Shown piece by piece: positions 1-64,000 of a stretch of 64,000 nt of DNA. Position 1 is the stretch's first letter; each line of letters begins with the position of its first letter. This DNA comes from an uncultured delta proteobacterium. Its GTDB lineage: Bacteria; Desulfobacterota; Desulfobacteria; Desulfobacterales; UBA2156. The stretch spans positions 1-64,000 of the forward strand of contig CAVTQK010000021.1 of NCBI GenBank assembly GCA_963736855.1. The letters run 5' to 3'. The notes beneath the pieces are model-generated. The model ran no database searches and was not told where the DNA came from. It was given only the letters and a program-made list of their open reading frames with translations. Position numbers and translations under genes: made by a program.

Positions 1-290
1 TCCCGTCGATATCCCGCGCCTCGAGTCCCAGATCAGGGATTAGGGCAAAATTATTCGACCATGCGGCCAAACGCTTTTCCCCGGTCACCTCCATGGCATG
101 ATCGCAGATGTTACAGATGCCGGCGTGGGTGCATCCGCTGATCACAATCATGCCTTCGGGAGTGCTCATCGTCAGGTCGGCATCGTCTTCGAGAAAATCG
201 GGTAACCGGCGACCTTCTTCCATGAAGATGATCTCGTCGGCCACTTGCCGGGCCAAAATAAAGCGGATTAGTTGGAGAAGACCTCGGTGT
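1..290 (-). pseudogene. Fragment of an MBL-fold metallo-hydrolase, apparently chimeric; runs off the left edge
   Basis: Manual translation gives ...ARQVADEIIFMEEGRRLPDFLEDDADLTMSTPEGMIVISGCTHAGICNICDHAMEVTGEKRL... The DD...GCxHxG segment parallels the C-terminal half of ORF 24221..25057; no proper N-terminus. Confidence 0.5.
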
Positions 291-477
291 TGACCAGTGC
301 GCAACTCACCCGGATCGCGTCATCACGCGCCGCTCAGGTGAAACCGCGATATTGAGAAATGATGAGGTCCAGATACATGAGGGAGTTAATATATAGATAA
401 CAAAATTGAGTCAAATAGATAATATCAATATAAAATTCAATTCAAATAGAAAGGCTCAATTTTTCAGAGATGAAATG

Positions 478-496
478 CTATTGATTATATCAATAG
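478..496. promoter_or_regulatory. Palindromic operator candidate CTATTGAT-tat-ATCAATAG (LysR-type T-N11-A core)
   Basis: Perfect 8-bp inverted repeat in the AT-rich region about 100 bp upstream of the pstS-like start. Confidence 0.5.
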
Positions 497-593
497 AACA
501 GATTGTAATAATTCAAACTATCTATTGGACAGTTCAAAGAGGGAAAGATTATAGACTAAAAAATATTATAATGGATTCGGGAGGGAAATTATT

Positions 594-1431
594 ATGAAAA
601 AACAGTTTGTTATTATGATGGTGACAGGTTTTATGGGGTGCATGTTCTGGACACAGGGCATGGTTTTGGCGGGTTCACTGGATGCCTTCAAGAATGAAAA
701 GGGGACTATTAAAGTGGCGGGAGGGACCGCCCATATCCCGGTCATGAAAGAAGCGGCCAAGCAGATCATGACAGTCAATCCCGACATTCAGATCACCATA
801 GCCGGAGGCGGATCCGGAGTGGGTATCAAGCAAGTCGGGGAAGGCCTGGTGGATATCGGGAATTCAGGACGTAAGCCGACCGACGAAGAGGTCGCCAAAT
901 ACGGATTGAAACCGGTTCAATGGGCCATCGACGGGGTAGCGATCGTGGTCAACCCCAAGAAACATGGTCAGAAAGCTTACCGGCATCCAGGTTAAAGACA
1001 TTTTTGCAGGAAGGATCGACAACTGGAAGCAGGTCGGAGGAGAGGATCACGCGGTTTCCCTTTATACGCGTGATGAGGCAAGCGGCACCCGGGAGGTGTT
1101 TTGGGAAAAAGGACTCGGCAAAGGAGAAATTTCATCGAAGGCCCACGTCGTCATTTCCAATGGGGCGATGAAGACGGCCGTGGCTCAGGATCCTTATGCC
1201 GTCGGATATGTATCCGTCGGTCACATGGATCCGTCGGTTGCAGCGGTGTCTTTTGATGGGGTGGAGCCGACACTGGAAACGGTCAAATCCGGGAAATACC
1301 CGATCGCGCGGGGTCTTTACAGCATGACCAAAGGGGAGCCTCAGGGATTGGCCAAAAAACTGATCGAGTTCCTTTTTTCTCCTGAGGGTCAAAAGATCAT
1401 ATCGGAAAATGGATTCATCCCGGTGAAATGA
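594..1431 (+). CDS. pstS: PstS-family ABC substrate-binding protein, split by a +1 frameshift near 960
   Basis: Signal peptide; GGGSGVGI, IDGVAIVVNP, RDEASGTRE and YPIARGLY motifs across ORFs 594..995 and 964..1431. Confidence 0.8.
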
Positions 1432-2281
1432 GCCCGACGAGGGAGTACTTATACGAAAAGGGTTTTCTTTTTTCCGCGATCCTGAGCGGATCCGTCGTTT
1501 TTTTGATTTTCGCATTCATGCTCATCATGGGGCTTCCTTTGTTTAAGGGAAGTCAGGTCATCTGCCCTTGTCATGAGCGATTGGCTTCCTGCCCAGAGGG
1601 GTTTACGGGATTTATCCGATGATTGTCGCAACCCTTGCCATCTCCTTTTTCAGCCTTGCCCTGGCCTTTCCCTTGAGCCTGGGATGCGCCTTTTTTTCAG
1701 GGTCCATCGCGCCTCCCCGGATAGCGCGAGCTTTTCGAAAAATGATCCAGATCATGACAGGGATTCCGACCGTGGTCTATGGATTTGTCGGAATTTTTTT
1801 ACTCGTGCCGATCGTTCGGGAATGGACCCCCAGCACTTCAGGGTTATGTATTTTCAGTGCTTCCCTGATGCTCTGTATTCTGATCTCGCCAACCCTGATT
1901 CTTTTTTTCACGGACAGCTTGGAAGCCGTCCCGAAATCGTTTCTTGATGCTGCCGATGCACTCGGGGCGACCCGGGTGCAAAAATTGCTGTACGTGATGG
2001 TTCCTCAGGCAAAAAAGGGTATTTTTGCGGGGCTCATCCTTGCCCTGGGTCGGGCACTCGGGGATACGATGGTGGCTTTGATGATTGCCGGAAATGCGGC
2101 CCGGGTTCCGGAATCCCTTTTTGACGCCGCCCGGACCCTTACTGCCCATATCGCACTGGTCATTGCCGCGGAGTATGAAAGCTCCGAGTTCAGGTCCATT
2201 TTCGCCTGTGGATTGGTGCTGTATTCATTTATTGCCCTTATGGTCCTTAGCGTGCGATGGATCGGGATGGCGAAGCGATGA
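1428..2281 (+). CDS. pstC: PstC-like permease with two +1 frameshifts (about 1563 and 1597)
   Basis: GIPTVVYG, ALGATR and GRALGDTM motifs; N-terminal part reads through three successive frames. Confidence 0.8.
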
Positions 2282-2285
2282 TTCT

Positions 2286-3164
2286 ATGAAGATGCTGGAT
2301 CGTTTTGTTGTCGCTTTTTCCTGGATCAGCGCGGTGATTCTTGTGGGGGTCGTATGCACCATTTTCGGTCACATCATCCTGAACGGCGCCGGGACAATAA
2401 AACCGTCTCTGATTTTCGGGGATGTGGCTCCCCTGGATGCTCTGCTTTTGAAGCGGCAGGTTCTCAATGGTCTTTTCCCTGCGATCATCGGAACCCTCCT
2501 TCTGGTCATCATATCGGTGATGTGGGCAGTTCCCTTGGGGCTTGGCACCGGTATTTATCTTTCGGAATATGCAGGAGCGATACAGAAGAAGATCTTTAAC
2601 CTATTTTTCGACATCCTCGCCGGTATTCCATCCATTGTAATCGGGTTGTTCGGATTTGCCCTGGCCATATTTCTCCATAAAAACGTCTCAAATAATATCG
2701 GGCCCTGCCTTCTCATTTCCAGCATGGCCTTGGCCTTTCTGGTTCTGCCATACATCATCCGAACCACACAGGTGGCTCTCGAAGAACTACCCAGGGAGAT
2801 GCGTCTTACCGCATTGGCGCTCGGCGCGACGAGACTGCAAAATATCCGTCATGTACTTTTACCCAGAGCACTTTCCGGTATTACCACGGGGGTGATTCTT
2901 GCCATCGGCCGATGCGCAGAGGACACGGCGGTGATTTTGCTCACCGGTGTCGTAGCGATGGCAGGAATACCGCACTCCTTGATGGGATCTTATGAAGCCC
3001 TTCCTTTCTATATCTATTATATTTCTTCCCAATATACGAGCCCCGAGGAACTGCTTACCGGTTACGGCGCATCCCTCATCTTGTTGGTACTCTGTCTTGG
3101 GCTTTTTTCCACCGCGTTCGTGATTCAAAAACGCCTGACCTACGTTACCCTTTATCGCGCATGA
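2286..3164 (+). CDS. pstA: PstA-like permease
   Basis: GLFPAIIGT, LAGIPSIVIGLFG, ALGAT and GRCAEDTA motifs. Confidence 0.85.
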   Translation: MKMLDRFVVAFSWISAVILVGVVCTIFGHIILNGAGTIKPSLIFGDVAPLDALLLKRQVLNGLFPAIIGTLLLVIISVMWAVPLGLGTGIYLSEYAGAIQKKIFNLFFDILAGIPSIVIGLFGFALAIFLHKNVSNNIGPCLLISSMALAFLVLPYIIRTTQVALEELPREMRLTALALGATRLQNIRHVLLPRALSGITTGVILAIGRCAEDTAVILLTGVVAMAGIPHSLMGSYEALPFYIYYISSQYTSPEELLTGYGASLILLVLCLGLFSTAFVIQKRLTYVTLYRA

Positions 3165-3871
3165 ACCCCGTATCCCACGAAAATACCAAGATCCGAGTCA
3201 CGGATCTATCCTTTTTCTACCGAGAGCGTGAGGTTTTAAAAAAGGTTAATGCCGGATTTGCGGAATCCAAAATCACGGCCCTCATCGGACCCTCCGGAGC
3301 GGGTAAGTCCACGTTTCTGATTACACTCAATCGTCTTTGGGAGTCGATACCTGAAGCGAGAATGACCGGTAAAGTGGAAATCAAGTTCAGCGGCATGTAT
3401 CGGAATATCTATGACAAATCCTTTCCCGTACCCACGCTTCGTCGGCGGGTCGGAATGGTTTTTCAGACTCCGAACCCTTTGCCCATGAGTATTTACAGGA
3501 ATATCGCTTTTCCTCTCAAACTCGCCGGAGAAAAAGACCGGAGAATCATCAGTCAGAAAGTCGAAGAGGCGCTTGACCGGGCGTATCTTTGGGAGGAGGT
3601 CAAGGACCGTCTCAATGAAGATGCCCTCAATCTGTCCGGAGGGCAACAACAACGTCTTTGTATCGCACGGGCTTTGGTGATGGAGCCGGAAGTCCTCCTG
3701 TTGGATGAGCCCACATCTTCCCTGGATGATTCCGCCGGCAGAGTGATCGAAGATCTGATCTTAAGTCTCAAGGAAAAATTGACCATCCTGGTCGTTTCCC
3801 ACTATCTGGAACAAGTGAAAAGGCTTGCGGATAAGAGCATCCGTTTTTCGGAAGGATCGGTTATAAATTGA
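3161..3871 (+). CDS. pstB: PstB-like ABC ATPase
   Basis: Walker A GPSGAGKST, GMVFQTPNP, LSGGQQQRLCIARAL, LLLDEPT. Confidence 0.9.
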   Translation: MNPVSHENTKIRVTDLSFFYREREVLKKVNAGFAESKITALIGPSGAGKSTFLITLNRLWESIPEARMTGKVEIKFSGMYRNIYDKSFPVPTLRRRVGMVFQTPNPLPMSIYRNIAFPLKLAGEKDRRIISQKVEEALDRAYLWEEVKDRLNEDALNLSGGQQQRLCIARALVMEPEVLLLDEPTSSLDDSAGRVIEDLILSLKEKLTILVVSHYLEQVKRLADKSIRFSEGSVIN

Positions 3872-3990
3872 TGGCTTCGTAAAAAGCTTTTGCAAGCGAG
3901 ATTGGAGCATTTTCGGAAAAAGAGATGCGAACGGCTGAGCGTTAATAAATTAGAGAAAAACCAACTCCTGAATCGTTTCCAAAAAAAGTA

Positions 3991-4020
3991 TTGACAGGCC
4001 GTTTCATAAGGAGATAGAAG
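3991..4020 (+). promoter_or_regulatory. Sigma70-like promoter candidate for the Ni/Co operon
   Basis: TTGACA at 3991 after an A-tract; weak -10 (TAGAAG) at 18-bp spacing. Confidence 0.4.
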
Positions 4021-4081
4021 TCCAATAATTTGCATTTGGAAAATGCACGCATTTCCGATTTAAAGATTATTTTCTCTAAAA

Positions 4082-4141
4082 TCAATTGAAGCCACGAAGG
4101 CCTTGAGGTTGGATGCCCAACCGGGAAGTCGTGGTTTTTTT
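4082..4141 (+). promoter_or_regulatory. Attenuator-like RNA element, copy 1
   Basis: TCAATTGAAGCCACGAAGGC...TCGTGG followed by 7 T; outer stem plus inner GGTTGG/CCAACC hairpin. Confidence 0.7.
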
Positions 4142-4193
4142 GTCAAATAATGGGGGTCGAAACCCCGACATACTTATAATCACTGAATCGTTT

Positions 4194-4254
4194 TCAATCG
4201 AGGCCACGAAGGCGCTCCGTGTCAGGAAGACGCGGCACTTCGTGGTTTTTTTTT
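4194..4254 (+). promoter_or_regulatory. Attenuator-like RNA element, copy 2
   Basis: TCAATCGAGGCCACGAAGGC...CTTCGTGG followed by 9 T, directly before the RBS and ATG at 4271. Confidence 0.7.
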
Positions 4255-4270
4255 GGAAAGGAGAGAGAAA

Positions 4271-5041
4271 ATGCGAAATTTTTGGAAAATGGGCATGGTG
4301 TTACTGGCTGCTTGGGTTTTGGCATCTCCTGCCGCAGCACATTTTGGAATGATCATCCCATCGGATTCCATGATCATGCAGGAGGACAATCGAACGGTCA
4401 ATCTGAAGCTTTCCTTTTCCCATCCCTTCGAAGGGGCGGGCATGGAACTGGTAAAGCCTAAACAGTGCTTCGTGGTGGTCAATAAAAAAAAGGAGGATCT
4501 TTCCGGATCCCTCAAACCCACCCAGGTCATGAAACATGCGGCATGGGAAATCAATTTTCCCGTAAAACGCCCCGGCATTTATGCGTTTTATATGGAGCCG
4601 GTGCCTTACTGGGAGCCTGCAGAAGATTGTTTTATCATTCACCACACCAAGACGGTCATCGCCGCCTTCGGAGAAGATGAGGGGTGGGATGAAGAATTGG
4701 GGCTCAAGACCGAGATTGTCCCCCTTTCCAAGCCGTACGGTTTGTATGCCGGAAATGTTTTCCAGGGGATCGTCAAACTGGACGGCAAGCCGGTGCCGTA
4801 CGCAAAAGTGGAGGTGGAATTTTATAACGCCGATCAGAAAGCCAAGGCCCCGACGGAATATATGGTTGCCCAGACTTTAAAAGCGGATTCCAACGGCGTC
4901 TTCACCTATGCCGCCCCAAAAGCAGGATGGTGGGGATTTGCCGCATTGAACAATGCCGATTTCAAACTCAAACACGAAGGCAAGGAAAAGGATGTGGAAT
5001 TAGGTGCGGTGATCTGGATCAAGTTCGAGTCCTGGAAATAA
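4271..5041 (+). CDS. DUF4198 periplasmic protein associated with Ni/Co uptake
   Basis: Signal peptide ending AAA|HFGMIIP; PYWEPAEDCFIIH, EIVPLSKPYGL and GWWGFAAL motifs; context. Confidence 0.85.
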   Translation: MRNFWKMGMVLLAAWVLASPAAAHFGMIIPSDSMIMQEDNRTVNLKLSFSHPFEGAGMELVKPKQCFVVVNKKKEDLSGSLKPTQVMKHAAWEINFPVKRPGIYAFYMEPVPYWEPAEDCFIIHHTKTVIAAFGEDEGWDEELGLKTEIVPLSKPYGLYAGNVFQGIVKLDGKPVPYAKVEVEFYNADQKAKAPTEYMVAQTLKADSNGVFTYAAPKAGWWGFAALNNADFKLKHEGKEKDVELGAVIWIKFESWK

Positions 5042-5093
5042 AGACACAAGGTACGAGCAGTCGATTGAAGAATCCAAAAACAGGAGGTAACTT

Positions 5094-6161
5094 GTGAAAA
5101 AGATAGTCCCCATGCTGGGGTGTTTCTTTTTGATCGGTGTATTGGCGGTTTTTCCTTGCTTCGGACAGGAAAAAACCTTGGAAACCCAAACGGAACAGGA
5201 TAGATGGTATGATCGCTTTGAGTTCAGCGGATTGATCGAAGTGGAAGCAGGGTATGGAACCGTTGACTTCAATGATCCGGATGCGGAAACAGAGGAAACC
5301 AGCGATCTGGATTTGGCCACAGTCGAACTGAATGTGGATGTGAAAATCGTCGATCATGTAAAGGGGCATGTCCTGTTTAAGTATGAAGAAGAGGATCTCT
5401 TTGTGGACGAAGGCTATATTTTATTTACCGGAAGCGAGAATAGACCGTTTTATGTCGTGGCCGGAAAACAATATATCCCTTTTGGTTGCTTCGACAGCCA
5501 TTTCATTTCCGACCCCGTAACCCTGGTCTTGGGAGAAACCAACGAAGGGGCGCTGGTCGGTGGTTATCTATTCGGAGGGGAACGGGTCGATGCCTCGCTG
5601 GGCATATTCAACGGCCGGGTGAATGAAATCGATTCCGACGATGAGATTGATCATTTTGTCGCATCCGTCAAAGTAAAGCCCTTTGAGAACCTGGAATTGG
5701 GGGTTTCTTATGTTTCAAACCTTGCAAGTTCGGATGCATTCTCCGAACAGGTGACCCGCGAAGAGGGCATTTCAAGCTACGTGAGCGGATGGGGCGCATT
5801 TGCATCCTTTTCTTTTTTAGACCGCTTTCGATTGATTGCGGAATACATCGGCGCACTGGATGAGTTCGAAGCCGGCGAAGTTTACAATTCTGCGGATACG
5901 GTGTCACGAAAGCCTGCAGCATGGAATGTCGAACTCGGGGTGACCCTCACCGATACACTGGAAGTCGCCCTCAAGTATGAAGGTTCTACCGACGGCGATG
6001 CAGGAGGGGGTGAGTTTCTGCCGGAGGCCCGGTATGGAGCCGTTATCAATTGGACATTTTTGGAAAAAACCACCTTGGCCCTGGAATATCTGCACGGAGA
6101 GTATGCTGAGGATTTCCAGACGACTGAAACGGTAACTGTGCAACTGGCCGTGGAGTTTTAG
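5094..6161 (+). CDS. Outer-membrane beta-barrel porin, LbtU-like
   Basis: Signal peptide; FSGLIEVEA, LATVEL, GKQYIPFG and SHFISDP motifs; C-terminal QLAVEF (Bam signal). Confidence 0.75.
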   Translation: MKKIVPMLGCFFLIGVLAVFPCFGQEKTLETQTEQDRWYDRFEFSGLIEVEAGYGTVDFNDPDAETEETSDLDLATVELNVDVKIVDHVKGHVLFKYEEEDLFVDEGYILFTGSENRPFYVVAGKQYIPFGCFDSHFISDPVTLVLGETNEGALVGGYLFGGERVDASLGIFNGRVNEIDSDDEIDHFVASVKVKPFENLELGVSYVSNLASSDAFSEQVTREEGISSYVSGWGAFASFSFLDRFRLIAEYIGALDEFEAGEVYNSADTVSRKPAAWNVELGVTLTDTLEVALKYEGSTDGDAGGGEFLPEARYGAVINWTFLEKTTLALEYLHGEYAEDFQTTETVTVQLAVEF

Positions 6162-6183
6162 TTTTTTTATCGATCAATTTCAA

Positions 6184-6240
6184 GTCCTCTGCCCCGATCC
6201 TTGCTGTTCATCTTAAGGGCGAAGGAAGGGGCAGGGGACT
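6184..6240 (+). terminator. GC-rich stem-loop after the porin gene
   Basis: GTCCTCTGCCCC...GGGGCAGGGGAC inverted repeat; no strong U-tract. Confidence 0.4.
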
Positions 6241-6410
6241 TAAAGACGCCAGGAGTGATTGAAAAGAATTCTTGATTTCAGATTGTGCTATCCCTAAAAA
6301 TCGGAACTTCTGAAGGGTTTCCAATATGGTAATTCAGAAAAAGTTTGATTCGGTATTCGAAACGCGCAACATAGATTATAAATTCTAGTCGGATGAGGTA
6401 ACGGAACGTT

Positions 6411-7025
6411 ATGCATATCTCTGAAGGAATCCTATCCGGATCGGTTTTGGCCTCCGGAGCCGCCCTGGCGGCTGTGGGAACCGGTATCGGACTCAAACGA
6501 CTCCACGCAGACCGGATTGCATGGGCCGGGATCTTGTCCGCCTGCTTTTTTGTGGCTTCCCTGATCCACGTACCCATCGGTCCTTCGAGCATCCATCTGA
6601 TATTCAATGGTGTACTAGGTTTGCTTCTGGGATGGGTCGCATTTCCGGCCATACTCGTGGCGCTGATCCTGCAGGCCGTATTTTTTCAATTCGGTGGAAT
6701 CACCACCCTGGGAGTGAATACCGTTTTAATGGCTTTACCGGCGGTAATTTGTTATTTTCTGTTCAAAAACTTCATGGACAAAAGCCCGGCTTGGGCTCTT
6801 CCCGCTGCTTTTGCAGCGGGGGCGCTTTCCGTGTTTTTAAGCGGCATCATCGTCGGTCTTGCCCTGATGATGACCGAGGAAAAATTCTTTGAAGTGACGG
6901 CCCTTGTGATCGGGGCCCATATTCCGGTAATGATCATCGAAGGAATCGTCACCTGCTTTCTGGTGGCGTTTTTAAAAAGGGTGCAGCCCGACCTGTTGCC
7001 GGGACGGCACGAAGCTTCCGAGTGA
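6411..7025 (+). CDS. cbiM: ECF Co/Ni transporter S-component, CbiM/NikM
   Basis: N-terminal MHISEG metal-binding motif; SIHL, FGGITTLG and IIEG. Confidence 0.92.
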   Translation: MHISEGILSGSVLASGAALAAVGTGIGLKRLHADRIAWAGILSACFFVASLIHVPIGPSSIHLIFNGVLGLLLGWVAFPAILVALILQAVFFQFGGITTLGVNTVLMALPAVICYFLFKNFMDKSPAWALPAAFAAGALSVFLSGIIVGLALMMTEEKFFEVTALVIGAHIPVMIIEGIVTCFLVAFLKRVQPDLLPGRHEASE

Positions 7026-7669
7026 TCGGTGTTGCCGCCATGCGAGACAAAGGAAATAGAATCCCCATGAAAATACTTTGCCCGATGCACTGGATTCTTA
7101 TTTTGCCCCTTGTCCTGTTTTCGGCTTCGGCCGCCTATGCCCATCGTGTCACCGTTTTTGCATGGGTGGAAGGGGATCGTGTGCACACTGAAAGCAAATT
7201 CAGCGGCGGTAAATCGGTTGCGGGTGGACAGATTATTGTTTATGATGACCGCTCTAAAGAAAAGCTTTTGGAAGGAACAACCGATGACCAGGGGGGGTTC
7301 ACATTTACAATACCCCGGAAGGTGCGATTGCGTATCGAATTGGTCGCGGGGATGGGACATAAAAATGAATGGATAGTCAAAGAGGAGGAGTTCGGGTTGA
7401 TACCTAAAGGCGATCCGGTTCCCGCGGGTTCTATTCCAGGGGAATCGGCTGCGATTGAAAAAGCACCGCCGGTTTTGGAAATTGAAGGGGTGGTGGAAAA
7501 GATTTTGGACAAAAAATTGGAGCCGGTGATGAAACTGCTGGTGCAGTCCCAGCAAAAAGAGACAACCATCTACGACGTGATGGCGGGAATCGGTTACATC
7601 TTCGGTCTTGTCGGCGTCGGCGCCTATTTTTATTCCAGAAAAAGAAACGATAAATCCGCCGATCATTGA
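7022..7669 (+). CDS. NikL/CbiL-like accessory membrane component; start uncertain
   Basis: Signal peptide AYA|HRVTVFAWVEG, GMGH motif and C-terminal TM (GIGYIFGLVG); lies between cbiM and cbiQ. Confidence 0.7.
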   Translation: MIGVAAMRDKGNRIPMKILCPMHWILILPLVLFSASAAYAHRVTVFAWVEGDRVHTESKFSGGKSVAGGQIIVYDDRSKEKLLEGTTDDQGGFTFTIPRKVRLRIELVAGMGHKNEWIVKEEEFGLIPKGDPVPAGSIPGESAAIEKAPPVLEIEGVVEKILDKKLEPVMKLLVQSQQKETTIYDVMAGIGYIFGLVGVGAYFYSRKRNDKSADH

Positions 7670-8430
7670 TGCGGGAAGAATTTGCCATCGGCGATTCCAG
7701 CCTTCACAGACTGGATCCGCGCCTGAAGATTGTTGCTGGAAGCGCCTTAAGCATTGTGGTCGCTGTTTCTACCCGATTCAGCACACTGGGAGTTGCTATG
7801 GGATTGGCGTTGATCCTCTTAGCCTTTGCCCGTTTACCATACGGCGCCATAGCGCGGCACCTTGTCATGGTGAATGGATTCGTAATCCTTTTTTGGATCA
7901 TCTTGCCCGTTAGCGTGCCCGGAACACCCTGGATGCATATCGGGCCCATCCCTTTAATGCGCGAAGGGCTGGAGCTTGCGGCCCGGCTGACAATAAAATC
8001 CAATGCCATCGTGTTGGCGTTTATCGCCTTGGTTTCCACTTCATCGGTGGTAAGCCTGGGGGGGGGCATGAACCGAGTCCGTCTGCCCGATAAACTCGTT
8101 CATCTGCTTCTTTTGACGTACCGATATCTTTTTGTCATTCAGGAAGAATACGAAAGGCTGAAAAGAGCTGCTGTGGTTCGTGGGTTTATGCCAAAGACGA
8201 ATCTGCACACGTATCGGACGTATGCCTACCTCGTGGCGATCATGTTCATCCGCGCCGCGGCAAGGGCCAACCGGGTCCAGCAGGCCATGCTCTGCCGTGG
8301 ATTTCAGGGAAGATTCTATTCGCTGCAGGAATATGTATTTACACCAAAGGATTGGATGTGGGCAGCGGGGCTCGGTCTGGCAGTGGCGATCATCGGAATC
8401 ATCGAATGGATGCCGGGACCATGGTCATAG
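7666..8430 (+). CDS. cbiQ: ECF T-component CbiQ
   Basis: LHRLDPRLK, TYRYLFV and AMLCRGF motifs. Confidence 0.9.
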   Translation: MMREEFAIGDSSLHRLDPRLKIVAGSALSIVVAVSTRFSTLGVAMGLALILLAFARLPYGAIARHLVMVNGFVILFWIILPVSVPGTPWMHIGPIPLMREGLELAARLTIKSNAIVLAFIALVSTSSVVSLGGGMNRVRLPDKLVHLLLLTYRYLFVIQEEYERLKRAAVVRGFMPKTNLHTYRTYAYLVAIMFIRAAARANRVQQAMLCRGFQGRFYSLQEYVFTPKDWMWAAGLGLAVAIIGIIEWMPGPWS

Positions 8431-9149
8431 AACTGGAAGATATCTGTTTTGCCTACCCCCGCCGGGAGCCGGTTTTGAAGGAGGTCTCTTTCAGGCTTCA
8501 ACCTGGGGAAAAAATCGGTCTCATCGGTCCCAACGGCAGCGGGAAATCGACCCTGTTGCACATCATCATGGGGCTTCTCCAGCCTTCTTCAGGAACAGTC
8601 CGCCTGTTCGGCAGGCAGGTCAGAACTGAAAAGGAATTCCGGGAGGTCAGGACCCGGATCGGGCTTTTATTTCAAAATGCCGATGATCAGCTCTTCAGCC
8701 CTACGGTTCTGGAAGATGTTGCTTTCGGTCTTCTGAACATGGGTATAAAGCCGTCACAAGCCAAACGAGATGCAATCAAAACCCTCGAGGAATTGCACCT
8801 GGAACATATTGCGGACCGGGTGACTCACCATCTTTCCGGAGGGGAAAAAAAACTGGTGGCGCTGGCAACTGTCTTGGTGATGAAGCCCGAGATACTCCTT
8901 CTGGATGAACCGACCACGGGATTGGATGAGGCAACGGATCAACGGATCATCGAAATCCTGAACGGCATTGAGGCGGGCTATGTCATCGTATCTCATGAAT
9001 ACGATTTTTTGGCTCTGACGACACGCACGGTATACTCCTTCAGAGACGGGAAAATCGTCAACAACGGCGATTCCTCTTTGCTTCATAGCCATTACCACAC
9101 ACATCCTGCGGGTATCGTTCAACATTCCCACGCTCGATCTCTGAAATAA
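8421..9149 (+). CDS. cbiO: ECF ATPase CbiO with a His-rich tail
   Basis: GPNGSGKST, FQNADDQLF, LSGGEKK and LLLDEPT. Confidence 0.9.
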   Translation: MVIELEDICFAYPRREPVLKEVSFRLQPGEKIGLIGPNGSGKSTLLHIIMGLLQPSSGTVRLFGRQVRTEKEFREVRTRIGLLFQNADDQLFSPTVLEDVAFGLLNMGIKPSQAKRDAIKTLEELHLEHIADRVTHHLSGGEKKLVALATVLVMKPEILLLDEPTTGLDEATDQRIIEILNGIEAGYVIVSHEYDFLALTTRTVYSFRDGKIVNNGDSSLLHSHYHTHPAGIVQHSHARSLK

Positions 9150-9209
9150 CTGAGGATCGTGCAGCATAAAAGCTCTTAAAGCAAAGAAATTTAGAATGGC
9201 GTAAGCCCT

Positions 9210-9956
9210 TCAACCAATGGTGTCGATGGATGCAAATCTGGGTTCATGCAAGGGAATCAAGATGTCGGCTGTTTTCTTCACATCCAAAAGGATATCGTAA
9301 GCCGTGTAGCTGTTCACAAGGGTGCCCGGTGGAATGACTTCCAGCTCCAATGCCCGAATTTCCTTGGGCGGGTTGAAATTCTCATCGATCACGCAGAATC
9401 CGGTGATGACAGCCGTTCCCGAGGCGGTTTCCACGGCAATCGACATGCCTCCGGGTGTATGTGCCGGGGTGTGGATCATCCGGATTCCGGGGAGGACCTC
9501 GATGTCCTCCTCAACCACGCGGATCTGGCCTTTCTCCTCCACATCCAGGATATAGTCTTCCATGTAACGAAAATCGAGAGGGTGGGGATTGTGGATGGAT
9601 TTTAATTCTTCAGTGTGAGCATAGATGGAGGCACGGGAGCATAAAAAATCGTTTTCGCAATGGTCATTGTGCAGGTGGGTGTGAATGACCACATCGATAT
9701 CTTCAGGCTTGAGGCCCCATCGGGCCAGTCCGTCTTGAAAAGTGTAAATCCGGCCGCCGATCGCCGTCTCCCTGCCTTCGGACCGGATCGGATGCATTTC
9801 GCCGGTATCGACCAGTATGACTCGATCGCCGCCTTCCAGGTACCAGGTGTAAATGGGGATGGTGTATTGCCGGCCCCCCCCATTTTGATAGGTCATCATG
9901 GTCTTATCAAAAATCTTGGTTCCCAACACGATGGGATGGATCTTGTATTGCGCCAT
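9210..9956 (-). CDS. MBL-fold hydrolase, AHL-lactonase-like family
   Basis: ILVDTG, HTHLHNDH and TPAHTPG motifs. Confidence 0.8.
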   Translation of the reverse strand: MAQYKIHPIVLGTKIFDKTMMTYQNGGGRQYTIPIYTWYLEGGDRVILVDTGEMHPIRSEGRETAIGGRIYTFQDGLARWGLKPEDIDVVIHTHLHNDHCENDFLCSRASIYAHTEELKSIHNPHPLDFRYMEDYILDVEEKGQIRVVEEDIEVLPGIRMIHTPAHTPGGMSIAVETASGTAVITGFCVIDENFNPPKEIRALELEVIPPGTLVNSYTAYDILLDVKKTADILIPLHEPRFASIDTIG

Positions 9957-10018
9957 TGGAAACCTCCATCTGAGATGCTTCGATACTAAAAAAGGAGAAT
10001 GTAGAAGGGCGTATCCGC

Positions 10019-10861
10019 CTATTCCTGGATGGGTTCCTCCTTTATCTTCAACGGTTCCGGATTTGACGGGGTCTGGGGCCTTTGGGTTTTGGAAGTCGGA
10101 CTTGGCGCAGCAGGGGTCCGACTTTTTTCAATGGCATCGAGACGATTCTGAAGGGTTTGAAGTCGGCTGCTCATGGCCTCCGAGGCCTGATCGAGGGTTT
10201 GTCGGAACGTCTTCTGTTCGCTTTTCCATTTTACATCGAAGATAGCCTTGTCCAGCTTTTTTATGGAAAGAGCCTGTATTTCTTCCTGAATCCGTGTCAT
10301 CTCGTTTTTTAACTTCCCGATCGCCTCGGCAAGCTGGGTCATCTCGGAGGACAATTTCTTTTCCATACGGGGAATGCTTCCGGATATTCCGGCGAGTTCT
10401 TTCTGGAAGGCGGCAAGGCTCTGATCGATTTTAGACAGGGTGCCCTCCAGATCCTTTTTATCCGGTTTGGATGCGGTCAGATCGGCGACCTTTTTTTCAG
10501 CCTGCTGGATCGAGTTGTTGAGGTCCGCGGCCCGTTTGTCCAGCGATCGGATCTTGCTTTCCATCTGACCTTTCATCTTATCCTGTTCCTCTAAAAGAGC
10601 CAGGAACCGGAATTCGATGTCCTTGGAAACGGCGCTCAAGCCCTGGGTTCCTTCGTTGTGAATTTGGTCGAAATGATTTTTAAGCTGGAAATAGCCTACC
10701 CCGAATGCAGCAGCCACGAGCAACAGGATCAGGGCGGCAAGGAGGGTGACCCGATAACTGATTTTTTTAATTTCAGGAACTTCCTTCTTAAATTGAAGAA
10801 TCGTATCGGGCCGTTCCGTTTCGCCGATTTTAAAGCGCGGTTCTTTTGTGTGTTCATCCAT
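10019..10861 (-). CDS. Membrane-anchored coiled-coil hypothetical protein
   Basis: Single TM near the N-terminus, long heptad-rich region, Pro-rich tail; starts 6 nt after the guaA stop. Confidence 0.7.
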   Translation of the reverse strand: MDEHTKEPRFKIGETERPDTILQFKKEVPEIKKISYRVTLLAALILLLVAAAFGVGYFQLKNHFDQIHNEGTQGLSAVSKDIEFRFLALLEEQDKMKGQMESKIRSLDKRAADLNNSIQQAEKKVADLTASKPDKKDLEGTLSKIDQSLAAFQKELAGISGSIPRMEKKLSSEMTQLAEAIGKLKNEMTRIQEEIQALSIKKLDKAIFDVKWKSEQKTFRQTLDQASEAMSSRLQTLQNRLDAIEKSRTPAAPSPTSKTQRPQTPSNPEPLKIKEEPIQE

Positions 10862-10867
10862 CTTGGC

Positions 10868-12397
10868 CTATTCCCATTCGATGGTGCTGGGTGGTTTCGA
10901 GCTGATGTCATACACCACCCGATTGACACCCCTGACTTCGTTGATGATGCGGTTCGATATCGCTCCCAAAAGGGCGTTCGGCAGTTTGGCCCAGTCGGCG
11001 GTCATGGCATCCTTGCTGGTCACAGCCCGGATGGCGGTTATGTTTTCATAGGTCCGCTGATCCCCCATAATGCCCACGCTCTTGATGGGAAGCAAAACGG
11101 CAAACGACTGCCATAGCTTTTTATAAAGCCCGGCTCTACGGATTTCCTCGTCCAGGATGGCATCCACCTGGCGCAGAACGGAAAGCCGATTCCGGGTAAC
11201 AGCGCCGATAATACGGATAGCCAGGCCTGGACCGGGAAAGGGTTGTCGCCATATCCATTCATCGGCCAGTCCCAACTTTTTTCCCAGGACGCGAACTTCG
11301 TCCTTGAAAAGATACCGGAGGGGTTCCACGAGCTTCAGCTTCATCTTCCTGGGAAGCCCTCCCACGTTGTGATGGGATTTAATCACGGAGCTGGGGCCCC
11401 CGAAAGCGGAGACGGATTCGATGACATCGGGGTACAGGGTTCCCTGAGCCAAAAACCGCGCGTTTGGGATTTTTTTGGCCTCTGCCTCGAAAACTTCCAT
11501 GAAAACACGGCCGATAATCTTTCGCTTCTTTTCCGGGTCGGTTACACCCCTGAGTGCGCTTAAAAATTTCCGGCCTGCATTAATGAACCGGATTTGAATG
11601 TGCAGATGCTTGGTTAGGGCTTTTTGAAGGTCTTCTGCTTCGTTCTTACGAAGAAGTCCGTTGTCGACAAAGATGCAAGTCAGGTTTCGTCCGACCGCCC
11701 GGTGGACCAATATGGCGGTTACCGACGAATCCACACCCCCGCTGAGACCTAAAATCACTTTTTTATCGCCGATGGTTTCCCGGATCTCTTTGATCATATC
11801 CCGGGCAAACGAGGACATGGTCCAGGTGGGTTTGCACCCACAGATTTCAAAGAGAAAGTTTTTCAGGATCTTCTTACCCAGCGGCGTATGGTGAACCTCG
11901 GGATGAAACTGGAGGCCGTAGAGTCTTTTTTCAGCTTTGGCCGCTGCTGCGATGGGTGCATTTTCCGTTGAAGCCATCAGTTCAAACCCCGGAGGCAAAG
12001 ACTCGATGGAATCCCCGTGACTCATCCAGCACTGAATTTCGGACGGTATATCCGAAAAGATGGCCGTGCCTTTTTTGATGTTCAGCAAAGCGAAACCGTA
12101 TTCCCGTTTTTGAGCCCGCGTCACTGTTCCACCGAGAGAATACACCATGAACTGCATACCGTAACAAATACCCAGGAGCGGTATACCCAGATCGAATACC
12201 GCCGGATCCATTCTGGGGCTTCCCTTTTCGTAAATGCTCGATGGACCTCCTGAAAGGATGATCCCCTCGGGATTCAGTTTTTGAAGAGCCTCCATGGAGA
12301 TGCCGGGAGGTTCGATGCGGCAAAAGACACGAAGCTCCCGGACCCGGCGGGCGATGAGTTGGTTGTACTGGGACCCAAAATCAATGACGACGATCAT
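10868..12397 (-). CDS. guaA: GMP synthase (glutamine-hydrolysing)
   Basis: [34 protein letters not shown] and KPPSTIEWE. Confidence 0.98.
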
Positions 12398-12538
12398 GGC
12401 GGCTTTTCCACGTGAAAAGTACAAGGCTGTTTGAGTTTACCTAAACAAGGTAAATATGGTAAAGACCGATGAAAATGTCAACTCCAATTCAAAGAACCAT
12501 TCTTTCTGAAATTCCAATGCCAAACGGATGGAAAAAGG

Positions 12539-13297
12539 ATGATCGTCCAAATCTATGAGATTCAGACGGTCCAGGAAGCCCGGGCTTTGGTCGATCTGGG
12601 CGTGGACCATATCGGGAGTGTAATCCAGAGGGAAAAAGACTGGAACGACCCAAAAATCAAGGCCGTGGTGGAGATGATTCAAAAGGGTGCCTCCAAGTCC
12701 AGCCTTATCCCTCTTTTCAATCGACCCGAGGCTGTTTGCCGTGTTTTGGGGTATCATCTCCCTGACATTGTCCATTTTTGCGAAGATCTTCTCGAATGCG
12801 ATCTCAATGAAATCAATAGGCTTTTTGGCTTGCAGGAGCAGGTTCGAAAGGCTTTTCCACGGATAGCGATCATGCGTACCATACCCATTCCATTATCGGG
12901 GCAAAGCGCCGGGGAAAATGCTTTGTCCTTTGCCCGGCGGTTCGAGCCGATCAGCGATTATTTCCTTATCGACACCCATATCACCGATTCTCCTGTGGAG
13001 GGGTTTGCCGGAATTACCGGAAAACTCTGTGACTGGGCTCTTGCCGCTGCTCTGGTTCGTCAGAGCGGCATTCCCGTGATTTTGGCCGGTGGACTGGGAC
13101 CGGACAACGTCATGGAGGCGATTCGTTCTGTAAAACCTGCGGGAGTGGATAGCTGCACCGGGACCAACGCCCGGGATACATCCGGAGTACCCGTTCGGTT
13201 TCGAAAAGATATGGCCCGGGTTAAAATTTTCGTGGCGAAAGCGCGCCAGGAGCAAAAGGGATTGTATGGTATAACAAAGGTCGAAAAAACCGCTTGA
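12539..13297 (+). CDS. Phosphoribosylanthranilate isomerase-like TIM-barrel protein
   Basis: FLIDT, GITGKLCDW, ILAGGLGPDNV and PAGVDSCTG. Confidence 0.75.
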   Translation: MIVQIYEIQTVQEARALVDLGVDHIGSVIQREKDWNDPKIKAVVEMIQKGASKSSLIPLFNRPEAVCRVLGYHLPDIVHFCEDLLECDLNEINRLFGLQEQVRKAFPRIAIMRTIPIPLSGQSAGENALSFARRFEPISDYFLIDTHITDSPVEGFAGITGKLCDWALAAALVRQSGIPVILAGGLGPDNVMEAIRSVKPAGVDSCTGTNARDTSGVPVRFRKDMARVKIFVAKARQEQKGLYGITKVEKTA

Positions 13298-13356
13298 GTT
13301 GACGGGCAATTTTTGCCATTACTACCCCCATCGACTCATAAAGGAGGCAAGAGAGG

Positions 13357-13920
13357 ATGCTGGAAAGCGGAGATCTGAGAAAAGGGGCCAAGATCGAGAT
13401 CGATGGTGAACCTTATATTATTCTCCAGTTTGAATTCGTTAAACCCGGTAAGGGTCAAGCGCTTTACAAATGCAGGTTGAAAAACATGATCACGGGGATC
13501 CAATTCGATAGAACCTATCGGTCGGGAGAAAAGTTTAACGAAGCGAACCTCGAGGAAGCCGAGATGGAATATCTATACTATGACGGCGAGCGATACTGTT
13601 TCATGAACACAAGCAATTATGAGCAAGAATTTTTAACCGCCGGTCAGATTGCAGAAGCTAAAAACTACCTGAAGGAAAATACCGTCTGCAACATCCTGCT
13701 TTTCGATGGGAAACCCATCGGAATCACGCTTCCCAATTTCGCGGATCTCAAGGTGGTCCAGGCGGAGTATTGGATCAAAGGGGATACGGCTTCCGGAAGC
13801 ACAAAGCCGGCCACTCTGGAAACCGGATACGTGGTCCAGGTTCCTCCCTTTATCGAGGAGGGAGAGCTGGTTCGAATCGACACCCGGACCGGACAGTATG
13901 TGGAACGCGTGAAAGGATAG
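13357..13920 (+). CDS. efp: Elongation factor P
   Basis: KPGKG, KGDTA, ATLETG, VPPFI and IDTRTGQY. Confidence 0.97.
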   Translation: MLESGDLRKGAKIEIDGEPYIILQFEFVKPGKGQALYKCRLKNMITGIQFDRTYRSGEKFNEANLEEAEMEYLYYDGERYCFMNTSNYEQEFLTAGQIAEAKNYLKENTVCNILLFDGKPIGITLPNFADLKVVQAEYWIKGDTASGSTKPATLETGYVVQVPPFIEEGELVRIDTRTGQYVERVKG

Positions 13921-14065
13921 CGGCTATTCTTCGCCAGAGATTTCATCCATGCAGATCTTGGTTTTGTATTTTTCAAAAGGCGGAAATACCCGGATGCCTT
14001 TTAAGGCCCTGAGTTGAAAGGCTTAAACTGTATTGGCCATCCTGGAATAGGCCGTCACCGGCAGC

Positions 14066-14371
14066 CTAAAAATACCCCGGTCTTTCAAAGGTGACGCCGA
14101 TTCCCTCATCTGTCACCCGGGCAATTTTAGCCTTTCTTTTTTTTACGGTGGCGAATGTCGAAGAATCGATCAGAAACAGATCTTCTCCGATTTTAAATGA
14201 TCCCCGGACTTGGATGAAGAGCCCATTCCGGCTCTGGTTGACGATTTTGCCTATGAAGGGCTTTCCGCGGACAAAGAACTCCACAGACCGGGGAATCCCA
14301 TGTCGGATATCGCCCCGTTTTTCTTTGGAGATCTTGCTCTTATCGAGATGCGTATCTTTCTTCTCTGCCAT
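14066..14371 (-). CDS. Stand-alone PilZ domain protein
   Basis: RGDIR (RxxxR), NQSRNG (NxSxxG) and GIGVTF. Confidence 0.8.
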   Translation of the reverse strand: MAEKKDTHLDKSKISKEKRGDIRHGIPRSVEFFVRGKPFIGKIVNQSRNGLFIQVRGSFKIGEDLFLIDSSTFATVKKRKAKIARVTDEGIGVTFERPGYF

Positions 14372-17241
14372 TATTTTTTTATTTTTTCCAGGATCGTTGT
14401 ATCCATAGGGTTATCGAACTGGACATGGACCGAATAATCGATGGATAGCTGGTAGTGCACGGCTACAACCTTCCCGATGCCTTGTAAAAGATTCTCTGGT
14501 GATGTCTGGGAAAGGGGAAACCATAGCTGCAATTTACGGCCCAGGAGCATCTGGGCACTTTCCTTATTTTGAAGCTTAATGAAAAAGCAAAGCCCTCCGG
14601 CTGAAATGTTGGTAAGCCTTCCTTTGAAGGCTTTTCCGGCCGGACTGCCGGACGAATAAAGAAGCTGAACAGTGACGATACCCTCTGCCGGGAAGCGGGG
14701 AGAGATTCTTCTTTCCATGGCTTTGTCCAACAGAATGCGGGAGGTGTCGTTTTTTTCCAGGCAAAAGTCGCTCAACTTATTTTCCAGGGCGGGGTTCTGA
14801 TTTTTAATTTGATTCAGGCTGTCGAGATCCAGGACGCTGAGCCGTGCCGTCGTTTGGGTGATGACGGAAACGGTGCTTACCGTGGGGCTGAAAAACGATT
14901 CTGCGCCGGCTACATCACCGGCTTTTAAGTTTTTAATTAGATGTTCCTCATGTTCTTTTTCAAAAACGACTTTCAGTTCTCCTTGTTCGATAAAAAACAG
15001 AACGTCGTTCTTTTGACCTTGCTGTATCAATGTCACATTGGCTTCCGTGAAACGCTCCTTTAAGGCAAAGTAGAACGAAAGAGTTTCCTTCCGGGATAGT
15101 GTGTCGTACAGTCGATCCCATGAAACCATGCGGTCCTTGTCCAGGGAAGCCGCTTTTTCCGTTTCGATGATTTCCCCGGCTTTGTATATTTCGGAAAGCG
15201 CCATGGGATCCACCTCGGACATCTTTTCTAAAAATACGTCCGCTGCTTGAAATTGCTTAGCCCGTGCGGTTTTTTTGATAAGATCCGAGAGCAAGGAAAT
15301 GGCGCTGGTTTTGTCACCTTGTCGGATGTACCCATCGACTTGTTGTTGTGCCTCGGAAAAGTCGATTGTCGACGAAGCCGGGCTGGTAATGGACCCGGAA
15401 TTGCTTTCATGACTCTCTACGGATTTTTGCTTATCCAGCTTGGCCTGACTTTTTTCAATCGCTTCCAAGGCTTCTTTTGCCGCCGTCTTGACGTTTTCGT
15501 TGTATGGCGAAACCCGCTTGATTCCTTTGGGTTCTGCGATTTCTTTCAAGATCGGCAGAGCTTGTGGATCGCCGATGCGACCCAGTGCTATGCAGATGAC
15601 TTCTTCGAGACGGATTCGGTTGTTGGATGGAATGAGGGGGCGGTTTCTTAAAAGCTCCAGGAACGGGCCGACGGCTTCCGGGTCTCTCAATCCTCCCAGC
15701 ATGATCACCATGGGTATTTTAATCTGTTCATCCGCAGAGGAAAGAGCCGAAAGGAGAACGCTTTTTCTTTTGCTTCCTCCGATGTTATATAGGGCAGTAA
15801 GTGCTTCTCGTTGAACCCGGATGTCTTTGTGATTCAAAAGCGGTATTATGCTGTTCAGGTGTGTTTCGTTTCCCAGTTTTCCTACCAGTAAAACCAGGTT
15901 CCGGAGAAAATACCAAGATCCTCCTTCGGCGATTTTTTTCAATAACAGAGGAAGTATCGGATGACCGATTTCGCGGATAACCTCCATGATTCGGATCCTC
16001 CCGGAGCGTTCCGAAATCTTAGAAAGCAATTCCAGGAGCCATTCCCCCGAATGAGGTCCAAGAGAAACGAGACATTTCAAGGCATATTCGGATTCCGGTG
16101 ATGCATCCGCCATCATTCCTTCGGTCAGGATACCCAACGCCTCATTATCCGCTATGCTTTTCGACATTTTATTGATTAAATCGTAGAAAGTATCGCCCAA
16201 CCCCTTCGTGTTCGAGAGAAAATTCAGAGTGTCGAGAATAGGCAAGCAGTCTATAAACCGGCGGGTGTGGATATAATGAGCGACTGTGAGTTGAAGCTGA
16301 CGGCAGGCTGCTTTCAGGGTGGGGGAGAAAACAGTCTGTAAACGGATCCATTTTGTCAAATGAGGTTCCACACGCAGAAATTCATCGAGGCGGTTTTCGA
16401 TTGCCAGATGATTTCCACAGAGAACCAGGGCTTGAGCGGCGGCATCCCGAATATCAGCATCTGCATCCGCAAGCCCGAGGCCGACTTTTTCCATCAGGTC
16501 CAGAGCCGGCTCTTTCTTTCCCTCATGCATCCATTGGATAAAGATATCGGGAACCAGTGCCATAAGATTGCGATCATAAAAGAAATGTTTTTCTCCTTGT
16601 GTAAGTTTTAGTAAACCCTCTTGAATTCTTTCGGCGTTTACATTTTTTATCTGGACCGATTCACCGGAATCGGCCCGGATAACTTTTATCCGAATCGATT
16701 CCGGTGAATCGGTCCGGTGCGGTTTCTGAGGGGCATGGGAAGATTCTTCAGCGCCTTTTCCAGTTCCATCTGTCGGCAGTTGTTTTATTCTTGAACTGCT
16801 GTCAAGATATTTGCTGTCGATTTGGATATGCGGTTTGGGAAGGATGGGGATCAAATTCTGAGGTCCGCCATCCGCTTCTATTTCATCGGGTGTTCTCTTG
16901 AAATCAGTCAAAAAGCGAACCAGTTCGACTTTTTCGATATTCCTTTCAAGTGTAATGCGATGGATGCTCCACTGATTCATGATTTCGACCAGTGAGCGGA
17001 TTTGAGGAAGTTGTTGCTCACTTTCAGTTAGAGGGCAGTCGAGGATGGTCAAACGGTTGTCTGAAACGTAGAATTCGAGAGGGCCGCCTAGTTCCAGTAT
17101 TTCCGTGAGGGAATCGTAAGCTCGATTCACTGAGTTCACAGCCATATCGCTTGACGCGGGATAGTACCGCAGGCTCTTGACTGCCCCCATAAAAAAGTTG
17201 ACGGCCTGGAATCTTTTTTTTGGGATCACGGTTTCAGTCAA
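14371..17241 (-). CDS. HEAT-repeat, cNMP-binding and PilZ multidomain protein
   Basis: HEAT-like repeats (WYFLRNLVLLVGKLG, DIRVQREAL), cNMP fold (LIQQGQ...FFIEQGELKV...GDVAG), C-terminal RISPR and NISAGG. Confidence 0.8.
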   Translation of the reverse strand: MTETVIPKKRFQAVNFFMGAVKSLRYYPASSDMAVNSVNRAYDSLTEILELGGPLEFYVSDNRLTILDCPLTESEQQLPQIRSLVEIMNQWSIHRITLERNIEKVELVRFLTDFKRTPDEIEADGGPQNLIPILPKPHIQIDSKYLDSSSRIKQLPTDGTGKGAEESSHAPQKPHRTDSPESIRIKVIRADSGESVQIKNVNAERIQEGLLKLTQGEKHFFYDRNLMALVPDIFIQWMHEGKKEPALDLMEKVGLGLADADADIRDAAAQALVLCGNHLAIENRLDEFLRVEPHLTKWIRLQTVFSPTLKAACRQLQLTVAHYIHTRRFIDCLPILDTLNFLSNTKGLGDTFYDLINKMSKSIADNEALGILTEGMMADASPESEYALKCLVSLGPHSGEWLLELLSKISERSGRIRIMEVIREIGHPILPLLLKKIAEGGSWYFLRNLVLLVGKLGNETHLNSIIPLLNHKDIRVQREALTALYNIGGSKRKSVLLSALSSADEQIKIPMVIMLGGLRDPEAVGPFLELLRNRPLIPSNNRIRLEEVICIALGRIGDPQALPILKEIAEPKGIKRVSPYNENVKTAAKEALEAIEKSQAKLDKQKSVESHESNSGSITSPASSTIDFSEAQQQVDGYIRQGDKTSAISLLSDLIKKTARAKQFQAADVFLEKMSEVDPMALSEIYKAGEIIETEKAASLDKDRMVSWDRLYDTLSRKETLSFYFALKERFTEANVTLIQQGQKNDVLFFIEQGELKVVFEKEHEEHLIKNLKAGDVAGAESFFSPTVSTVSVITQTTARLSVLDLDSLNQIKNQNPALENKLSDFCLEKNDTSRILLDKAMERRISPRFPAEGIVTVQLLYSSGSPAGKAFKGRLTNISAGGLCFFIKLQNKESAQMLLGRKLQLWFPLSQTSPENLLQGIGKVVAVHYQLSIDYSVHVQFDNPMDTTILEKIKK

Positions 17242-17452
17242 TTTGATTCCTCTTTATCGGAAGAATCCAGTGGCTCTGATAACTGTTTGATAAAATGCAC
17301 GATTTTTTAGGTTTTGTCAACGAATAAATGTTGGTAAGGATTCCCCTGGGTTTTGAGCCTTCGTACAAGCCGAGGCTGCTGGAAGGGTTTTTCTGGGCAA
17401 GAGAGTCCCCATATGATACCCAAACATGGGAACAGGGAAGGTATGGAAATAG

Positions 17453-17541
17453 CCATGGAAAAAAATCGATCGCCGGTATTTGAAGAAACATATCGATACT
17501 ACCTGGATCAACTCGCCTTGCCATTCCAGGCGGAGGCGTAA
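17453..17541 (+). pseudogene. Short N-terminal gene remnant, possibly DUF3786-like
   Basis: MEKNRSPVFEETYRYYLDQLA then an early stop; family call from memory only. Confidence 0.3.
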
Positions 17542-17634
17542 GGTGGATCTCCTATCGAAAACTACCGGGTTTCGGTCCGATGATCGGCATTTTGATTATA
17601 CTGAAACAACGATCCAGGCGAAAGGCGGGTCGAT

Positions 17635-18534
17635 CTACATACGGTATTTCTGTTTGAGGTCCTTCAGTTTTGCCAGATACCGGTGCTGATATCTCAGGCT
17701 TTTCTGGGTGTTGATGTCATAAAAGGAAAAATCGATATAGGGCCGGATGTCGATACCGAGGTTATTTTTAACCTTGTCGTTTGAACGGTCCAGGATGAGG
17801 ATGCTGTAATAGCTCGCCAAAACCCGGGTCCTGGAATCTCTTCTTAAGAGATAACTTCGACCTCCCAGGGTGTTTAGAAAAAAGCCGGCGTATCGATACG
17901 CAACTTGCAAGGGGGGCGGGTGAATCAGATCGCCTTGGCATTGGGCACCGATGAGCAACCACTGGTAGAAAGTCTCCATGATCGGTTCGATCCGGTTGGA
18001 CTCCTTTTTCATGATGTCGATGATCAGTTCGATGCGCTTTTTTCCGAGTACCCGAAAAAGGTGTGTCACGTTGTCTAATAATGTGGAAAGGTTGTCCATC
18101 TCCCCGGTGATCATCGGTGGATTTTTAGACAACGCCTCGACACTTTGGATGAAAAAATCATAGAAACTTCCTTTTACATCATGGGCGGCCAGATATTCCC
18201 TCTGATCCAGATAGGTAAAGAAGGAAGTTATCTGCTGCTCCAACTGAGCACAGGAGAGCTTCGGCTGCGCAGTGGCTGGCGATGAGCCGGCAGCTTCACT
18301 TTCATCGGCGACTTCTGGCTCAATTGCAGCCTGGTCTATGTCATAGGGAATCATCTCCTTGAGGTTGTCAACTTCTTTTTCCAGCTCCTCGATCTTGAGG
18401 ACCCACTCTTTCCTCTCTTTATCGATATCGGCTTGAACTTTTTCTCGATGCCAGGATTTGAGATGTGTGTAAGCAAAAAAGCCGACAAGTGAAAACAGAA
18501 ACAGGGCGATGACAACTTTAACCGGCTTTTCCAT
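17635..18534 (-). CDS. Hypothetical membrane-anchored protein
   Basis: About 300-aa ORF with N-terminal TM, coiled coil and FFLNTLGGRSYLLRR. Confidence 0.7.
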   Translation of the reverse strand: MEKPVKVVIALFLFSLVGFFAYTHLKSWHREKVQADIDKERKEWVLKIEELEKEVDNLKEMIPYDIDQAAIEPEVADESEAAGSSPATAQPKLSCAQLEQQITSFFTYLDQREYLAAHDVKGSFYDFFIQSVEALSKNPPMITGEMDNLSTLLDNVTHLFRVLGKKRIELIIDIMKKESNRIEPIMETFYQWLLIGAQCQGDLIHPPPLQVAYRYAGFFLNTLGGRSYLLRRDSRTRVLASYYSILILDRSNDKVKNNLGIDIRPYIDFSFYDINTQKSLRYQHRYLAKLKDLKQKYRM

Positions 18535-19065
18535 CAGGTAAGCCCCCTTTGGGTTCAGACATGGTGTTTTCTTCAAAAAAAAAGGTCAGTGCCCTCAATT
18601 CAGGCAAGTTTTGTAAATTTATCATCGATGCCATCCGGTATCAACTCAGATTGATAACCCTGCTGGATACCGATCGAGGACATAAATTCCAATATTTTAA
18701 CAAAATTCTCTGAAATTAAAATCTCCCATTTCAAATCCAGACAAAATTCTATAAAACAAGATAGAAAATGGATATCCGAGTCAAACTCATCCCTTGTTTG
18801 CAACAGGATTATGCCGGGGTGGCGCCGAGACCCGCCGATGTTTCTTTGGATATCCAAAAGGCATGTGCTTAAGGGTTTCAACCGACCGCCCTTCTTGCGG
18901 AGATGAAACAGATTTGTTCCCATCATCGGATCGATCCGTCCGGATGAAACCGTCTGCATTGACAGATGCAAAAAATTGGATGATATATGGCAATATCGCC
19001 GATTGCCGCCGGGTCTTGATGTATCCCGGATAAAAAAGGATGAACGGATAATCAGGAGGAAAGGT

Positions 19066-19953
19066 ATGTTAAAAGAAATTGTCGGGCCCATGAGGGTGCC
19101 CTTTCTCATCCTTACGCCCGCCTGCGTATTGTTAGGAGTTGGAACCGCGGTCTGGTCTTCGGAGGGCATTTCCATTCTCTATGTTGTTTTGACTCTGATC
19201 GGAGCTCTTGCAGCACATATAAGCGTCAATGCTTTCAACGAATATTTTGATTTTCGAAGCGGCCTGGACTTCAAGACCCAACGAACCCCCTTCAGCGGCG
19301 GAAGCGGAACGCTTCCGGCCAATCCGGTTCTGGCAAAACAGGCGCTGCTTACGGCTATAATTGCTTTTGGCGTCACCGCTGCGATTGGGCTTTTTTTTGT
19401 ACAGCGCTGGGGGCCGGGCCTTTTTCTGACCGGGATTCCCGGCCTGTTTCTGCTTTATGCCTATACGCCGTGGATCGCACATCATGCCTTATGGTGCCTG
19501 ATCGCACCGGGGCTGGGATTCGGCCCTTTCATGGTGATGGGAACCCATTTCGTGCTCACTGGAACTTACCAATGGACGGCTTTTATCGCCTCTCTGGTTC
19601 CGTTTTTCCTGGTTAGTAATCTGCTTCTTTTAAATCAATTTCCCGATGTGGAGGCCGACCGCAGCGTGGGGCGCAGACACTTCCCCATCCTCATCGGCAG
19701 ACGCGGGAGCAGCCTGGTCTATGGGGGTTTCCTCCTTGCTGCATACCTGACAATTCTCTTGGGTGTACTCCTGAATCTGTTGCCTAACTTGACGCTGTTG
19801 GGATTGATGACTTTGGCTCTGGCACTGCCTGCTGCATTAGGGGCCTACCGTCACTCGGACAACATTCCCAGACTCATCCCGATCATGGTTTTGAACGTCA
19901 TCATCAATATCGTCACCCCGGTGCTCATGGCCATCGGGCTGTTTTTTGCCTGA
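19066..19953 (+). CDS. UbiA-family prenyltransferase, MenA-like
   Basis: NEYFDFRSGLD, PFSGGSG and NQFPDVEAD; multiple TMs; AGGAGG RBS. Confidence 0.85.
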   Translation: MLKEIVGPMRVPFLILTPACVLLGVGTAVWSSEGISILYVVLTLIGALAAHISVNAFNEYFDFRSGLDFKTQRTPFSGGSGTLPANPVLAKQALLTAIIAFGVTAAIGLFFVQRWGPGLFLTGIPGLFLLYAYTPWIAHHALWCLIAPGLGFGPFMVMGTHFVLTGTYQWTAFIASLVPFFLVSNLLLLNQFPDVEADRSVGRRHFPILIGRRGSSLVYGGFLLAAYLTILLGVLLNLLPNLTLLGLMTLALALPAALGAYRHSDNIPRLIPIMVLNVIINIVTPVLMAIGLFFA

Positions 19954-19981
19954 CCTGATCCTCTAAGTAATTGAAAACTTC

Positions 19982-20449
19982 ATGACACCGGCCGTTAAGA
20001 TCCTGGAAAATTCCGGAGTTCCTTTTATTGTTCACCGGTATTCGCATGACCCAAAAGTTGAAGACTATGCCATGGAGGCGGCCGAGGCGCTGGGAGTTTC
20101 CCCCCATCGACTTTTAAAGACCCTGGTGATTCTATTCGACGGATGGAAAGAGGCGGTTGCCCTGGTGCCTGCTTCAAAGCGTCTCGATCTCAAGGCCGTC
20201 GCAGAGACAATGGGCGCTAAGAGCGCGGCCATGGCTTCTCCTGAAGTCGCCCAAAGAGCCACAGGTTACGTGATCGGAGGCATCAGCCCTCTGGGTCACC
20301 GAAAACCCATGCCGGTTGTTGTGGAAGAAGCCGCTTTGGATCATAAAACCCTTTATGTCAGTGCCGGGAAGCGGGGATTTCAGGTGGAGCTTGGCCCCAA
20401 GGATCTGATCAGGCTTTGCAAGGCAACGCTGGGAAAGATATCGAAATAA
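19982..20449 (+). CDS. ybaK: Cys-tRNA(Pro) deacylase YbaK
   Basis: MTPAV, KTLV, TGYVIGGISPLG and VSAGKRG. Confidence 0.92.
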   Translation: MTPAVKILENSGVPFIVHRYSHDPKVEDYAMEAAEALGVSPHRLLKTLVILFDGWKEAVALVPASKRLDLKAVAETMGAKSAAMASPEVAQRATGYVIGGISPLGHRKPMPVVVEEAALDHKTLYVSAGKRGFQVELGPKDLIRLCKATLGKISK

Positions 20450-21331
20450 ATGCCCGAGCGCCCCCTGACCAATCTTGGAGTGGCTGTCATCGGCTCCACC
20501 ACCCTGGATGAGGTATGGATTTCAGGGCAACGCACCTTCAAGATGGGAGGTGTGACCACCTACGCGGGTTTGACCTATGCGCGGTTCGGGATCCCGACCC
20601 GCATTGTCACTCGCGTGGCCGGGCATGACGCCTGGATGATCCGAAAAATGCATCAGAAAGGAATCATGACTTACGGCAACTGGGCTGGGGCAACCACCGT
20701 TTTTGTCAACTTCATGGAAGGGGAATCCCGCGAGCAAAGAATCTTATCCGTTGCAAATCCCATCCTGAAAGAGTCGATTGACAACGCACTGGACAGGGTC
20801 GATACGATTCATCTGGGGCCCCTCCACCCGGATGACATCGATCCCATGGCACTGGCCGACTTGGATGGGGAACGATTTTTCATCGTCCTGGACATCCAGG
20901 GGTATCTGCGTCAAAGGGAAGGAAACATTGTCAGACCCGCCGTGTCCCGATACCTGATGGATGCGCTGCGGGTCGCACGGATAATAAAGGGAGATTGGGA
21001 AGAGATAGCGCTGACCCTTGCTTTTTTCAATTGTCCCCTGGAGGACCTCCTGACACAATTCAGAATCCAGGAGGCGGTGGTAACGGAAGGTTACAAGGGC
21101 GGTTGGGTTCAAGATGATCAGGGTGGTTTTTTTCGTTTTCAGGGAGAGCCGATCTTTAAAGTGTCGGACCCTACAGGAGCCGGGGATGTTTTTTTTGCGG
21201 CATACGTGACCCAGCGCCGATTCAAGGGCGATGATATCGCACAGGCATCCCGGATCGCCGCCCGGATCGCGGCCCAACAGGTGGAAGGCACACATATCCG
21301 ACCCGAAACGCTTTATCCGGACGCGGATTAG
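20450..21331 (+). CDS. PfkB-family carbohydrate kinase
   Basis: N-terminal GG motif and DPTGAGDVF. Confidence 0.8.
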   Translation: MPERPLTNLGVAVIGSTTLDEVWISGQRTFKMGGVTTYAGLTYARFGIPTRIVTRVAGHDAWMIRKMHQKGIMTYGNWAGATTVFVNFMEGESREQRILSVANPILKESIDNALDRVDTIHLGPLHPDDIDPMALADLDGERFFIVLDIQGYLRQREGNIVRPAVSRYLMDALRVARIIKGDWEEIALTLAFFNCPLEDLLTQFRIQEAVVTEGYKGGWVQDDQGGFFRFQGEPIFKVSDPTGAGDVFFAAYVTQRRFKGDDIAQASRIAARIAAQQVEGTHIRPETLYPDAD

Positions 21332-22113
21332 AGATCGTATTCTCTCGAATCATCATCGGCATCCATCCAGGCAGGGAATTCGTTTCGATAAGTCGTCAGC
21401 GCTTCCCAGGAAAGGGTTTGCGTGATTGTGACGGGTTCATCGGCTTTTTCGAGGAGCACGTTTCCTTTCGGATCGATAATGGTGGAATTTCCGGAATACA
21501 AAAGGCCGTTTCCATCTTTTCCCACGCGATTGACCCCCGCAACATAGCATTGGTTTTCCACGGCCCTGGCAGCCAGGAGGGTCTTCCAGTGTTCGGATCG
21601 GGCATGGGGCCAACTGGCAATGAAAACAGCCATATCATAGGTGTTCCGCCGATTCCTGCACCAGACCGGAAAGCGTAAATCGTAACAGATGAAAGGCCGG
21701 ATCTTCCATCCGTTCAACGGGATCGTGAGCCGTTTTTCTCCGGCGGAATAGACCCTATCCTCTCCGACCATCCGGAAAAGGTGTCTCTTGTCGTAAGTGA
21801 AGAGATTGCCGTCGGGTTTGGCCCACACGAGTCGATTGAAATAACTCCCGTTTTCCCGAAAGATGATGCTTCCCGCCACGTCCGCCTTTTTCTGGGAAGC
21901 CTTTTCTCGGACCCATCGCACCCCGGAGCCGTCCATACCCTGGGCAAGCCTTTCGGCGTTCATCGTAAAGCCGGTAGTGAACATCTCAGGGAGCAGGATC
22001 AAGTCTGTCGGTTCGGATAATTGCGCTATGGTTTCTTCGAACAGGGCCAGGTTCGCATCGATATCCTCCCAAAAAAGATCGGCCTGGATCAGGGCAATCG
22101 TCAAATCCGGCAT
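21328..22113 (-). CDS. yafV: Nitrilase-family omega-amidase, YafV-like
   Basis: LPEMFTTGF, YDKRHLF, ICYDLRFPVW and ARAVENQ. Confidence 0.88.
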   Translation of the reverse strand: MPDLTIALIQADLFWEDIDANLALFEETIAQLSEPTDLILLPEMFTTGFTMNAERLAQGMDGSGVRWVREKASQKKADVAGSIIFRENGSYFNRLVWAKPDGNLFTYDKRHLFRMVGEDRVYSAGEKRLTIPLNGWKIRPFICYDLRFPVWCRNRRNTYDMAVFIASWPHARSEHWKTLLAARAVENQCYVAGVNRVGKDGNGLLYSGNSTIIDPKGNVLLEKADEPVTITQTLSWEALTTYRNEFPAWMDADDDSREYDL

Positions 22114-23243
22114 AGTCGCTCTCCCGCCTCCTTTAAGGTATCTTCTTTTTTGGCAAAACAAAACCGAAGCACCCGGTTATCTTCATGGTCGTGATAAAAG
22201 ACCGAGGGCGGAATGGCAGCAACACCGTATTGAGTTATCAGGCGTTCCGCAAAGACCGTGTCGGGTTCATTGCTGACGGCGCTATAGTCGAGCATCTGGA
22301 AATAAGTTCCCCGGCTTGGGATGACCTTAAGCCGCGAGGTCTTGATGGATTTTAAAAAAGCATCCCGTTTTTTCTGGTAAAAGGCTCCCAGTTCCAGGTA
22401 TGCCCGGCGGCGGGGGAGATAGTCGGCGTATGCCAGCTGCACCGGAGTATTGACGGCAAAAGTCAAGTATTGATGGATCTTTTGAAACTCTTCGGAAAGA
22501 CGCTTGGGCGCCACACAATAGCCCACCTTCCAGCCGGTGGCATGGTATGTTTTCCCAAATGAGCTGATGACAAAACTGCGGCAGGACAACTCCGGATAAC
22601 GGCATATGCTTTCATGGCGCAATCCGTCAAAAACGATATGCTCATAGACTTCGTCGCTGATCAGGACGATATCGGTACTTTGAACGATTTCGATCAGGGC
22701 GGCTGTGTCCGTTTCATCCAGGATCGAGCCTGTGGGATTGTGGGGAGAATTAAGAATGATCGCACGGGTTTTGGAGGAAACCTTTTTCCTGACCTCCTTC
22801 CAGTCGATCCGGTAAGTGGGAAACCGAAGTTTGAGAGGCACCGGGATTCCGCCATTGAGTCGAATCGCCGGAACATAGGCGTCATAAGCGGGTTCAAAGA
22901 GGATGACTTCATCGCCGGGGCCCGCAACAGCGGTGATGGCCGCATAAACGGCTTCTGTGGCTCCTGCTGTGATGGTGATTTCCGAGATCGGGTCATATCG
23001 TTTGCCATAGAGGGCATCCACCTTTTCCGAAATCCGCTCCCTCAACCCAAGCACCCCTTGCATGGGCGCATACTGATTGCTGCCGCTGCGCATGTGATGA
23101 AAAACCCGATCCACAAGGTCAGGCGGTACGTCAAAATCCGGAAACCCCTGGGACAAATTGATGGCACCGTTTTCATTGGCCAAGTGCGTCATGACCGTAA
23201 AAATCGTTACGCCCACATCCGGGAGCTTCGAATTTAAATTCAT
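22101..23243 (-). CDS. ybdL: PLP-dependent methionine aminotransferase, YbdL-like
   Basis: SKLPDVGVTIF, NLSQGFPDF, DEVYEH and SFGKTYHATGWK. Confidence 0.9.
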   Translation of the reverse strand: MNLNSKLPDVGVTIFTVMTHLANENGAINLSQGFPDFDVPPDLVDRVFHHMRSGSNQYAPMQGVLGLRERISEKVDALYGKRYDPISEITITAGATEAVYAAITAVAGPGDEVILFEPAYDAYVPAIRLNGGIPVPLKLRFPTYRIDWKEVRKKVSSKTRAIILNSPHNPTGSILDETDTAALIEIVQSTDIVLISDEVYEHIVFDGLRHESICRYPELSCRSFVISSFGKTYHATGWKVGYCVAPKRLSEEFQKIHQYLTFAVNTPVQLAYADYLPRRRAYLELGAFYQKKRDAFLKSIKTSRLKVIPSRGTYFQMLDYSAVSNEPDTVFAERLITQYGVAAIPPSVFYHDHEDNRVLRFCFAKKEDTLKEAGERLCRI

Positions 23244-23374
23244 CTTGAATTCCTTGGATGAAAGGATTTTTGTTCTAAGCCTTGACAATCAAGGCATCCA
23301 ATGCCTATTTTTAAAACTTATATATATCATAGACAGTGGCTATTTTTAAAACTAAATTATGGAGTGATAAGAAG

Positions 23375-24217
23375 ATGGCGACAATCATGGAGCAAGTTCC
23401 CGAAGAGGACAAGCGCAGACAACAACAGCGGCAGCAGGAAACCAATCTTAAGGCCGCCTTGGCCGGTATTAAAAATAAGTTCATCGTCATGAGCGGGAAA
23501 GGCGGAGTCGGAAAAACCTCTGTATCGGTCAACTTGGCCGTGGCGTTGTCCAAAAAAAATTTAGAAGTCGGCCTCATCGACGTGGATTTACATGGTCCCG
23601 ATGTATTGCGGATGCTCGGACTTCGAGGATTGTTGGGGGTCAGCGCCAATCAAAAACTCATCCCCATGAGCTACAATAAACATCTTAGGACGATATCCGT
23701 GGAGTCCTTTATCCAAAACAGGGACGATGCCATCATCTGGAGAGGGCCTTTGAAGCATCAGGCCATCCAGCAGTTTATCAGCGAAGTGGATTGGGGGCAC
23801 TTAGACTTTCTCATCATCGACTCTCCTCCCGGCACAGGAGACGAGCCTCTCACCGTGGCCCAAATCGTTCCGGGTGCAAAGGCCATCATCGTGACCACCC
23901 CTCAGGAGATTGCCCTGGCAGATGTCCGAAAATCCATCAACTTCTGCAGGACGGTGAAGATGGAGATCTTCGGGGTAGTGGAAAACATGAGCGCTTTCAG
24001 CTGTCCCCATTGCAGCAAACCGATCTCACTTTTCGGATCCGGCGGTGGTCAGAAAGTCGCCTGCGATATGGGGTTAACCTTTTTAGGCAAAATCCCGTTT
24101 GATCCCGGCATGGTCACCTGTGGAGATTCCGGAACCTGTTACCAGGAGCATCACGACGATTCCGAGGTATCCAAAGCCTTTGCGGCCATAGCGGACAAGA
24201 TGTCCCTCCTGGTGTGA
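23375..24217 (+). CDS. mrp: Mrp/NBP35 (ApbC) Fe-S carrier ATPase
   Basis: SGKGGVGKT, DSPPGTGD and ENMS...CPHC. Confidence 0.92.
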   Translation: MATIMEQVPEEDKRRQQQRQQETNLKAALAGIKNKFIVMSGKGGVGKTSVSVNLAVALSKKNLEVGLIDVDLHGPDVLRMLGLRGLLGVSANQKLIPMSYNKHLRTISVESFIQNRDDAIIWRGPLKHQAIQQFISEVDWGHLDFLIIDSPPGTGDEPLTVAQIVPGAKAIIVTTPQEIALADVRKSINFCRTVKMEIFGVVENMSAFSCPHCSKPISLFGSGGGQKVACDMGLTFLGKIPFDPGMVTCGDSGTCYQEHHDDSEVSKAFAAIADKMSLLV

Positions 24218-24220
24218 GGC

Positions 24221-25057
24221 ATGTCCACGGTATTCAGAATCACCACCCTCGTGGAGAACACTGTGCCCAAGGGCAAGGGTCTTATCGGTGAACACGGTCT
24301 TTCTTTTTTTATCGAGGCTGGGGATCGAAAAATCTTGTTCGACACGGGACAAGGTTTTGCCTTGGCGAAAAACGCCGAGGCGATGGGAATCGACCTTTCG
24401 ACCGTCGACGTCGTAGTGCTCAGTCATGGGCATTATGATCATACCGGCGGTTTGAATGCGCTGCTTTCAGTTAATCGTCACTTCAAATTGTATGCGCACC
24501 CGGAAATATTTGTCGAAAAATTTGCGGATAGAGACGGGCAGTTGAGGCCCATCGGGTTTGCCAATACTCGAAAATCTCTTGAACAGATGGGGATTCAGGT
24601 GGTTTTAGACGAAAACCCTATGGAGATTGTCCCGGGAATCACCACCACCGGTGAGGTTCCTATGAAAACCCCCTATGAAACCATCGATTCGGCACTGGTC
24701 GTGCGACAGGGTGAGACATTGGCGCCCGACCCTTTGAGAGACGATCTGTCTCTGGTCCTGCACACCCAAAAAGGTAAGATAATCCTTCTGGGCTGTGCCC
24801 ACCGGGGTGTAATCAACATCCTAACGCATGTTCAAAACCTTTACGGGAAAACAAGGCTTTTGGCTGTAGCGGGGGGGCTTCATCTGATGGGAGCTTCGGA
24901 AGCTCGGCTGAAAATGATCATTGAAGACCTTGAAGCGTTTTCTCCGGAACTACTGGCAGCGGGTCACTGCACAGGATATCCCGCCATCTTAGCGCTTTGG
25001 GCTGCCTTTAAAGAAAAGTTCCGCCTGAATCAGGTGGGAAGTGTGATTGAGATCTGA
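24221..25057 (+). CDS. MBL-fold metallo-hydrolase
   Basis: GEHGLS, LFDTG, SHGHYDHTGG, GCAHRG, GGLHL and GHCTG. Confidence 0.88.
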   Translation: MSTVFRITTLVENTVPKGKGLIGEHGLSFFIEAGDRKILFDTGQGFALAKNAEAMGIDLSTVDVVVLSHGHYDHTGGLNALLSVNRHFKLYAHPEIFVEKFADRDGQLRPIGFANTRKSLEQMGIQVVLDENPMEIVPGITTTGEVPMKTPYETIDSALVVRQGETLAPDPLRDDLSLVLHTQKGKIILLGCAHRGVINILTHVQNLYGKTRLLAVAGGLHLMGASEARLKMIIEDLEAFSPELLAAGHCTGYPAILALWAAFKEKFRLNQVGSVIEI

Positions 25058-25082
25058 AAGCTGCCGGAAGCTATGTGGCGAT

Positions 25083-25604
25083 CTAAAGCATCTTACGCAG
25101 CTCTTCCTTGCTCGGAATCATTTTTTGCTCGAAATCCCTCCAAAACGCCTTGTCCTTTTCCTTCCAGTTAGACCCGAACTTCTCGTTGAAAAAAGGCGTT
25201 AGGCTGGTAAACCATTCGCCGGCCTTTTTCCCTTTTTGGTGGGAAATAAAAAGATCGGCCAGATACTCGGCGATATCCACCATCTTATCTTTAGGCAGAT
25301 ACGCGTAGGCGCCCTCCTTGATGGACTTGACCAGATTGTCGGGGGTTAATGCATGGGCGGTGAGCATGATGGCAGGGATGCTCATTTCGTTGGCAACCTT
25401 GAGGAGTCGGTACCCGTCCACACCCATGATATCCAGGATGACGGCATCGTAAGCTCCACGGCGAAGGTTTTTTTCTCCGATCTTAAAGTCCTTGGCGGTT
25501 TCAACGAGGCACATGTCCAAAAGGTCGGTGATGGTATCCAGGATATCCGGTTCATCATCCACCACCAGGATCCGCTTGCCCTTTAACATGCGGGTGCTTT
25601 CCAT
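25083..25604 (-). CDS. Response regulator (receiver plus short helical tail)
   Basis: ILVVDDE, ILDIMGVDG, MLTAHA and YLPK. Confidence 0.88.
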   Translation of the reverse strand: MESTRMLKGKRILVVDDEPDILDTITDLLDMCLVETAKDFKIGEKNLRRGAYDAVILDIMGVDGYRLLKVANEMSIPAIMLTAHALTPDNLVKSIKEGAYAYLPKDKMVDIAEYLADLFISHQKGKKAGEWFTSLTPFFNEKFGSNWKEKDKAFWRDFEQKMIPSKEELRKML

Positions 25605-25802
25605 ATGATCCTCCTTTTTCGGTACCTTAACCCAGATCCTTCGGACCTGATAAAAAGGGTGTTTTAAAAATGATTCCACCCCCGATCAAGAGAGCTGAAT
25701 TAGCATATTTAACGGTTAAGGCATGTTCACTACAAAGTCAATGAAAGTTATTGCTGAATGCGAGTCGCCGATTAATCGATTTCGGAGCGCGAAGCCCTAT
25801 TT

Positions 25803-25985
25803 TTATTCGGTGCTTTTAAGTTTTTTAAGTTCTGCAAGAATGCTGTCCCGCTCTTCTTCCAGTTCGAAAAGCTCGTGCATAATGGGAGGTTTTACAGAAT
25901 GGGCCGGCATGCGGGTCTCCACTTCCCGGATCTTTTTTTCGATTTCGGTCAGCCTTCTCTTCAAATCTTTAAAGGAATCGCTCAT
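25803..25985 (-). CDS. Small coiled-coil hypothetical protein
   Basis: RMPAHSVKP motif; start overlaps the upstream stop (ATGA). Confidence 0.65.
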   Translation of the reverse strand: MSDSFKDLKRRLTEIEKKIREVETRMPAHSVKPPIMHELFELEEERDSILAELKKLKSTE

Positions 25986-26851
25986 GGTTTTCCCGCGTCG
26001 CCTGTATCCTTGCATACGGACGGTTTGATCCATGTACCGTCCTTCAGGTAGTCTGTGGTGATTTTTTTAAGTTGATCTTTTTGCTCCAGGAAACGGGCTT
26101 TCATCCCCATGAGCCACTCCCGATGTCTCACCGCAGATTCCTTCGAAAGGAATATATCGTGGCTGCTCGGGCGGATATCAAAGAATACCGGACCTTCTTT
26201 TCGGAATGTACCGGGGTTGCTGCAGAGCATGCACCGGATGCGGCCATCCCCCATAAACCGGAAGGTGTCGCCGCCGCAAACCGGGCAGGTCGGGCTTTTT
26301 GAAGGAAGAGGGGAGCCAAAAAGGGATGATGCCAGGTTTGACAACACGGTTTCATTGTTCTTATTGAAGAAAATTTCTCCGGGTAAAGCTCCGTAAAGAA
26401 TTTCACACCCTTTGATATGCGTCAGCAGCAATCTTAAAAAATTTTGGATCCCCAAAAGTGTGTATCCTTCCTTTTCCGGGATGCCGGCGATCCCGATGCC
26501 CACCGCGGGTTTTCCCCACAGCGTTTCGATATGAGGAAACAGGGAAAGCCCCCGGTCCAAAAGGTGTTTCAAGGTGGCGTTGGGTCCCAGGAAATAAGTG
26601 GGAGCGGCTACGATCAGGGCGTCGGCTTCGAACAGGGCCTCCCAGATGAGGGGCAGGTCGTCCTGAATGACGCATCGGCCCTCCTTGAAAAGGCAAGTAT
26701 AGCATCCTCTGCAGGGCCGGATGTCGAAATCGGAAATGCGCAGGATCTTGAGTTCATGGGGCTGACTGATGTGGCGGCTGACGGCTTTTACAGCGATTTC
26801 GCAATTGCCGAGTTTTCTGGGTGAACCGATAATGCCGAGGATGGTTTTCAT
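25982..26851 (-). CDS. Iron-sulfur flavoprotein / flavodoxin family with a C-terminal CxxC pair
   Basis: GSPRKLGN, CRGCYTC-x6-C, APTYF and CPVC...CMLC. Confidence 0.85.
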   Translation of the reverse strand: MKTILGIIGSPRKLGNCEIAVKAVSRHISQPHELKILRISDFDIRPCRGCYTCLFKEGRCVIQDDLPLIWEALFEADALIVAAPTYFLGPNATLKHLLDRGLSLFPHIETLWGKPAVGIGIAGIPEKEGYTLLGIQNFLRLLLTHIKGCEILYGALPGEIFFNKNNETVLSNLASSLFGSPLPSKSPTCPVCGGDTFRFMGDGRIRCMLCSNPGTFRKEGPVFFDIRPSSHDIFLSKESAVRHREWLMGMKARFLEQKDQLKKITTDYLKDGTWIKPSVCKDTGDAGKP

Positions 26852-27006
26852 ATAAGGTGAATTTCCTTTCTTATGGGTGTCGTTATAAGAGATTGATCCT
26901 GAATCACAACATCGGGGGAGTCAAGCTCAAAGAAAAGCTCAAAGAAAAGGATGCTTTTGGCAAATACCCTTGATCTTGTGAGGGGTTTTTGGTTAGAAAG
27001 GACCTC

Positions 27007-27927
27007 ATGGAGAAAGATCCTGATTTGCAGGTGACGGTTGCCGGAATCCGCATGAAAAATCCCGTGATGACGGCTTCCGGAACCTTTGGGTACGGTCGGG
27101 AATATGCGGATGTGGTGGACCTGAACCGGCTGGGAGCCATTGTTGTGAAGGGGCTGCATTTAAATCCTGCCAAAGGAAATCCACCCCCCCGTATTGTCGA
27201 AACGCCCTGTGGCATGCTCAATGCCATCGGTTTGGAGAATGTCGGCATTCAGGCCTTCGTGAATGAGAAGCTGCCGTATCTGAGGACTCTGAATATTCCG
27301 GTCATCGTCAATATTTACGGGCACATCGTTGAGGAATACGTTGAAGTGGCTGCGGTGGTGGAAGGCGAACCCGGAATCACCGGTATAGAAGTCAACATTT
27401 CCTGCCCCAACATCAAGGAAGGGGGAGTGGCGTTCGGCGTAAATCCCAAAAGCGTTCATGGCGTCATCGCGGCGGTTCGAAAGGCGACGAAAAAACCGGT
27501 CATCGCCAAGTTATCCCCCAACGTTACCGACATCGCGGAAATCGCCAAAAGCGCGGAAGCGGCCGGAGCTGATGCGGTGTCGCTCATCAATACAATCACC
27601 GGAATGGCTGTGGATATCGAATCCCGTCGGCCGAAGCTGGCCAACATCACCGGCGGGCTTTCCGGGCCGGCCATCAAGCCGATCGCCTTGCGCATGGTCT
27701 GGCAGACAGTTAAAAGTGTTGCGATTCCGGTAGTCGGTATCGGCGGCATCATGACGGCCCGAGATGCCCTGGAGTTTCTGGTGGTCGGTGCCAGCGCGGT
27801 TCAGGTCGGCACAGCCAACTTCGTGAATCCCCGGGCTACCCTTGACATTCTGGAGGGGATCGAGGCATTTATGGTCGAAAAGGGGATTCAACGGATTTCG
27901 GAGATCATCGGCTCGTTTCAGATTTGA
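27007..27927 (+). CDS. pyrD: Dihydroorotate dehydrogenase, family 1B catalytic subunit
   Basis: ASGTFG, NAIGLEN, NISCPN, KLSPN and [10 protein letters not shown]. Confidence 0.95.
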
Positions 27928-27963
27928 GGCCCGTTCTTTATTTTCGGTCACAAAGGAGGCGAC

Positions 27964-28528
27964 ATGAGAACCCTTATCAAGCTTGTTATAATTATTTTTT
28001 CCCTGACTGCAGGTGTTTCTGAAGGCGTTGAGGTGGGTGGGGTTAACCTGCCGGATACGTTATTATCTGGGGATACGAAATTGATTTTAAACGGTGCGGG
28101 GTTGCGAAAGAAGCTTTTCGTGAAGGTGTATGCAGCAGGCCTTTACCTTGAGGAAAAGCAAAGCGATCCGACGGCCATCATCCAGGCGGATCGGCCCATG
28201 GCCATCCGGATGCATTTCATCTACGATGGGGTGACTCCCAAGCAGCTCGTCGATACCTGGAATGAGGGTTTTGCCGCGTCTACCGGAGATAAGAGGGCCT
28301 CCCTCCAGGACAGACTCAATACGTTCAACGGCTTTTTCACGGAAAAAGCACAAAAGGGCGATCGGTACGATCTGAGTTTACCTGACGGAAGAGGGGGTTA
28401 CCCTTTTCATCAACCAAAAGCGCATAGGTACGGTTCCCGGGCTCGATTTCAAGAAAGCTCTTTATGCAATCTGGCTCGGAGAGAAACCCGCGGATGCCGG
28501 TCTGAAATCCGGGTTACTGGGAAAATAA
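27964..28528 (+). CDS. Chalcone-isomerase-like periplasmic protein with a +1 frameshift near 28376
   Basis: LNGAGLRKKLFVKVYAAGLY; the shifted frame continues ...PGLDFKKALYAIWLGEKPADAGLKSGLLGK to a stop at 28528. Confidence 0.8.
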
Positions 28529-28937
28529 GGAATCAGATGCATCCTGCTAAAATCGGAGTCAAGAGAAGGTTCCGCTCCGGTTTTGCATCTTCATGATTTG
28601 ACATCGCATGGCTCAATATTCGGATCAATCGGAAATGGGGTCAGCCTCAGTAAGAAGCAATCAAAAAGCGAATTGAATCCCTCCGACGAGAAGGAATAAC
28701 CCTTGTCCCTGTAGACAGGGAATCGATTATGATTTATTTTAGCGAAAACCGGACTGCACCTAACGCCGGCCACCGGTGGGCGTCACATGAATTTAATCGG
28801 TATTCCGGTTGAAGCCGTTGATCCGGATGACTAGTTTATATCTAATACTGATGACTTTACTGGCGATTTTACCATGGCGGACATTGCAAGGTTCATCAAC
28901 CCGAAGATCTCTTGAAACCGAAAAGGAGAATCCTGGC

Positions 28938-29705
28938 ATGCACATCGACGATCCGGCCGTGTCCCGTTTTGTTTTCCACCCACGGCAAGAGCCATGTAGT
29001 CAGGGTTCGGTCGGTATTGCCACCCTCACGGCCTGCGGTGGTGAAAAAATCGGAGGGTATCTATATTTGCACCCGAAGAGCCGGGTGCTTATAATTTTCT
29101 TCCACGGAAATGGAGAGATTGCCGCTGACTACGATGATCTTTCCCGGTTATATGTGGCCTGCGGTGTCTCCTTTTGGGTAGTCGACTACCGAGGATATGG
29201 AAAAAGCACCGGCACACCGTCTTACATCCAAATGTTTGCCGACGCAGAGGAGATACTCCAGGATATCGGAGGGATTGAAAAGATCGCGGGGCGATCTTTC
29301 GAGCGTGTAGTGGTCATGGGCCGATCTCTGGGGAGTGCATCGGCCATTTTTTTGGCCGCAACCCACCCGGATAGGTTGAGCGCTCTCCTGCTCGACAGCC
29401 CTTTCGCCGACGGTCCGGCTTTGATCCGCCGGCTTGGCGGGCCGCACCTTTCCGCTCAAGCACTTTCCGGAGGAGACAACATCGACTGGATTAAAATCAT
29501 CCGCCAGCCCTGTCTGATCATCCATGGTACACAAGACTGGATCATCCCTGTTTCCGATGCAGAAACCCTCTATGAAGCCTGCCCGAGCCGGGAAAAGAAG
29601 CTGGTGAAAATCGATGGGGCAGGCCACAACGATCTGTTGATGCGGGGGATGGACGTTTACTTCGCAGAGATCAAGGCCCTGATTGAGTCGATCGCACGCA
29701 AATGA
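28938..29705 (+). CDS. Alpha/beta hydrolase
   Basis: FHGNGE, DYRGYG, GRSLG, HGTQD and GAGHN; AGGAG RBS. Confidence 0.88.
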   Translation: MHIDDPAVSRFVFHPRQEPCSQGSVGIATLTACGGEKIGGYLYLHPKSRVLIIFFHGNGEIAADYDDLSRLYVACGVSFWVVDYRGYGKSTGTPSYIQMFADAEEILQDIGGIEKIAGRSFERVVVMGRSLGSASAIFLAATHPDRLSALLLDSPFADGPALIRRLGGPHLSAQALSGGDNIDWIKIIRQPCLIIHGTQDWIIPVSDAETLYEACPSREKKLVKIDGAGHNDLLMRGMDVYFAEIKALIESIARK

Positions 29706-29883
29706 AAGAGGGATGGATATATAGCCCTCTAACGATAGGAAATGATACCTTAGACTCGTTGATGTCCGGAGTTGAAGATATCAAGATCAAAGCGTCGCAT
29801 ACAGTCGGGCATGAAGCCGGAAGCAATGCCAAAATACGCTTGCATTGGGAACATTACCTTTATCACAACAGAAGGAAAGCGAA

Positions 29884-30696
29884 ATGAACATCAGTGATCT
29901 TTTAGGAGCAGTGATGCAATCCGGTATGACATCTTCATCCAACCAGCGGTTGAAGAGCGCGATGGGAGGCGGCAGCGGAGGCCTGCTGGAAAGTTTGGGC
30001 GGTTTGCTCGGTGGACAGCAGAGCGGTGGTGTAGGAGACGTGCTTACCAGTGCGCTGGGTGGCGGCGGAGGTGGCTTGGGAGATATCTTGGGGGATGTAT
30101 TGAACCAGGCGGGGCAGAAGGTGGGAGGAAAGCAGAATCTGGCTCTCGGCGGATTGGGAGCGCTGGCCGGTGCGCTTTTGGGCGGTGGCGGCAGATCATT
30201 GGGAGGTGCCATCGGCGGAGGGGTGATGGCGCTTTTGGGCGCGATGGCTTTTAAAGCGCTCAAAGGGAGCGGCCAAAGTGTGGAGCGGGTTCCCTTGGGG
30301 CTCCTAAGACCTAAGACTGAGGCAGACCAAAAAGAATTGGAGCAACACAGTGAGCTTGTGCTGAAGGCCATGATCAATGCAGCCAAGGCGGACGGCCAGA
30401 TCGACGAAGAAGAGATACAGCGGATTGTCGGCAAACTGCGGGAAGTCGGGGCGGATAGCGAAGGACAGCGTTATGTCATGACACAGATGCAGAAGCCATT
30501 GGAAACCGAGAAGCTGATATCTGCGGCCAAAGGGCAGCCGGAACTGGCAGCACAGATTTACGCCTCCTCTCTCATGGCTATCGAGGTGGACACATTGGCC
30601 GAGAAGGCGTATTTGACGAAACTGGCTTCCGGACTGGGACTCACTCCAGAGGTGACCCGACGCATCGAGCAAATGGTTGGACTGCAACCTGTTTGA
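29884..30696 (+). CDS. DUF533 / TerB-like membrane protein
   Basis: Gly-rich N-terminus, AMINAAKADGQID and EKAYL...LGL. Confidence 0.8.
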   Translation: MNISDLLGAVMQSGMTSSSNQRLKSAMGGGSGGLLESLGGLLGGQQSGGVGDVLTSALGGGGGGLGDILGDVLNQAGQKVGGKQNLALGGLGALAGALLGGGGRSLGGAIGGGVMALLGAMAFKALKGSGQSVERVPLGLLRPKTEADQKELEQHSELVLKAMINAAKADGQIDEEEIQRIVGKLREVGADSEGQRYVMTQMQKPLETEKLISAAKGQPELAAQIYASSLMAIEVDTLAEKAYLTKLASGLGLTPEVTRRIEQMVGLQPV

Positions 30697-30951
30697 TTGA
30701 AGGTCTAATTTCAGGGTTAAGCATCAACTCATATACTCAAAATTTATTGTCTTCATCTGAGATCGGGAGAAAGCTTTCATCCTTAGGTGAAGCCTGTCTA
30801 TCGATTTTTTCACAAAAGGGTTAGAGGGATAAGGGGTCAAGTTCCTGAGTTCATTTAACTTGAAACCCACTTAAACAGGCTTATAGTAGTTGTCATTAAA
30901 AAGGCTTTTGGGCGTTTAAACTGAAACCGCACAAACAAAAGGGGAAATCCG

Positions 30952-31155
30952 ATGAAACAACCAAGCAAAAGCGCCGGCAAACTCAAAGAGCTCATTAATC
31001 ATGCCATTAGGGATCTTGAAGTAACACCGCAAGAGTATCAGAATATCATGGATCTTGCTCAAAATGACAGCATCCTCGACAATGAAGAAAAGGCTCTGTT
31101 GGCTCAGTTTCATCAGATGTTGAGCAACGGAACCCTTACCAGGGTACGAGGCTGA
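30952..31155 (+). CDS. Small hypothetical protein
   Basis: 67-aa helical ORF with a GGGG RBS. Confidence 0.6.
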   Translation: MKQPSKSAGKLKELINHAIRDLEVTPQEYQNIMDLAQNDSILDNEEKALLAQFHQMLSNGTLTRVRG

Positions 31156-31273
31156 TGAATTTGCCGAACTGAGCCGGTTTTTTTGGAAAAAGCGTGGATA
31201 TCTATTTCCATTTTTCTGCGCGGGATTCAAAAGCGATCCCGGTAGCGATAATCGGTGTAGAGAACAAATAAAC

Positions 31274-31460
31274 TGTCCGGGTTTGTAACACATAAACCAT
31301 CCGGTTTATGAAGTCACCGAGAAGGTGGACTTATAAAGCGGACACAGTGGTTACAGGAGACTCGGATGATGCGGTTTGAGGAAGCATATTTTGGTTGGAG
31401 TGAAGATCGGTTAACGCAGCGGGAGGCGGCGCGGTTGTTGGGGGGTTGCGACAGATGTGA
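31274..31460 (+). mobile_element. ISNCY-type transposase remnant (left end plus HTH N-terminus)
   Basis: IKRTQWLQETRMMRFEEAYFGWSEDRLTQREAARLLGGCDR, with ATA where a start is expected, then truncation; TGT-starting end candidate at 31274. Confidence 0.65.
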
Positions 31461-31700
31461 ATATGATCCGACAACATGAGGCCGGGGATCAACGACTAAG
31501 GCAGATTTGAACGTTATAGGAAATGCTGAATCGAGGAAGCAATGAATCATAATGCGCTTGAATAGCAACTGCATTGGGAAAAGGTGGCCCAATTGTCGCA
31601 AGGCTTCGAGATCATCGGCATCGATGAATTTCAGGAGGGCAGACGCCCCCAAAAACTTTTCTAGGTAACGCTCCGAAAGAAACGATGATGTATTCATCAT

Positions 31701-32282
31701 CTACTTGTTTTCCTGAAGATTTTTCTGCTGTTGTGTTGCCGTCCTTACGGCTTCTCTGATGGCTTTATTATTAGGATCAATGGCAAGAAGTCCCTTCCAG
31801 AGTACGATGGCTTTATTGAGGTTACCTTTTCTGTATTCCTCGAACCCCTGTTTGGAAAGTGTACTCTGGCAATAGGAGAGCTTCATATTCAAATCAGTAT
31901 TATCAAAGGAGAGCAATTGTTCAACACCTCTAAATTTCGCATAATTATTATGCAGGACATAATACGTTCTGCCCGCACCCTCCAAGTCCCCCATCTCTAA
32001 TCTCTTGTCGGCGATTGACTTGATTCCACCGAGGCTTTTCGCATACTCTTTGATCAGGGACTGATCCTGTGGATGCTTCCGATATTCGTCACTGTAGATG
32101 TCAATCGCCTTCTGGTACTCACCTGCCTCCATATGTTTTTTAGCCAGATTTGCAGCTTGACTTGATGTCTGTACAGAACTTTTTGGTGATACCGAGCTTT
32201 TTTTCTCAGCACAAGACTGGCACAGGAGCAAGGATATGAGGACGAAGAGAAGCAGTTTTGGCCTTAAGAGATCCGTCATCAA
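31701..32282 (-). CDS. TPR-containing putative lipoprotein
   Basis: Hydrophobic signal ending in Cys; TPR-like GEYQKAI and AIDPNN. Confidence 0.75.
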   Translation of the reverse strand: MMTDLLRPKLLLFVLISLLLCQSCAEKKSSVSPKSSVQTSSQAANLAKKHMEAGEYQKAIDIYSDEYRKHPQDQSLIKEYAKSLGGIKSIADKRLEMGDLEGAGRTYYVLHNNYAKFRGVEQLLSFDNTDLNMKLSYCQSTLSKQGFEEYRKGNLNKAIVLWKGLLAIDPNNKAIREAVRTATQQQKNLQENK

Positions 32283-33742
32283 ACCACCTTCAAAACAGAT
32301 AGCGGCCTGGGATAGGAGCTGTGCCTTTCTATCTGCTCGATGAAGACGGCAACAAGATTCGGACGGAACTGCACACCTGACATTCGATTAATCTCTCTCA
32401 AGGCTTCCTTCTCGGAGAGCGCCTTCCTGTAAGGCCTGTCCGAGGTCATCGCATCAAACGTATCCGCTATGGATATAATCGCTGCAAACAGGGGAATATT
32501 GTCTCCGACCAATCCGTCAGGATAACCTTTGCCGTTGTACCATTCATGGTGGTGGCGGGTGGAGGGAATATACTTAGCCAACGAGGGAGCCCAGCTGAGA
32601 ATGGAGGAGCCGTACTCTACATGGTGCATCATCTCCTTATATTCAGCAGGGCTCAGTTTACCTGGCTTGAGCAAAATTGAGTCAGGCGTCTTGATCTTTC
32701 CCACGTCATGAAAGAGACATGCGACCTCAAGATCGGTTAGCTCATCACTGGAAAGCCCTATCTGTTTGCCGATGAGAAGGGATAGCTGAGCGACCCGTGC
32801 AGAATGCCCATGGGTATAGGAGTCTCTTGCATCTATGGCTGCAGCCACCACTTTGACTATGGAAACATACGCCTCTTCGAGATCGAGGGCATATTTATTC
32901 AGTTTGCCCCTCTGTTCCGCGATCTGTGCAGACATTTCATTGAAATTGCGTGTCAGATGACCCAACTCATCCTGAGAATAGATCCTGAGCGGCTTCTTGG
33001 CGGTTCCGTTTTTCAATTCATCTACACCTGCGGAGAGTTCTTTTATGGGCTTAATGAGGAATGATGCGAGCAGCGAACTCGCAAAGATTCCTAGTACTAC
33101 AATTATTCCGAATACAATGAGTATCCTATAAGTAACTTTTCCCTGCGCCTCCATCAGGACAGACCTGTTCATGCCGAGGATCACATTGCCCAGCGGCTTC
33201 TTCATGAAAGCGATGGGGCACGATATTTCAAATATGGTACCTGACGGGTTTGGCAACTCTCTTATTATTGTCCCGTCAACAGCCTTTCTAAGAAGGCGAC
33301 CCTGTTTGAAAAGCATGGTTTCCCCGATCATCGGAGTGTCGCTATGAACGATAACATTCATGGTTGGATCGACGATGGCCACATAAGGCATGTCGCTATT
33401 TGATGACCTGGCCTTATAAACAAGATTATCCAGGCCCAGGAGATCCCCTGACAGAAGACTGTACCCTGCCGACGCAGCGATGCTCTTGCCTACGGATTCT
33501 CCTCTTTTAATGATCTCATTCAGTACGTAGTCGTTCATGATTTGAATCGTCATGATGCAAAGGGCAAAAGATGTACAGGTGAGAAGTATAACTGTAAAAA
33601 AAGTGATTTTGAACCGCAGGCTTGCAGACCGGAATCGCTGTGCCATCAGTAGCAGTGTGGCCTTGAAGAACCCCATCAGCGCAAGAATGTAGGATGCTAT
33701 CTTAGTGGCAAAAGAATGCTGCCAAGCAATCTTAGTAAACAC
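32279..33742 (-). CDS. Membrane HAMP + HD-GYP c-di-GMP phosphodiesterase; start uncertain
   Basis: Two TMs, HAMP (DELGHLTRNFNEM), HSARV, HDVGK, HHEWYNGKGYP and DAMTSDRPYR. Confidence 0.9.
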   Translation of the reverse strand: MFTKIAWQHSFATKIASYILALMGFFKATLLLMAQRFRSASLRFKITFFTVILLTCTSFALCIMTIQIMNDYVLNEIIKRGESVGKSIAASAGYSLLSGDLLGLDNLVYKARSSNSDMPYVAIVDPTMNVIVHSDTPMIGETMLFKQGRLLRKAVDGTIIRELPNPSGTIFEISCPIAFMKKPLGNVILGMNRSVLMEAQGKVTYRILIVFGIIVVLGIFASSLLASFLIKPIKELSAGVDELKNGTAKKPLRIYSQDELGHLTRNFNEMSAQIAEQRGKLNKYALDLEEAYVSIVKVVAAAIDARDSYTHGHSARVAQLSLLIGKQIGLSSDELTDLEVACLFHDVGKIKTPDSILLKPGKLSPAEYKEMMHHVEYGSSILSWAPSLAKYIPSTRHHHEWYNGKGYPDGLVGDNIPLFAAIISIADTFDAMTSDRPYRKALSEKEALREINRMSGVQFRPNLVAVFIEQIERHSSYPRPLSVLKVV

Positions 33743-33978
33743 GGATGACTACCCCAATATTCGCATCATTCGCAAGTTTGGCATGGAAGATGCCGGAGTA
33801 TGAGTTGCCATATAAAAGAAATGATAAGAACGCTTTTTTCCAAGCGGAGTAATCGAGAAAATGAGTTGTATATCGGCATCATCTGTGACACAAGATACGG
33901 GGCACACAGTTCTCATAGCCGACGGGTTTTAATTATCGGAAAGAGGGTAAGATGTCAATCGGGATTTAATTTTATCAT

Positions 33979-34013
33979 CCCCACCCGAATCCTCCCCCAT
34001 CGATGGGGAGGGG
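33979..34013. repeat. REP-like palindrome
   Basis: CCCCACCCGAATCCTCCCCCATCGATGGGGAGGGG, containing a CCTCCCC/GGGGAGG stem. Confidence 0.5.
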
Positions 34014-34055
34014 AAAAAACAGGTTTTTGCTCTAATTAAGTTCCTTGGAAGCTCT

Positions 34056-34922
34056 TTATCCCGATCGCAAATTTGATAGAAATTCCTCTATTTTATCCGG
34101 TGAGACAGGTTTCATCTCGGCCAACGGCTTATCGGTGACATCTTTCCTGAAACGACTGGCAAAAGTTTCGCGCGGCGCGCTTTGGAACAGGATACCCGTG
34201 GGCATTCTGTCACCCGTCTCCAGAACTTTTTTCAAAGCAGATTCGCGGTTGCTCGGGTCATAATCGTTTCCGAGGTTATATACTCTTTCCTTATACCAGC
34301 TCATCGGGTGCGTTCCCCATGTTATGCAAGGCTGGATCACTTCAACATAGGAAAACCCGGTATGTTGAATTGCTGCCACTAGAATAGATTTTAACTGATC
34401 CATATCCCCAGCAAATCCTCTGGCCACAAACGTGCAGTTTTGTATGATGGCGATGGCAGGCATATTCAACGGCGCAATCTCCACGCCGTGAATTTGAAGG
34501 CTGCGTTTTTCCCCAATTCTTGTGGTCGGGGAAGCCTGGCCTTTGGTAAGCGCATAAAATTCGTTGTTATGGACCACGATCGTTATGTCGGGATTGCGAC
34601 GCAGCGCATGGAGGAAATGATTTCCGCCTTCACCATAGCAATCGCCTTCACCGGTAACGACGATGGTCGTCAGAAGCGGGTTGGCTGCATGAATACCCAA
34701 TGCCGCCGGAATGGCCCTTCCGTGCAATCCATTAAAAAAATTGCATTTAAGATAATGCGGAAATTTAGCGGCCTGGCCGATGCCCGATACCAGACAAATC
34801 TCATGCGGCATCTTCCCCAGATCTGCCAAAGCCATTTTGAAAGCGTTCAGGATACCAAAATTGGAACAGCCCGGACACCACTGTATTTCAACGCTGTTTT
34901 TGTAGTCTTCGATGCTATTCAT
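34056..34922 (-). CDS. 2-oxoacid:ferredoxin oxidoreductase beta subunit
   Basis: WCPGC, SGIG, LHGR, GEGD TPP motif, LTKGQASPT and QPCITW. Confidence 0.93.
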   Translation of the reverse strand: MNSIEDYKNSVEIQWCPGCSNFGILNAFKMALADLGKMPHEICLVSGIGQAAKFPHYLKCNFFNGLHGRAIPAALGIHAANPLLTTIVVTGEGDCYGEGGNHFLHALRRNPDITIVVHNNEFYALTKGQASPTTRIGEKRSLQIHGVEIAPLNMPAIAIIQNCTFVARGFAGDMDQLKSILVAAIQHTGFSYVEVIQPCITWGTHPMSWYKERVYNLGNDYDPSNRESALKKVLETGDRMPTGILFQSAPRETFASRFRKDVTDKPLAEMKPVSPDKIEEFLSNLRSG

Positions 34923-36588
34923 TGAAGGACCTCCTCACATAACTTCCGGTCAACGGCAGGCCGTCATACCGATTGATAGCACCGGCAAATGTGATTCCGT
35001 ATTCAGAGCGCAACAGTTTTGCCAATTGACCGGTGGCATTGTTTTCAACAACCCAGTATTTCTTCCGTTCCGGGAACTGGTATTGAGGCAGCGGCCATAA
35101 TTCCGTGAAGTGAATCATCCCTGCCCTGATCCCATCCTGGTCAAGCAGTTCAATTCCATCCATCAGGGCCTGTCTTGAAGATCCCCATCCCACAAGGATG
35201 TTGTCTGACCCATCGGCATCGATTTCCTCTGGCAGGTTGATGGCTGCTTTCAGGCTTTGAAATTTCGCGAGCCGTTTCTCCACCATCGCAATGACTGTGC
35301 CGGAAAGGTCCTCGGTGATGTGTCCCCATGCGTCGTGTTCATCGCTATCGGCTGTTACCAGATGCATGCCTTGTCCCGGATACAGGCGCGGCGATATGCC
35401 GCTTTGAGTTATCTGGTAGCGCTGGTAATCTTTGATTTTTGATGGATCAGCAAGACAGTATGTGGGCTTTAGCCCTGTCGGTATGATATCTTCCACTGAA
35501 AAGATGGAATCCATAAGGAATTGATCGGTGAGTAATATGACCGGTATCTGATACTTGTCGGCCAGATCAAACGCGCGCAAGGTTTTCTTAAAGATATCCT
35601 CAATATTGGCTGGCGCAAGCACCATTTTGGGGAATTCGCCATGACCGGCATTGATGGAAAATAAAAGATCCCCTTGCGCCGTTCGGGTCGGCAAACCTGT
35701 AGCCGGGCCGGGTCGCTGGGCCAGGACGATGACCAACGGTGTTTCTGTCATCCCGGCCAAACTGATGGCTTCTACCATCAGTGCAAAGCCGCCGCCGGAA
35801 GTGGCCGTCATGGCTCTTGCCCCGGCAAAGCTGGCTCCAATCGCCATGTTTACGGCGGCGATTTCATCTTCGGCCTGTTCCGTAAACACCCCTAAATCCT
35901 TTTCGTTTTGAGCAAGAATAGTGATAATATCGGTAGAAGGCGACATCGGGTAAGCCGCCATGAAGCGACACCCGGCAAGGACAGCTGCCGTGGCAAGCGC
36001 TTCTTTTCCCGCTATGAGGTTGTAATGAGCATCCAGTTTGGGCAGACGCCAGGGGCAGACGCCCTTGCAACCATCACTGGCAAGGGTATAGCCTTTCGCG
36101 GCCGCTGCAAAATTTTCCGCAATAACCTTTTCCCCTTTTTGGGCAAATTTTTGAGCCAGCACATGGTTGAGAACCTCAAGCTCCATCCCGACAACGGCCA
36201 CCAATGCGCCGATGGCCACCGTGTTGGCGTAAATTTTATTTCCCATTCCCTTCTGGGCGATTTCTGAAAAGGCAATGGTGATCATCTGCTCTCTGGTATT
36301 CTTCTGCGCGATGAGAATGCCGTCTTCTTTAATCAATGGTTCGTATTTCTTGACAGCGCCTTCATTTAACGCAAGAAGAATATCCGCTTTCATGCGCGGC
36401 GCATTGGTCGGTTTCTCGCTGATTCTGATGGAATAACTGTTTTGGCCGCCACGGATTCTGGATTCAAATTCTTGCCAGGCAAATACCGCGTATCCGTGAG
36501 CCGCTATCGTATCGGCAAGCACTTCCCCGACAGTTTGCACACCTTCACCGGCTGCACCGACGATGACAACATTCAGGTCATTCATCAT
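34915..36588 (-). CDS. 2-oxoacid:ferredoxin oxidoreductase alpha subunit (gamma-alpha fusion)
   Basis: GAAGEGV, SRIRGG, YPMSPS, EDEIAA, TSGGG and RPGPATGLPT. Confidence 0.93.
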   Translation of the reverse strand: MMNDLNVVIVGAAGEGVQTVGEVLADTIAAHGYAVFAWQEFESRIRGGQNSYSIRISEKPTNAPRMKADILLALNEGAVKKYEPLIKEDGILIAQKNTREQMITIAFSEIAQKGMGNKIYANTVAIGALVAVVGMELEVLNHVLAQKFAQKGEKVIAENFAAAAKGYTLASDGCKGVCPWRLPKLDAHYNLIAGKEALATAAVLAGCRFMAAYPMSPSTDIITILAQNEKDLGVFTEQAEDEIAAVNMAIGASFAGARAMTATSGGGFALMVEAISLAGMTETPLVIVLAQRPGPATGLPTRTAQGDLLFSINAGHGEFPKMVLAPANIEDIFKKTLRAFDLADKYQIPVILLTDQFLMDSIFSVEDIIPTGLKPTYCLADPSKIKDYQRYQITQSGISPRLYPGQGMHLVTADSDEHDAWGHITEDLSGTVIAMVEKRLAKFQSLKAAINLPEEIDADGSDNILVGWGSSRQALMDGIELLDQDGIRAGMIHFTELWPLPQYQFPERKKYWVVENNATGQLAKLLRSEYGITFAGAINRYDGLPLTGSYVRRSFNE

Positions 36589-36786
36589 TGATTGGCTCCT
36601 CTATCCTTAAAGTCATTTACTTATGGCGTTGCCATTATCCTTAGAACCATGTTTGACCCTCAAACACCGGCGCATCCGGCATCTTTCCGGAGAGTTTACT
36701 CTCTCCATATTTCATGGGATAGATAACAGTCAGAATACCGGTTAAGACGACAAGATTAAACTACTACCGGCTTCAGCCGGTAGTAG

Positions 36787-36918
36787 TTTAATTGAATAAA
36801 AACCGTAATAGCAAACCATCTGCTCGCCCCGGTTCGGGATATGAGTGGAAAGTTGCGCCAGCCGGTCGAGGGGGTCAAATATTTTGGACGATGTGTCACC
36901 TTTGGACTCGTATATGAC
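36787..36918 (-). mobile_element. IS91-family transposase fragment
   Basis: Manual translation VIYESKGDTSSKIFDPLDRLAQLSTHIPNRGEQMVCYYGFYSIK matches the HIP...(R)YYG(F)YS C-terminal signature. Confidence 0.7.
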
Positions 36919-37304
36919 CGGCTGACCGCCGATGGCATTGACTGTCTTTTAACGCCTCATAGCAATATGCAAAAAGGGTGTGGGTCCTCTCACCTGAAGA
37001 GCGGGCGCACCGTCAATTACTCAGGACCCGGAGGTAGATCATCGATCAACGCTCAGATGTCATTTGCAAGATCAAGAACCTGCTGTTATTCCACAGTATC
37101 GATGTCCCTTACTCAAGCCGCCGCCAGTGGACCGGTCCCTTTATAAGGTGGCTTCATGATATGGGAAACTTTAACCTAAATTGATCGTTTTCAATTTGGC
37201 AAAAAAGAATTGTGTTTGAATATCCTTGTGTTGGAACGGAGTTGACCATTCCAATTGCCCACCCGTCGGGTGTACCATAAAAGGCATGCAGTGGAATTAT
37301 TTGC

Positions 37305-37435
37305 CAAATTGAAAACCCTTTGGGATTTCCGATTTCACCGCATCTGCTACGTTGCCGAAAGCTCGACGTACGAATTGTACGCCTTCGCTTCCGGACGCCT
37401 TGCATCTGCGGCAAATTCGAAAATCGCTCAATTTA
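37305..37435. repeat. About 130-nt imperfect rod-like palindrome (MITE/REP-like or ncRNA)
   Basis: Nested pairings AAATTGA/TCAATTT, CCGCA/TGCGG, CCGAAAGC/GCTTCCGG and apical CGTAC/GTACG. Confidence 0.55.
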
Positions 37436-37490
37436 AGTTTCATTTAAAAAGTACCGAATATTAAGCCAGAGCTGGAACCGTTCATCATTT

Positions 37491-39029
37491 TTATAAGGCT
37501 TCAGAGCGATCCACCGGGTGTCGCTTGAGGTACTCGAGACGGTTTAAACCGTTGACGAATGCCCTGGCGCTGGCGGTGATGATGTCCGGATCCGCTCCTT
37601 TACCGAGGGCGATTAGGCCGTTTTCCCCCAACCGCACGGTGACTTCCCCGAGGGCATCCGTGCCGCTGGTGATGGCGCTTACGGAAAACCGGAGGAGTTC
37701 GGCTTTCGTGCCGGTCAATTTTGAGATGCTCTCGAATGCGGCGTCGATGGGGCCGTTTCCGTATGCGGCTCCGCGCACCATCCTTCCGTTGACGGTGAGC
37801 TGGACACTGGCCATGGGGAGCACGGTGGTGCCGCACGTCACGTGAAGATACTCAAGCTTAAAGGTATCCGCCGTTCTGAGGATTCCTTCCGTTACGATGA
37901 CTTCCAGGTCTTCGTCCACCACATGTTTTTTCTTGTCCGCAAGTTCCTTGAACCGGGTAAAAACAAGCTTGAGTTCTTCGTCGGACAAATCGTAGCCCAT
38001 GTCCTTCAAGCGGTTGCGCAGAGCATGACGGCCGCTGTGTTTTCCCAGGACGAGGCGGTTGGTGCTTAAGCCCACGGTCTCCGGCTTCATGATTTCATAC
38101 GTCATAGGGTTCTTCAGGACACCGTCTTGATGGATTCCGGCTTCGTGAGCAAAAGCATTGGCGCCAACGATGGCCTTGTTGGGTTGGACAATGATGCCGG
38201 TGATCATGCTCGTTAGACGGCTGGTAGGATAAATTTGCTCGGTTCGGATCCCCGTAGTCAAGGGGAAAAAGTTTGGCCGGGTGTGAAGCGCCATAACGAC
38301 TTCTTCCAGAGAAGTGTTTCCGGCCCGTTCACCGATCCCGTTGATCGTCACTTCGGCCTGACGGGCGCCGGCGCTTAGGGCGGCCAGGGTGTTGGACGTG
38401 GCCAATCCCAGATCGTTGTGGCAATGGACGCTGAGTACGGCTTTTCCGATGTTGGGAACATGAGATCGGACGTACTCAACCAGCTTGGCGAACTCCTCGG
38501 GAATGGCGTACCCTACGGTGTCCGGAAGGTTGACCACGGTGGCCCCGGCTTCGATGGCCGCTTCGAATATCCGGCACAAAAAGTCACGGTCGCTTCGCGA
38601 ACCGTCCTCAGCGGAAAATTCGACGTTTTCCGTTAATGTTTTGGAGTAACGCACCGCTTCCACGGCAGTCGATAACACCTCCTCACGGCTCATTTTGAGC
38701 TTGTGGGTCAAGTGGATGTCCGAAGTGGCGATGAAGGTGTGTATCTTCGGTTTTACGGCGTGGCGGACAGCCCCCCAGGCGCGGTCGATATCATTTTTAG
38801 ATGTTCGGGCCAGTCCGGCCACCTCGGCATTTTTGATCTTTTTTGAGATTTCCGAGACCGCTTCGAAATCCCCTTCCGAAGCTGCGGGGAATCCGGCTTC
38901 GATGATATCGACTCCCAATTTTTCCAGTTGGGTGGCGAGGCGCAGCTTTTCAGCGGTATTCATGCTGGCGCCGGGAGACTGCTCCCCGTCGCGCAGGGTG
39001 GTATCGAAGATAAAGACTCTTTCAATCAT
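37491..39029 (-). CDS. leuA: 2-isopropylmalate synthase
   Basis: DTTLRDGEQSPG, HCHNDLG, GERAGN and HEAGIHQDG; C-terminal regulatory domain. Confidence 0.96.
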   Translation of the reverse strand: MIERVFIFDTTLRDGEQSPGASMNTAEKLRLATQLEKLGVDIIEAGFPAASEGDFEAVSEISKKIKNAEVAGLARTSKNDIDRAWGAVRHAVKPKIHTFIATSDIHLTHKLKMSREEVLSTAVEAVRYSKTLTENVEFSAEDGSRSDRDFLCRIFEAAIEAGATVVNLPDTVGYAIPEEFAKLVEYVRSHVPNIGKAVLSVHCHNDLGLATSNTLAALSAGARQAEVTINGIGERAGNTSLEEVVMALHTRPNFFPLTTGIRTEQIYPTSRLTSMITGIIVQPNKAIVGANAFAHEAGIHQDGVLKNPMTYEIMKPETVGLSTNRLVLGKHSGRHALRNRLKDMGYDLSDEELKLVFTRFKELADKKKHVVDEDLEVIVTEGILRTADTFKLEYLHVTCGTTVLPMASVQLTVNGRMVRGAAYGNGPIDAAFESISKLTGTKAELLRFSVSAITSGTDALGEVTVRLGENGLIALGKGADPDIITASARAFVNGLNRLEYLKRHPVDRSEAL

Positions 39030-40665
39030 TGTTATGACTCCTCTTTTCTATACGTCGTGGGTATCCGATGTTTTTTTCGGCGGAAAGTTTGTACTGAAAG
39101 CTGTCTTCCAGAGCCTTCCAGCTGGCTTCGATGATATCTTTAGACACGCCGATAGTACTCCAGATCTGATCCTGATCCCGGGAATCGATGAGCACGCGAA
39201 CCTTGGATGCGGTTCCTTCTCGACCGTCGATGACGCGCACCTTGAAATCCACCAGGTGCATGCTGTTGATTTCCGGGAAAAAGGTCTGCAACGCCTTGCG
39301 CAGGGCGTTGTCCAGGGCGCTCACCGGACCGTCTCCTTCCGCAGCGGTGATCTCCTGCTTCCCTCCCACGGAGATCTTTATGGTGGCATGTGCATTGCAT
39401 GGTTCATCCCGGTTCTTTTCGATGGTCACACGGAAAGATTCGAGTTCGAACAGGGGGTGAAATTGGTCGGTCAGCTTTTGGACCAGAATACGGAAAGAGC
39501 CTTCGGCAGCATCGAACTGATAACCCTTCTGTTCGAGATCCTTGATCAGAGACACAATCTTTCGGCTGTCGTGGCCGTTCCCGCCCAGTTCGATCCCGAG
39601 TTCCCTTGCCTTGTATTCGATGTTGCTTTTCCCGGACAAGTCCGACACAAGAACCCGCCGGCTGTTGCCGACGAGTTCCGGATCGATGTGTTCATAGGCC
39701 CTCGGGATCTTCATGACGGCGCTCACATGGATGCCGCCCTTGTGGGCAAAGGCGCTTTTTCCCACGAAGGGCTGGCTGTTGAGTGGGATGATATTGGCAG
39801 TTTCGCTGATGATTTGGGAGATCCGCTTTAAATAGATCATGTTTTCCGGAGGGATGCACGGCCGGTTGAGTTTGAGGGCGATGATCGGGATGAGTGTAAC
39901 GAGGTCGGCGTTTCCGCACCGTTCCCCGTAGCCGTTGATGGTTCCCTGGACCAGCGTGGCCCCGGCTCTAACCGCCGACAAAGTATTGGCCACGGCAAGG
40001 CCGCAGTCGTTGTGGGTGTGAATGCCCAGGACGATGGACCTGTCCCCGGCTGTTAAACCCTGGTTCTCCGCCAAACGGGCGTTCACCTTGCGGACGACGG
40101 CTTCGATTTCATGAGGGAGTGTGCCGCCGTTGGTATCGCAGAGCACGATGCTTTCCGCTCCACCCTCGGCGGCGGCTAAAAGCGTTTCAATCGCATAGTC
40201 AGGGTCGTCCTTGTAGCCGTCGAAGAAGTGCTCGGCATCGTAGACGATTTCCCGGCCTTTCGCCTTCAGATACGCCATCGTATCCCGGATCATGGCGAGG
40301 TTTTCTTTAAGGGTGTTTTCCATCACTTCTTCAACATGCAGGGTCCAGCTTTTTCCGAAGATCGTCACGACCGGTGTCTCGCTTTCGAGGATGGCTTTCA
40401 GGTTATTGTCGTCTTCAGGTGAAATTCCCGGCCTGCGTGTGGCGCCGAAGGCCGCAAGTTTGGCATGTTGAAAGGGGATTGATTTGGCCCTTTCGAAAAA
40501 GAGCTTGTCCCTCGGGTTGGAGCCGGGCCACCCCCCTTCGATGTAGTGGATCCCGAATCGATCCAGGCGTTTCGCGACGGCGATTTTGTCGTCTACGCTG
40601 AAGTTGATGTTTTCCCCCTGGGTGCCGTCTCTGAGAGTGGTGTCGTATAAAAGGATCGGTTTCAT
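39022..40665 (-). CDS. cimA: Citramalate synthase
   Basis: DTTLRDGTQGE, GGWPGSNP, YDAEHFFDG, AHKGGIH and DFKVRV. Confidence 0.92.
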   Translation of the reverse strand: MKPILLYDTTLRDGTQGENINFSVDDKIAVAKRLDRFGIHYIEGGWPGSNPRDKLFFERAKSIPFQHAKLAAFGATRRPGISPEDDNNLKAILESETPVVTIFGKSWTLHVEEVMENTLKENLAMIRDTMAYLKAKGREIVYDAEHFFDGYKDDPDYAIETLLAAAEGGAESIVLCDTNGGTLPHEIEAVVRKVNARLAENQGLTAGDRSIVLGIHTHNDCGLAVANTLSAVRAGATLVQGTINGYGERCGNADLVTLIPIIALKLNRPCIPPENMIYLKRISQIISETANIIPLNSQPFVGKSAFAHKGGIHVSAVMKIPRAYEHIDPELVGNSRRVLVSDLSGKSNIEYKARELGIELGGNGHDSRKIVSLIKDLEQKGYQFDAAEGSFRILVQKLTDQFHPLFELESFRVTIEKNRDEPCNAHATIKISVGGKQEITAAEGDGPVSALDNALRKALQTFFPEINSMHLVDFKVRVIDGREGTASKVRVLIDSRDQDQIWSTIGVSKDIIEASWKALEDSFQYKLSAEKNIGYPRRIEKRSHNND

Positions 40666-40721
40666 CGATTGTCTCTCCTGAGACCGGAGCTCATGGAAAG
40701 TCCCGGTCCATTGATTGAGCC

Positions 40722-41783
40722 TTATTGCTTTCCAGCTTTTCGGTTTTCGGGCCTCAAGCTCCTGACGGCGGCTCCGGCTTTCCACATTTCGGATTCCCGT
40801 ATGACCTCCAGTTCCTTTTCCAGACCCTGCCGGTAATCGGGACGGCTGTTGGCTTCCAGAACCCGCCGGGTTTCTTTTCCGGATACCACGCTTTCATAGA
40901 GCTCGTCGAAAACCGGGAAAACGGCGTCCCGAAAGCGCGGCGACCAATCAAGGGCACCTCTCTGGGCGGTGGTGCTGCAGTTGGCATACATCCAATCCAT
41001 GCCGTTTTCCGCCACCAAGCGGATCAGGCTCTGGGTGAGTTCTTCTACGGTTTCATTGAAAGCTTCGCTGGGGCTGTGCCCTTTTTTACGGAGCACGGTG
41101 TACTGGGCTTCCATGACACCGGCCAGCGCGCCCATCAGGACCCCTCGCTCCCCGGTCAGGTCGCTGTGTACCTCCTTTTCAAAGGTGGTGGGGAAGAGAT
41201 ATCCGGATCCGATGGCAATCCCCAGGGCAAAGGTTCGCTCTGTTGCCTTACCCGTGAAGTCCTGAAATACGGCATAACTGGAATTGATCCCGCTGCCGTT
41301 TAAAAAGTTGTTGCGAACGGTGCGCCCGGAGCCCTTAGGCGCCACCAGGATGACGTCCACGTTTGGGGGTGGAACGACACCGGTCTGATCTCGGTAGGTG
41401 ATGGCAAAACCATGGGAGAAATAAAGAGCATTGCCGGATTTCAGACAGGGTTTGACTTTCGGCCAGAGAGCCACCTGTCCGGCATCGGATAGCAAATACT
41501 GGATGATGGTTCCTTTGCGTGCGGCTTCCTCGATGGGAAAGAGAGACTTTCCGGGGACAAAGCCGTCGGTTATCGCCTTCTCCCAGGATGCGGTCCCTTC
41601 CCTTTGACCTATAATGACCCGGATGCCGTTGTCACGCATGTTCAGGGCTTGTCCGGGACCCTGGACGCCGTACCCGAGAACGGCCACGGTTTCATCTTTG
41701 AGCGCCTTTTCGGCTTTTTCCATTGAAAATTCCTCCGAGGTGATCACATCTTCAATCACCCCGCCAAAATCGATCTTCGCCAT
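40722..41783 (-). CDS. ilvC: Ketol-acid reductoisomerase
   Basis: GYGVQG, FSHGF, VAPKGSG, SDLTGERG and CSTTAQRG. Confidence 0.95.
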   Translation of the reverse strand: MAKIDFGGVIEDVITSEEFSMEKAEKALKDETVAVLGYGVQGPGQALNMRDNGIRVIIGQREGTASWEKAITDGFVPGKSLFPIEEAARKGTIIQYLLSDAGQVALWPKVKPCLKSGNALYFSHGFAITYRDQTGVVPPPNVDVILVAPKGSGRTVRNNFLNGSGINSSYAVFQDFTGKATERTFALGIAIGSGYLFPTTFEKEVHSDLTGERGVLMGALAGVMEAQYTVLRKKGHSPSEAFNETVEELTQSLIRLVAENGMDWMYANCSTTAQRGALDWSPRFRDAVFPVFDELYESVVSGKETRRVLEANSRPDYRQGLEKELEVIRESEMWKAGAAVRSLRPENRKAGKQ

Positions 41784-41865
41784 TAAGTGACTCCTTTCTT
41801 AAAAAATCGTCGTTTGGCATTCCTTAGAGCCGGTCGGCTGATTCTTAAGGACTAATCCGGTAAGA

Positions 41866-42360
41866 TTAATCCGGTTCCCGGTACAAGGCGATGTATCCTG
41901 TCCGGGCGATTTTTTTTATTCCCATGGGTTTGAGGAGATGAATCAGCGCTTCCAATTTTCCCCGGTCCCCGGTGGCCTCGATGATGTAATACTGAGGGCC
42001 CACATCTACAATTTTACACCGGAAAATATCTACCAGTCGCAAAATCTCATCCCGGTTTTCCCGTTTGGCCCGGATGCAAATGAGGGCCATTTCCCGTTTC
42101 ACGGCCCGGGAGCCGGTCATATCCCGAAGCTTGATCACGTTGATGAGTTTGCGCAGTTGCTTTTCAATCTGTTCTAAAACCAATTCATTGGCCTGGGTGA
42201 CGATAGTGATCCGGGAAACCGCCGGATCGATTGTTTCGGCCACACAAAGGCTGTCGATGTTGAAACCCTTTCCGCTGAACAGTCCCACAACCCGGGAAAG
42301 CACTCCGGGCTTATTGTCCACAAGCATCGTGAGAATGTGTTTTTCTTCGTTTTCCATCAT
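41866..42360 (-). CDS. ilvN: Acetolactate synthase small subunit
   Basis: NKPGVLSRV, GFNIDSL and ARTG. Confidence 0.95.
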   Translation of the reverse strand: MMENEEKHILTMLVDNKPGVLSRVVGLFSGKGFNIDSLCVAETIDPAVSRITIVTQANELVLEQIEKQLRKLINVIKLRDMTGSRAVKREMALICIRAKRENRDEILRLVDIFRCKIVDVGPQYYIIEATGDRGKLEALIHLLKPMGIKKIARTGYIALYREPD

Positions 42361-42382
42361 TGCCGTTTCTCCTTTAGCGATA

Positions 42383-44074
42383 TCAAGCCAGAAGCATCTC
42401 GGTGATCGGTGAGCCCGCGGGGACCATGGGATAGACACATTCTTCTTTTTCGACGCGGAAGTCCATAATTACCGGACCAGGGGTTTCCAGGCCTTTACGC
42501 AAGATCGGCTCAACGTCGGAGGGGCGTTCCGCCCGGAAACCGGTTGCGCCATAGGCCTGGGCCAGAAGGACGAAATCCGGCCCACAGCTCATGCATGTGG
42601 CGGAGTAGCGTTTGTCGTAGAAAAGCTGTTGCCACTGCCGTACCATGCCTAAATAGCAGTTGTTCAGAATCACGACTTTTACCGGCAATTTATATTCTAC
42701 GGCTGTGGCCATCTCCTGGATATTCATCTGAATACTGCCGTCTCCGGCCACATCCACAACCAGCTTGTCCGGGAAAGCGATCTGAGCGCCAATGGCGGCA
42801 GGGAGACCGAATCCCATGGTGCCTAATCCGCCGGAGGAAAGAAAATGCCCCGGCTTTTCGAAGTGATAGTACTGGGCTGTCCACATCTGATGCTGGCCCA
42901 CCTCTGTGGTGATGAGTGCTTTCCCGTTGGTGAGCCGATACAGTTGATCAACAACATACTGGGGCTTGATGGGTCCGTCGGGATCCTGTTGATAGGCCAG
43001 CTTGTGAGTCTTGCGCCAATCATCGACCTGTTCCAGCCAGGGGCGGTGTTTGGCCTCCAGGTCTTGCATTTTCGCTTCATCGATCATGCGGTTGAGATGC
43101 TGCAGGCTGATTTTGCAGTCTCCCACCACCGGTACGGCAACGGTTACATTTTTACGGATACTGGTGGGATCGATGTCGATGTGAACGATCTTGGCCTGGG
43201 AAGCGAAACAATCGGTCTTGCCCGTAACCCGATCGTCGAAACGGACACCGATTCCGATCAGTAGATCGCAGGAAGCGGTTGCCATGTTGGCTCGGTATGT
43301 TCCGTGCATCCCGATCATTCCCAGGCTTAACGGATCGTTTCCGGGAAAGGCTCCCAGACCCATGAGGGACATGGTTACGGGAATATGGGTTTTTCGAGCA
43401 AAAGCCGTCAATTCCTCGGAGGCCCTGGAAAGAATCACACCGCCGCCGGCAAAAATTATAGGTCTCTGGGCCACTTTGATTAATTTGATGACCTCTTTGA
43501 GCTGTTTGGAGTTCGGTTCATAAATGGGGTTGTATGACTTGATTGAGACCCCTTCGATCGGTTTATAAGTCGTTTTTGCAACGGAAACGTCTTTAGGGAT
43601 ATCCACGAGTACCGGTCCGGGTCTGCCGGATCGGGCGATGTAGAAAGCTTCTTTGAGGATCTGGGCAAGATCCTCGATATGCGTAACCAGGTAGTTATGC
43701 TTGGTGCAGGGACGGGTGATGCCCACGATATCGACTTCCTGGAAGGCATCGTTGCCGATCAGATTAGTGGGGACCTGCCCGGTTAAAATGACCAGGGGTA
43801 TCGAATCCATGTATGCCGTGGCAATGCCGGTGACTGTGTTGGTCGCACCCGGTCCGGAGGTAACCAGGCAGACACCCACTTTCCCGGAAGCACGCGCATA
43901 GCCGTCGGCCGCATGTGCGGCTCCCTGTTCATGGCGCACCCGGATGTGTTGAATATCGGTCTTCATCAATTCGTCGTAAATTTCGATAACCACTCCCCCG
44001 GGGAATCCGAAGATCGTGTCCACTTGCTCCTCTTGGAGAACCTTCATTAAAATCTGTGCGCCGGTGAGTTTCAT
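42383..44074 (-). CDS. ilvB: Acetolactate synthase large subunit
   Basis: RHEQGA, TSGPGATN, RFDDRVTG, GDGSIQMN and GMVRQWQ. Confidence 0.97.
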   Translation of the reverse strand: MKLTGAQILMKVLQEEQVDTIFGFPGGVVIEIYDELMKTDIQHIRVRHEQGAAHAADGYARASGKVGVCLVTSGPGATNTVTGIATAYMDSIPLVILTGQVPTNLIGNDAFQEVDIVGITRPCTKHNYLVTHIEDLAQILKEAFYIARSGRPGPVLVDIPKDVSVAKTTYKPIEGVSIKSYNPIYEPNSKQLKEVIKLIKVAQRPIIFAGGGVILSRASEELTAFARKTHIPVTMSLMGLGAFPGNDPLSLGMIGMHGTYRANMATASCDLLIGIGVRFDDRVTGKTDCFASQAKIVHIDIDPTSIRKNVTVAVPVVGDCKISLQHLNRMIDEAKMQDLEAKHRPWLEQVDDWRKTHKLAYQQDPDGPIKPQYVVDQLYRLTNGKALITTEVGQHQMWTAQYYHFEKPGHFLSSGGLGTMGFGLPAAIGAQIAFPDKLVVDVAGDGSIQMNIQEMATAVEYKLPVKVVILNNCYLGMVRQWQQLFYDKRYSATCMSCGPDFVLLAQAYGATGFRAERPSDVEPILRKGLETPGPVIMDFRVEKEECVYPMVPAGSPITEMLLA

Positions 44075-44104
44075 AGTAAACCTCTCCTTATGATTATTTG
44101 GATT

Positions 44105-44146
44105 AAAAAAAAATCCGTTATCAGTTTGGGGCTGATAACGGATTTT
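44105..44146 (-). terminator. Attenuator terminator of the ilv-leu operon
   Basis: Minus strand AAATCCGTTATCAG-ccccaaa-CTGATAACGGA followed by 9 T, about 30 nt before the ilvB start. Confidence 0.85.
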
Positions 44147-44166
44147 AATTGGTTAGGATGTCGGTA

Positions 44167-44265
44167 TTAGGCCATTATCAACCCTTTTTCCTTCCGGTTG
44201 CCGATGAGGATTACCGGAAGGAGGAGAATAAGGATAAGGTTGATAACGGCAAAAAATCGATCCAC
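44167..44265 (-). CDS. Ile/Leu/Val-rich attenuator leader peptide (32 aa)
   Basis: AAGGAG RBS, GTG start, MDRFFAVINLILILLLPVILIGNRKEKGLIMA then TAA; below the ORF-track size cutoff. Confidence 0.82.
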   Translation of the reverse strand: MDRFFAVINLILILLLPVILIGNRKEKGLIMA

Positions 44266-44295
44266 AAAAATCTCCTTAATCTAAATAATATTTTT

Positions 44296-44324
44296 CGTTT
44301 AACAGTACTGGAAATTCATGTCAA
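44296..44324 (-). promoter_or_regulatory. Sigma70-like promoter candidate for the ilv leader
   Basis: TTGACA (overlapping the topA stop), 17 bp, then TAAACG with a TG extended -10. Confidence 0.45.
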
Positions 44325-46600
44325 GTGGAAAATTTTTCTTTATGGGAACACCCCTCAGTCTTGCAGGTTATAAATGTTCCGTCACGCTTGGTGGTCTTTT
44401 CGACCAGGAAGCCGACGCCACACACGGGGCAGGGTTTGGGCACGGGCTTTTCCCACATGGCGAAAGTGCATTTTGGATACCGGCTGCACCCGTAAAAGGT
44501 TTTTCCCCTTTTGGATGTTTTTTCGACCAGCTCGCCGTTGCAGCCAGTTTCAGGGCACTTGACCCCCGTTTTCTTTTCCGAGCGTTTCAGGGAAATGGAT
44601 CGAGCGTTCTTGCACTCCGGATAACCGCTGCAGGCCAAAAAATTCCCGTATTTGCCCTGTTTGATGAGCATGGGGCGACCGCATTTTTCACATGTCTCAT
44701 TCGACGGCTCTCCCTGGTTCTGACCGTTGGCATGAATCCTTCCTTTTTCGTCACGGATGTAATTGGCCGTATAGGTGCATGCAGGGTATCGATTACAGGC
44801 TAAAAAAAGCCCGTTCTTTCCCATCTTGATATGGAGCATCCCTTCGTTGCAGGCCGGACAGATTAGACCGGCGGGGATTCCCACTCCCCTGAGGCTCAAC
44901 ATTCCTGTGGCGGCCTGTTGGAAAGCCTTCTGAAAATCCTCATAAAAGGCAGCGATCATCTTAAGGTAATCCATTTCGGCCGCTTCGATTTGATCCAGGT
45001 GGTCTTCCATCTTTGCGGTAAAGTCCACGTTGACTAAATCCGGAAAACTTCCGACCACCAGATCGTTGACGATGAGCCCGAGTTCGCTGGGATGAAAATA
45101 TCCTTTCACCAGTTCCACATACCCTTTATCCCGGATGGTCGAAAGAATGGTGGCATACGTACTGGGTCTGCCGATTCCGTTTTCTTCAAGTTCCTTGACC
45201 AGGGATGCTTCGGAGAATCGTGGCGGGGGTTGCGTGAAATGCTGTTTGGGTTCCAGCTTTTGCAGGGAAAGCCGCATGCCTTTGAATAGGGCCGGGAGCA
45301 TTTCCTTTTCTTCTTTTTCTTTCGTTTCGTCATCGATAGACTGGTAAAGCGTCATGAAACCCGGAAACTGGACCGTGGATCCGCCGGCCACGAAACGGTA
45401 GGGCCCGGCGCTGATGGACACGGTTACTTTATCGATGAGGGCGGGTTTCATTTGGGAGGCCACGAAGCGTTTCCAGATCATCTCATAAAGAGCCAGTTGG
45501 TGCTTATCCAGGAAAGGCGCGACTTTTTCCGGGGTATTGTATACGGAGGTGGGCCGAATAACCTCATGGGCATCTTGGGCCTTTTTTTTGTTCTTGAAAA
45601 TACGGGGAGTATCAATTGCAAAGCCCTGGCCGAAACGTTCCCGAACAAGGGCGATGGCTTCTTCGGCCGCTTCCTTGTTGATACGGACGGAATCGGTGCG
45701 CATATACGTGATGAGACCAACAGGTTCCCCTGGCCCCAAATCAATACCCTCGTAGAGTTGCTGAGCGATGATCATGGTCCTTTTGGCCGAAAAGTGCAGC
45801 TTTCGAATCGCTTCCTGCTGCAGTTTACTGGTGATGAAGGGGGGCTGCGGGGATTGGGTGACGGTTTTTTTTAAAACGTCTTCGACGATAAACAGACGAC
45901 CGGCAAGGTCGGAAAGTATCTCTTGACAGGACGCTTCGTCCGGAATTCGGAGCTTCTTTTCGGCCTTTTTGGATAATTTTGCAGTGAAGGGCGGCGGAGT
46001 ATCTGCTGAAAGGTGTGCTGTGATAGACCAATATTCTTCCGGTGTGAAGGCCTGAATCTCCCGTTCTCTTTCACAGATGATCCGTACGGCTACGGACTGG
46101 ACGCGGCCGGCGCTTAATCCTTGTTTTGCCTTGCGCCATAACAAAGGAGAAATGTGGTATCCCACGAGCCGATCCAGGACACGGCGGGCCTGCTGCGCTT
46201 CAAACTTATTAAGATTCAAGGACTCCGGGTTCCGAATCGCAGTCAGAATGGCATTTTCGGTGAGCTCGTGAAACAGTACTCTATGAAAGCGCCTTCCTTT
46301 TTTTTCAAGCACCTCTGCGGTATGCCAAGCAATGGCTTCCCCTTCACGATCCGGATCGGGCGCCAAATAGACATCCGTAATATTTCCTGCCGTCTGTTTG
46401 AGAGATCGGATAACCTTCTCTTTACCGGGTATGATTTTATATACCGGCATGAAACCGCCCTCGATATCAATGCCCATTTCCCTTTTAGGGAGATCCTTGA
46501 TATGTCCGACGGTAGCTGCGACGGCATAGGTGTTGTCGAGATATTTTTTCAGGGTTCTAACTTTCGTGGGCGATTCCACGATGACCAGGCTTTTTTTCAA
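44321..46600 (-). CDS. topA: DNA topoisomerase I
   Basis: VIVESP, DPDREGEAI, SAGRVQS, ITYMRTDS and GIGRPST; C-terminal Zn ribbons. Confidence 0.97.
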   Translation of the reverse strand: MKKSLVIVESPTKVRTLKKYLDNTYAVAATVGHIKDLPKREMGIDIEGGFMPVYKIIPGKEKVIRSLKQTAGNITDVYLAPDPDREGEAIAWHTAEVLEKKGRRFHRVLFHELTENAILTAIRNPESLNLNKFEAQQARRVLDRLVGYHISPLLWRKAKQGLSAGRVQSVAVRIICEREREIQAFTPEEYWSITAHLSADTPPPFTAKLSKKAEKKLRIPDEASCQEILSDLAGRLFIVEDVLKKTVTQSPQPPFITSKLQQEAIRKLHFSAKRTMIIAQQLYEGIDLGPGEPVGLITYMRTDSVRINKEAAEEAIALVRERFGQGFAIDTPRIFKNKKKAQDAHEVIRPTSVYNTPEKVAPFLDKHQLALYEMIWKRFVASQMKPALIDKVTVSISAGPYRFVAGGSTVQFPGFMTLYQSIDDETKEKEEKEMLPALFKGMRLSLQKLEPKQHFTQPPPRFSEASLVKELEENGIGRPSTYATILSTIRDKGYVELVKGYFHPSELGLIVNDLVVGSFPDLVNVDFTAKMEDHLDQIEAAEMDYLKMIAAFYEDFQKAFQQAATGMLSLRGVGIPAGLICPACNEGMLHIKMGKNGLFLACNRYPACTYTANYIRDEKGRIHANGQNQGEPSNETCEKCGRPMLIKQGKYGNFLACSGYPECKNARSISLKRSEKKTGVKCPETGCNGELVEKTSKRGKTFYGCSRYPKCTFAMWEKPVPKPCPVCGVGFLVEKTTKRDGTFITCKTEGCSHKEKFST

Positions 46601-46699
46601 AACGTCCGATTCCTTCGATTTATTATTTGCTTCAGTAATTCGATGAAAAGCCCTCGCCTTTGGGCAAGGACTTTCATTCGATTCTTATCCGTTTCTTGA

Positions 46700-47812
46700 T
46701 TACCCACCCGATCGGATGAACTGTTTTCCAGGCATCTGTCGCGCCAGTCCTTCCACTTCAAGCATCAGCAGGATTCCGGCCAACTTCCCCGGATCCATGG
46801 CGAGTTTTCTGACCAGATCGTCGATATGGATGGGGTAGGGTTCCAGTGCGTCCAGGACTATGACCGCTTCCGGAGTCAGGGAGGGGTGTTGGGTCGATGC
46901 CGGCTCTTTTTCCGCGTGTTTGTCTGTCGGCGGTTTCACATTCAAAAGATGACCGATTTCTTCCAGGATGTCGCCCGCATTCTCCACCAGCTTGGCGCCC
47001 TGTTTGATCAGGGCATGAGTGCCCGCACTTTTATGAGACTCGATGCTGCCGGGGACAGCAAATACCTCCCGGCCTTGATCCGCAGCCAGACGGGCGGTGA
47101 TGAGGGATCCGCTTTTCCGTGCCGCTTCAATAATTACGGTCCCCAGGCTCATCCCTGCGATAATCCGATTTCTTTTGGGAAAATGATGGGGCAACGGCTC
47201 CTCGGCCAAGGAAAACTCTGAGATCGCCGCCCCGTTTTCAGCGATTTGATGAAAGAGTTTTCGGTTTTCCGGGGGATAAATCTGTTCCAGTCCGGACCCC
47301 AGCACGGCGATGGTTTTGCCGCCTCCGGAAAGGGCCCCCTCGTGAGCCGCACTATCGATTCCCCTGGCCATGCCGCTGACGATGGTGACCCCGTAAGAGG
47401 CGACTTCTGCACAAAGTTTACGTGTCGTGGCCAGGCCATACGATGTGGCTTTTCGGGAGCCCACGACGGCCAGGCAGGCGGCCTGTCCGTCCAGAGTGCC
47501 GTAGCAGTATAAAAAAAGAGGCGGGTCGGGGAGTTCCCGCAACAGGGCCGGGTATTGCGGGTCGATCATGGTAACAATCTGATATTTTCTTTTTGCGGCA
47601 AGGTCGATTTCTTGTCTGAGTCGATCCGGCGCCCGATAGTTGAAAATTGCAGAGATCAGTCTCGGTGTCATCCCCGGTATCTCCAGAATATCTTCGGGAT
47701 TTGCCTGAAAAACCCTTTCCGGAGACTGATAGCGGTCGATGAGCCTTTTGCATAACAAGTCCCCGATTCCCGGTACGCTTTTGAGGGTCAACCAGGGGAG
47801 AAGATCTTCCAT
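46700..47812 (-). CDS. dprA: DNA-processing protein DprA
   Basis: VVGSR, SGMARGID, FPKRNRII, SGSLITA and GREVFAVPG. Confidence 0.95.
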   Translation of the reverse strand: MEDLLPWLTLKSVPGIGDLLCKRLIDRYQSPERVFQANPEDILEIPGMTPRLISAIFNYRAPDRLRQEIDLAAKRKYQIVTMIDPQYPALLRELPDPPLFLYCYGTLDGQAACLAVVGSRKATSYGLATTRKLCAEVASYGVTIVSGMARGIDSAAHEGALSGGGKTIAVLGSGLEQIYPPENRKLFHQIAENGAAISEFSLAEEPLPHHFPKRNRIIAGMSLGTVIIEAARKSGSLITARLAADQGREVFAVPGSIESHKSAGTHALIKQGAKLVENAGDILEEIGHLLNVKPPTDKHAEKEPASTQHPSLTPEAVIVLDALEPYPIHIDDLVRKLAMDPGKLAGILLMLEVEGLARQMPGKQFIRSGG

Positions 47813-47815
47813 CCT

Positions 47816-48857
47816 CTATCTCTTCTTGGGCCGAGCTTGGAAGGTCAACAGGAACGGGCTGGCGATATAGACCGAGGAATAGGTACCGACGATAATGCCC
47901 ACTATCATGGCAAAGGCAAAATCGTGGATGATGCCGCCCCCGAAGAGGAATAGGGCAAAGACGGCGATTAACGTCGTCAGCGATGTGAGTATGGTACGGC
48001 TCAGTGTTTCGTTTACGCTTCTGTTGATGATGAACTCGAGGGGTTTTTTGTGGTATTTCCTCAAATTTTCCCTGATCCGGTCGAAGACGATGATGGTGTC
48101 GTTCAGGGAATAGCCGATAATGGTCAAAATGGCGGCGATGATCGGAAGAGAAAACTCTTTGTCGAACAGAGAAAAGACACCTACCGTAATGATGACGTCG
48201 TGTATCAGGGCCACGATGGCGCCCAAGGCATATTTCAGGTTTAACAACCAGAAGAGTACCAGTGTCACGATCATGGCGAAGACGATCAATATCGGAATGC
48301 TTACGGTGAACAAGTTGAGCAGATAAACGGCTCCGATCAGGGCCCCGGCCATGACTCCGCTCAAGATCCACTTGAATTCGAAACGCCCGGAGATGTAAAT
48401 GGCGATGAGGAGAAGGGAGAAGAATATGGCAAAAAGCGCCTTCTCCCTGAGATCTTTTCCAACCTGGGGCCCCACCATCTCCACGCGGCGGATGTCGGCT
48501 TGCTTGGTTGTCGAAGTCGTCAAAGCCTTTTTGATATCTTCCGAAAAGCCTTCGGATGCCGTGACGGCCTTATCAATCCGGATTAAATATTCGTTATCGG
48601 CTTTTTCCCCGAAAGACTGAACAGTCGTCCCTTCAAGACCTAGGGTGCGCATCCCTTCTTTCACGCCGGAAATTGACGCCGGGCCGGCAAACTTGACCTG
48701 AATGATGGTGCCTCCCGAGAAATCGATGCCGTATTTCGGCCCCCCATGGAATACGAGAGAAGCAATGCTGATCAGAATCATCGCTCCGGAAAGCCCGAAG
48801 GCGATCATTTGTCTTGATTAAGAAGTCGATATTGATGTCGGGTTTGATGAATTGCAT
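47816..48857 (-). CDS. secF: SecF with a +1 frameshift near 48818
   Basis: MQFIKPDINIDFL in one frame; GIDFSGGT, VGPQVG and GYSLNDTIIVFDRIRE in the next. Confidence 0.92.
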
Positions 48858-48921
48858 CTGTATTGTCCTTTGATGCATCTCGCTTAATAGAGAGACGTCT
48901 TATCAGGCGTTAACCCTATAA

Positions 48922-50500
48922 TTAAATACTCATCCGCTTCATTTTCCGGTTGATCAAAAGATAATCGAAAATTGCCCGGGTCAAAATCAAGGCCGTAAAC
49001 ATGCTGGAGCAAATCCCGAGACTCAGTGTGACGGCAAATCCCTTGACCGGTCCGGTCCCGAATTGAAACAGAACCAGAGCGGCGATGAGGGTGGTGATGT
49101 TGGAATCGAGGATCGTCAGGGTGGCTCGATCAAAGCCGGCCTCCATGGAGGCCCGGGCAGTCTTTCCAAGCCTCAATTCTTCACGGATGCGCTCGAAGAT
49201 GAGCACATTGGCGTCCACCGCCATGCCGATGGTCAGGACAATCCCGGCGATACCGGGGAGGGTGAGTGTGGCCTGGAACCCCGCCAGTCCGGCGGCGATC
49301 AGAAAAATATTCACGATGAGGGCCAGGTTGGCGATGAGGCCCGACACCTTATAGTAAACAGCCATGAACAGGATCACCAGGAGGCCGCCGATGACTCCGG
49401 AAAGAAGACCTTTCCGGATGGAGTCGGTCCCCAGGGAAGGGCCGACGGTCCGCTCTTCGATGATTTCGACCGGAGCCGGGAGCGCACCGGCCCGCAACAC
49501 GATGGCCAGATCTCGGGCTTCTTCCAAGGTGAAGCTTCCGGTGATGCGGGCTTGCCCGCCGCTGATTTTTTCCTGGATGACCGGGGCGCTGTAGACATTT
49601 TGATCCAAAACGATGGCCAGGCGTTTCTTGACGTTTTCCTCGGTGATCCGTTCAAAGATCCGTGCCCCTTTCTTATCGAAGGATAGGGAAACATGGGGCT
49701 CGTTATACTGGGAATCGATCTCCACCCGGGCCTCGGTAAGGTAGGCGCCGGTCAACAGGGAACGCTTCTTCACCAGGTAAGGGGTCTTGAGAATCCGCTG
49801 GGTCTTGGGGTCTGTCTGGGTCTGATAGAGAATTTCTGCACCCGGCACCACTAAGCCTTTCAAGGCATCTTCGACGGCATGAGTTTCATCCAGGAGCTTG
49901 AATTCCAAGAGCGCGGTTTTGCCGATGAGGTCCTTGGCGCGTTGTGTTTCCTTAATGCCCGGAAGCTGGATCAGGATCCGTCTTTCGCCTTGGCGGCGGA
50001 TATCGGGTTCGCTGACCCCGAATTGATCGATGCGGTTGCGTATGGTCTCGAGCGCCTGACCGACGGCCAGTTTTCGAATATTTTCCTTTTCTGTCATCCG
50101 GGAGGTCCATCTGGACTACAAGAATTTCTCCCTGTGTGGATTTTTCGAGGATCCGCAGTTCCTTGAATTCCTTGTCCAGGATTTTTTCGAAATCGGCAAC
50201 CCTCTTGGGGTCTTCGATCCGGATGGAGACTTTATCTCCTCCCACCCGCTCGGTTACGACTTGACGGATACCCTCTTTCCAAAGAAGCTCCCGAAGTTCC
50301 TGAAGAATCCGTTCCATCGTGCTTTCTACGGCCTTTTGGGCATCGACTTCCAGCACCAGGTGCATGCCTCCTTGGAGATCGAGGCCTAAATTGATGCGTT
50401 TTTTCGGCCACCAGTTCGGGTTGAAGCTGGGGATCAGATACACGACAGCAATGGCCATCACCCCGAGGGTGACCATTGTTTTCCATGAGATGCGTTTCAC
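48922..50500 (-). CDS. secD: SecD with a +1 frameshift near 50098
   Basis: LGLDLQGG in the first frame; RIDQFGVSEP, LRAGALPA and GMAVDANV in the second. Confidence 0.92.
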
Positions 50501-50650
50501 AATGATTTTTCCCTTTCGTCCGGAAGCGCGCCTATTGAATAAGAAAAGCCCCAAAAGGGGTTTTGTTAAGGTTTGCTTCCGTCTGACATCAGAAAACTGA
50601 CAAAGGCAAAGACGGTGCAAAGGCGCATTTTCGGGGGCTTAACGAACCTT

Positions 50651-51013
50651 TCAGGCGGATTTTTTATTCTCCTCCTTCGGTGCCGGGGGAGCCGCTGCAG
50701 CCTTCACCAGCCCCGCCACATTCCCCCGGTTCACCTTAACCCGAACCTTTTCGGCGATCTCGACGGTGAGCGTGTTCTCGTCAGCTCCGGTGATGATTCC
50801 ATGGATACCCCCTGAAGTGATGATCCTGTCCCCTTTTTTCAGGTTTCCGATCATTTCCCGTTGATCCTTGCTCTTCTTCTGCTGGGGACGAATCAGAAGA
50901 AAGTAAAAAATTACGAACATCAAAATGAGCGGAATGAATGCCGTAAATCCGCCTCCCGCACCTTGTCCGCCCCCTAGTCCTCCCTGGCCCATGGCATACG
51001 CTAGACTGGTCAA
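50651..51013 (-). CDS. yajC: Preprotein translocase subunit YajC
   Basis: FYFLLIRPQQKK and GDRIITSGGIHG; AGGAGG RBS and TTG start. Confidence 0.93.
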   Translation of the reverse strand: MTSLAYAMGQGGLGGGQGAGGGFTAFIPLILMFVIFYFLLIRPQQKKSKDQREMIGNLKKGDRIITSGGIHGIITGADENTLTVEIAEKVRVKVNRGNVAGLVKAAAAPPAPKEENKKSA

Positions 51014-51065
51014 AATCAATGCCTCCTTGAATTCAAAGTGTTTTTCAAACGAAAATAAAGCCCGG

Positions 51066-51707
51066 TCAGTCGGGCTTAGTGCTTTTATTTCCTGGCGATT
51101 CTGATGGCCATTCCATTTCGATATTCCCGCGAACACCGGTCACGATCAGTCGCATCGATGGGCTTTCCTTCTCGGCTGATAGCTTTGGAAACTGTACGGT
51201 GTACATGGATTTCCACGGATTGATGTATGGGAAAAAATGCTTCATCGAAGCATCTACCTTATTCTTTTGAATGGTTGCCGGTTGAATTCGGCTCCCATCG
51301 CACTGAACCAAATAGATTTTCCAGGACGGATTTTTCCGGTCAAAGTCATCCAATTGCTTGTCCGGGACATAGGTGGCGATCATGAACTCGTCGACATTCT
51401 GTGCGGCCTCGGTTTCCTTTTGTCGTATGTCCTGTATCTGCGCCTCATCCAGTTTATAGACCCGAGAATATTCTTGAAGATAGGCCCTCCTGAAATCGCT
51501 GGATTTGTAAGTCGCATTGGCCAGCAATTCGAGTTCGAGTCCCCTGTAAATCCTGCCTTCCCGGGTGTATTTCTCGACAGCCTGTGGATAGTTGCCGCCC
51601 TCGTAGGGTTCTTCCCACCCCACGAATCGTCTGACGGAAACTTCCCGCGTGCAGCCGATGGCGAGAAAAAAGATTATGGCAATGGCCAGGGCCGGACGTC
51701 CGTGCAC
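51066..51707 (-). CDS. Hypothetical lipoprotein
   Basis: Hydrophobic signal with an AIGC lipobox-like motif; within the purB-yajC run. Confidence 0.65.
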   Translation of the reverse strand: MHGRPALAIAIIFFLAIGCTREVSVRRFVGWEEPYEGGNYPQAVEKYTREGRIYRGLELELLANATYKSSDFRRAYLQEYSRVYKLDEAQIQDIRQKETEAAQNVDEFMIATYVPDKQLDDFDRKNPSWKIYLVQCDGSRIQPATIQKNKVDASMKHFFPYINPWKSMYTVQFPKLSAEKESPSMRLIVTGVRGNIEMEWPSESPGNKSTKPD

Positions 51708-51723
51708 TCCGGATTCGGGCAGC

Positions 51724-53040
51724 CTATTTCTTCCCACGGGGTCTCCTTGCACCGAAAACGCGGTTAAAAATGGCGGGGATATACTTTAAATGATAATCCA
51801 CGTCAAATAGTTCCTCGATTTTTTTCAAAGACAGATACCCTGTGATCCGTTTATCCTTTTGGATCAGACGCTTGAAGTCTTTTTTCTGTTGCCATGCCTT
51901 CATGGCGTTTTCCTGCACCATCCGATAGGCCTCTTCACGCGATGTGCCGGCTTCCACCAGGGCCAGGAGAACCTGCTGGGAAAAGATCAAGCCTCCAAGC
52001 AGATTGAGATTGGCCTTCATCTTTTTTGGATAGACCATCAGATTTCGGATGATGCCGGTCATGCGGTTGAGCATGTAGTCCATCAGGATAGTGCTGTCCG
52101 GTGCGATGATCCGCTCTACAGAAGAGTGGCTGATGTCCCGTTCATGCCATAGACAGATGTTTTCCATGGCTGCCAGGGCATTGGCTCGCAGGATGCGCGC
52201 TAACCCCGCCAGATTCTCCGAACCTACCGGATTTCGTTTGTGAGGCATGGACGAAGAGCCTTTTTGTCCTTTCGAGAAATGTTCTTCGGCTTCGAGAATT
52301 TCCGTGCGCTGGAGGTGCCGGATTTCCACGGACATCTTTTCGATGGAAGCGCCCGTGATGGCAAGGGTGGTGAAGTATTCGGCGCAGCGGTCCCGCTGGA
52401 TGATCTGGGTGGATACAGGGGCCGGCTTCAGCCCGAGCTTCTTGCAGACATAGGCTTCGATCTCGGGGGATGTATTGGCAAATGTTCCGACGGCGCCGGA
52501 TAGTTTGCCGTAAGAGATGCTTTCTATGGCGTTTTTGAATCGCTTTTTGTTGCGGCGCATTTCGTCGTACCACACTGCCAGTTTGAGGCCGAAGGTAATC
52601 GGTTCTGCATGAATCCCGTGGGAGCGCCCCACCATGACGGTGTTTTGATGTTCCAGTGCCCGATCCTTTATGGCTTCCAGGAGCCCATCCATACCCCGGA
52701 GGATAATCTTGCCGGCTTCTTTCAAGAGGAAGGCCAGGCTGGTATCCAGAACGTCGGACGAGGTCAATCCCATGTGGATGTACCGGGCTTCCGGGCCGAT
52801 GTATTCCGCCACATTGGTGGTAAAGGCTATGACATCGTGCTTGGTTTTTTCCTCGATTTCTGCGATCCGTGAAACGGAAAAGGCGGCCTTTTCTTTAATG
52901 GTTTTCAGTGCTTTTTCAGGGATTTTTCCCATCCCGGCCATGGATTCGCAGGCTAAAATCTCCACCTTGAGCCAGATCCGGTACTTATTCTCGTCTGACC
53001 AAAGGTCCCCCATGCTTTTTCGGGTGTATCGCGGAATCAT
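51724..53040 (-). CDS. purB: Adenylosuccinate lyase
   Basis: MIPRY, HDVIAF, GRSHGIHAEP, GSSSMPHKRNP and WHERDISHSS. Confidence 0.97.
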   Translation of the reverse strand: MIPRYTRKSMGDLWSDENKYRIWLKVEILACESMAGMGKIPEKALKTIKEKAAFSVSRIAEIEEKTKHDVIAFTTNVAEYIGPEARYIHMGLTSSDVLDTSLAFLLKEAGKIILRGMDGLLEAIKDRALEHQNTVMVGRSHGIHAEPITFGLKLAVWYDEMRRNKKRFKNAIESISYGKLSGAVGTFANTSPEIEAYVCKKLGLKPAPVSTQIIQRDRCAEYFTTLAITGASIEKMSVEIRHLQRTEILEAEEHFSKGQKGSSSMPHKRNPVGSENLAGLARILRANALAAMENICLWHERDISHSSVERIIAPDSTILMDYMLNRMTGIIRNLMVYPKKMKANLNLLGGLIFSQQVLLALVEAGTSREEAYRMVQENAMKAWQQKKDFKRLIQKDKRITGYLSLKKIEELFDVDYHLKYIPAIFNRVFGARRPRGKK

Positions 53041-53124
53041 CACAAAGCCTTTCTATCCGGTTGAAACCTGTCGGAATGCAGACTTGGATATCTAAAATGG
53101 ATGAAGGTGTCAACCGACTGCTGG

Positions 53125-54585
53125 TTATTCGAAGATCAGCTTGTTGTCTCCAGGGACCATGGAGGGTTGGGGTTCAACGTGGATGCAGCATTCTCGTCTG
53201 GATTCGATCTCCAAGATCTCTTTACGTTTCTTATTCAGGAGGTAGGACGCCACATCAGGTGGAAGGAGTGCTCGAATGCAGGCGCTTTTTTCTTTTAGGC
53301 TCTCCAACTGGAGTTGCCGAAGAAACCTGAGGGCGAGTGTTTCCACTGAGGGTGTGATTCCGCGTCCGTGGCAATATTTACAGGGCTCATAGCTCGTGAA
53401 TTCGATGGACGGTCGAACCCGTTGACGGGTCATTTCCAGCAGTCCGAACTTGGATATCCGGCCTAAATTGGTTCGTGCTTTATCGGCTTTCAAATGGGTT
53501 TTGAGCGTCCTTTCTACTTGGAGTTTGTGTTTGGAGTCGCGCATGTCGATAAAGTCGATGACGATCAGGCCCCCCAGGTCTCGAACCCGGAGTTGCCGGC
53601 CGATTTCCTCTGCGGCTTCCAGGTTGGTCTGAAGGGCGGTTTGCTCGATGCTCTTTTTTTGGGTGGCTTTCCCGGAGTTGACGTCGATGGCCACGAGAGC
53701 CTCGGTCTGGCTGATGACGATGGATCCTCCGGATTTCAAGTTTACACGGCTTTCGAATACGGAGGCGATCTGGGCTTCCAGGTCATCCATTGCCAGGATC
53801 GGCTCTGGGCCTTTGTGCAATTTGACGATATCGCCTTGGCGGAGGGAGACCATTTTGAGGAAATCCTTAACCTCGTTGTATGCAGTCTCGTCGTCCACCA
53901 CGATTTCGGTGACCTCCGGGGTGAAATAATCACGGATGGAACGGTAAACCAGGTTGCGTTCTTTATACAAGAGGGAAGGTGCTTTGCTCATGATCCCTCT
54001 TTTTTTAATGTTTTTCCATAGGCGAAGCAGATATCCTAAATCTTTGTTCAGTACGGTTTTGGTGCAATCGGTGCCGGCGGTTCGAACGATCAGGCCGAAG
54101 TCTTCGGGGACCTTGAGCTTTTCGATAAGATCCCGGATTCGGTTGCGTTCGGAATCGTCCTCGATTTTTCTTGAAATGCCTCGGGTCTTGCTCCCGGGCA
54201 TCAAAACCAAATGCCTTCCGGGTAGCGAGATAAAGGTGGTCAGGAGGGCGCCTTTTTGTGCGGAGGGCTCCTTGGTTACCTGGACAAAGAGTTCTTGTCC
54301 CCGCTTGATGAGATTGTCGATGGATCGGTTGCCCGTATCGATGTCCTGAAAATAGTCGCTGTGGATTTCATGTTTTTGCAAAAATCCATGTCTTTCGACG
54401 CCGAGATCGACGAACAAGGCCTGCAGACTCGGCACGATCCGGGAAACGACTCCTTTATAAATATTTCCCTGGATGGTTTCTCTGGAGGTGCTTTCGATGT
54501 AAAAATCTTCCAGCTTTCCATCTTTGACTTTGACAATCCGATATTCTTCCGGATCCAGGACGTTCATAAGGATCTTAGTACCCAT
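53125..54585 (-). CDS. RNase E/G family ribonuclease (catalytic domain only)
   Basis: GNIYKG, QVTKEP, IDVNSG, GGLIVIDFIDM and EMTRQR...CKYC. Confidence 0.93.
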   Translation of the reverse strand: MGTKILMNVLDPEEYRIVKVKDGKLEDFYIESTSRETIQGNIYKGVVSRIVPSLQALFVDLGVERHGFLQKHEIHSDYFQDIDTGNRSIDNLIKRGQELFVQVTKEPSAQKGALLTTFISLPGRHLVLMPGSKTRGISRKIEDDSERNRIRDLIEKLKVPEDFGLIVRTAGTDCTKTVLNKDLGYLLRLWKNIKKRGIMSKAPSLLYKERNLVYRSIRDYFTPEVTEIVVDDETAYNEVKDFLKMVSLRQGDIVKLHKGPEPILAMDDLEAQIASVFESRVNLKSGGSIVISQTEALVAIDVNSGKATQKKSIEQTALQTNLEAAEEIGRQLRVRDLGGLIVIDFIDMRDSKHKLQVERTLKTHLKADKARTNLGRISKFGLLEMTRQRVRPSIEFTSYEPCKYCHGRGITPSVETLALRFLRQLQLESLKEKSACIRALLPPDVASYLLNKKRKEILEIESRRECCIHVEPQPSMVPGDNKLIFE

Positions 54586-54811
54586 GTATGATTTTTCCTT
54601 TACGGCTTTTATTTGACGAAAAAACGGCTCCAATTCAGTAATCTTAACCGTAATGGTAAGGTAAATCAATCATTGAATACGATTTGGGGCCTTTGGGTCT
54701 CCGACGTCCTATGATAGAAAGTTTGAGTGACAAAGATTTGCGGCTTGTTGACTTCACCAAGCTTTCGTGTCAACCATCCGGAGCAAACTAGAAAAGGACG
54801 GGAGAAAGAAT

Positions 54812-56083
54812 ATGAATCGACAATCTGCAGGGTATCGTTGGCTCATCTTCTGGATTATCGCCTTCGGATATGTCCTGGTCTATTTTCACCGTCTCTGTCC
54901 AGCCATTGTGGCGGTGGACATGATGCGGGATCTCAAGGCCGGTGGTGCACTGATCGGCTTTTTAGCGGCCGCTTATTTTTACCCATACGCCGTGATGCAG
55001 TTGCCGGCAGGGCTTTTGTCGGATTCCTGGGGGCCGCGAAAAACCATCACCGTTTTTTTTATCGTAGCATTTTTTGGGTCCATCCTGTTGGGTGTCGCAC
55101 CATCGGCGTCCTGGGCCATCATCGGACGCACACTGGTGGGATTTGGGGTGGCCATGCTCTTCGTGCCGGCAATGAAAATCCTGGTTGAATGGTTTACCAA
55201 GAAAGAATTCGCCTTCATGACCGGAATCCTGGTAGCTATGGGAGGAATCGGATCCCTGATAGCAGCCACTCCTCTGGCGTTATTGAGCGCCACCATCGGA
55301 TGGCGGTTCTCCTTTATCGCTGTGGGAGGATTCACCCTGCTTTTGGCTATTTTGATATGGCGTTTTGTCCAGGACCGGCCGGAATCCGGAAAAAGTGTTT
55401 CAAATAACGAAAAGACGGCTGAAGGGCAGGATGTCATCGGCCTCATGGATGGGGTCCGGCGGGTCTTGACGACCCCGGCTTTCTGGCCGCTTGCGGTGTG
55501 GTTCTTTTTTAATTTCGGCATCTTTTTTTCCTTCGGGGGTCTCTGGGGCGGGCCGTATCTCATGCATGTTTACCGGATGACTCGGGATCAGGCCGGCCAG
55601 ATTCTCTCCATGCTGGCAGTGGGAATGATCATCGGAAGCCCATTGCTTAGCTTTGTTTCCAGTTCCATCTTCAAGGCCCGAAAACCGGTCCTTGTGATAT
55701 CCAGCTCAATGGTCCTGGTCATTACGCTGCTCCTGGCGTTTTTCCCCGACCGAATCCCCCTTTATGGATTGTATGTCATTTGCCTGGCACTGGGCATCTT
55801 TTCCAGCGCCATAGTAGTGATCGGGTTTACGGCGAACAAGGAGCTTTTTCCGGTGCAAATCGCCGGAACGGCCTCCGGGTTGGTCAATCTTTTCCCCTTT
55901 GCCGGTGGTGCCGTGTTTCAGCCGATCTTAGGATACACCCTGGAAAAGTACGGCAGGGTCGATGGGATATTTACAGTTCAAGGATATCGGGGGGCTTTTT
56001 CTGTTCTTCTTTCCTGTGCCGTTGTCGCAATCCTCGCGAGCTTCTTCATCAAAGAAACACTGGGTTCAAAAGAAAGCTCCTGA
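54812..56083 (+). CDS. MFS transporter
   Basis: Multi-TM profile, GLLSDSWGPRK motif A and GLWGGPYL. Confidence 0.88.
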   Translation: MNRQSAGYRWLIFWIIAFGYVLVYFHRLCPAIVAVDMMRDLKAGGALIGFLAAAYFYPYAVMQLPAGLLSDSWGPRKTITVFFIVAFFGSILLGVAPSASWAIIGRTLVGFGVAMLFVPAMKILVEWFTKKEFAFMTGILVAMGGIGSLIAATPLALLSATIGWRFSFIAVGGFTLLLAILIWRFVQDRPESGKSVSNNEKTAEGQDVIGLMDGVRRVLTTPAFWPLAVWFFFNFGIFFSFGGLWGGPYLMHVYRMTRDQAGQILSMLAVGMIIGSPLLSFVSSSIFKARKPVLVISSSMVLVITLLLAFFPDRIPLYGLYVICLALGIFSSAIVVIGFTANKELFPVQIAGTASGLVNLFPFAGGAVFQPILGYTLEKYGRVDGIFTVQGYRGAFSVLLSCAVVAILASFFIKETLGSKESS

Positions 56084-56350
56084 AGGATCGATTCGCTATT
56101 TTCGATTTTTTCTTGACTTCTCCTCATCGGTTATGTAGTCACATTATAGTTAGAATGTGATTAAACTCCGGATGCCTGTAACTTCTAATCCATCCAATTT
56201 ATTGAAAATATTAATCGCCGGCTTTATTAAGGCTTCAATAAGGGAAAGTGCGCCAGGCATAGGGTTTTCCAGGTGTCGCCCACGCCGGGTTCAGAGAAGG
56301 GAATGCCGGCAGGCGTTAAGCGGTATCGAATATAAAAAAGGGGACGGCAT

Positions 56351-56797
56351 ATGAAACTCAAACAAGTTTCCATTTCCATCGAGAACTCACCGGCGCGTCT
56401 TTACAAGGTCACCAAGGCTTTGGGAGATGCTGGGATCAACTTGCGGGCGCTTAACCTGGTGGAAACAGGCGGCGGTTTCGGGTTGCTGCGACTCCTGGTT
56501 TCAGATGTTACCACCACACGGCGCATCCTGATGAAAAAGCACATTCCGGCCCAAGTCAGCGAGGTGGTGGCGACTGAGATCGAAGACAAACCCGGCAGCC
56601 TGGCCCGAATGCTCAAATACCTCCTGGACGCCAAGATTCATACCGTTTACATGTATGCGTTTGCGGGTTTTTCTTCTGAGAAAGCAGTGATGATTTTCCG
56701 TTTCACGGATAACGACAAAGCCATTGAAATTTTAAAGAAAAAAGGGATTCAAGTCCTGGATGCCAAGGCTTTCGGGATGCTGAATGCCGAAGGTTGA
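56351..56797 (+). CDS. Tandem ACT-domain protein
   Basis: QVSISIENSP, GINLRAL, DKPGSLA and YMYAF. Confidence 0.85.
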   Translation: MKLKQVSISIENSPARLYKVTKALGDAGINLRALNLVETGGGFGLLRLLVSDVTTTRRILMKKHIPAQVSEVVATEIEDKPGSLARMLKYLLDAKIHTVYMYAFAGFSSEKAVMIFRFTDNDKAIEILKKKGIQVLDAKAFGMLNAEG

Positions 56798-56893
56798 ACC
56801 CTCGTGTCCGGTTTCATTGATTGCTCGTTTCGACACAACAGCCCGTATGCCGTTTCCGGAAAGCGGTGGCCTTTACGTCGGAAAGGATGAGAA

Positions 56894-57841
56894 ATGAAAA
56901 AGAAATCGAAGTTTGATCCAGGTTCCTTTGGAATCATCGGCGCCGGACCGGTGGGATGCATCGTGGCGGCATTTTTGGCCAAGGGGGGTTACGATGTGGT
57001 TTTATGCGACGTGATCCCGGACCTCGTGGCCCCGGCGGTTGATCGGGGAATCATTATCGAAGGCGCGGAAAACCTCACCCAACGCGTTCGCGCCACATGC
57101 ACCAGTGTTGACGAATTGTCCGACGTCAATCCCGACGCAATTTTTATCACCGTCAAAGCCAATGCGCTCCCGTTGATTGTTTCGGCCATCGAGGATTTTT
57201 ATCGGGAAGGGATGGTCGTGGTGAGCTGGCAAAACGGCATCGACACAGAACTTGAACTCGCAAAGATTCTGGGGAAGAAAGCGTCCATACGCGCGGTGGT
57301 CAATTACGGGTGTAGTCTTTTAGGTCCGGCCCACGTCAAAATGCCGTTTCATCATCCGCCCCATTATATCCAGGAACTCGATCCGGATTCCAGGGAATTA
57401 GCTGTCGGCATCGCCGGGGCCTTGACCCGCGGAGGGCTGGAAACCCGGCATACGGACCAGATCATCTCCATGGTTTGGCGCAAAAGCATCATGAACGCTT
57501 GCATGAATCCGGTCTGCGCCGTCACCGGTTTGACCATGGCCCAGGCCATGAATGATCCCATTATTTTTGAAACTGTCGATTCGTTGGTTAAGGAGTGCAT
57601 CCAGGTTGCCCGGGCCAACGAAATCTCCTTGGGGTGGGACTACTACACCCACGCCATGGATTATATGAGTCATGCAGGGGATCATAAGCCGTCCATGTTG
57701 ACGGATATCGAAAATCGACGGCTGACCGAAATCGATTTCATCAACGGCAAATTCGTGGAATACGGGGATCGGGCAGGCGTCGCCACCCCTTACAACACCA
57801 CGCTCCGATCGCTGGTCAAAGGTTTGCAGTCTAAGTTCTAG
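56894..57841 (+). CDS. Ketopantoate reductase (PanE/ApbA) family oxidoreductase
   Basis: GAGPVG, WQNGID, WRKSIMNACMNP, SMLTD and TEIDFING. Confidence 0.88.
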   Translation: MKKKSKFDPGSFGIIGAGPVGCIVAAFLAKGGYDVVLCDVIPDLVAPAVDRGIIIEGAENLTQRVRATCTSVDELSDVNPDAIFITVKANALPLIVSAIEDFYREGMVVVSWQNGIDTELELAKILGKKASIRAVVNYGCSLLGPAHVKMPFHHPPHYIQELDPDSRELAVGIAGALTRGGLETRHTDQIISMVWRKSIMNACMNPVCAVTGLTMAQAMNDPIIFETVDSLVKECIQVARANEISLGWDYYTHAMDYMSHAGDHKPSMLTDIENRRLTEIDFINGKFVEYGDRAGVATPYNTTLRSLVKGLQSKF

Positions 57842-57894
57842 TCTGATATGGGATTAGTCACAGTGAAGATTTCGGGAACAGGGCAGAGGCATCC

Positions 57895-58728
57895 ATGAAA
57901 AGCAAGCCGGCTGGACACCCAGAGATCACCCCGCTTTTTGTGGGAGTCGACGTGGGATCTTCCAGGACAAAAGCGGCTGTACTGGACTCCGCATTGAATC
58001 TGGTCGGTTATGATGTCCGGAAATCGGGTACCGATTTTACCAGAACTGCGGATGAATGCCTGAATACCTCTCTTCAAATGGCCCGACGAAATCCCGAAGA
58101 TGTGGTCTATACCGTCTCTACCGGATACGGTCGGAAGAACGTTGTTTTTTCCAAGGATACCCGAACCGAAATCGGATGCCATGGAAAAGGGTGTTACCAC
58201 TATTTTCCGAAAGCGATCACCATCATCGACATCGGCGGTCAGGACAACAAGATCATCAAACTGGATGCAGCGGGTCGAAGACTCAGTTTCAAGATGAACC
58301 GAAAGTGCGCCGCTGGAACCGGTGCCTTTCTGGAGGAGATGTCCGCCCGTCTCGACATTCCGTTGGAAGACATGGACGGACTGGCCCGAAAGTCTACGGA
58401 TATGGTCAAACTCGGGAGTTTTTGCACTGTTTTTTCAGCCACCGAAGTTTTGGAAAATATTCGCGGCGGAAAAAAGATCGAAGACATCGTCAAGGGGTTG
58501 TTTTTTTCGGTGATTAAGCGGGTCCTGGAGATGGATTCCCTGACGGAGAAGGTCGTCATGACCGGGGGGGTGGTGCAGCACAATCCATTCCTGGTTCAGA
58601 TGACCGAAGTCCAGATCGGAAGATCCATCTTGGTTCCCCCGCACCCGCAGTTGACCGGGGCTGTCGGCGCTGCCCTCTATGCACTGGAGGCGGCAGGAAC
58701 GGAGCCTCTGCCGAACCGCGGAGCCTGA
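57895..58728 (+). CDS. ASKHA ATP-dependent acyl-CoA dehydratase/reductase activator (HgdC/BcrA-D family)
   Basis: GVDVGS, TGYGR, DIGGQDNK, MNRKCAAGTG, CTVF and TGGV. Confidence 0.9.
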   Translation: MKSKPAGHPEITPLFVGVDVGSSRTKAAVLDSALNLVGYDVRKSGTDFTRTADECLNTSLQMARRNPEDVVYTVSTGYGRKNVVFSKDTRTEIGCHGKGCYHYFPKAITIIDIGGQDNKIIKLDAAGRRLSFKMNRKCAAGTGAFLEEMSARLDIPLEDMDGLARKSTDMVKLGSFCTVFSATEVLENIRGGKKIEDIVKGLFFSVIKRVLEMDSLTEKVVMTGGVVQHNPFLVQMTEVQIGRSILVPPHPQLTGAVGAALYALEAAGTEPLPNRGA

Positions 58729-58833
58729 GACCTCAGGCTCCAGGCGTTGCTGCTTTTTTAAAGGATCGGTATTGATTCGAGGGTGATTCTATCAACCGGA
58801 GGATCATCCGATATCATAGGGAGGAGATAACTT

Positions 58834-60081
58834 ATGGCACAAGAGAAAGAAATTGTAATTCGGCGTTTAAAAACCGCCAAGGACCTGGGTAAGTTCATGG
58901 CCGATTACTACTATGAACTGGATGAAGCCTCCAAGTCCGGCAAGAAAAAGGTTGCCTGGTGCACCAGCGTCGGGCCGGCGGAAATCCTGAGGGGAATGGG
59001 GTTTTTAACCTACTTTCCGGAGACCCACTCCGCCATGCTGGGAACCACAAGGATGGCCGTCGACCTGATTCCCAAGGCCAACGCCATCGGCTATTCCCCG
59101 GACATCTGTTCCTACCTTACTGCAGACATCGGTGCCTTTCTGGAGGGAGTCACCCCTCTGTCGCGGGCTTTTCCAGGCATCCAGAGCGTACCGAAGCCGG
59201 ACGTTTTGGTCTATAACACCAATCAGTGCCGAGATGTCCAGGACTGGTTTGCCTGGTATGCAGAACATTATAACGTGCCGTTGGTGGGGATCGAGACCTA
59301 TCGGAACGTTCCTGAAGTGACGCCGGCGCATATCACCTCCATTGTTGGACAGATGGAAAACATTGTGGAGCCTTTGGAAAAAGTAGCCGGTCGGAAACTA
59401 GACATGGGGGAGCTTAAAAATGCGGTGGCCCTTTCCCGTGAATGCTCGGATCTTTGGGAAAAATGTCTGGCTGCGGCCGCTTCCAAACCTTCACCCCTCA
59501 CCTTCTTTGACGGAACTACTTTGATGGGACCGGCCGTCGTGGGCCGCGGTACTCAGAGGGCCAATGATGCTTATAATCTGCTTTTGGAAGAGTTGAATGA
59601 ACGCGTGGCTCAAGGAATCGGGGCCATCGAGAATGAGCGATACCGGCTCTACTGGGACGGGATGCCGGTTTGGGGACGTCTCAGCATGCATTCCAAGCTC
59701 TTTGCCGGACTCGACGCCAACGTCATCGCTTCCACATACTGCAGCAGCTGGATTTTTACCGCCCTCGACCCCAGGGAACCCTTTGAAAGCATGGCCAAGG
59801 CCTACACCGAACTTTTCATCGTCAGGTCGGACGAGTACAAGGAAGAATACATCAAAGACAAACTGGAATTCTTCAAGTGCGACGGCATCATCTATCACGA
59901 CGCCAAGACTTGTCCCAACAACACCAACTGCCGGTACGGGATGCCGCAACGGCTCGAAAAGAAAACCGGGATTCCGAGCCTGATTATCAACGGTGACCTT
60001 AACGATCTCCGGTTACTTTCGGATGAACAGACCAAGACGAATGTGGAAGCCTTCATCGAACAACTTGAAGAGCGTAAATAG
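58834..60081 (+). CDS. 2-hydroxyacyl-CoA dehydratase / BcrB-BadE-HgdA family subunit
   Basis: WCTSVGPAE, DICSY, NQC, KTCP, GDLND and TNVEAF. Confidence 0.85.
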   Translation: MAQEKEIVIRRLKTAKDLGKFMADYYYELDEASKSGKKKVAWCTSVGPAEILRGMGFLTYFPETHSAMLGTTRMAVDLIPKANAIGYSPDICSYLTADIGAFLEGVTPLSRAFPGIQSVPKPDVLVYNTNQCRDVQDWFAWYAEHYNVPLVGIETYRNVPEVTPAHITSIVGQMENIVEPLEKVAGRKLDMGELKNAVALSRECSDLWEKCLAAAASKPSPLTFFDGTTLMGPAVVGRGTQRANDAYNLLLEELNERVAQGIGAIENERYRLYWDGMPVWGRLSMHSKLFAGLDANVIASTYCSSWIFTALDPREPFESMAKAYTELFIVRSDEYKEEYIKDKLEFFKCDGIIYHDAKTCPNNTNCRYGMPQRLEKKTGIPSLIINGDLNDLRLLSDEQTKTNVEAFIEQLEERK

Positions 60082-60108
60082 GGCCATCTGAAAAAGGGGG
60101 AAAAAGTC

Positions 60109-62187
60109 ATGTTAGACGCATTGTTTCGACCGAGGGCGGTCGCCGTCATCGGCGCATCGGGCAAAGAGCTTTCCATCGGAAACCGGGTCATCAAGAACCT
60201 CATCGACTTCGGGTTCAAGGGCGCCATATACCCCATCAACCCCAAGGCCGATGAGATTCGAGGCCTAAAGGCCTACCCGACGATCCTCGATTGTCCGGGA
60301 GAAGTGGACGTGGTCCACATGGTCATCCCGGCCAAATTTATCCCCCAGGCCGTGGAAGATTGCGGCAAAAAGAGGGTCAAGCACATTATCATCAACTCAG
60401 GCGGGTTTTCCGAGACCGGCCCCGAAGGAGAGGCCATTGAAAAGGATTTTTTAGCCCGTGCCAAAAAATATGGCATCCGGATCTTGGGACCCAACTGCCA
60501 GGGGATCATCAATTCGGATCCGAACATCCGGGCTTACTGCAATTTCACCTTCACCAAACCGGATCCGGGGTTTATCTCCATTGTGGCACTCAGCGGAGGA
60601 GTGGCCGAGGTCATTCACCAGGGATTCTCGGAGATGGGGGTAGGGACCCGGATCTACGCTTCCAACGGAAACGCATGCGATGTCACGATTCCTGAGATAA
60701 TCCGATATTTAGGCGATGATGAGGGAACCCGCGTCATCGTGACCTATGTTGAAGGGCTCCGGGATCCGGCCAACTTCATGAAGACGGTTCAGGAGGTTGC
60801 GGCTAAAAAACCGATTTTAGCCATGAAGGCCGGTCGGACCAAGGAAGGTGCCAAGGCCGCCGCGTCACATACCGGTGGGCTGGCCAAGGAAGACATCGCC
60901 ACCGACCTCATCTTCAAGAAGGCCGGGGTCGTGGATTTCAGGGACGAAGGGGAACTGATTCAAGCCGCCGTCGCCTTTGCTTCGCAGCCGATTCCCAAAG
61001 GGAACCGCGTGGGTATCATCACCAATACCGGCGGCCCGGCCGTCATCGCGACAGATGTTCTGGTGGGGGCCGGCCTTCAACTTCCACCGCTTTCCGCAAA
61101 AACCGAGGCATTTCTTAAGGAAAAACTTTATCCCGAGGCATCCGTGCATAATCCCGTGGATGTTCTTGCTACGGCCAACGCGGCGCATTATCGGGCCTGC
61201 ATGGATGCCATGATGGAAGACGATCACTTCGATTGCGTCTTCATCAATTTCGTCACCCCCTTTTTTGTGGACAACGAGAGCATCGCCAGAGAGATTGTTG
61301 TCGTCAGTCAGCAGCAGAGAAAGCCGATCGTTTGCAACCTGATGACGGATCGCAGGCAATGGACCGAGGTGGTCAAGATCCTGCAGGACGGAGGCGTTCC
61401 CTGTTTCAGCCTCCCAGGGGCCGCGGCGCGGGCCATGACGGCCATGGTGCGATACCACAACTTGCGGAACCGGGAGCGAGGAACGATTCCGGCATTCGGC
61501 GATGTCGATACAAAGGCTGCCGGTAAAATCCTTCAGAAGGCAGGAACAACCGGAGATTTTTTGGCTTCCGACGATGTTTACCGTCTACTGGAGGCCTATA
61601 AAATCCCTGTGCCAGGGTGGCGCGTGGTCCAAAATGTCGAGGAGGCGGTCAAAGCCGCCGAGGCGATCGGGTATCCGGTGGTGGTGAAGGCGGATGCCCC
61701 GTCCATCGTCCATAAAAGCGAGATGGGCGGGGTCGCGTTGGATCTTAAGGATGCCGGGGAGGTTCGATCTGCGGTGACCGGAATGCAAAACAGCTTGAAG
61801 GCCAAGGACCTGCGGTTTTTTATTCAGAAATGCCTGCCTAAAGGCCTGGAGGTCATCGTCGGCGCCAAGGCCGAAGAAGGGCTGGGACACATCGTCATGT
61901 TCGGACTGGGAGGAATTTATGTGGAAGTCATGAAGGATGTGGTCTTCAACCTGACTCCGGTCACCTCGGCAGAGGCTGAGGAGATGCTTTCTTCGATCAA
62001 AGGGAAGGCGCTGTTGACAGGTGTCCGGGGTCAGGAAGGGGTTGACCGAAAGACCCTGGAAATGCTCATTCTCAGGGTATCGCAACTGGTGTCCGATCTG
62101 CCGGAGATCCTCGAGATGGATTTGAATCCAGTCATCGCCTATGAAGACGGCCTTTTTGTTGCCGATGCGCGAATCCGATTGAAGTAA
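60109..62187 (+). CDS. ADP-forming acyl-CoA synthetase (alpha-beta fusion)
   Basis: VAVIGAS, GPNCQG, SHTG phospho-His, NPVD, HKSEMGGV and MDLNPV. Confidence 0.92.
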   Translation: MLDALFRPRAVAVIGASGKELSIGNRVIKNLIDFGFKGAIYPINPKADEIRGLKAYPTILDCPGEVDVVHMVIPAKFIPQAVEDCGKKRVKHIIINSGGFSETGPEGEAIEKDFLARAKKYGIRILGPNCQGIINSDPNIRAYCNFTFTKPDPGFISIVALSGGVAEVIHQGFSEMGVGTRIYASNGNACDVTIPEIIRYLGDDEGTRVIVTYVEGLRDPANFMKTVQEVAAKKPILAMKAGRTKEGAKAAASHTGGLAKEDIATDLIFKKAGVVDFRDEGELIQAAVAFASQPIPKGNRVGIITNTGGPAVIATDVLVGAGLQLPPLSAKTEAFLKEKLYPEASVHNPVDVLATANAAHYRACMDAMMEDDHFDCVFINFVTPFFVDNESIAREIVVVSQQQRKPIVCNLMTDRRQWTEVVKILQDGGVPCFSLPGAAARAMTAMVRYHNLRNRERGTIPAFGDVDTKAAGKILQKAGTTGDFLASDDVYRLLEAYKIPVPGWRVVQNVEEAVKAAEAIGYPVVVKADAPSIVHKSEMGGVALDLKDAGEVRSAVTGMQNSLKAKDLRFFIQKCLPKGLEVIVGAKAEEGLGHIVMFGLGGIYVEVMKDVVFNLTPVTSAEAEEMLSSIKGKALLTGVRGQEGVDRKTLEMLILRVSQLVSDLPEILEMDLNPVIAYEDGLFVADARIRLK

Positions 62188-62200
62188 AAGGAGATCCGAA

Positions 62201-63760
62201 ATGGGTTCTTGGATGAATCTGGGGCAGAATCTGAAGGTCAATGCCAAAAGATTTCCCGATACTATCGCCCTCAAGGACGCCGGACGGAGCCTGACCTATC
62301 CCATGCTCAACAGCCGGGTGAACCGACTGGCCCACAGTCTTCTGTCCATGGGGCTTATTAAAGGGGATAAGTTGGCTGTCTTGATGGAGAACAGTATTGA
62401 AATTGTGGAGATCTACCTGGCCTGTGCCAAGACCGGAATCATCATCGTTCCCATTAATTTTCGGTTGGTGAGCCAGGAAGTTGCTTATATCCTGGAGAAT
62501 TCGGACGCCAAAGCCCTCATTGTTCAAGACCAGTTCGTCCTTACCGTGGAGCCTCTTCGGGAAAGTCTTACTGCCATCCGCTCCGACCGTTACGTTGTGG
62601 TGGGTCAGGAAAAACCGGGATATCAGCCCTATGAACAATGGATCGCCGGGGCACCCGATGCGGAACCGGAGGCCGAAGTGGCCCCCGAAGACACCTGGAT
62701 CCTAATCTACACTTCAGGAACCACTGGAAGACCCAAAGGGGTCTTACGTTCCCATCGCTCCCACATCGCCTTTTATCTCATCAATGCCGTGGATTTCGGG
62801 TTTTCTCAGCATGATATCTGCCTCAACGTCATGCCCCTTTGCCATATCAACTCCACCTATTTCACCTTCACCTTTACTTATATCGGAGCGACGGTGTATA
62901 TCCATCCGGCCCAGTCATTCCGAGCGGAAGAAATCATGGAAATTACCGAGCGGGAGAAAATTACATTCATTTCTCTGATACCGACCCACTATAACCTCAT
63001 CCTGAACGTTTCAGAAGGGGCCAGGAAGCGGGATGTCGGCTCCATCAAAAAACTCCTGTGCTCCTCGGCGCCGGTGAGGAAAAGCATGAAACTGGCCATC
63101 ATGGAGTTTTTCCCGGGAGTTGAGTTGTATGAAGGGTACGGTTCCACCGAGGCGGGCATCGTCACGGTCCTCAAGCCCGAAGACCAGATGCGGAAACTCG
63201 GATCCATCGGATACGAATCTCTGGGGACCGACTTCGTTAAAATCCTGGGTAAGGATGGAAAAGAGGTGCCCGTGGGCGAGGTGGGGGAACTCTATTCCAA
63301 AGGCCCCATGCTTTTCAACGGGTATTACAAACTCCCGGAAAAGACCGCCGCGTCCTTTCGGGGAGAATGGTTTTCAGCCGGGGACATGGCCCGAAAGGAT
63401 TCCGACGGATATTACCAGATCGTCGACCGGAAGGACAACATGATCATCACCGGCGGCGAGCATGTCTATCCCAGCGAGGTGGAAGAAGTCGTAGGGAGCC
63501 ATGAGGGTGTTTTCGATTGCGCCTGCATCGGGCTTCCGGACGAAAAATGGGGAGAAAAGGTTGTCGCCGTGGTGGTGCCGAAGCCCGGGGTGAAGGCGGG
63601 TGACATCGACGAGAAGACGATTATGGATTGCTGCAAAGGTAAGATGGCGGGTTACAAGCGACCCAAAGAGGTGATCTTCATCAAACCGGAGGAAATGCCC
63701 AGGACACCGACGGGAAAGATTTTACATCGCAGGTTAAAGGAGCGATTGGCTAATCGGTGA
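62201..63760 (+). CDS. AMP-forming acyl/aryl-CoA ligase
   Basis: YTSGTTGRPKG, GYGSTE, GD, VDRKDNMIITGG and TGKI. Confidence 0.92.
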   Translation: MGSWMNLGQNLKVNAKRFPDTIALKDAGRSLTYPMLNSRVNRLAHSLLSMGLIKGDKLAVLMENSIEIVEIYLACAKTGIIIVPINFRLVSQEVAYILENSDAKALIVQDQFVLTVEPLRESLTAIRSDRYVVVGQEKPGYQPYEQWIAGAPDAEPEAEVAPEDTWILIYTSGTTGRPKGVLRSHRSHIAFYLINAVDFGFSQHDICLNVMPLCHINSTYFTFTFTYIGATVYIHPAQSFRAEEIMEITEREKITFISLIPTHYNLILNVSEGARKRDVGSIKKLLCSSAPVRKSMKLAIMEFFPGVELYEGYGSTEAGIVTVLKPEDQMRKLGSIGYESLGTDFVKILGKDGKEVPVGEVGELYSKGPMLFNGYYKLPEKTAASFRGEWFSAGDMARKDSDGYYQIVDRKDNMIITGGEHVYPSEVEEVVGSHEGVFDCACIGLPDEKWGEKVVAVVVPKPGVKAGDIDEKTIMDCCKGKMAGYKRPKEVIFIKPEEMPRTPTGKILHRRLKERLANR

Positions 63761-63809
63761 TCGGGAAACCGACACCCATCGAATCTATTTGAAACGAGGA
63801 GGGAAGTTC

Positions 63810-64000
63810 ATGTTCAAAAAAGCATTTATTCCTTACCGGGGTTACTATTCTTCTCCCTTTATCCGTTGGCAGGGAAGTCTGGCCAACGAGAACGCCATAT
63901 CGTTCGGGGCGGAAACATCCAGGAGATGGCTGCAATCCAAAAACTGGGATCCCAAGATGTTCGATTATGTATTTTTGGGGCTGACGGTGGGACAACCCAA
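63810..64000 (+). CDS. Thiolase-family protein, N-terminus only (runs off the window)
   Basis: GAGGAGG RBS; MFKKAFIPYRGYYSSPFIRWQGSLANENAI..., open to the window end. Confidence 0.65.
   Translation, partial: MFKKAFIPYRGYYSSPFIRWQGSLANENAISFGAETSRRWLQSKNWDPKMFDYVFLGLTVGQP

Follow-up and report, generated by a model that had tools for sequence, protein, structure and literature searches.

The leader of a nickel-uptake operon in the window analysed here, which is the whole stretch of 64,000 nucleotides from an uncultured delta proteobacterium, consists of two tandem full copies of one RNA motif, located at positions 4031-4143 and 4152-4256 of the forward strand. This leader motif is probably a stop-or-go switch for nickel uptake in anaerobes that are without the usual nickel repressor. 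On balance, we consider it somewhat more likely than not that the tandem, uncatalogued leader RNA attenuates nickel (possibly cobalt) uptake genes via a nickel-responsive trans-acting factor. The original prediction, which read the region as a tandem terminator/antiterminator motif, is confirmed as an observation and partly supported in its interpretation.

Each unit is built in the same order and comprises a P1 hairpin with a loop of the type C-(N)NGAA-G, an unstructured A/U-rich linker, a CCACGAAGG box, a strong intrinsic terminator in which that box serves as the 5' arm, and a U tract. The elements of the leader, including those of its likely promoter, are as follows.

3991..3996, forward strand: TTGACA, a -35-like hexamer of the likely leader promoter, read from the sequence
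18 nt past TTGACA, forward strand: TAGAAG, a weak -10-like hexamer, also read from the sequence
4031..4047, forward strand: P1 hairpin of unit 1, UGCAUU-UGGAA-AAUGCA (hairpin finder; -4.8 kcal/mol)
4048..4091, forward strand: A/U-rich linker of unit 1, including TCAATTGAAG (sequence and repeat comparison)
4088..4138, forward strand: intrinsic terminator hairpin of unit 1 (folding; -26.7 kcal/mol, z -3.5)
4092..4100, forward strand: CCACGAAGG box of unit 1 (pattern scans), with the alternative mini-hairpin G-CC-[ACGAA]-GG-C
4107..4122, forward strand: inner hairpin of unit 1, GGUUGG-AUGC-CCAACC (folding)
4135..4141, forward strand: U tract of unit 1, 7 T (sequence)
4153..4166, forward strand: P1 hairpin of unit 2, GGGGU-CGAA-ACCCC (-8.3 kcal/mol; matches P1 of the family in the alignment)
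4167..4203, forward strand: linker of unit 2, including TCAATCGAGG (sequence and repeat comparison)
4200..4249, forward strand: intrinsic terminator hairpin of unit 2 (folding; -28.2 kcal/mol, z -4.0)
4204..4212, forward strand: CCACGAAGG box of unit 2 (pattern scans), with the alternative mini-hairpin GAG-GCC-[ACGAA]-GGC-g-CUC
4217..4235, forward strand: inner hairpin P3 of unit 2, CCGUGUC-AGGAA-GACGCGG, with the loop C-AGGAA-G (folding)
4246..4254, forward strand: U tract of unit 2, 9 T, with a Shine-Dalgarno-like GGAGAG after it (sequence)

Both units end in a G+C-rich stem-loop with a U tract directly 3', the arrangement that defines an intrinsic terminator, and none of 200 shuffled sequences folded as stably as either of them, which bears out the earlier claim of a terminator in each unit. 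A consensus terminator scan returned a partial call for unit 2, and the family consensus for the 3' end is GUGGYUUUUUUU. The TTGACA hexamer at 3991..3996 is absent from the calls of the consensus promoter scan; a TTGACA located 35-45 nt 5' of P1 also recurs in related loci. Equivalents of the P1 of unit 1 were found in the first unit of two other genomes (G004 and G009).

The repeat from which the prediction started is present as described. The 20-mers TCAATTGAAGCCACGAAGGC at 4082-4101 and TCAATCGAGGCCACGAAGGC at 4194-4213 lie 112 nt apart and are identical at 18 of 20 positions, both units close with TCGTGG and a T tract (4129-4134 followed by 7 T, and 4240-4245 followed by 9 T), and the 3' parts are repeated too, 4122-4141 and 4233-4252 being 85% identical. 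The middles of the units are unlike in sequence and yet an inner hairpin forms in both (4107-4122 and 4217-4235), as had been noted. Other details needed revision. The limits first given to the units were too short, each being opened by a 5' hairpin of its own, and the GGGGT-CGAA-ACCCC hairpin that had been placed between the units exists, at 4153-4166, as the P1 of unit 2. The TCAATYGAR sequence, taken originally as a shared element, was not borne out in the family, where the 9 nt 5' of the box are A-rich with no conserved sequence.

The genes that lie 3' of the leader agree with its earlier assignment to a Ni/Co uptake operon.

4271..5041, forward strand: DUF4198 periplasmic protein, NikK-like, the first gene of the operon (Pfam PF10670, E 4.6e-62)
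5094..6161, forward strand: probable outer-membrane porin-like protein, without a Pfam hit; its counterpart in genome G029 has a weak Porin_4 hit
6411..7025, forward strand: CbiM/NikM substrate-specific transmembrane component (PF01891, E 8e-57)
7022..7669, forward strand: NikL-like membrane-anchored protein, without a Pfam hit, named from an operon position as in related operons
7666..8430, forward strand: CbiQ/NikQ transmembrane component (PF02361, E 6.2e-37)
8352..9149, forward strand: CbiO/NikO ABC ATPase (PF00005, E 6.2e-37), whose true start is probably within the open reading frame

The name NikK for the DUF4198 protein follows two papers (PMC545781; PMC2667541), and the former suggests the name NikL-like.

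A covariance model of the motif, R1, was built from 24 sequences, both window units among them, and it scores unit 2 at 80.7 bits (match 4151-4254) and unit 1 at 56.8 bits (match 4034-4143), values that are in part a product of this construction. Both units show the features by which the R1 family is defined, namely an NGAA-loop P1, the CCACGAAGG terminator arm, the U tract and a nickel-uptake gene directly 3'. R1 matches 89 of the 151 genomes examined from the same order and, in the rest of the phylum, 7 of 146. A pattern scan located the motif in Clostridia, Nitrospirota and NC10 as well; it spans at least four phyla, with the CCACGAAGG box almost invariant. When 61 relatives were scanned for the pattern, 81 matches were obtained, some of them plain palindromic terminators, versus 10 with a reversed control. 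Genomes carry one to a few copies, at nickel-uptake genes, and in the host genome the box-plus-terminator pattern is confined to the two sites in the window. Tandem copies have been seen only in the genus and family of the window (G004, G005, G009) and, weakly, in G155.

The company kept by the motif is biased towards metal uptake. Among 95 first open reading frames located 3' of motif hits, 78 encode metal-uptake components. The full tally comprises DUF4198 proteins (58), CbiM (8), TonB-dependent receptors (7), SBP_bac_5 (3), Peripla_BP_2 (2), outer-membrane barrels (2), DUF3842 (3), and DUF3450, TrmO_N, FmdE and a weak DUF6802 match (1 each), with eight cases in which no family was assigned; three of these eight are frameshifted DUF4198 genes and one is followed by a receptor gene. 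A separate, smaller count gave DUF4198 in 16 of 30 cases and CbiM in 5 of 30. Four kinds of importer are found 3' of the motif, namely ECF transporters (NikKMLQO/NikMN), NikA-type ABC transporters, TonB-dependent receptors and porins, together with nickel-handling genes encoding DUF3842, FmdE-like and TrmO-like proteins, and the same regulon is seen in other orders and phyla. Almost without exception, 0-60 nt separate the motif unit from the start codon of a downstream nickel-uptake gene that is read from the same strand, and the ribosome-binding site follows the U tract immediately. The comparative search that the prediction had proposed has thus returned a conserved motif that is enriched 5' of nickel-uptake genes.

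Conservation within the family is uneven along the unit. The CCACGAAGG box is nearly invariant across 101 members, the linker is A-rich and 20-60 nt long without conserved sequence, and the distance from P1 to the box varies from 29 to 83 nt. Loops of 4-5 nt such as UGAA, CGAA, AUGAA and ACGAA are typical, and the same loop type appears two or three times per unit, in P1, in the box and often in P3. In an alignment of the 101 R1 hits (A3), which was fitted to the structure of the model so that its pair counts are inflated, 93.3% of cells are paired versus 75.9% in shuffles (0 of 500 reach 93.3%) and 30-45% in slid controls, and the covariation score is 0.534 versus 0.183. Double changes, G-U pairs included, affect all six P1 pairs and all five P3 pairs (n=101), and the element therefore fits a strand-specific function at the RNA level. 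P1 and the inner hairpin (P3) thus covary strongly in the alignment.

The motif corresponds to no catalogued RNA family in the collections searched, and its original description as unrecognised, and as unlike B12, NiCo or canonical ANTAR elements, stands. Rfam 15 (4227 models, including cobalamin, NiCo and guanidine-II) gave no hits at the gathering threshold over the whole window, three chance hits of 15-19 bits (gathering scores being 50-59) at E<=10 between 3850 and 4300, and, for a set of 18 related loci drawn from three phyla, nothing at E<=1. No prior description of the motif was found in the literature searched, which lay outside subscription journals. A possible relation is the NiCo-AnGGAG motif, reportedly described by Weinberg et al. 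in 2017 as hairpins with conserved AnGGAG loops, associated with Ni/Co genes in Clostridia. Its reported loop resembles the A-N-G-A-A-G of the present motif; if it is included in Rfam 15, it has no match in the window or the 18 related loci.

The sulfate reducers of this order depend heavily on nickel for their hydrogenases and CODH/ACS, and the control of nickel uptake is textbook NikR biology. The genome that contains the window, which is 100% complete, has no hit to NikR (PF08753), and only 3 of 151 genomes of the order have one, all three of them without the motif. NikR acts on DNA at GTGTTAC-N13/14-GTAACAC, according to PMC545781, and no such operator was found near the locus; a search of the window for the N13 form with up to three mismatches gave a single match, at 52547, which is the level expected by chance. 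The NikR control of nikKMLQO and nikMNQO operons in delta-proteobacteria, as PMC545781 presents it, has in common with the present case the kind of operon and the expected shut-off of uptake when nickel suffices. It differs in that neither a NikR gene nor a NikR box is present here and that control would be exerted at the RNA level.

The box can form a mini-hairpin of 3 bp that resembles P1 and is by itself too weak to beat the terminator. Its folding energies are -3.9 kcal/mol in unit 1 and -7.6 kcal/mol in unit 2, versus -26.7 and -28.2 kcal/mol for the terminators, and a factor would therefore be needed for the mini-hairpins to prevail. The GCC-ACGAA-GGC hairpin proposed at the outset finds modest comparative support in the R..Y pair flanking CC..GG, which covaries (GC 42, AU 29, GU 16, unpaired 13; n=101), and none outward of the third pair, where about 40% of sequences are paired. 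An extended antiterminator helix of more than 3 bp was considered and is unsupported, the permutation excess being small (1.54 versus 1.20 contiguous pairs). The repetition of one loop type within each unit fits the targets of oligomeric RNA-binding proteins. Attenuators read by PyrR, HutP and TRAP also have repeated short elements at a terminator that are read by an oligomeric, ligand-sensing protein, and the elements here are repeated likewise, although these systems have other sequences, other proteins and another signal.

Factor-dependent antitermination is the favoured reading. Under it, each copy would be transcribed from a promoter just 5', and by default the terminator would form and RNA polymerase would halt ahead of the operon. 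Under nickel shortage, a factor that acts in trans and recognizes NGAA hairpin loops would bind P1 and keep the box in the look-alike mini-hairpin R-CC-[ACGAA]-GG-Y, so that the 5' arm would be occupied, the terminator blocked and the operon reached by read-through; once loaded with nickel, the factor would release the RNA and termination would resume. With two units in series, the termination probabilities would multiply and the response would be sharper, and the suggestion that the duplication serves tighter control is plausible. Regulation of termination, its direction and the protein nature of the reader are inferred.

The foremost alternative is a true riboswitch with no protein involved. 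The NGAA loops present in P1, in the box and in P3 would dock onto Ni2+/Co2+, or onto a small molecule signalling nickel status, and this docking by itself would choose between the terminator and read-through. Such a switch would more easily account for a motif with an almost invariant box in at least four phyla, as no lineage-specific protein would have to accompany it, and it accords with the missing NikR and with the examined operons, where no regulator gene adjoined any of eight long loci. Known metal riboswitches, such as yybP-ykoY and NiCo, do hold ions between docked loops. The conserved parts of the present motif are, however, small hairpin loops that recur two or three times, with no multi-helix junction or conserved internal loop. 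Uptake genes must be off in the presence of metal, yet the terminator already exceeds the stability of the one alternative that could be detected by about 20 kcal/mol; a ligand-free antiterminator is therefore missing, and inspection found no pairing of the linker or P1 with the terminator arms. The NiCo (czcD) and cobalamin riboswitches are, like the motif, cis-acting leader RNAs of Ni/Co homeostasis or Co/B12 transport. The NiCo riboswitch forms a four-way junction and activates exporters, whereas here two or three small hairpins without an Rfam match stand before importers. We regard a riboswitch as rather unlikely, while giving it more weight than the remaining alternatives.

Each unit could instead encode a stand-alone small RNA of about 100-115 nt with a function in trans, such as sequestering a protein in the manner of CsrB or EutX, with the downstream operon served by constitutive read-through or another promoter. 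With promoter-like hexamers, a defined 3' end and loops that recur unchanged, each unit has the layout of a protein-sequestering RNA, and tandem units would double its dose. This explanation is nevertheless improbable given the regular placement of the unit close to the start codon of nickel-uptake genes, on their strand and with the ribosome-binding site abutting the U tract, and given that the few copies per genome lie at those genes.

A variant target of an ANTAR-domain antiterminator would share the logic of the favoured reading. In the leaders recognized by EutV, NasR and AmiR, as PMC8934654 describes them, a recruitment hairpin comes first, and a small look-alike hairpin after it overlaps the 5' arm of an intrinsic terminator; being weak, this second hairpin needs a dimeric protein to win. 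Here, too, the small hairpin is weak and overlaps the 5' arm. The host genome, moreover, encodes one GAF-ANTAR protein. The same paper gives the ANTAR target as two hairpins with hexanucleotide loops whose first base is A and whose fourth is G (AxxGxx), whereas the motif has (N)NGAA tetra- or pentaloops closed by C-G, with G at position 2 or 3. It also describes a short, length-constrained linker, a 20-nt extension of which abolishes EutV action, whereas the linker here is long and variable at 20-60 nt. Further differences from ANTAR leaders are the third look-alike loop that is often situated within the terminator, the nickel-uptake regulon and a distribution independent of ANTAR genes. The ANTAR domain (PF03861) is present in 59 of 89 motif genomes and absent from 30, several of them 94-99% complete, and it is present in 28 of 62 genomes without the motif. 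An ANTAR protein as the reader is largely refuted by this distribution, and the explanation is highly improbable. Least credible of all, and in fact refuted, is a terminator of the upstream pst operon, to be expected after the end of pstB at 3871, together with a chance duplicate or a dispersed repeat, given a pattern confined to this locus in the host genome, which rules out a dispersed repeat or mobile element, and a covarying motif that precedes nickel-uptake genes across orders and phyla whatever lies upstream.

If antitermination by a trans-acting factor is the mechanism, the best candidates for the reader, judged by co-occurrence, are a nickel-binding protein of the CooT family and DUF3842, which is constantly found beside it. 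CooT is found in 86 of 89 motif genomes versus 41 of 62 without the motif, and DUF3842 in 84 of 89 versus 36 of 62, the five motif genomes without DUF3842 being 60-95% complete; Fisher tests of both associations are overstated, as the genomes are related and not independent. In the phylum sample, DUF3842 is present in 9 of 9 motif genomes versus 58 of 151 overall. Both genes are common in the order (DUF3842 in 79% and CooT in 84% of genomes) and themselves carry the motif 5' in some genomes, and their co-occurrence with it may therefore mean only that they share its regulon. In the host genome, CooT directly follows DUF3842 and retains Cys2.

We are aware of no RNA-binding attenuation protein that responds to nickel. 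According to PMC6006190, CooT forms a dimer and binds a single Ni via Cys2 with a Kd of 9 nM. In several sources the family carries the label 'predicted RNA-binding protein', which is annotation and not experiment. The fold of CooT may be Sm-like. The AF2 model of DUF3842 (pLDDT 87.5) gave only generic Rossmann-like matches in Foldseek (TM 0.35-0.53), with no RNA-binding relative among them, and DUF3842 has no sequence match in the PDB; these results bear neither way on RNA binding. It is possible, if still doubtful, that the CooT-family protein, with or without DUF3842, is the reader of the leader, the apo form clamping the NGAA hairpins to give read-through and the nickel-loaded form releasing them. 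If this is true, CooT and DUF3842 would gain a regulatory role beyond CODH maturation, and many NikR-less anaerobes of the Desulfobacterota, Clostridia and Nitrospirota would run nickel homeostasis by protein-RNA attenuation and not by a DNA-binding repressor.

The tandem arrangement in the window is a natural case for the question of whether serial attenuators steepen a response, and through the motif two small proteins that have gone unstudied would gain a function that can be tested. The motif would also fill the regulatory gap left by the near-total absence of NikR from the order, and would let sequence alone define the nickel regulon of many uncultured anaerobes.

The two repeats lie in the stretch that separates pstB (3161-3871) from a DUF4198 gene (4271-5041), and they are present as the original prediction described them. 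The 20-mer at 4082-4101 agrees with the one at 4194-4213 in 18 of 20 positions, the 3' parts (4122-4141 and 4233-4252) share 85% identity, and TCGTGG is followed by seven T in unit 1 and nine T in unit 2. The extent given to the units did not hold, however: each is longer and starts with its own P1 hairpin, a stem with a C-(N)NGAA-G loop, which is followed by an A/U-rich linker, a box that forms the 5' arm of the terminator, the terminator itself, and a U tract. The GGGGT-CGAA-ACCCC hairpin, thought to lie between the units, exists but is the P1 of unit 2.

Features of the tandem leader (window positions)
3991-3996: TTGACA, 5' of the P1 of unit 1
about 4031-4143: unit 1, complete, with its own P1, box and terminator
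4031-4047: P1 of unit 1, UGCAUU-UGGAA-AAUGCA
about 4152-4256: unit 2, complete, with its own P1, box and terminator
4153-4166: P1 of unit 2, GGGGT-CGAA-ACCCC

On folding, units 1 and 2 (-26.7 and -28.2 kcal/mol, respectively) each form a long hairpin followed by U's, and none of 200 shuffled sequences folded as well. The genes after the leader encode, in order, DUF4198, a porin-like protein (no Pfam match), CbiM, a NikL-like protein (no Pfam match), CbiQ, and an ABC ATPase; this is an operon of the nikKMLQO type, as set out in the available text of two sources (PMC545781; PMC2667541), plus an extra porin. A 250-nt gap within it (6162-6410, from the porin-like gene to cbiM) contains no match to Rfam or to R1, the covariance model built here. 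On the other side of the leader, the pstS-like gene is broken into two ORFs that overlap (594-995 and 964-1431), and the pstC/pstA-like ORFs (1619-2281 and 2085-3164) overlap by about 200 nt, a pattern that hints at frameshifts in the pst operon or at misassembly.

As had been supposed, the element matches no catalogued RNA family: Rfam 15 gave no match at the gathering score across the whole window and chance matches only at E<=10 in 3850-4300, and 18 related loci, drawn from three phyla, had no match even at E<=1. A motif named NiCo-AnGGAG, reportedly described in the supplementary material of Weinberg et al. (2017), was compared here only via the Rfam scans, and the literature searched, with that supplement and most subscription journals outside its coverage, holds no earlier description. 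In delta-proteobacteria, the expected control of such operons is a NikR operator, according to the available text of PMC545781. No NikR box was found near the locus and no NikR_C domain in the 100%-complete genome to which the window belongs; the domain occurs in only 3 of the 151 sampled genomes of the order Desulfobacterales (G038, G054, and G083), and R1 matches none of these three.

In its own genome the box-plus-terminator pattern is confined to this locus. Among 61 relatives, with one mismatch allowed, it gave 81 matches vs 10 for a reversed control (summed table counts), some of the 81 being ordinary palindromic terminators. Many matches share an inner hairpin (P3) with the loop C-AUGAA-G or C-AGGAA-G and compensatory substitutions in its stem, and within the 100 nt upstream of the box nearly all have a nnGGC-NGAA-GCCnn hairpin, 20-60 nt 5' of the box, with TTGACA usually another 35-45 nt upstream of this P1. 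In two related genomes (G024 and G056; e.g., loci L011 and L024), many contigs carry units of the CACGAA(A/G)G type in arrays, CCACGAAGGACACGAAGGACACGAAAA being an example, and these look like a different dispersed repeat that shares the CACGAAG word by chance.

R1 was built from an alignment of 24 sequences (A1), both window units included, with P1, P3, and the terminator base (P2) as its stems. At E<=0.001 it matches 89 of the 151 genomes sampled from the order (67/113 high-quality genomes, 70/109 genera); the two window copies score 80.7 bits (unit 2) and 56.8 bits (unit 1). In the sample of the phylum Desulfobacterota there are matches in 9/151 genomes, and the seven outside the order (7/146) look genuine by sequence. 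When one genome per species was scanned for the exact pattern, at least 120 stretches were found. Among the 80 matches listed, most are MAGs of Desulfobacterales/Desulfobacteraceae, and the other labels include Peptococcaceae, Natronincolaceae, Mobilitalea sibirica, Oscillospiraceae, Eubacteriales, a gut Clostridiales MAG, Thermoanaerobacterales, Nitrospira/Nitrospirota, NC10, and Desulfarculaceae. Twenty-two of the listed matches, chosen as not labelled Desulfobacter-type or delta-proteobacteria, were inspected; about half have a clear P1, and those lacking it, several in number, could be chance matches.

All R1 matches of at least 44 bits in the order sample were realigned (A3, n=101). Paired cells amount to 93.3%, vs 75.9% when shuffled (reached in 0/500) and 30-45% with slid partners, figures in which the structure is favoured since A3 was fitted to R1; the covariation score is 0.534 vs 0.183. 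Covariation, a check put forward with the original prediction, is evident in two-sided changes at all six P1 pairs and all five P3 pairs, while P2 (CCACGAA/UUCGUGG) is nearly invariant, with rare double changes in three of seven pairs. Despite this fitting, the effect size and frequent G-U pairs point to a strand-specific RNA. Tandem full units are also seen by sequence in congeners and family members (G004, G005, and G009), with compensatory changes in the terminator base of unit 1; the tandem of G155 is weak (second copy 40.3 bits), and most genomes have single units.

Each of the 101 matches was paired with the nearest ORF 3' of it that began within 350 nt and encoded 70 aa or more; five had none, mostly at contig ends, and window unit 1 was left out because unit 2 follows it, leaving 95 proteins.

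First ORF downstream of the motif (of 95)
DUF4198: 58
CbiM (4 fused to PDGLE): 8
TonB-dependent receptor/Plug: 7
SBP_bac_5 (NikA type): 3
DUF3842: 3
Peripla_BP_2: 2
outer-membrane barrels: 2
DUF3450: 1
TrmO_N: 1
FmdE: 1
weak DUF6802: 1
no family: 8 (3 are broken DUF4198 genes; 1 has a receptor next)

Metal-uptake components thus make up 78/95, an enrichment of the kind that the original prediction named as support; judging by the components of NikA type and by NikK/NikL, the metal is probably nickel. The same set recurs in the phylum outside the order (DUF4198+CbiM, SBP_bac_5, OprB+DUF4198, DUF3842, FmdE, and DUF4198+Plug). Other phyla show SBP_bac_5, CbiM-PDGLE, DUF3842, FmdE joined to a zinc finger, TrmO_N, ZnuA, ExbB/ExbD, receptors, and a methyltransferase; at one locus the gene is an iron alcohol dehydrogenase, which is unrelated, and at a few there is no family. 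One motif-controlled operon (L164 7076-10009) adjoins CobT-like (DBI_PRT) and CbiK cobalt-chelatase genes, a hint that some family members may serve cobalt instead. In two genomes (L161 2455-5740; L162 7552-10002), the nik operon is followed by a gene with an FGE-sulfatase domain and one for a large HEAT-repeat protein. Ahead of its FmdE-domain gene on contig C11, the window's own genome has a leader some 300 nt long (L289 1150-1460) that carries TTGACA and the word GGCUGAAG; R1 does not match this leader.

The sole alternative structure found is the box folded on itself, CC-[ACGAA]-GG plus one flanking pair (GC 42, AU 29, GU 16, unpaired 13; n=101). Pairs further out form in only about 40% of sequences, and contiguous pairs number 1.54 vs 1.20 +/- 0.07 on permutation. 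The GCC-ACGAA-GGC hairpin first proposed has modest comparative support, at the one pair beyond CC..GG, but not as a block to termination by itself: at -3.9 and -7.6 kcal/mol in the window, against -26.7 and -28.2, the mini-hairpins cannot beat the terminators unaided. Their loop is of the same type as that of P1 and, in better-scoring members, P3, so that each unit holds two to three C-(N)NGAA-G loops, the same architecture as in leaders read by oligomeric RNA-binding proteins. ANTAR leaders follow the same logic: besides a recruitment hairpin they have a second, look-alike one that shares bases with the terminator (PMC8934654). In the preferred model, the terminator, a long hairpin with a G+C-rich base and 7-9 U after it, would be the default state, and a factor would bind the C-(N)NGAA-G loops when nickel is low and block it.

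CooT, possibly with DUF3842, is a tentative candidate for this factor. DUF3842 occurs in 120/151 genomes of the order (84/89 with and 36/62 without the motif) and CooT in 127/151 (86/89 and 41/62), although both are common in the order and related genomes are not independent; the five motif genomes without DUF3842 are 60-95% complete. In the phylum sample, DUF3842 is found in 58/151 genomes and in 9/9 with the motif. The two genes are adjacent on the same strand in 21/21 genomes compared by eye. CooT is a dimer binding one Ni via Cys2 with a Kd of 9 nM, as given in the available text of a review (PMC6006190), and several sources label its family 'predicted RNA-binding protein', an annotation label. 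In the window's genome, CooT lies immediately 3' of DUF3842, starts MCEA (Cys2 kept), and is homologous to the solved CooT 6fan; a 175-aa ORF precedes the pair (L288 954-2123, contig C13), and no motif was found upstream of it. Each of the two is sometimes directly behind the motif elsewhere, as with the DUF3842(-CooT) copies of G030, G157, G159, and G209, and so they may be plain regulon members; the predicted fold of DUF3842 is generic Rossmann-like. Direct sensing by a metal riboswitch is a less likely alternative: it requires a ligand-free antiterminator, and none was found, or otherwise ON logic, which is ill-suited to importers. An ANTAR protein is an unlikely reader, as loops and linker miss the ANTAR definition and the domain is absent from 30/89 motif genomes. 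The single ANTAR protein of the window's genome (241-aa GAF-ANTAR; L167 1474-2199, contig C15) adjoins CTP synthase.

The original idea is thus largely borne out, both as an observation and as an uncatalogued leader RNA before nickel uptake genes. The element is a real and widespread attenuator RNA of a nickel-uptake regulon, with putative regulation of termination, and it is duplicated here, where serial terminators should cut basal read-through and steepen the response.
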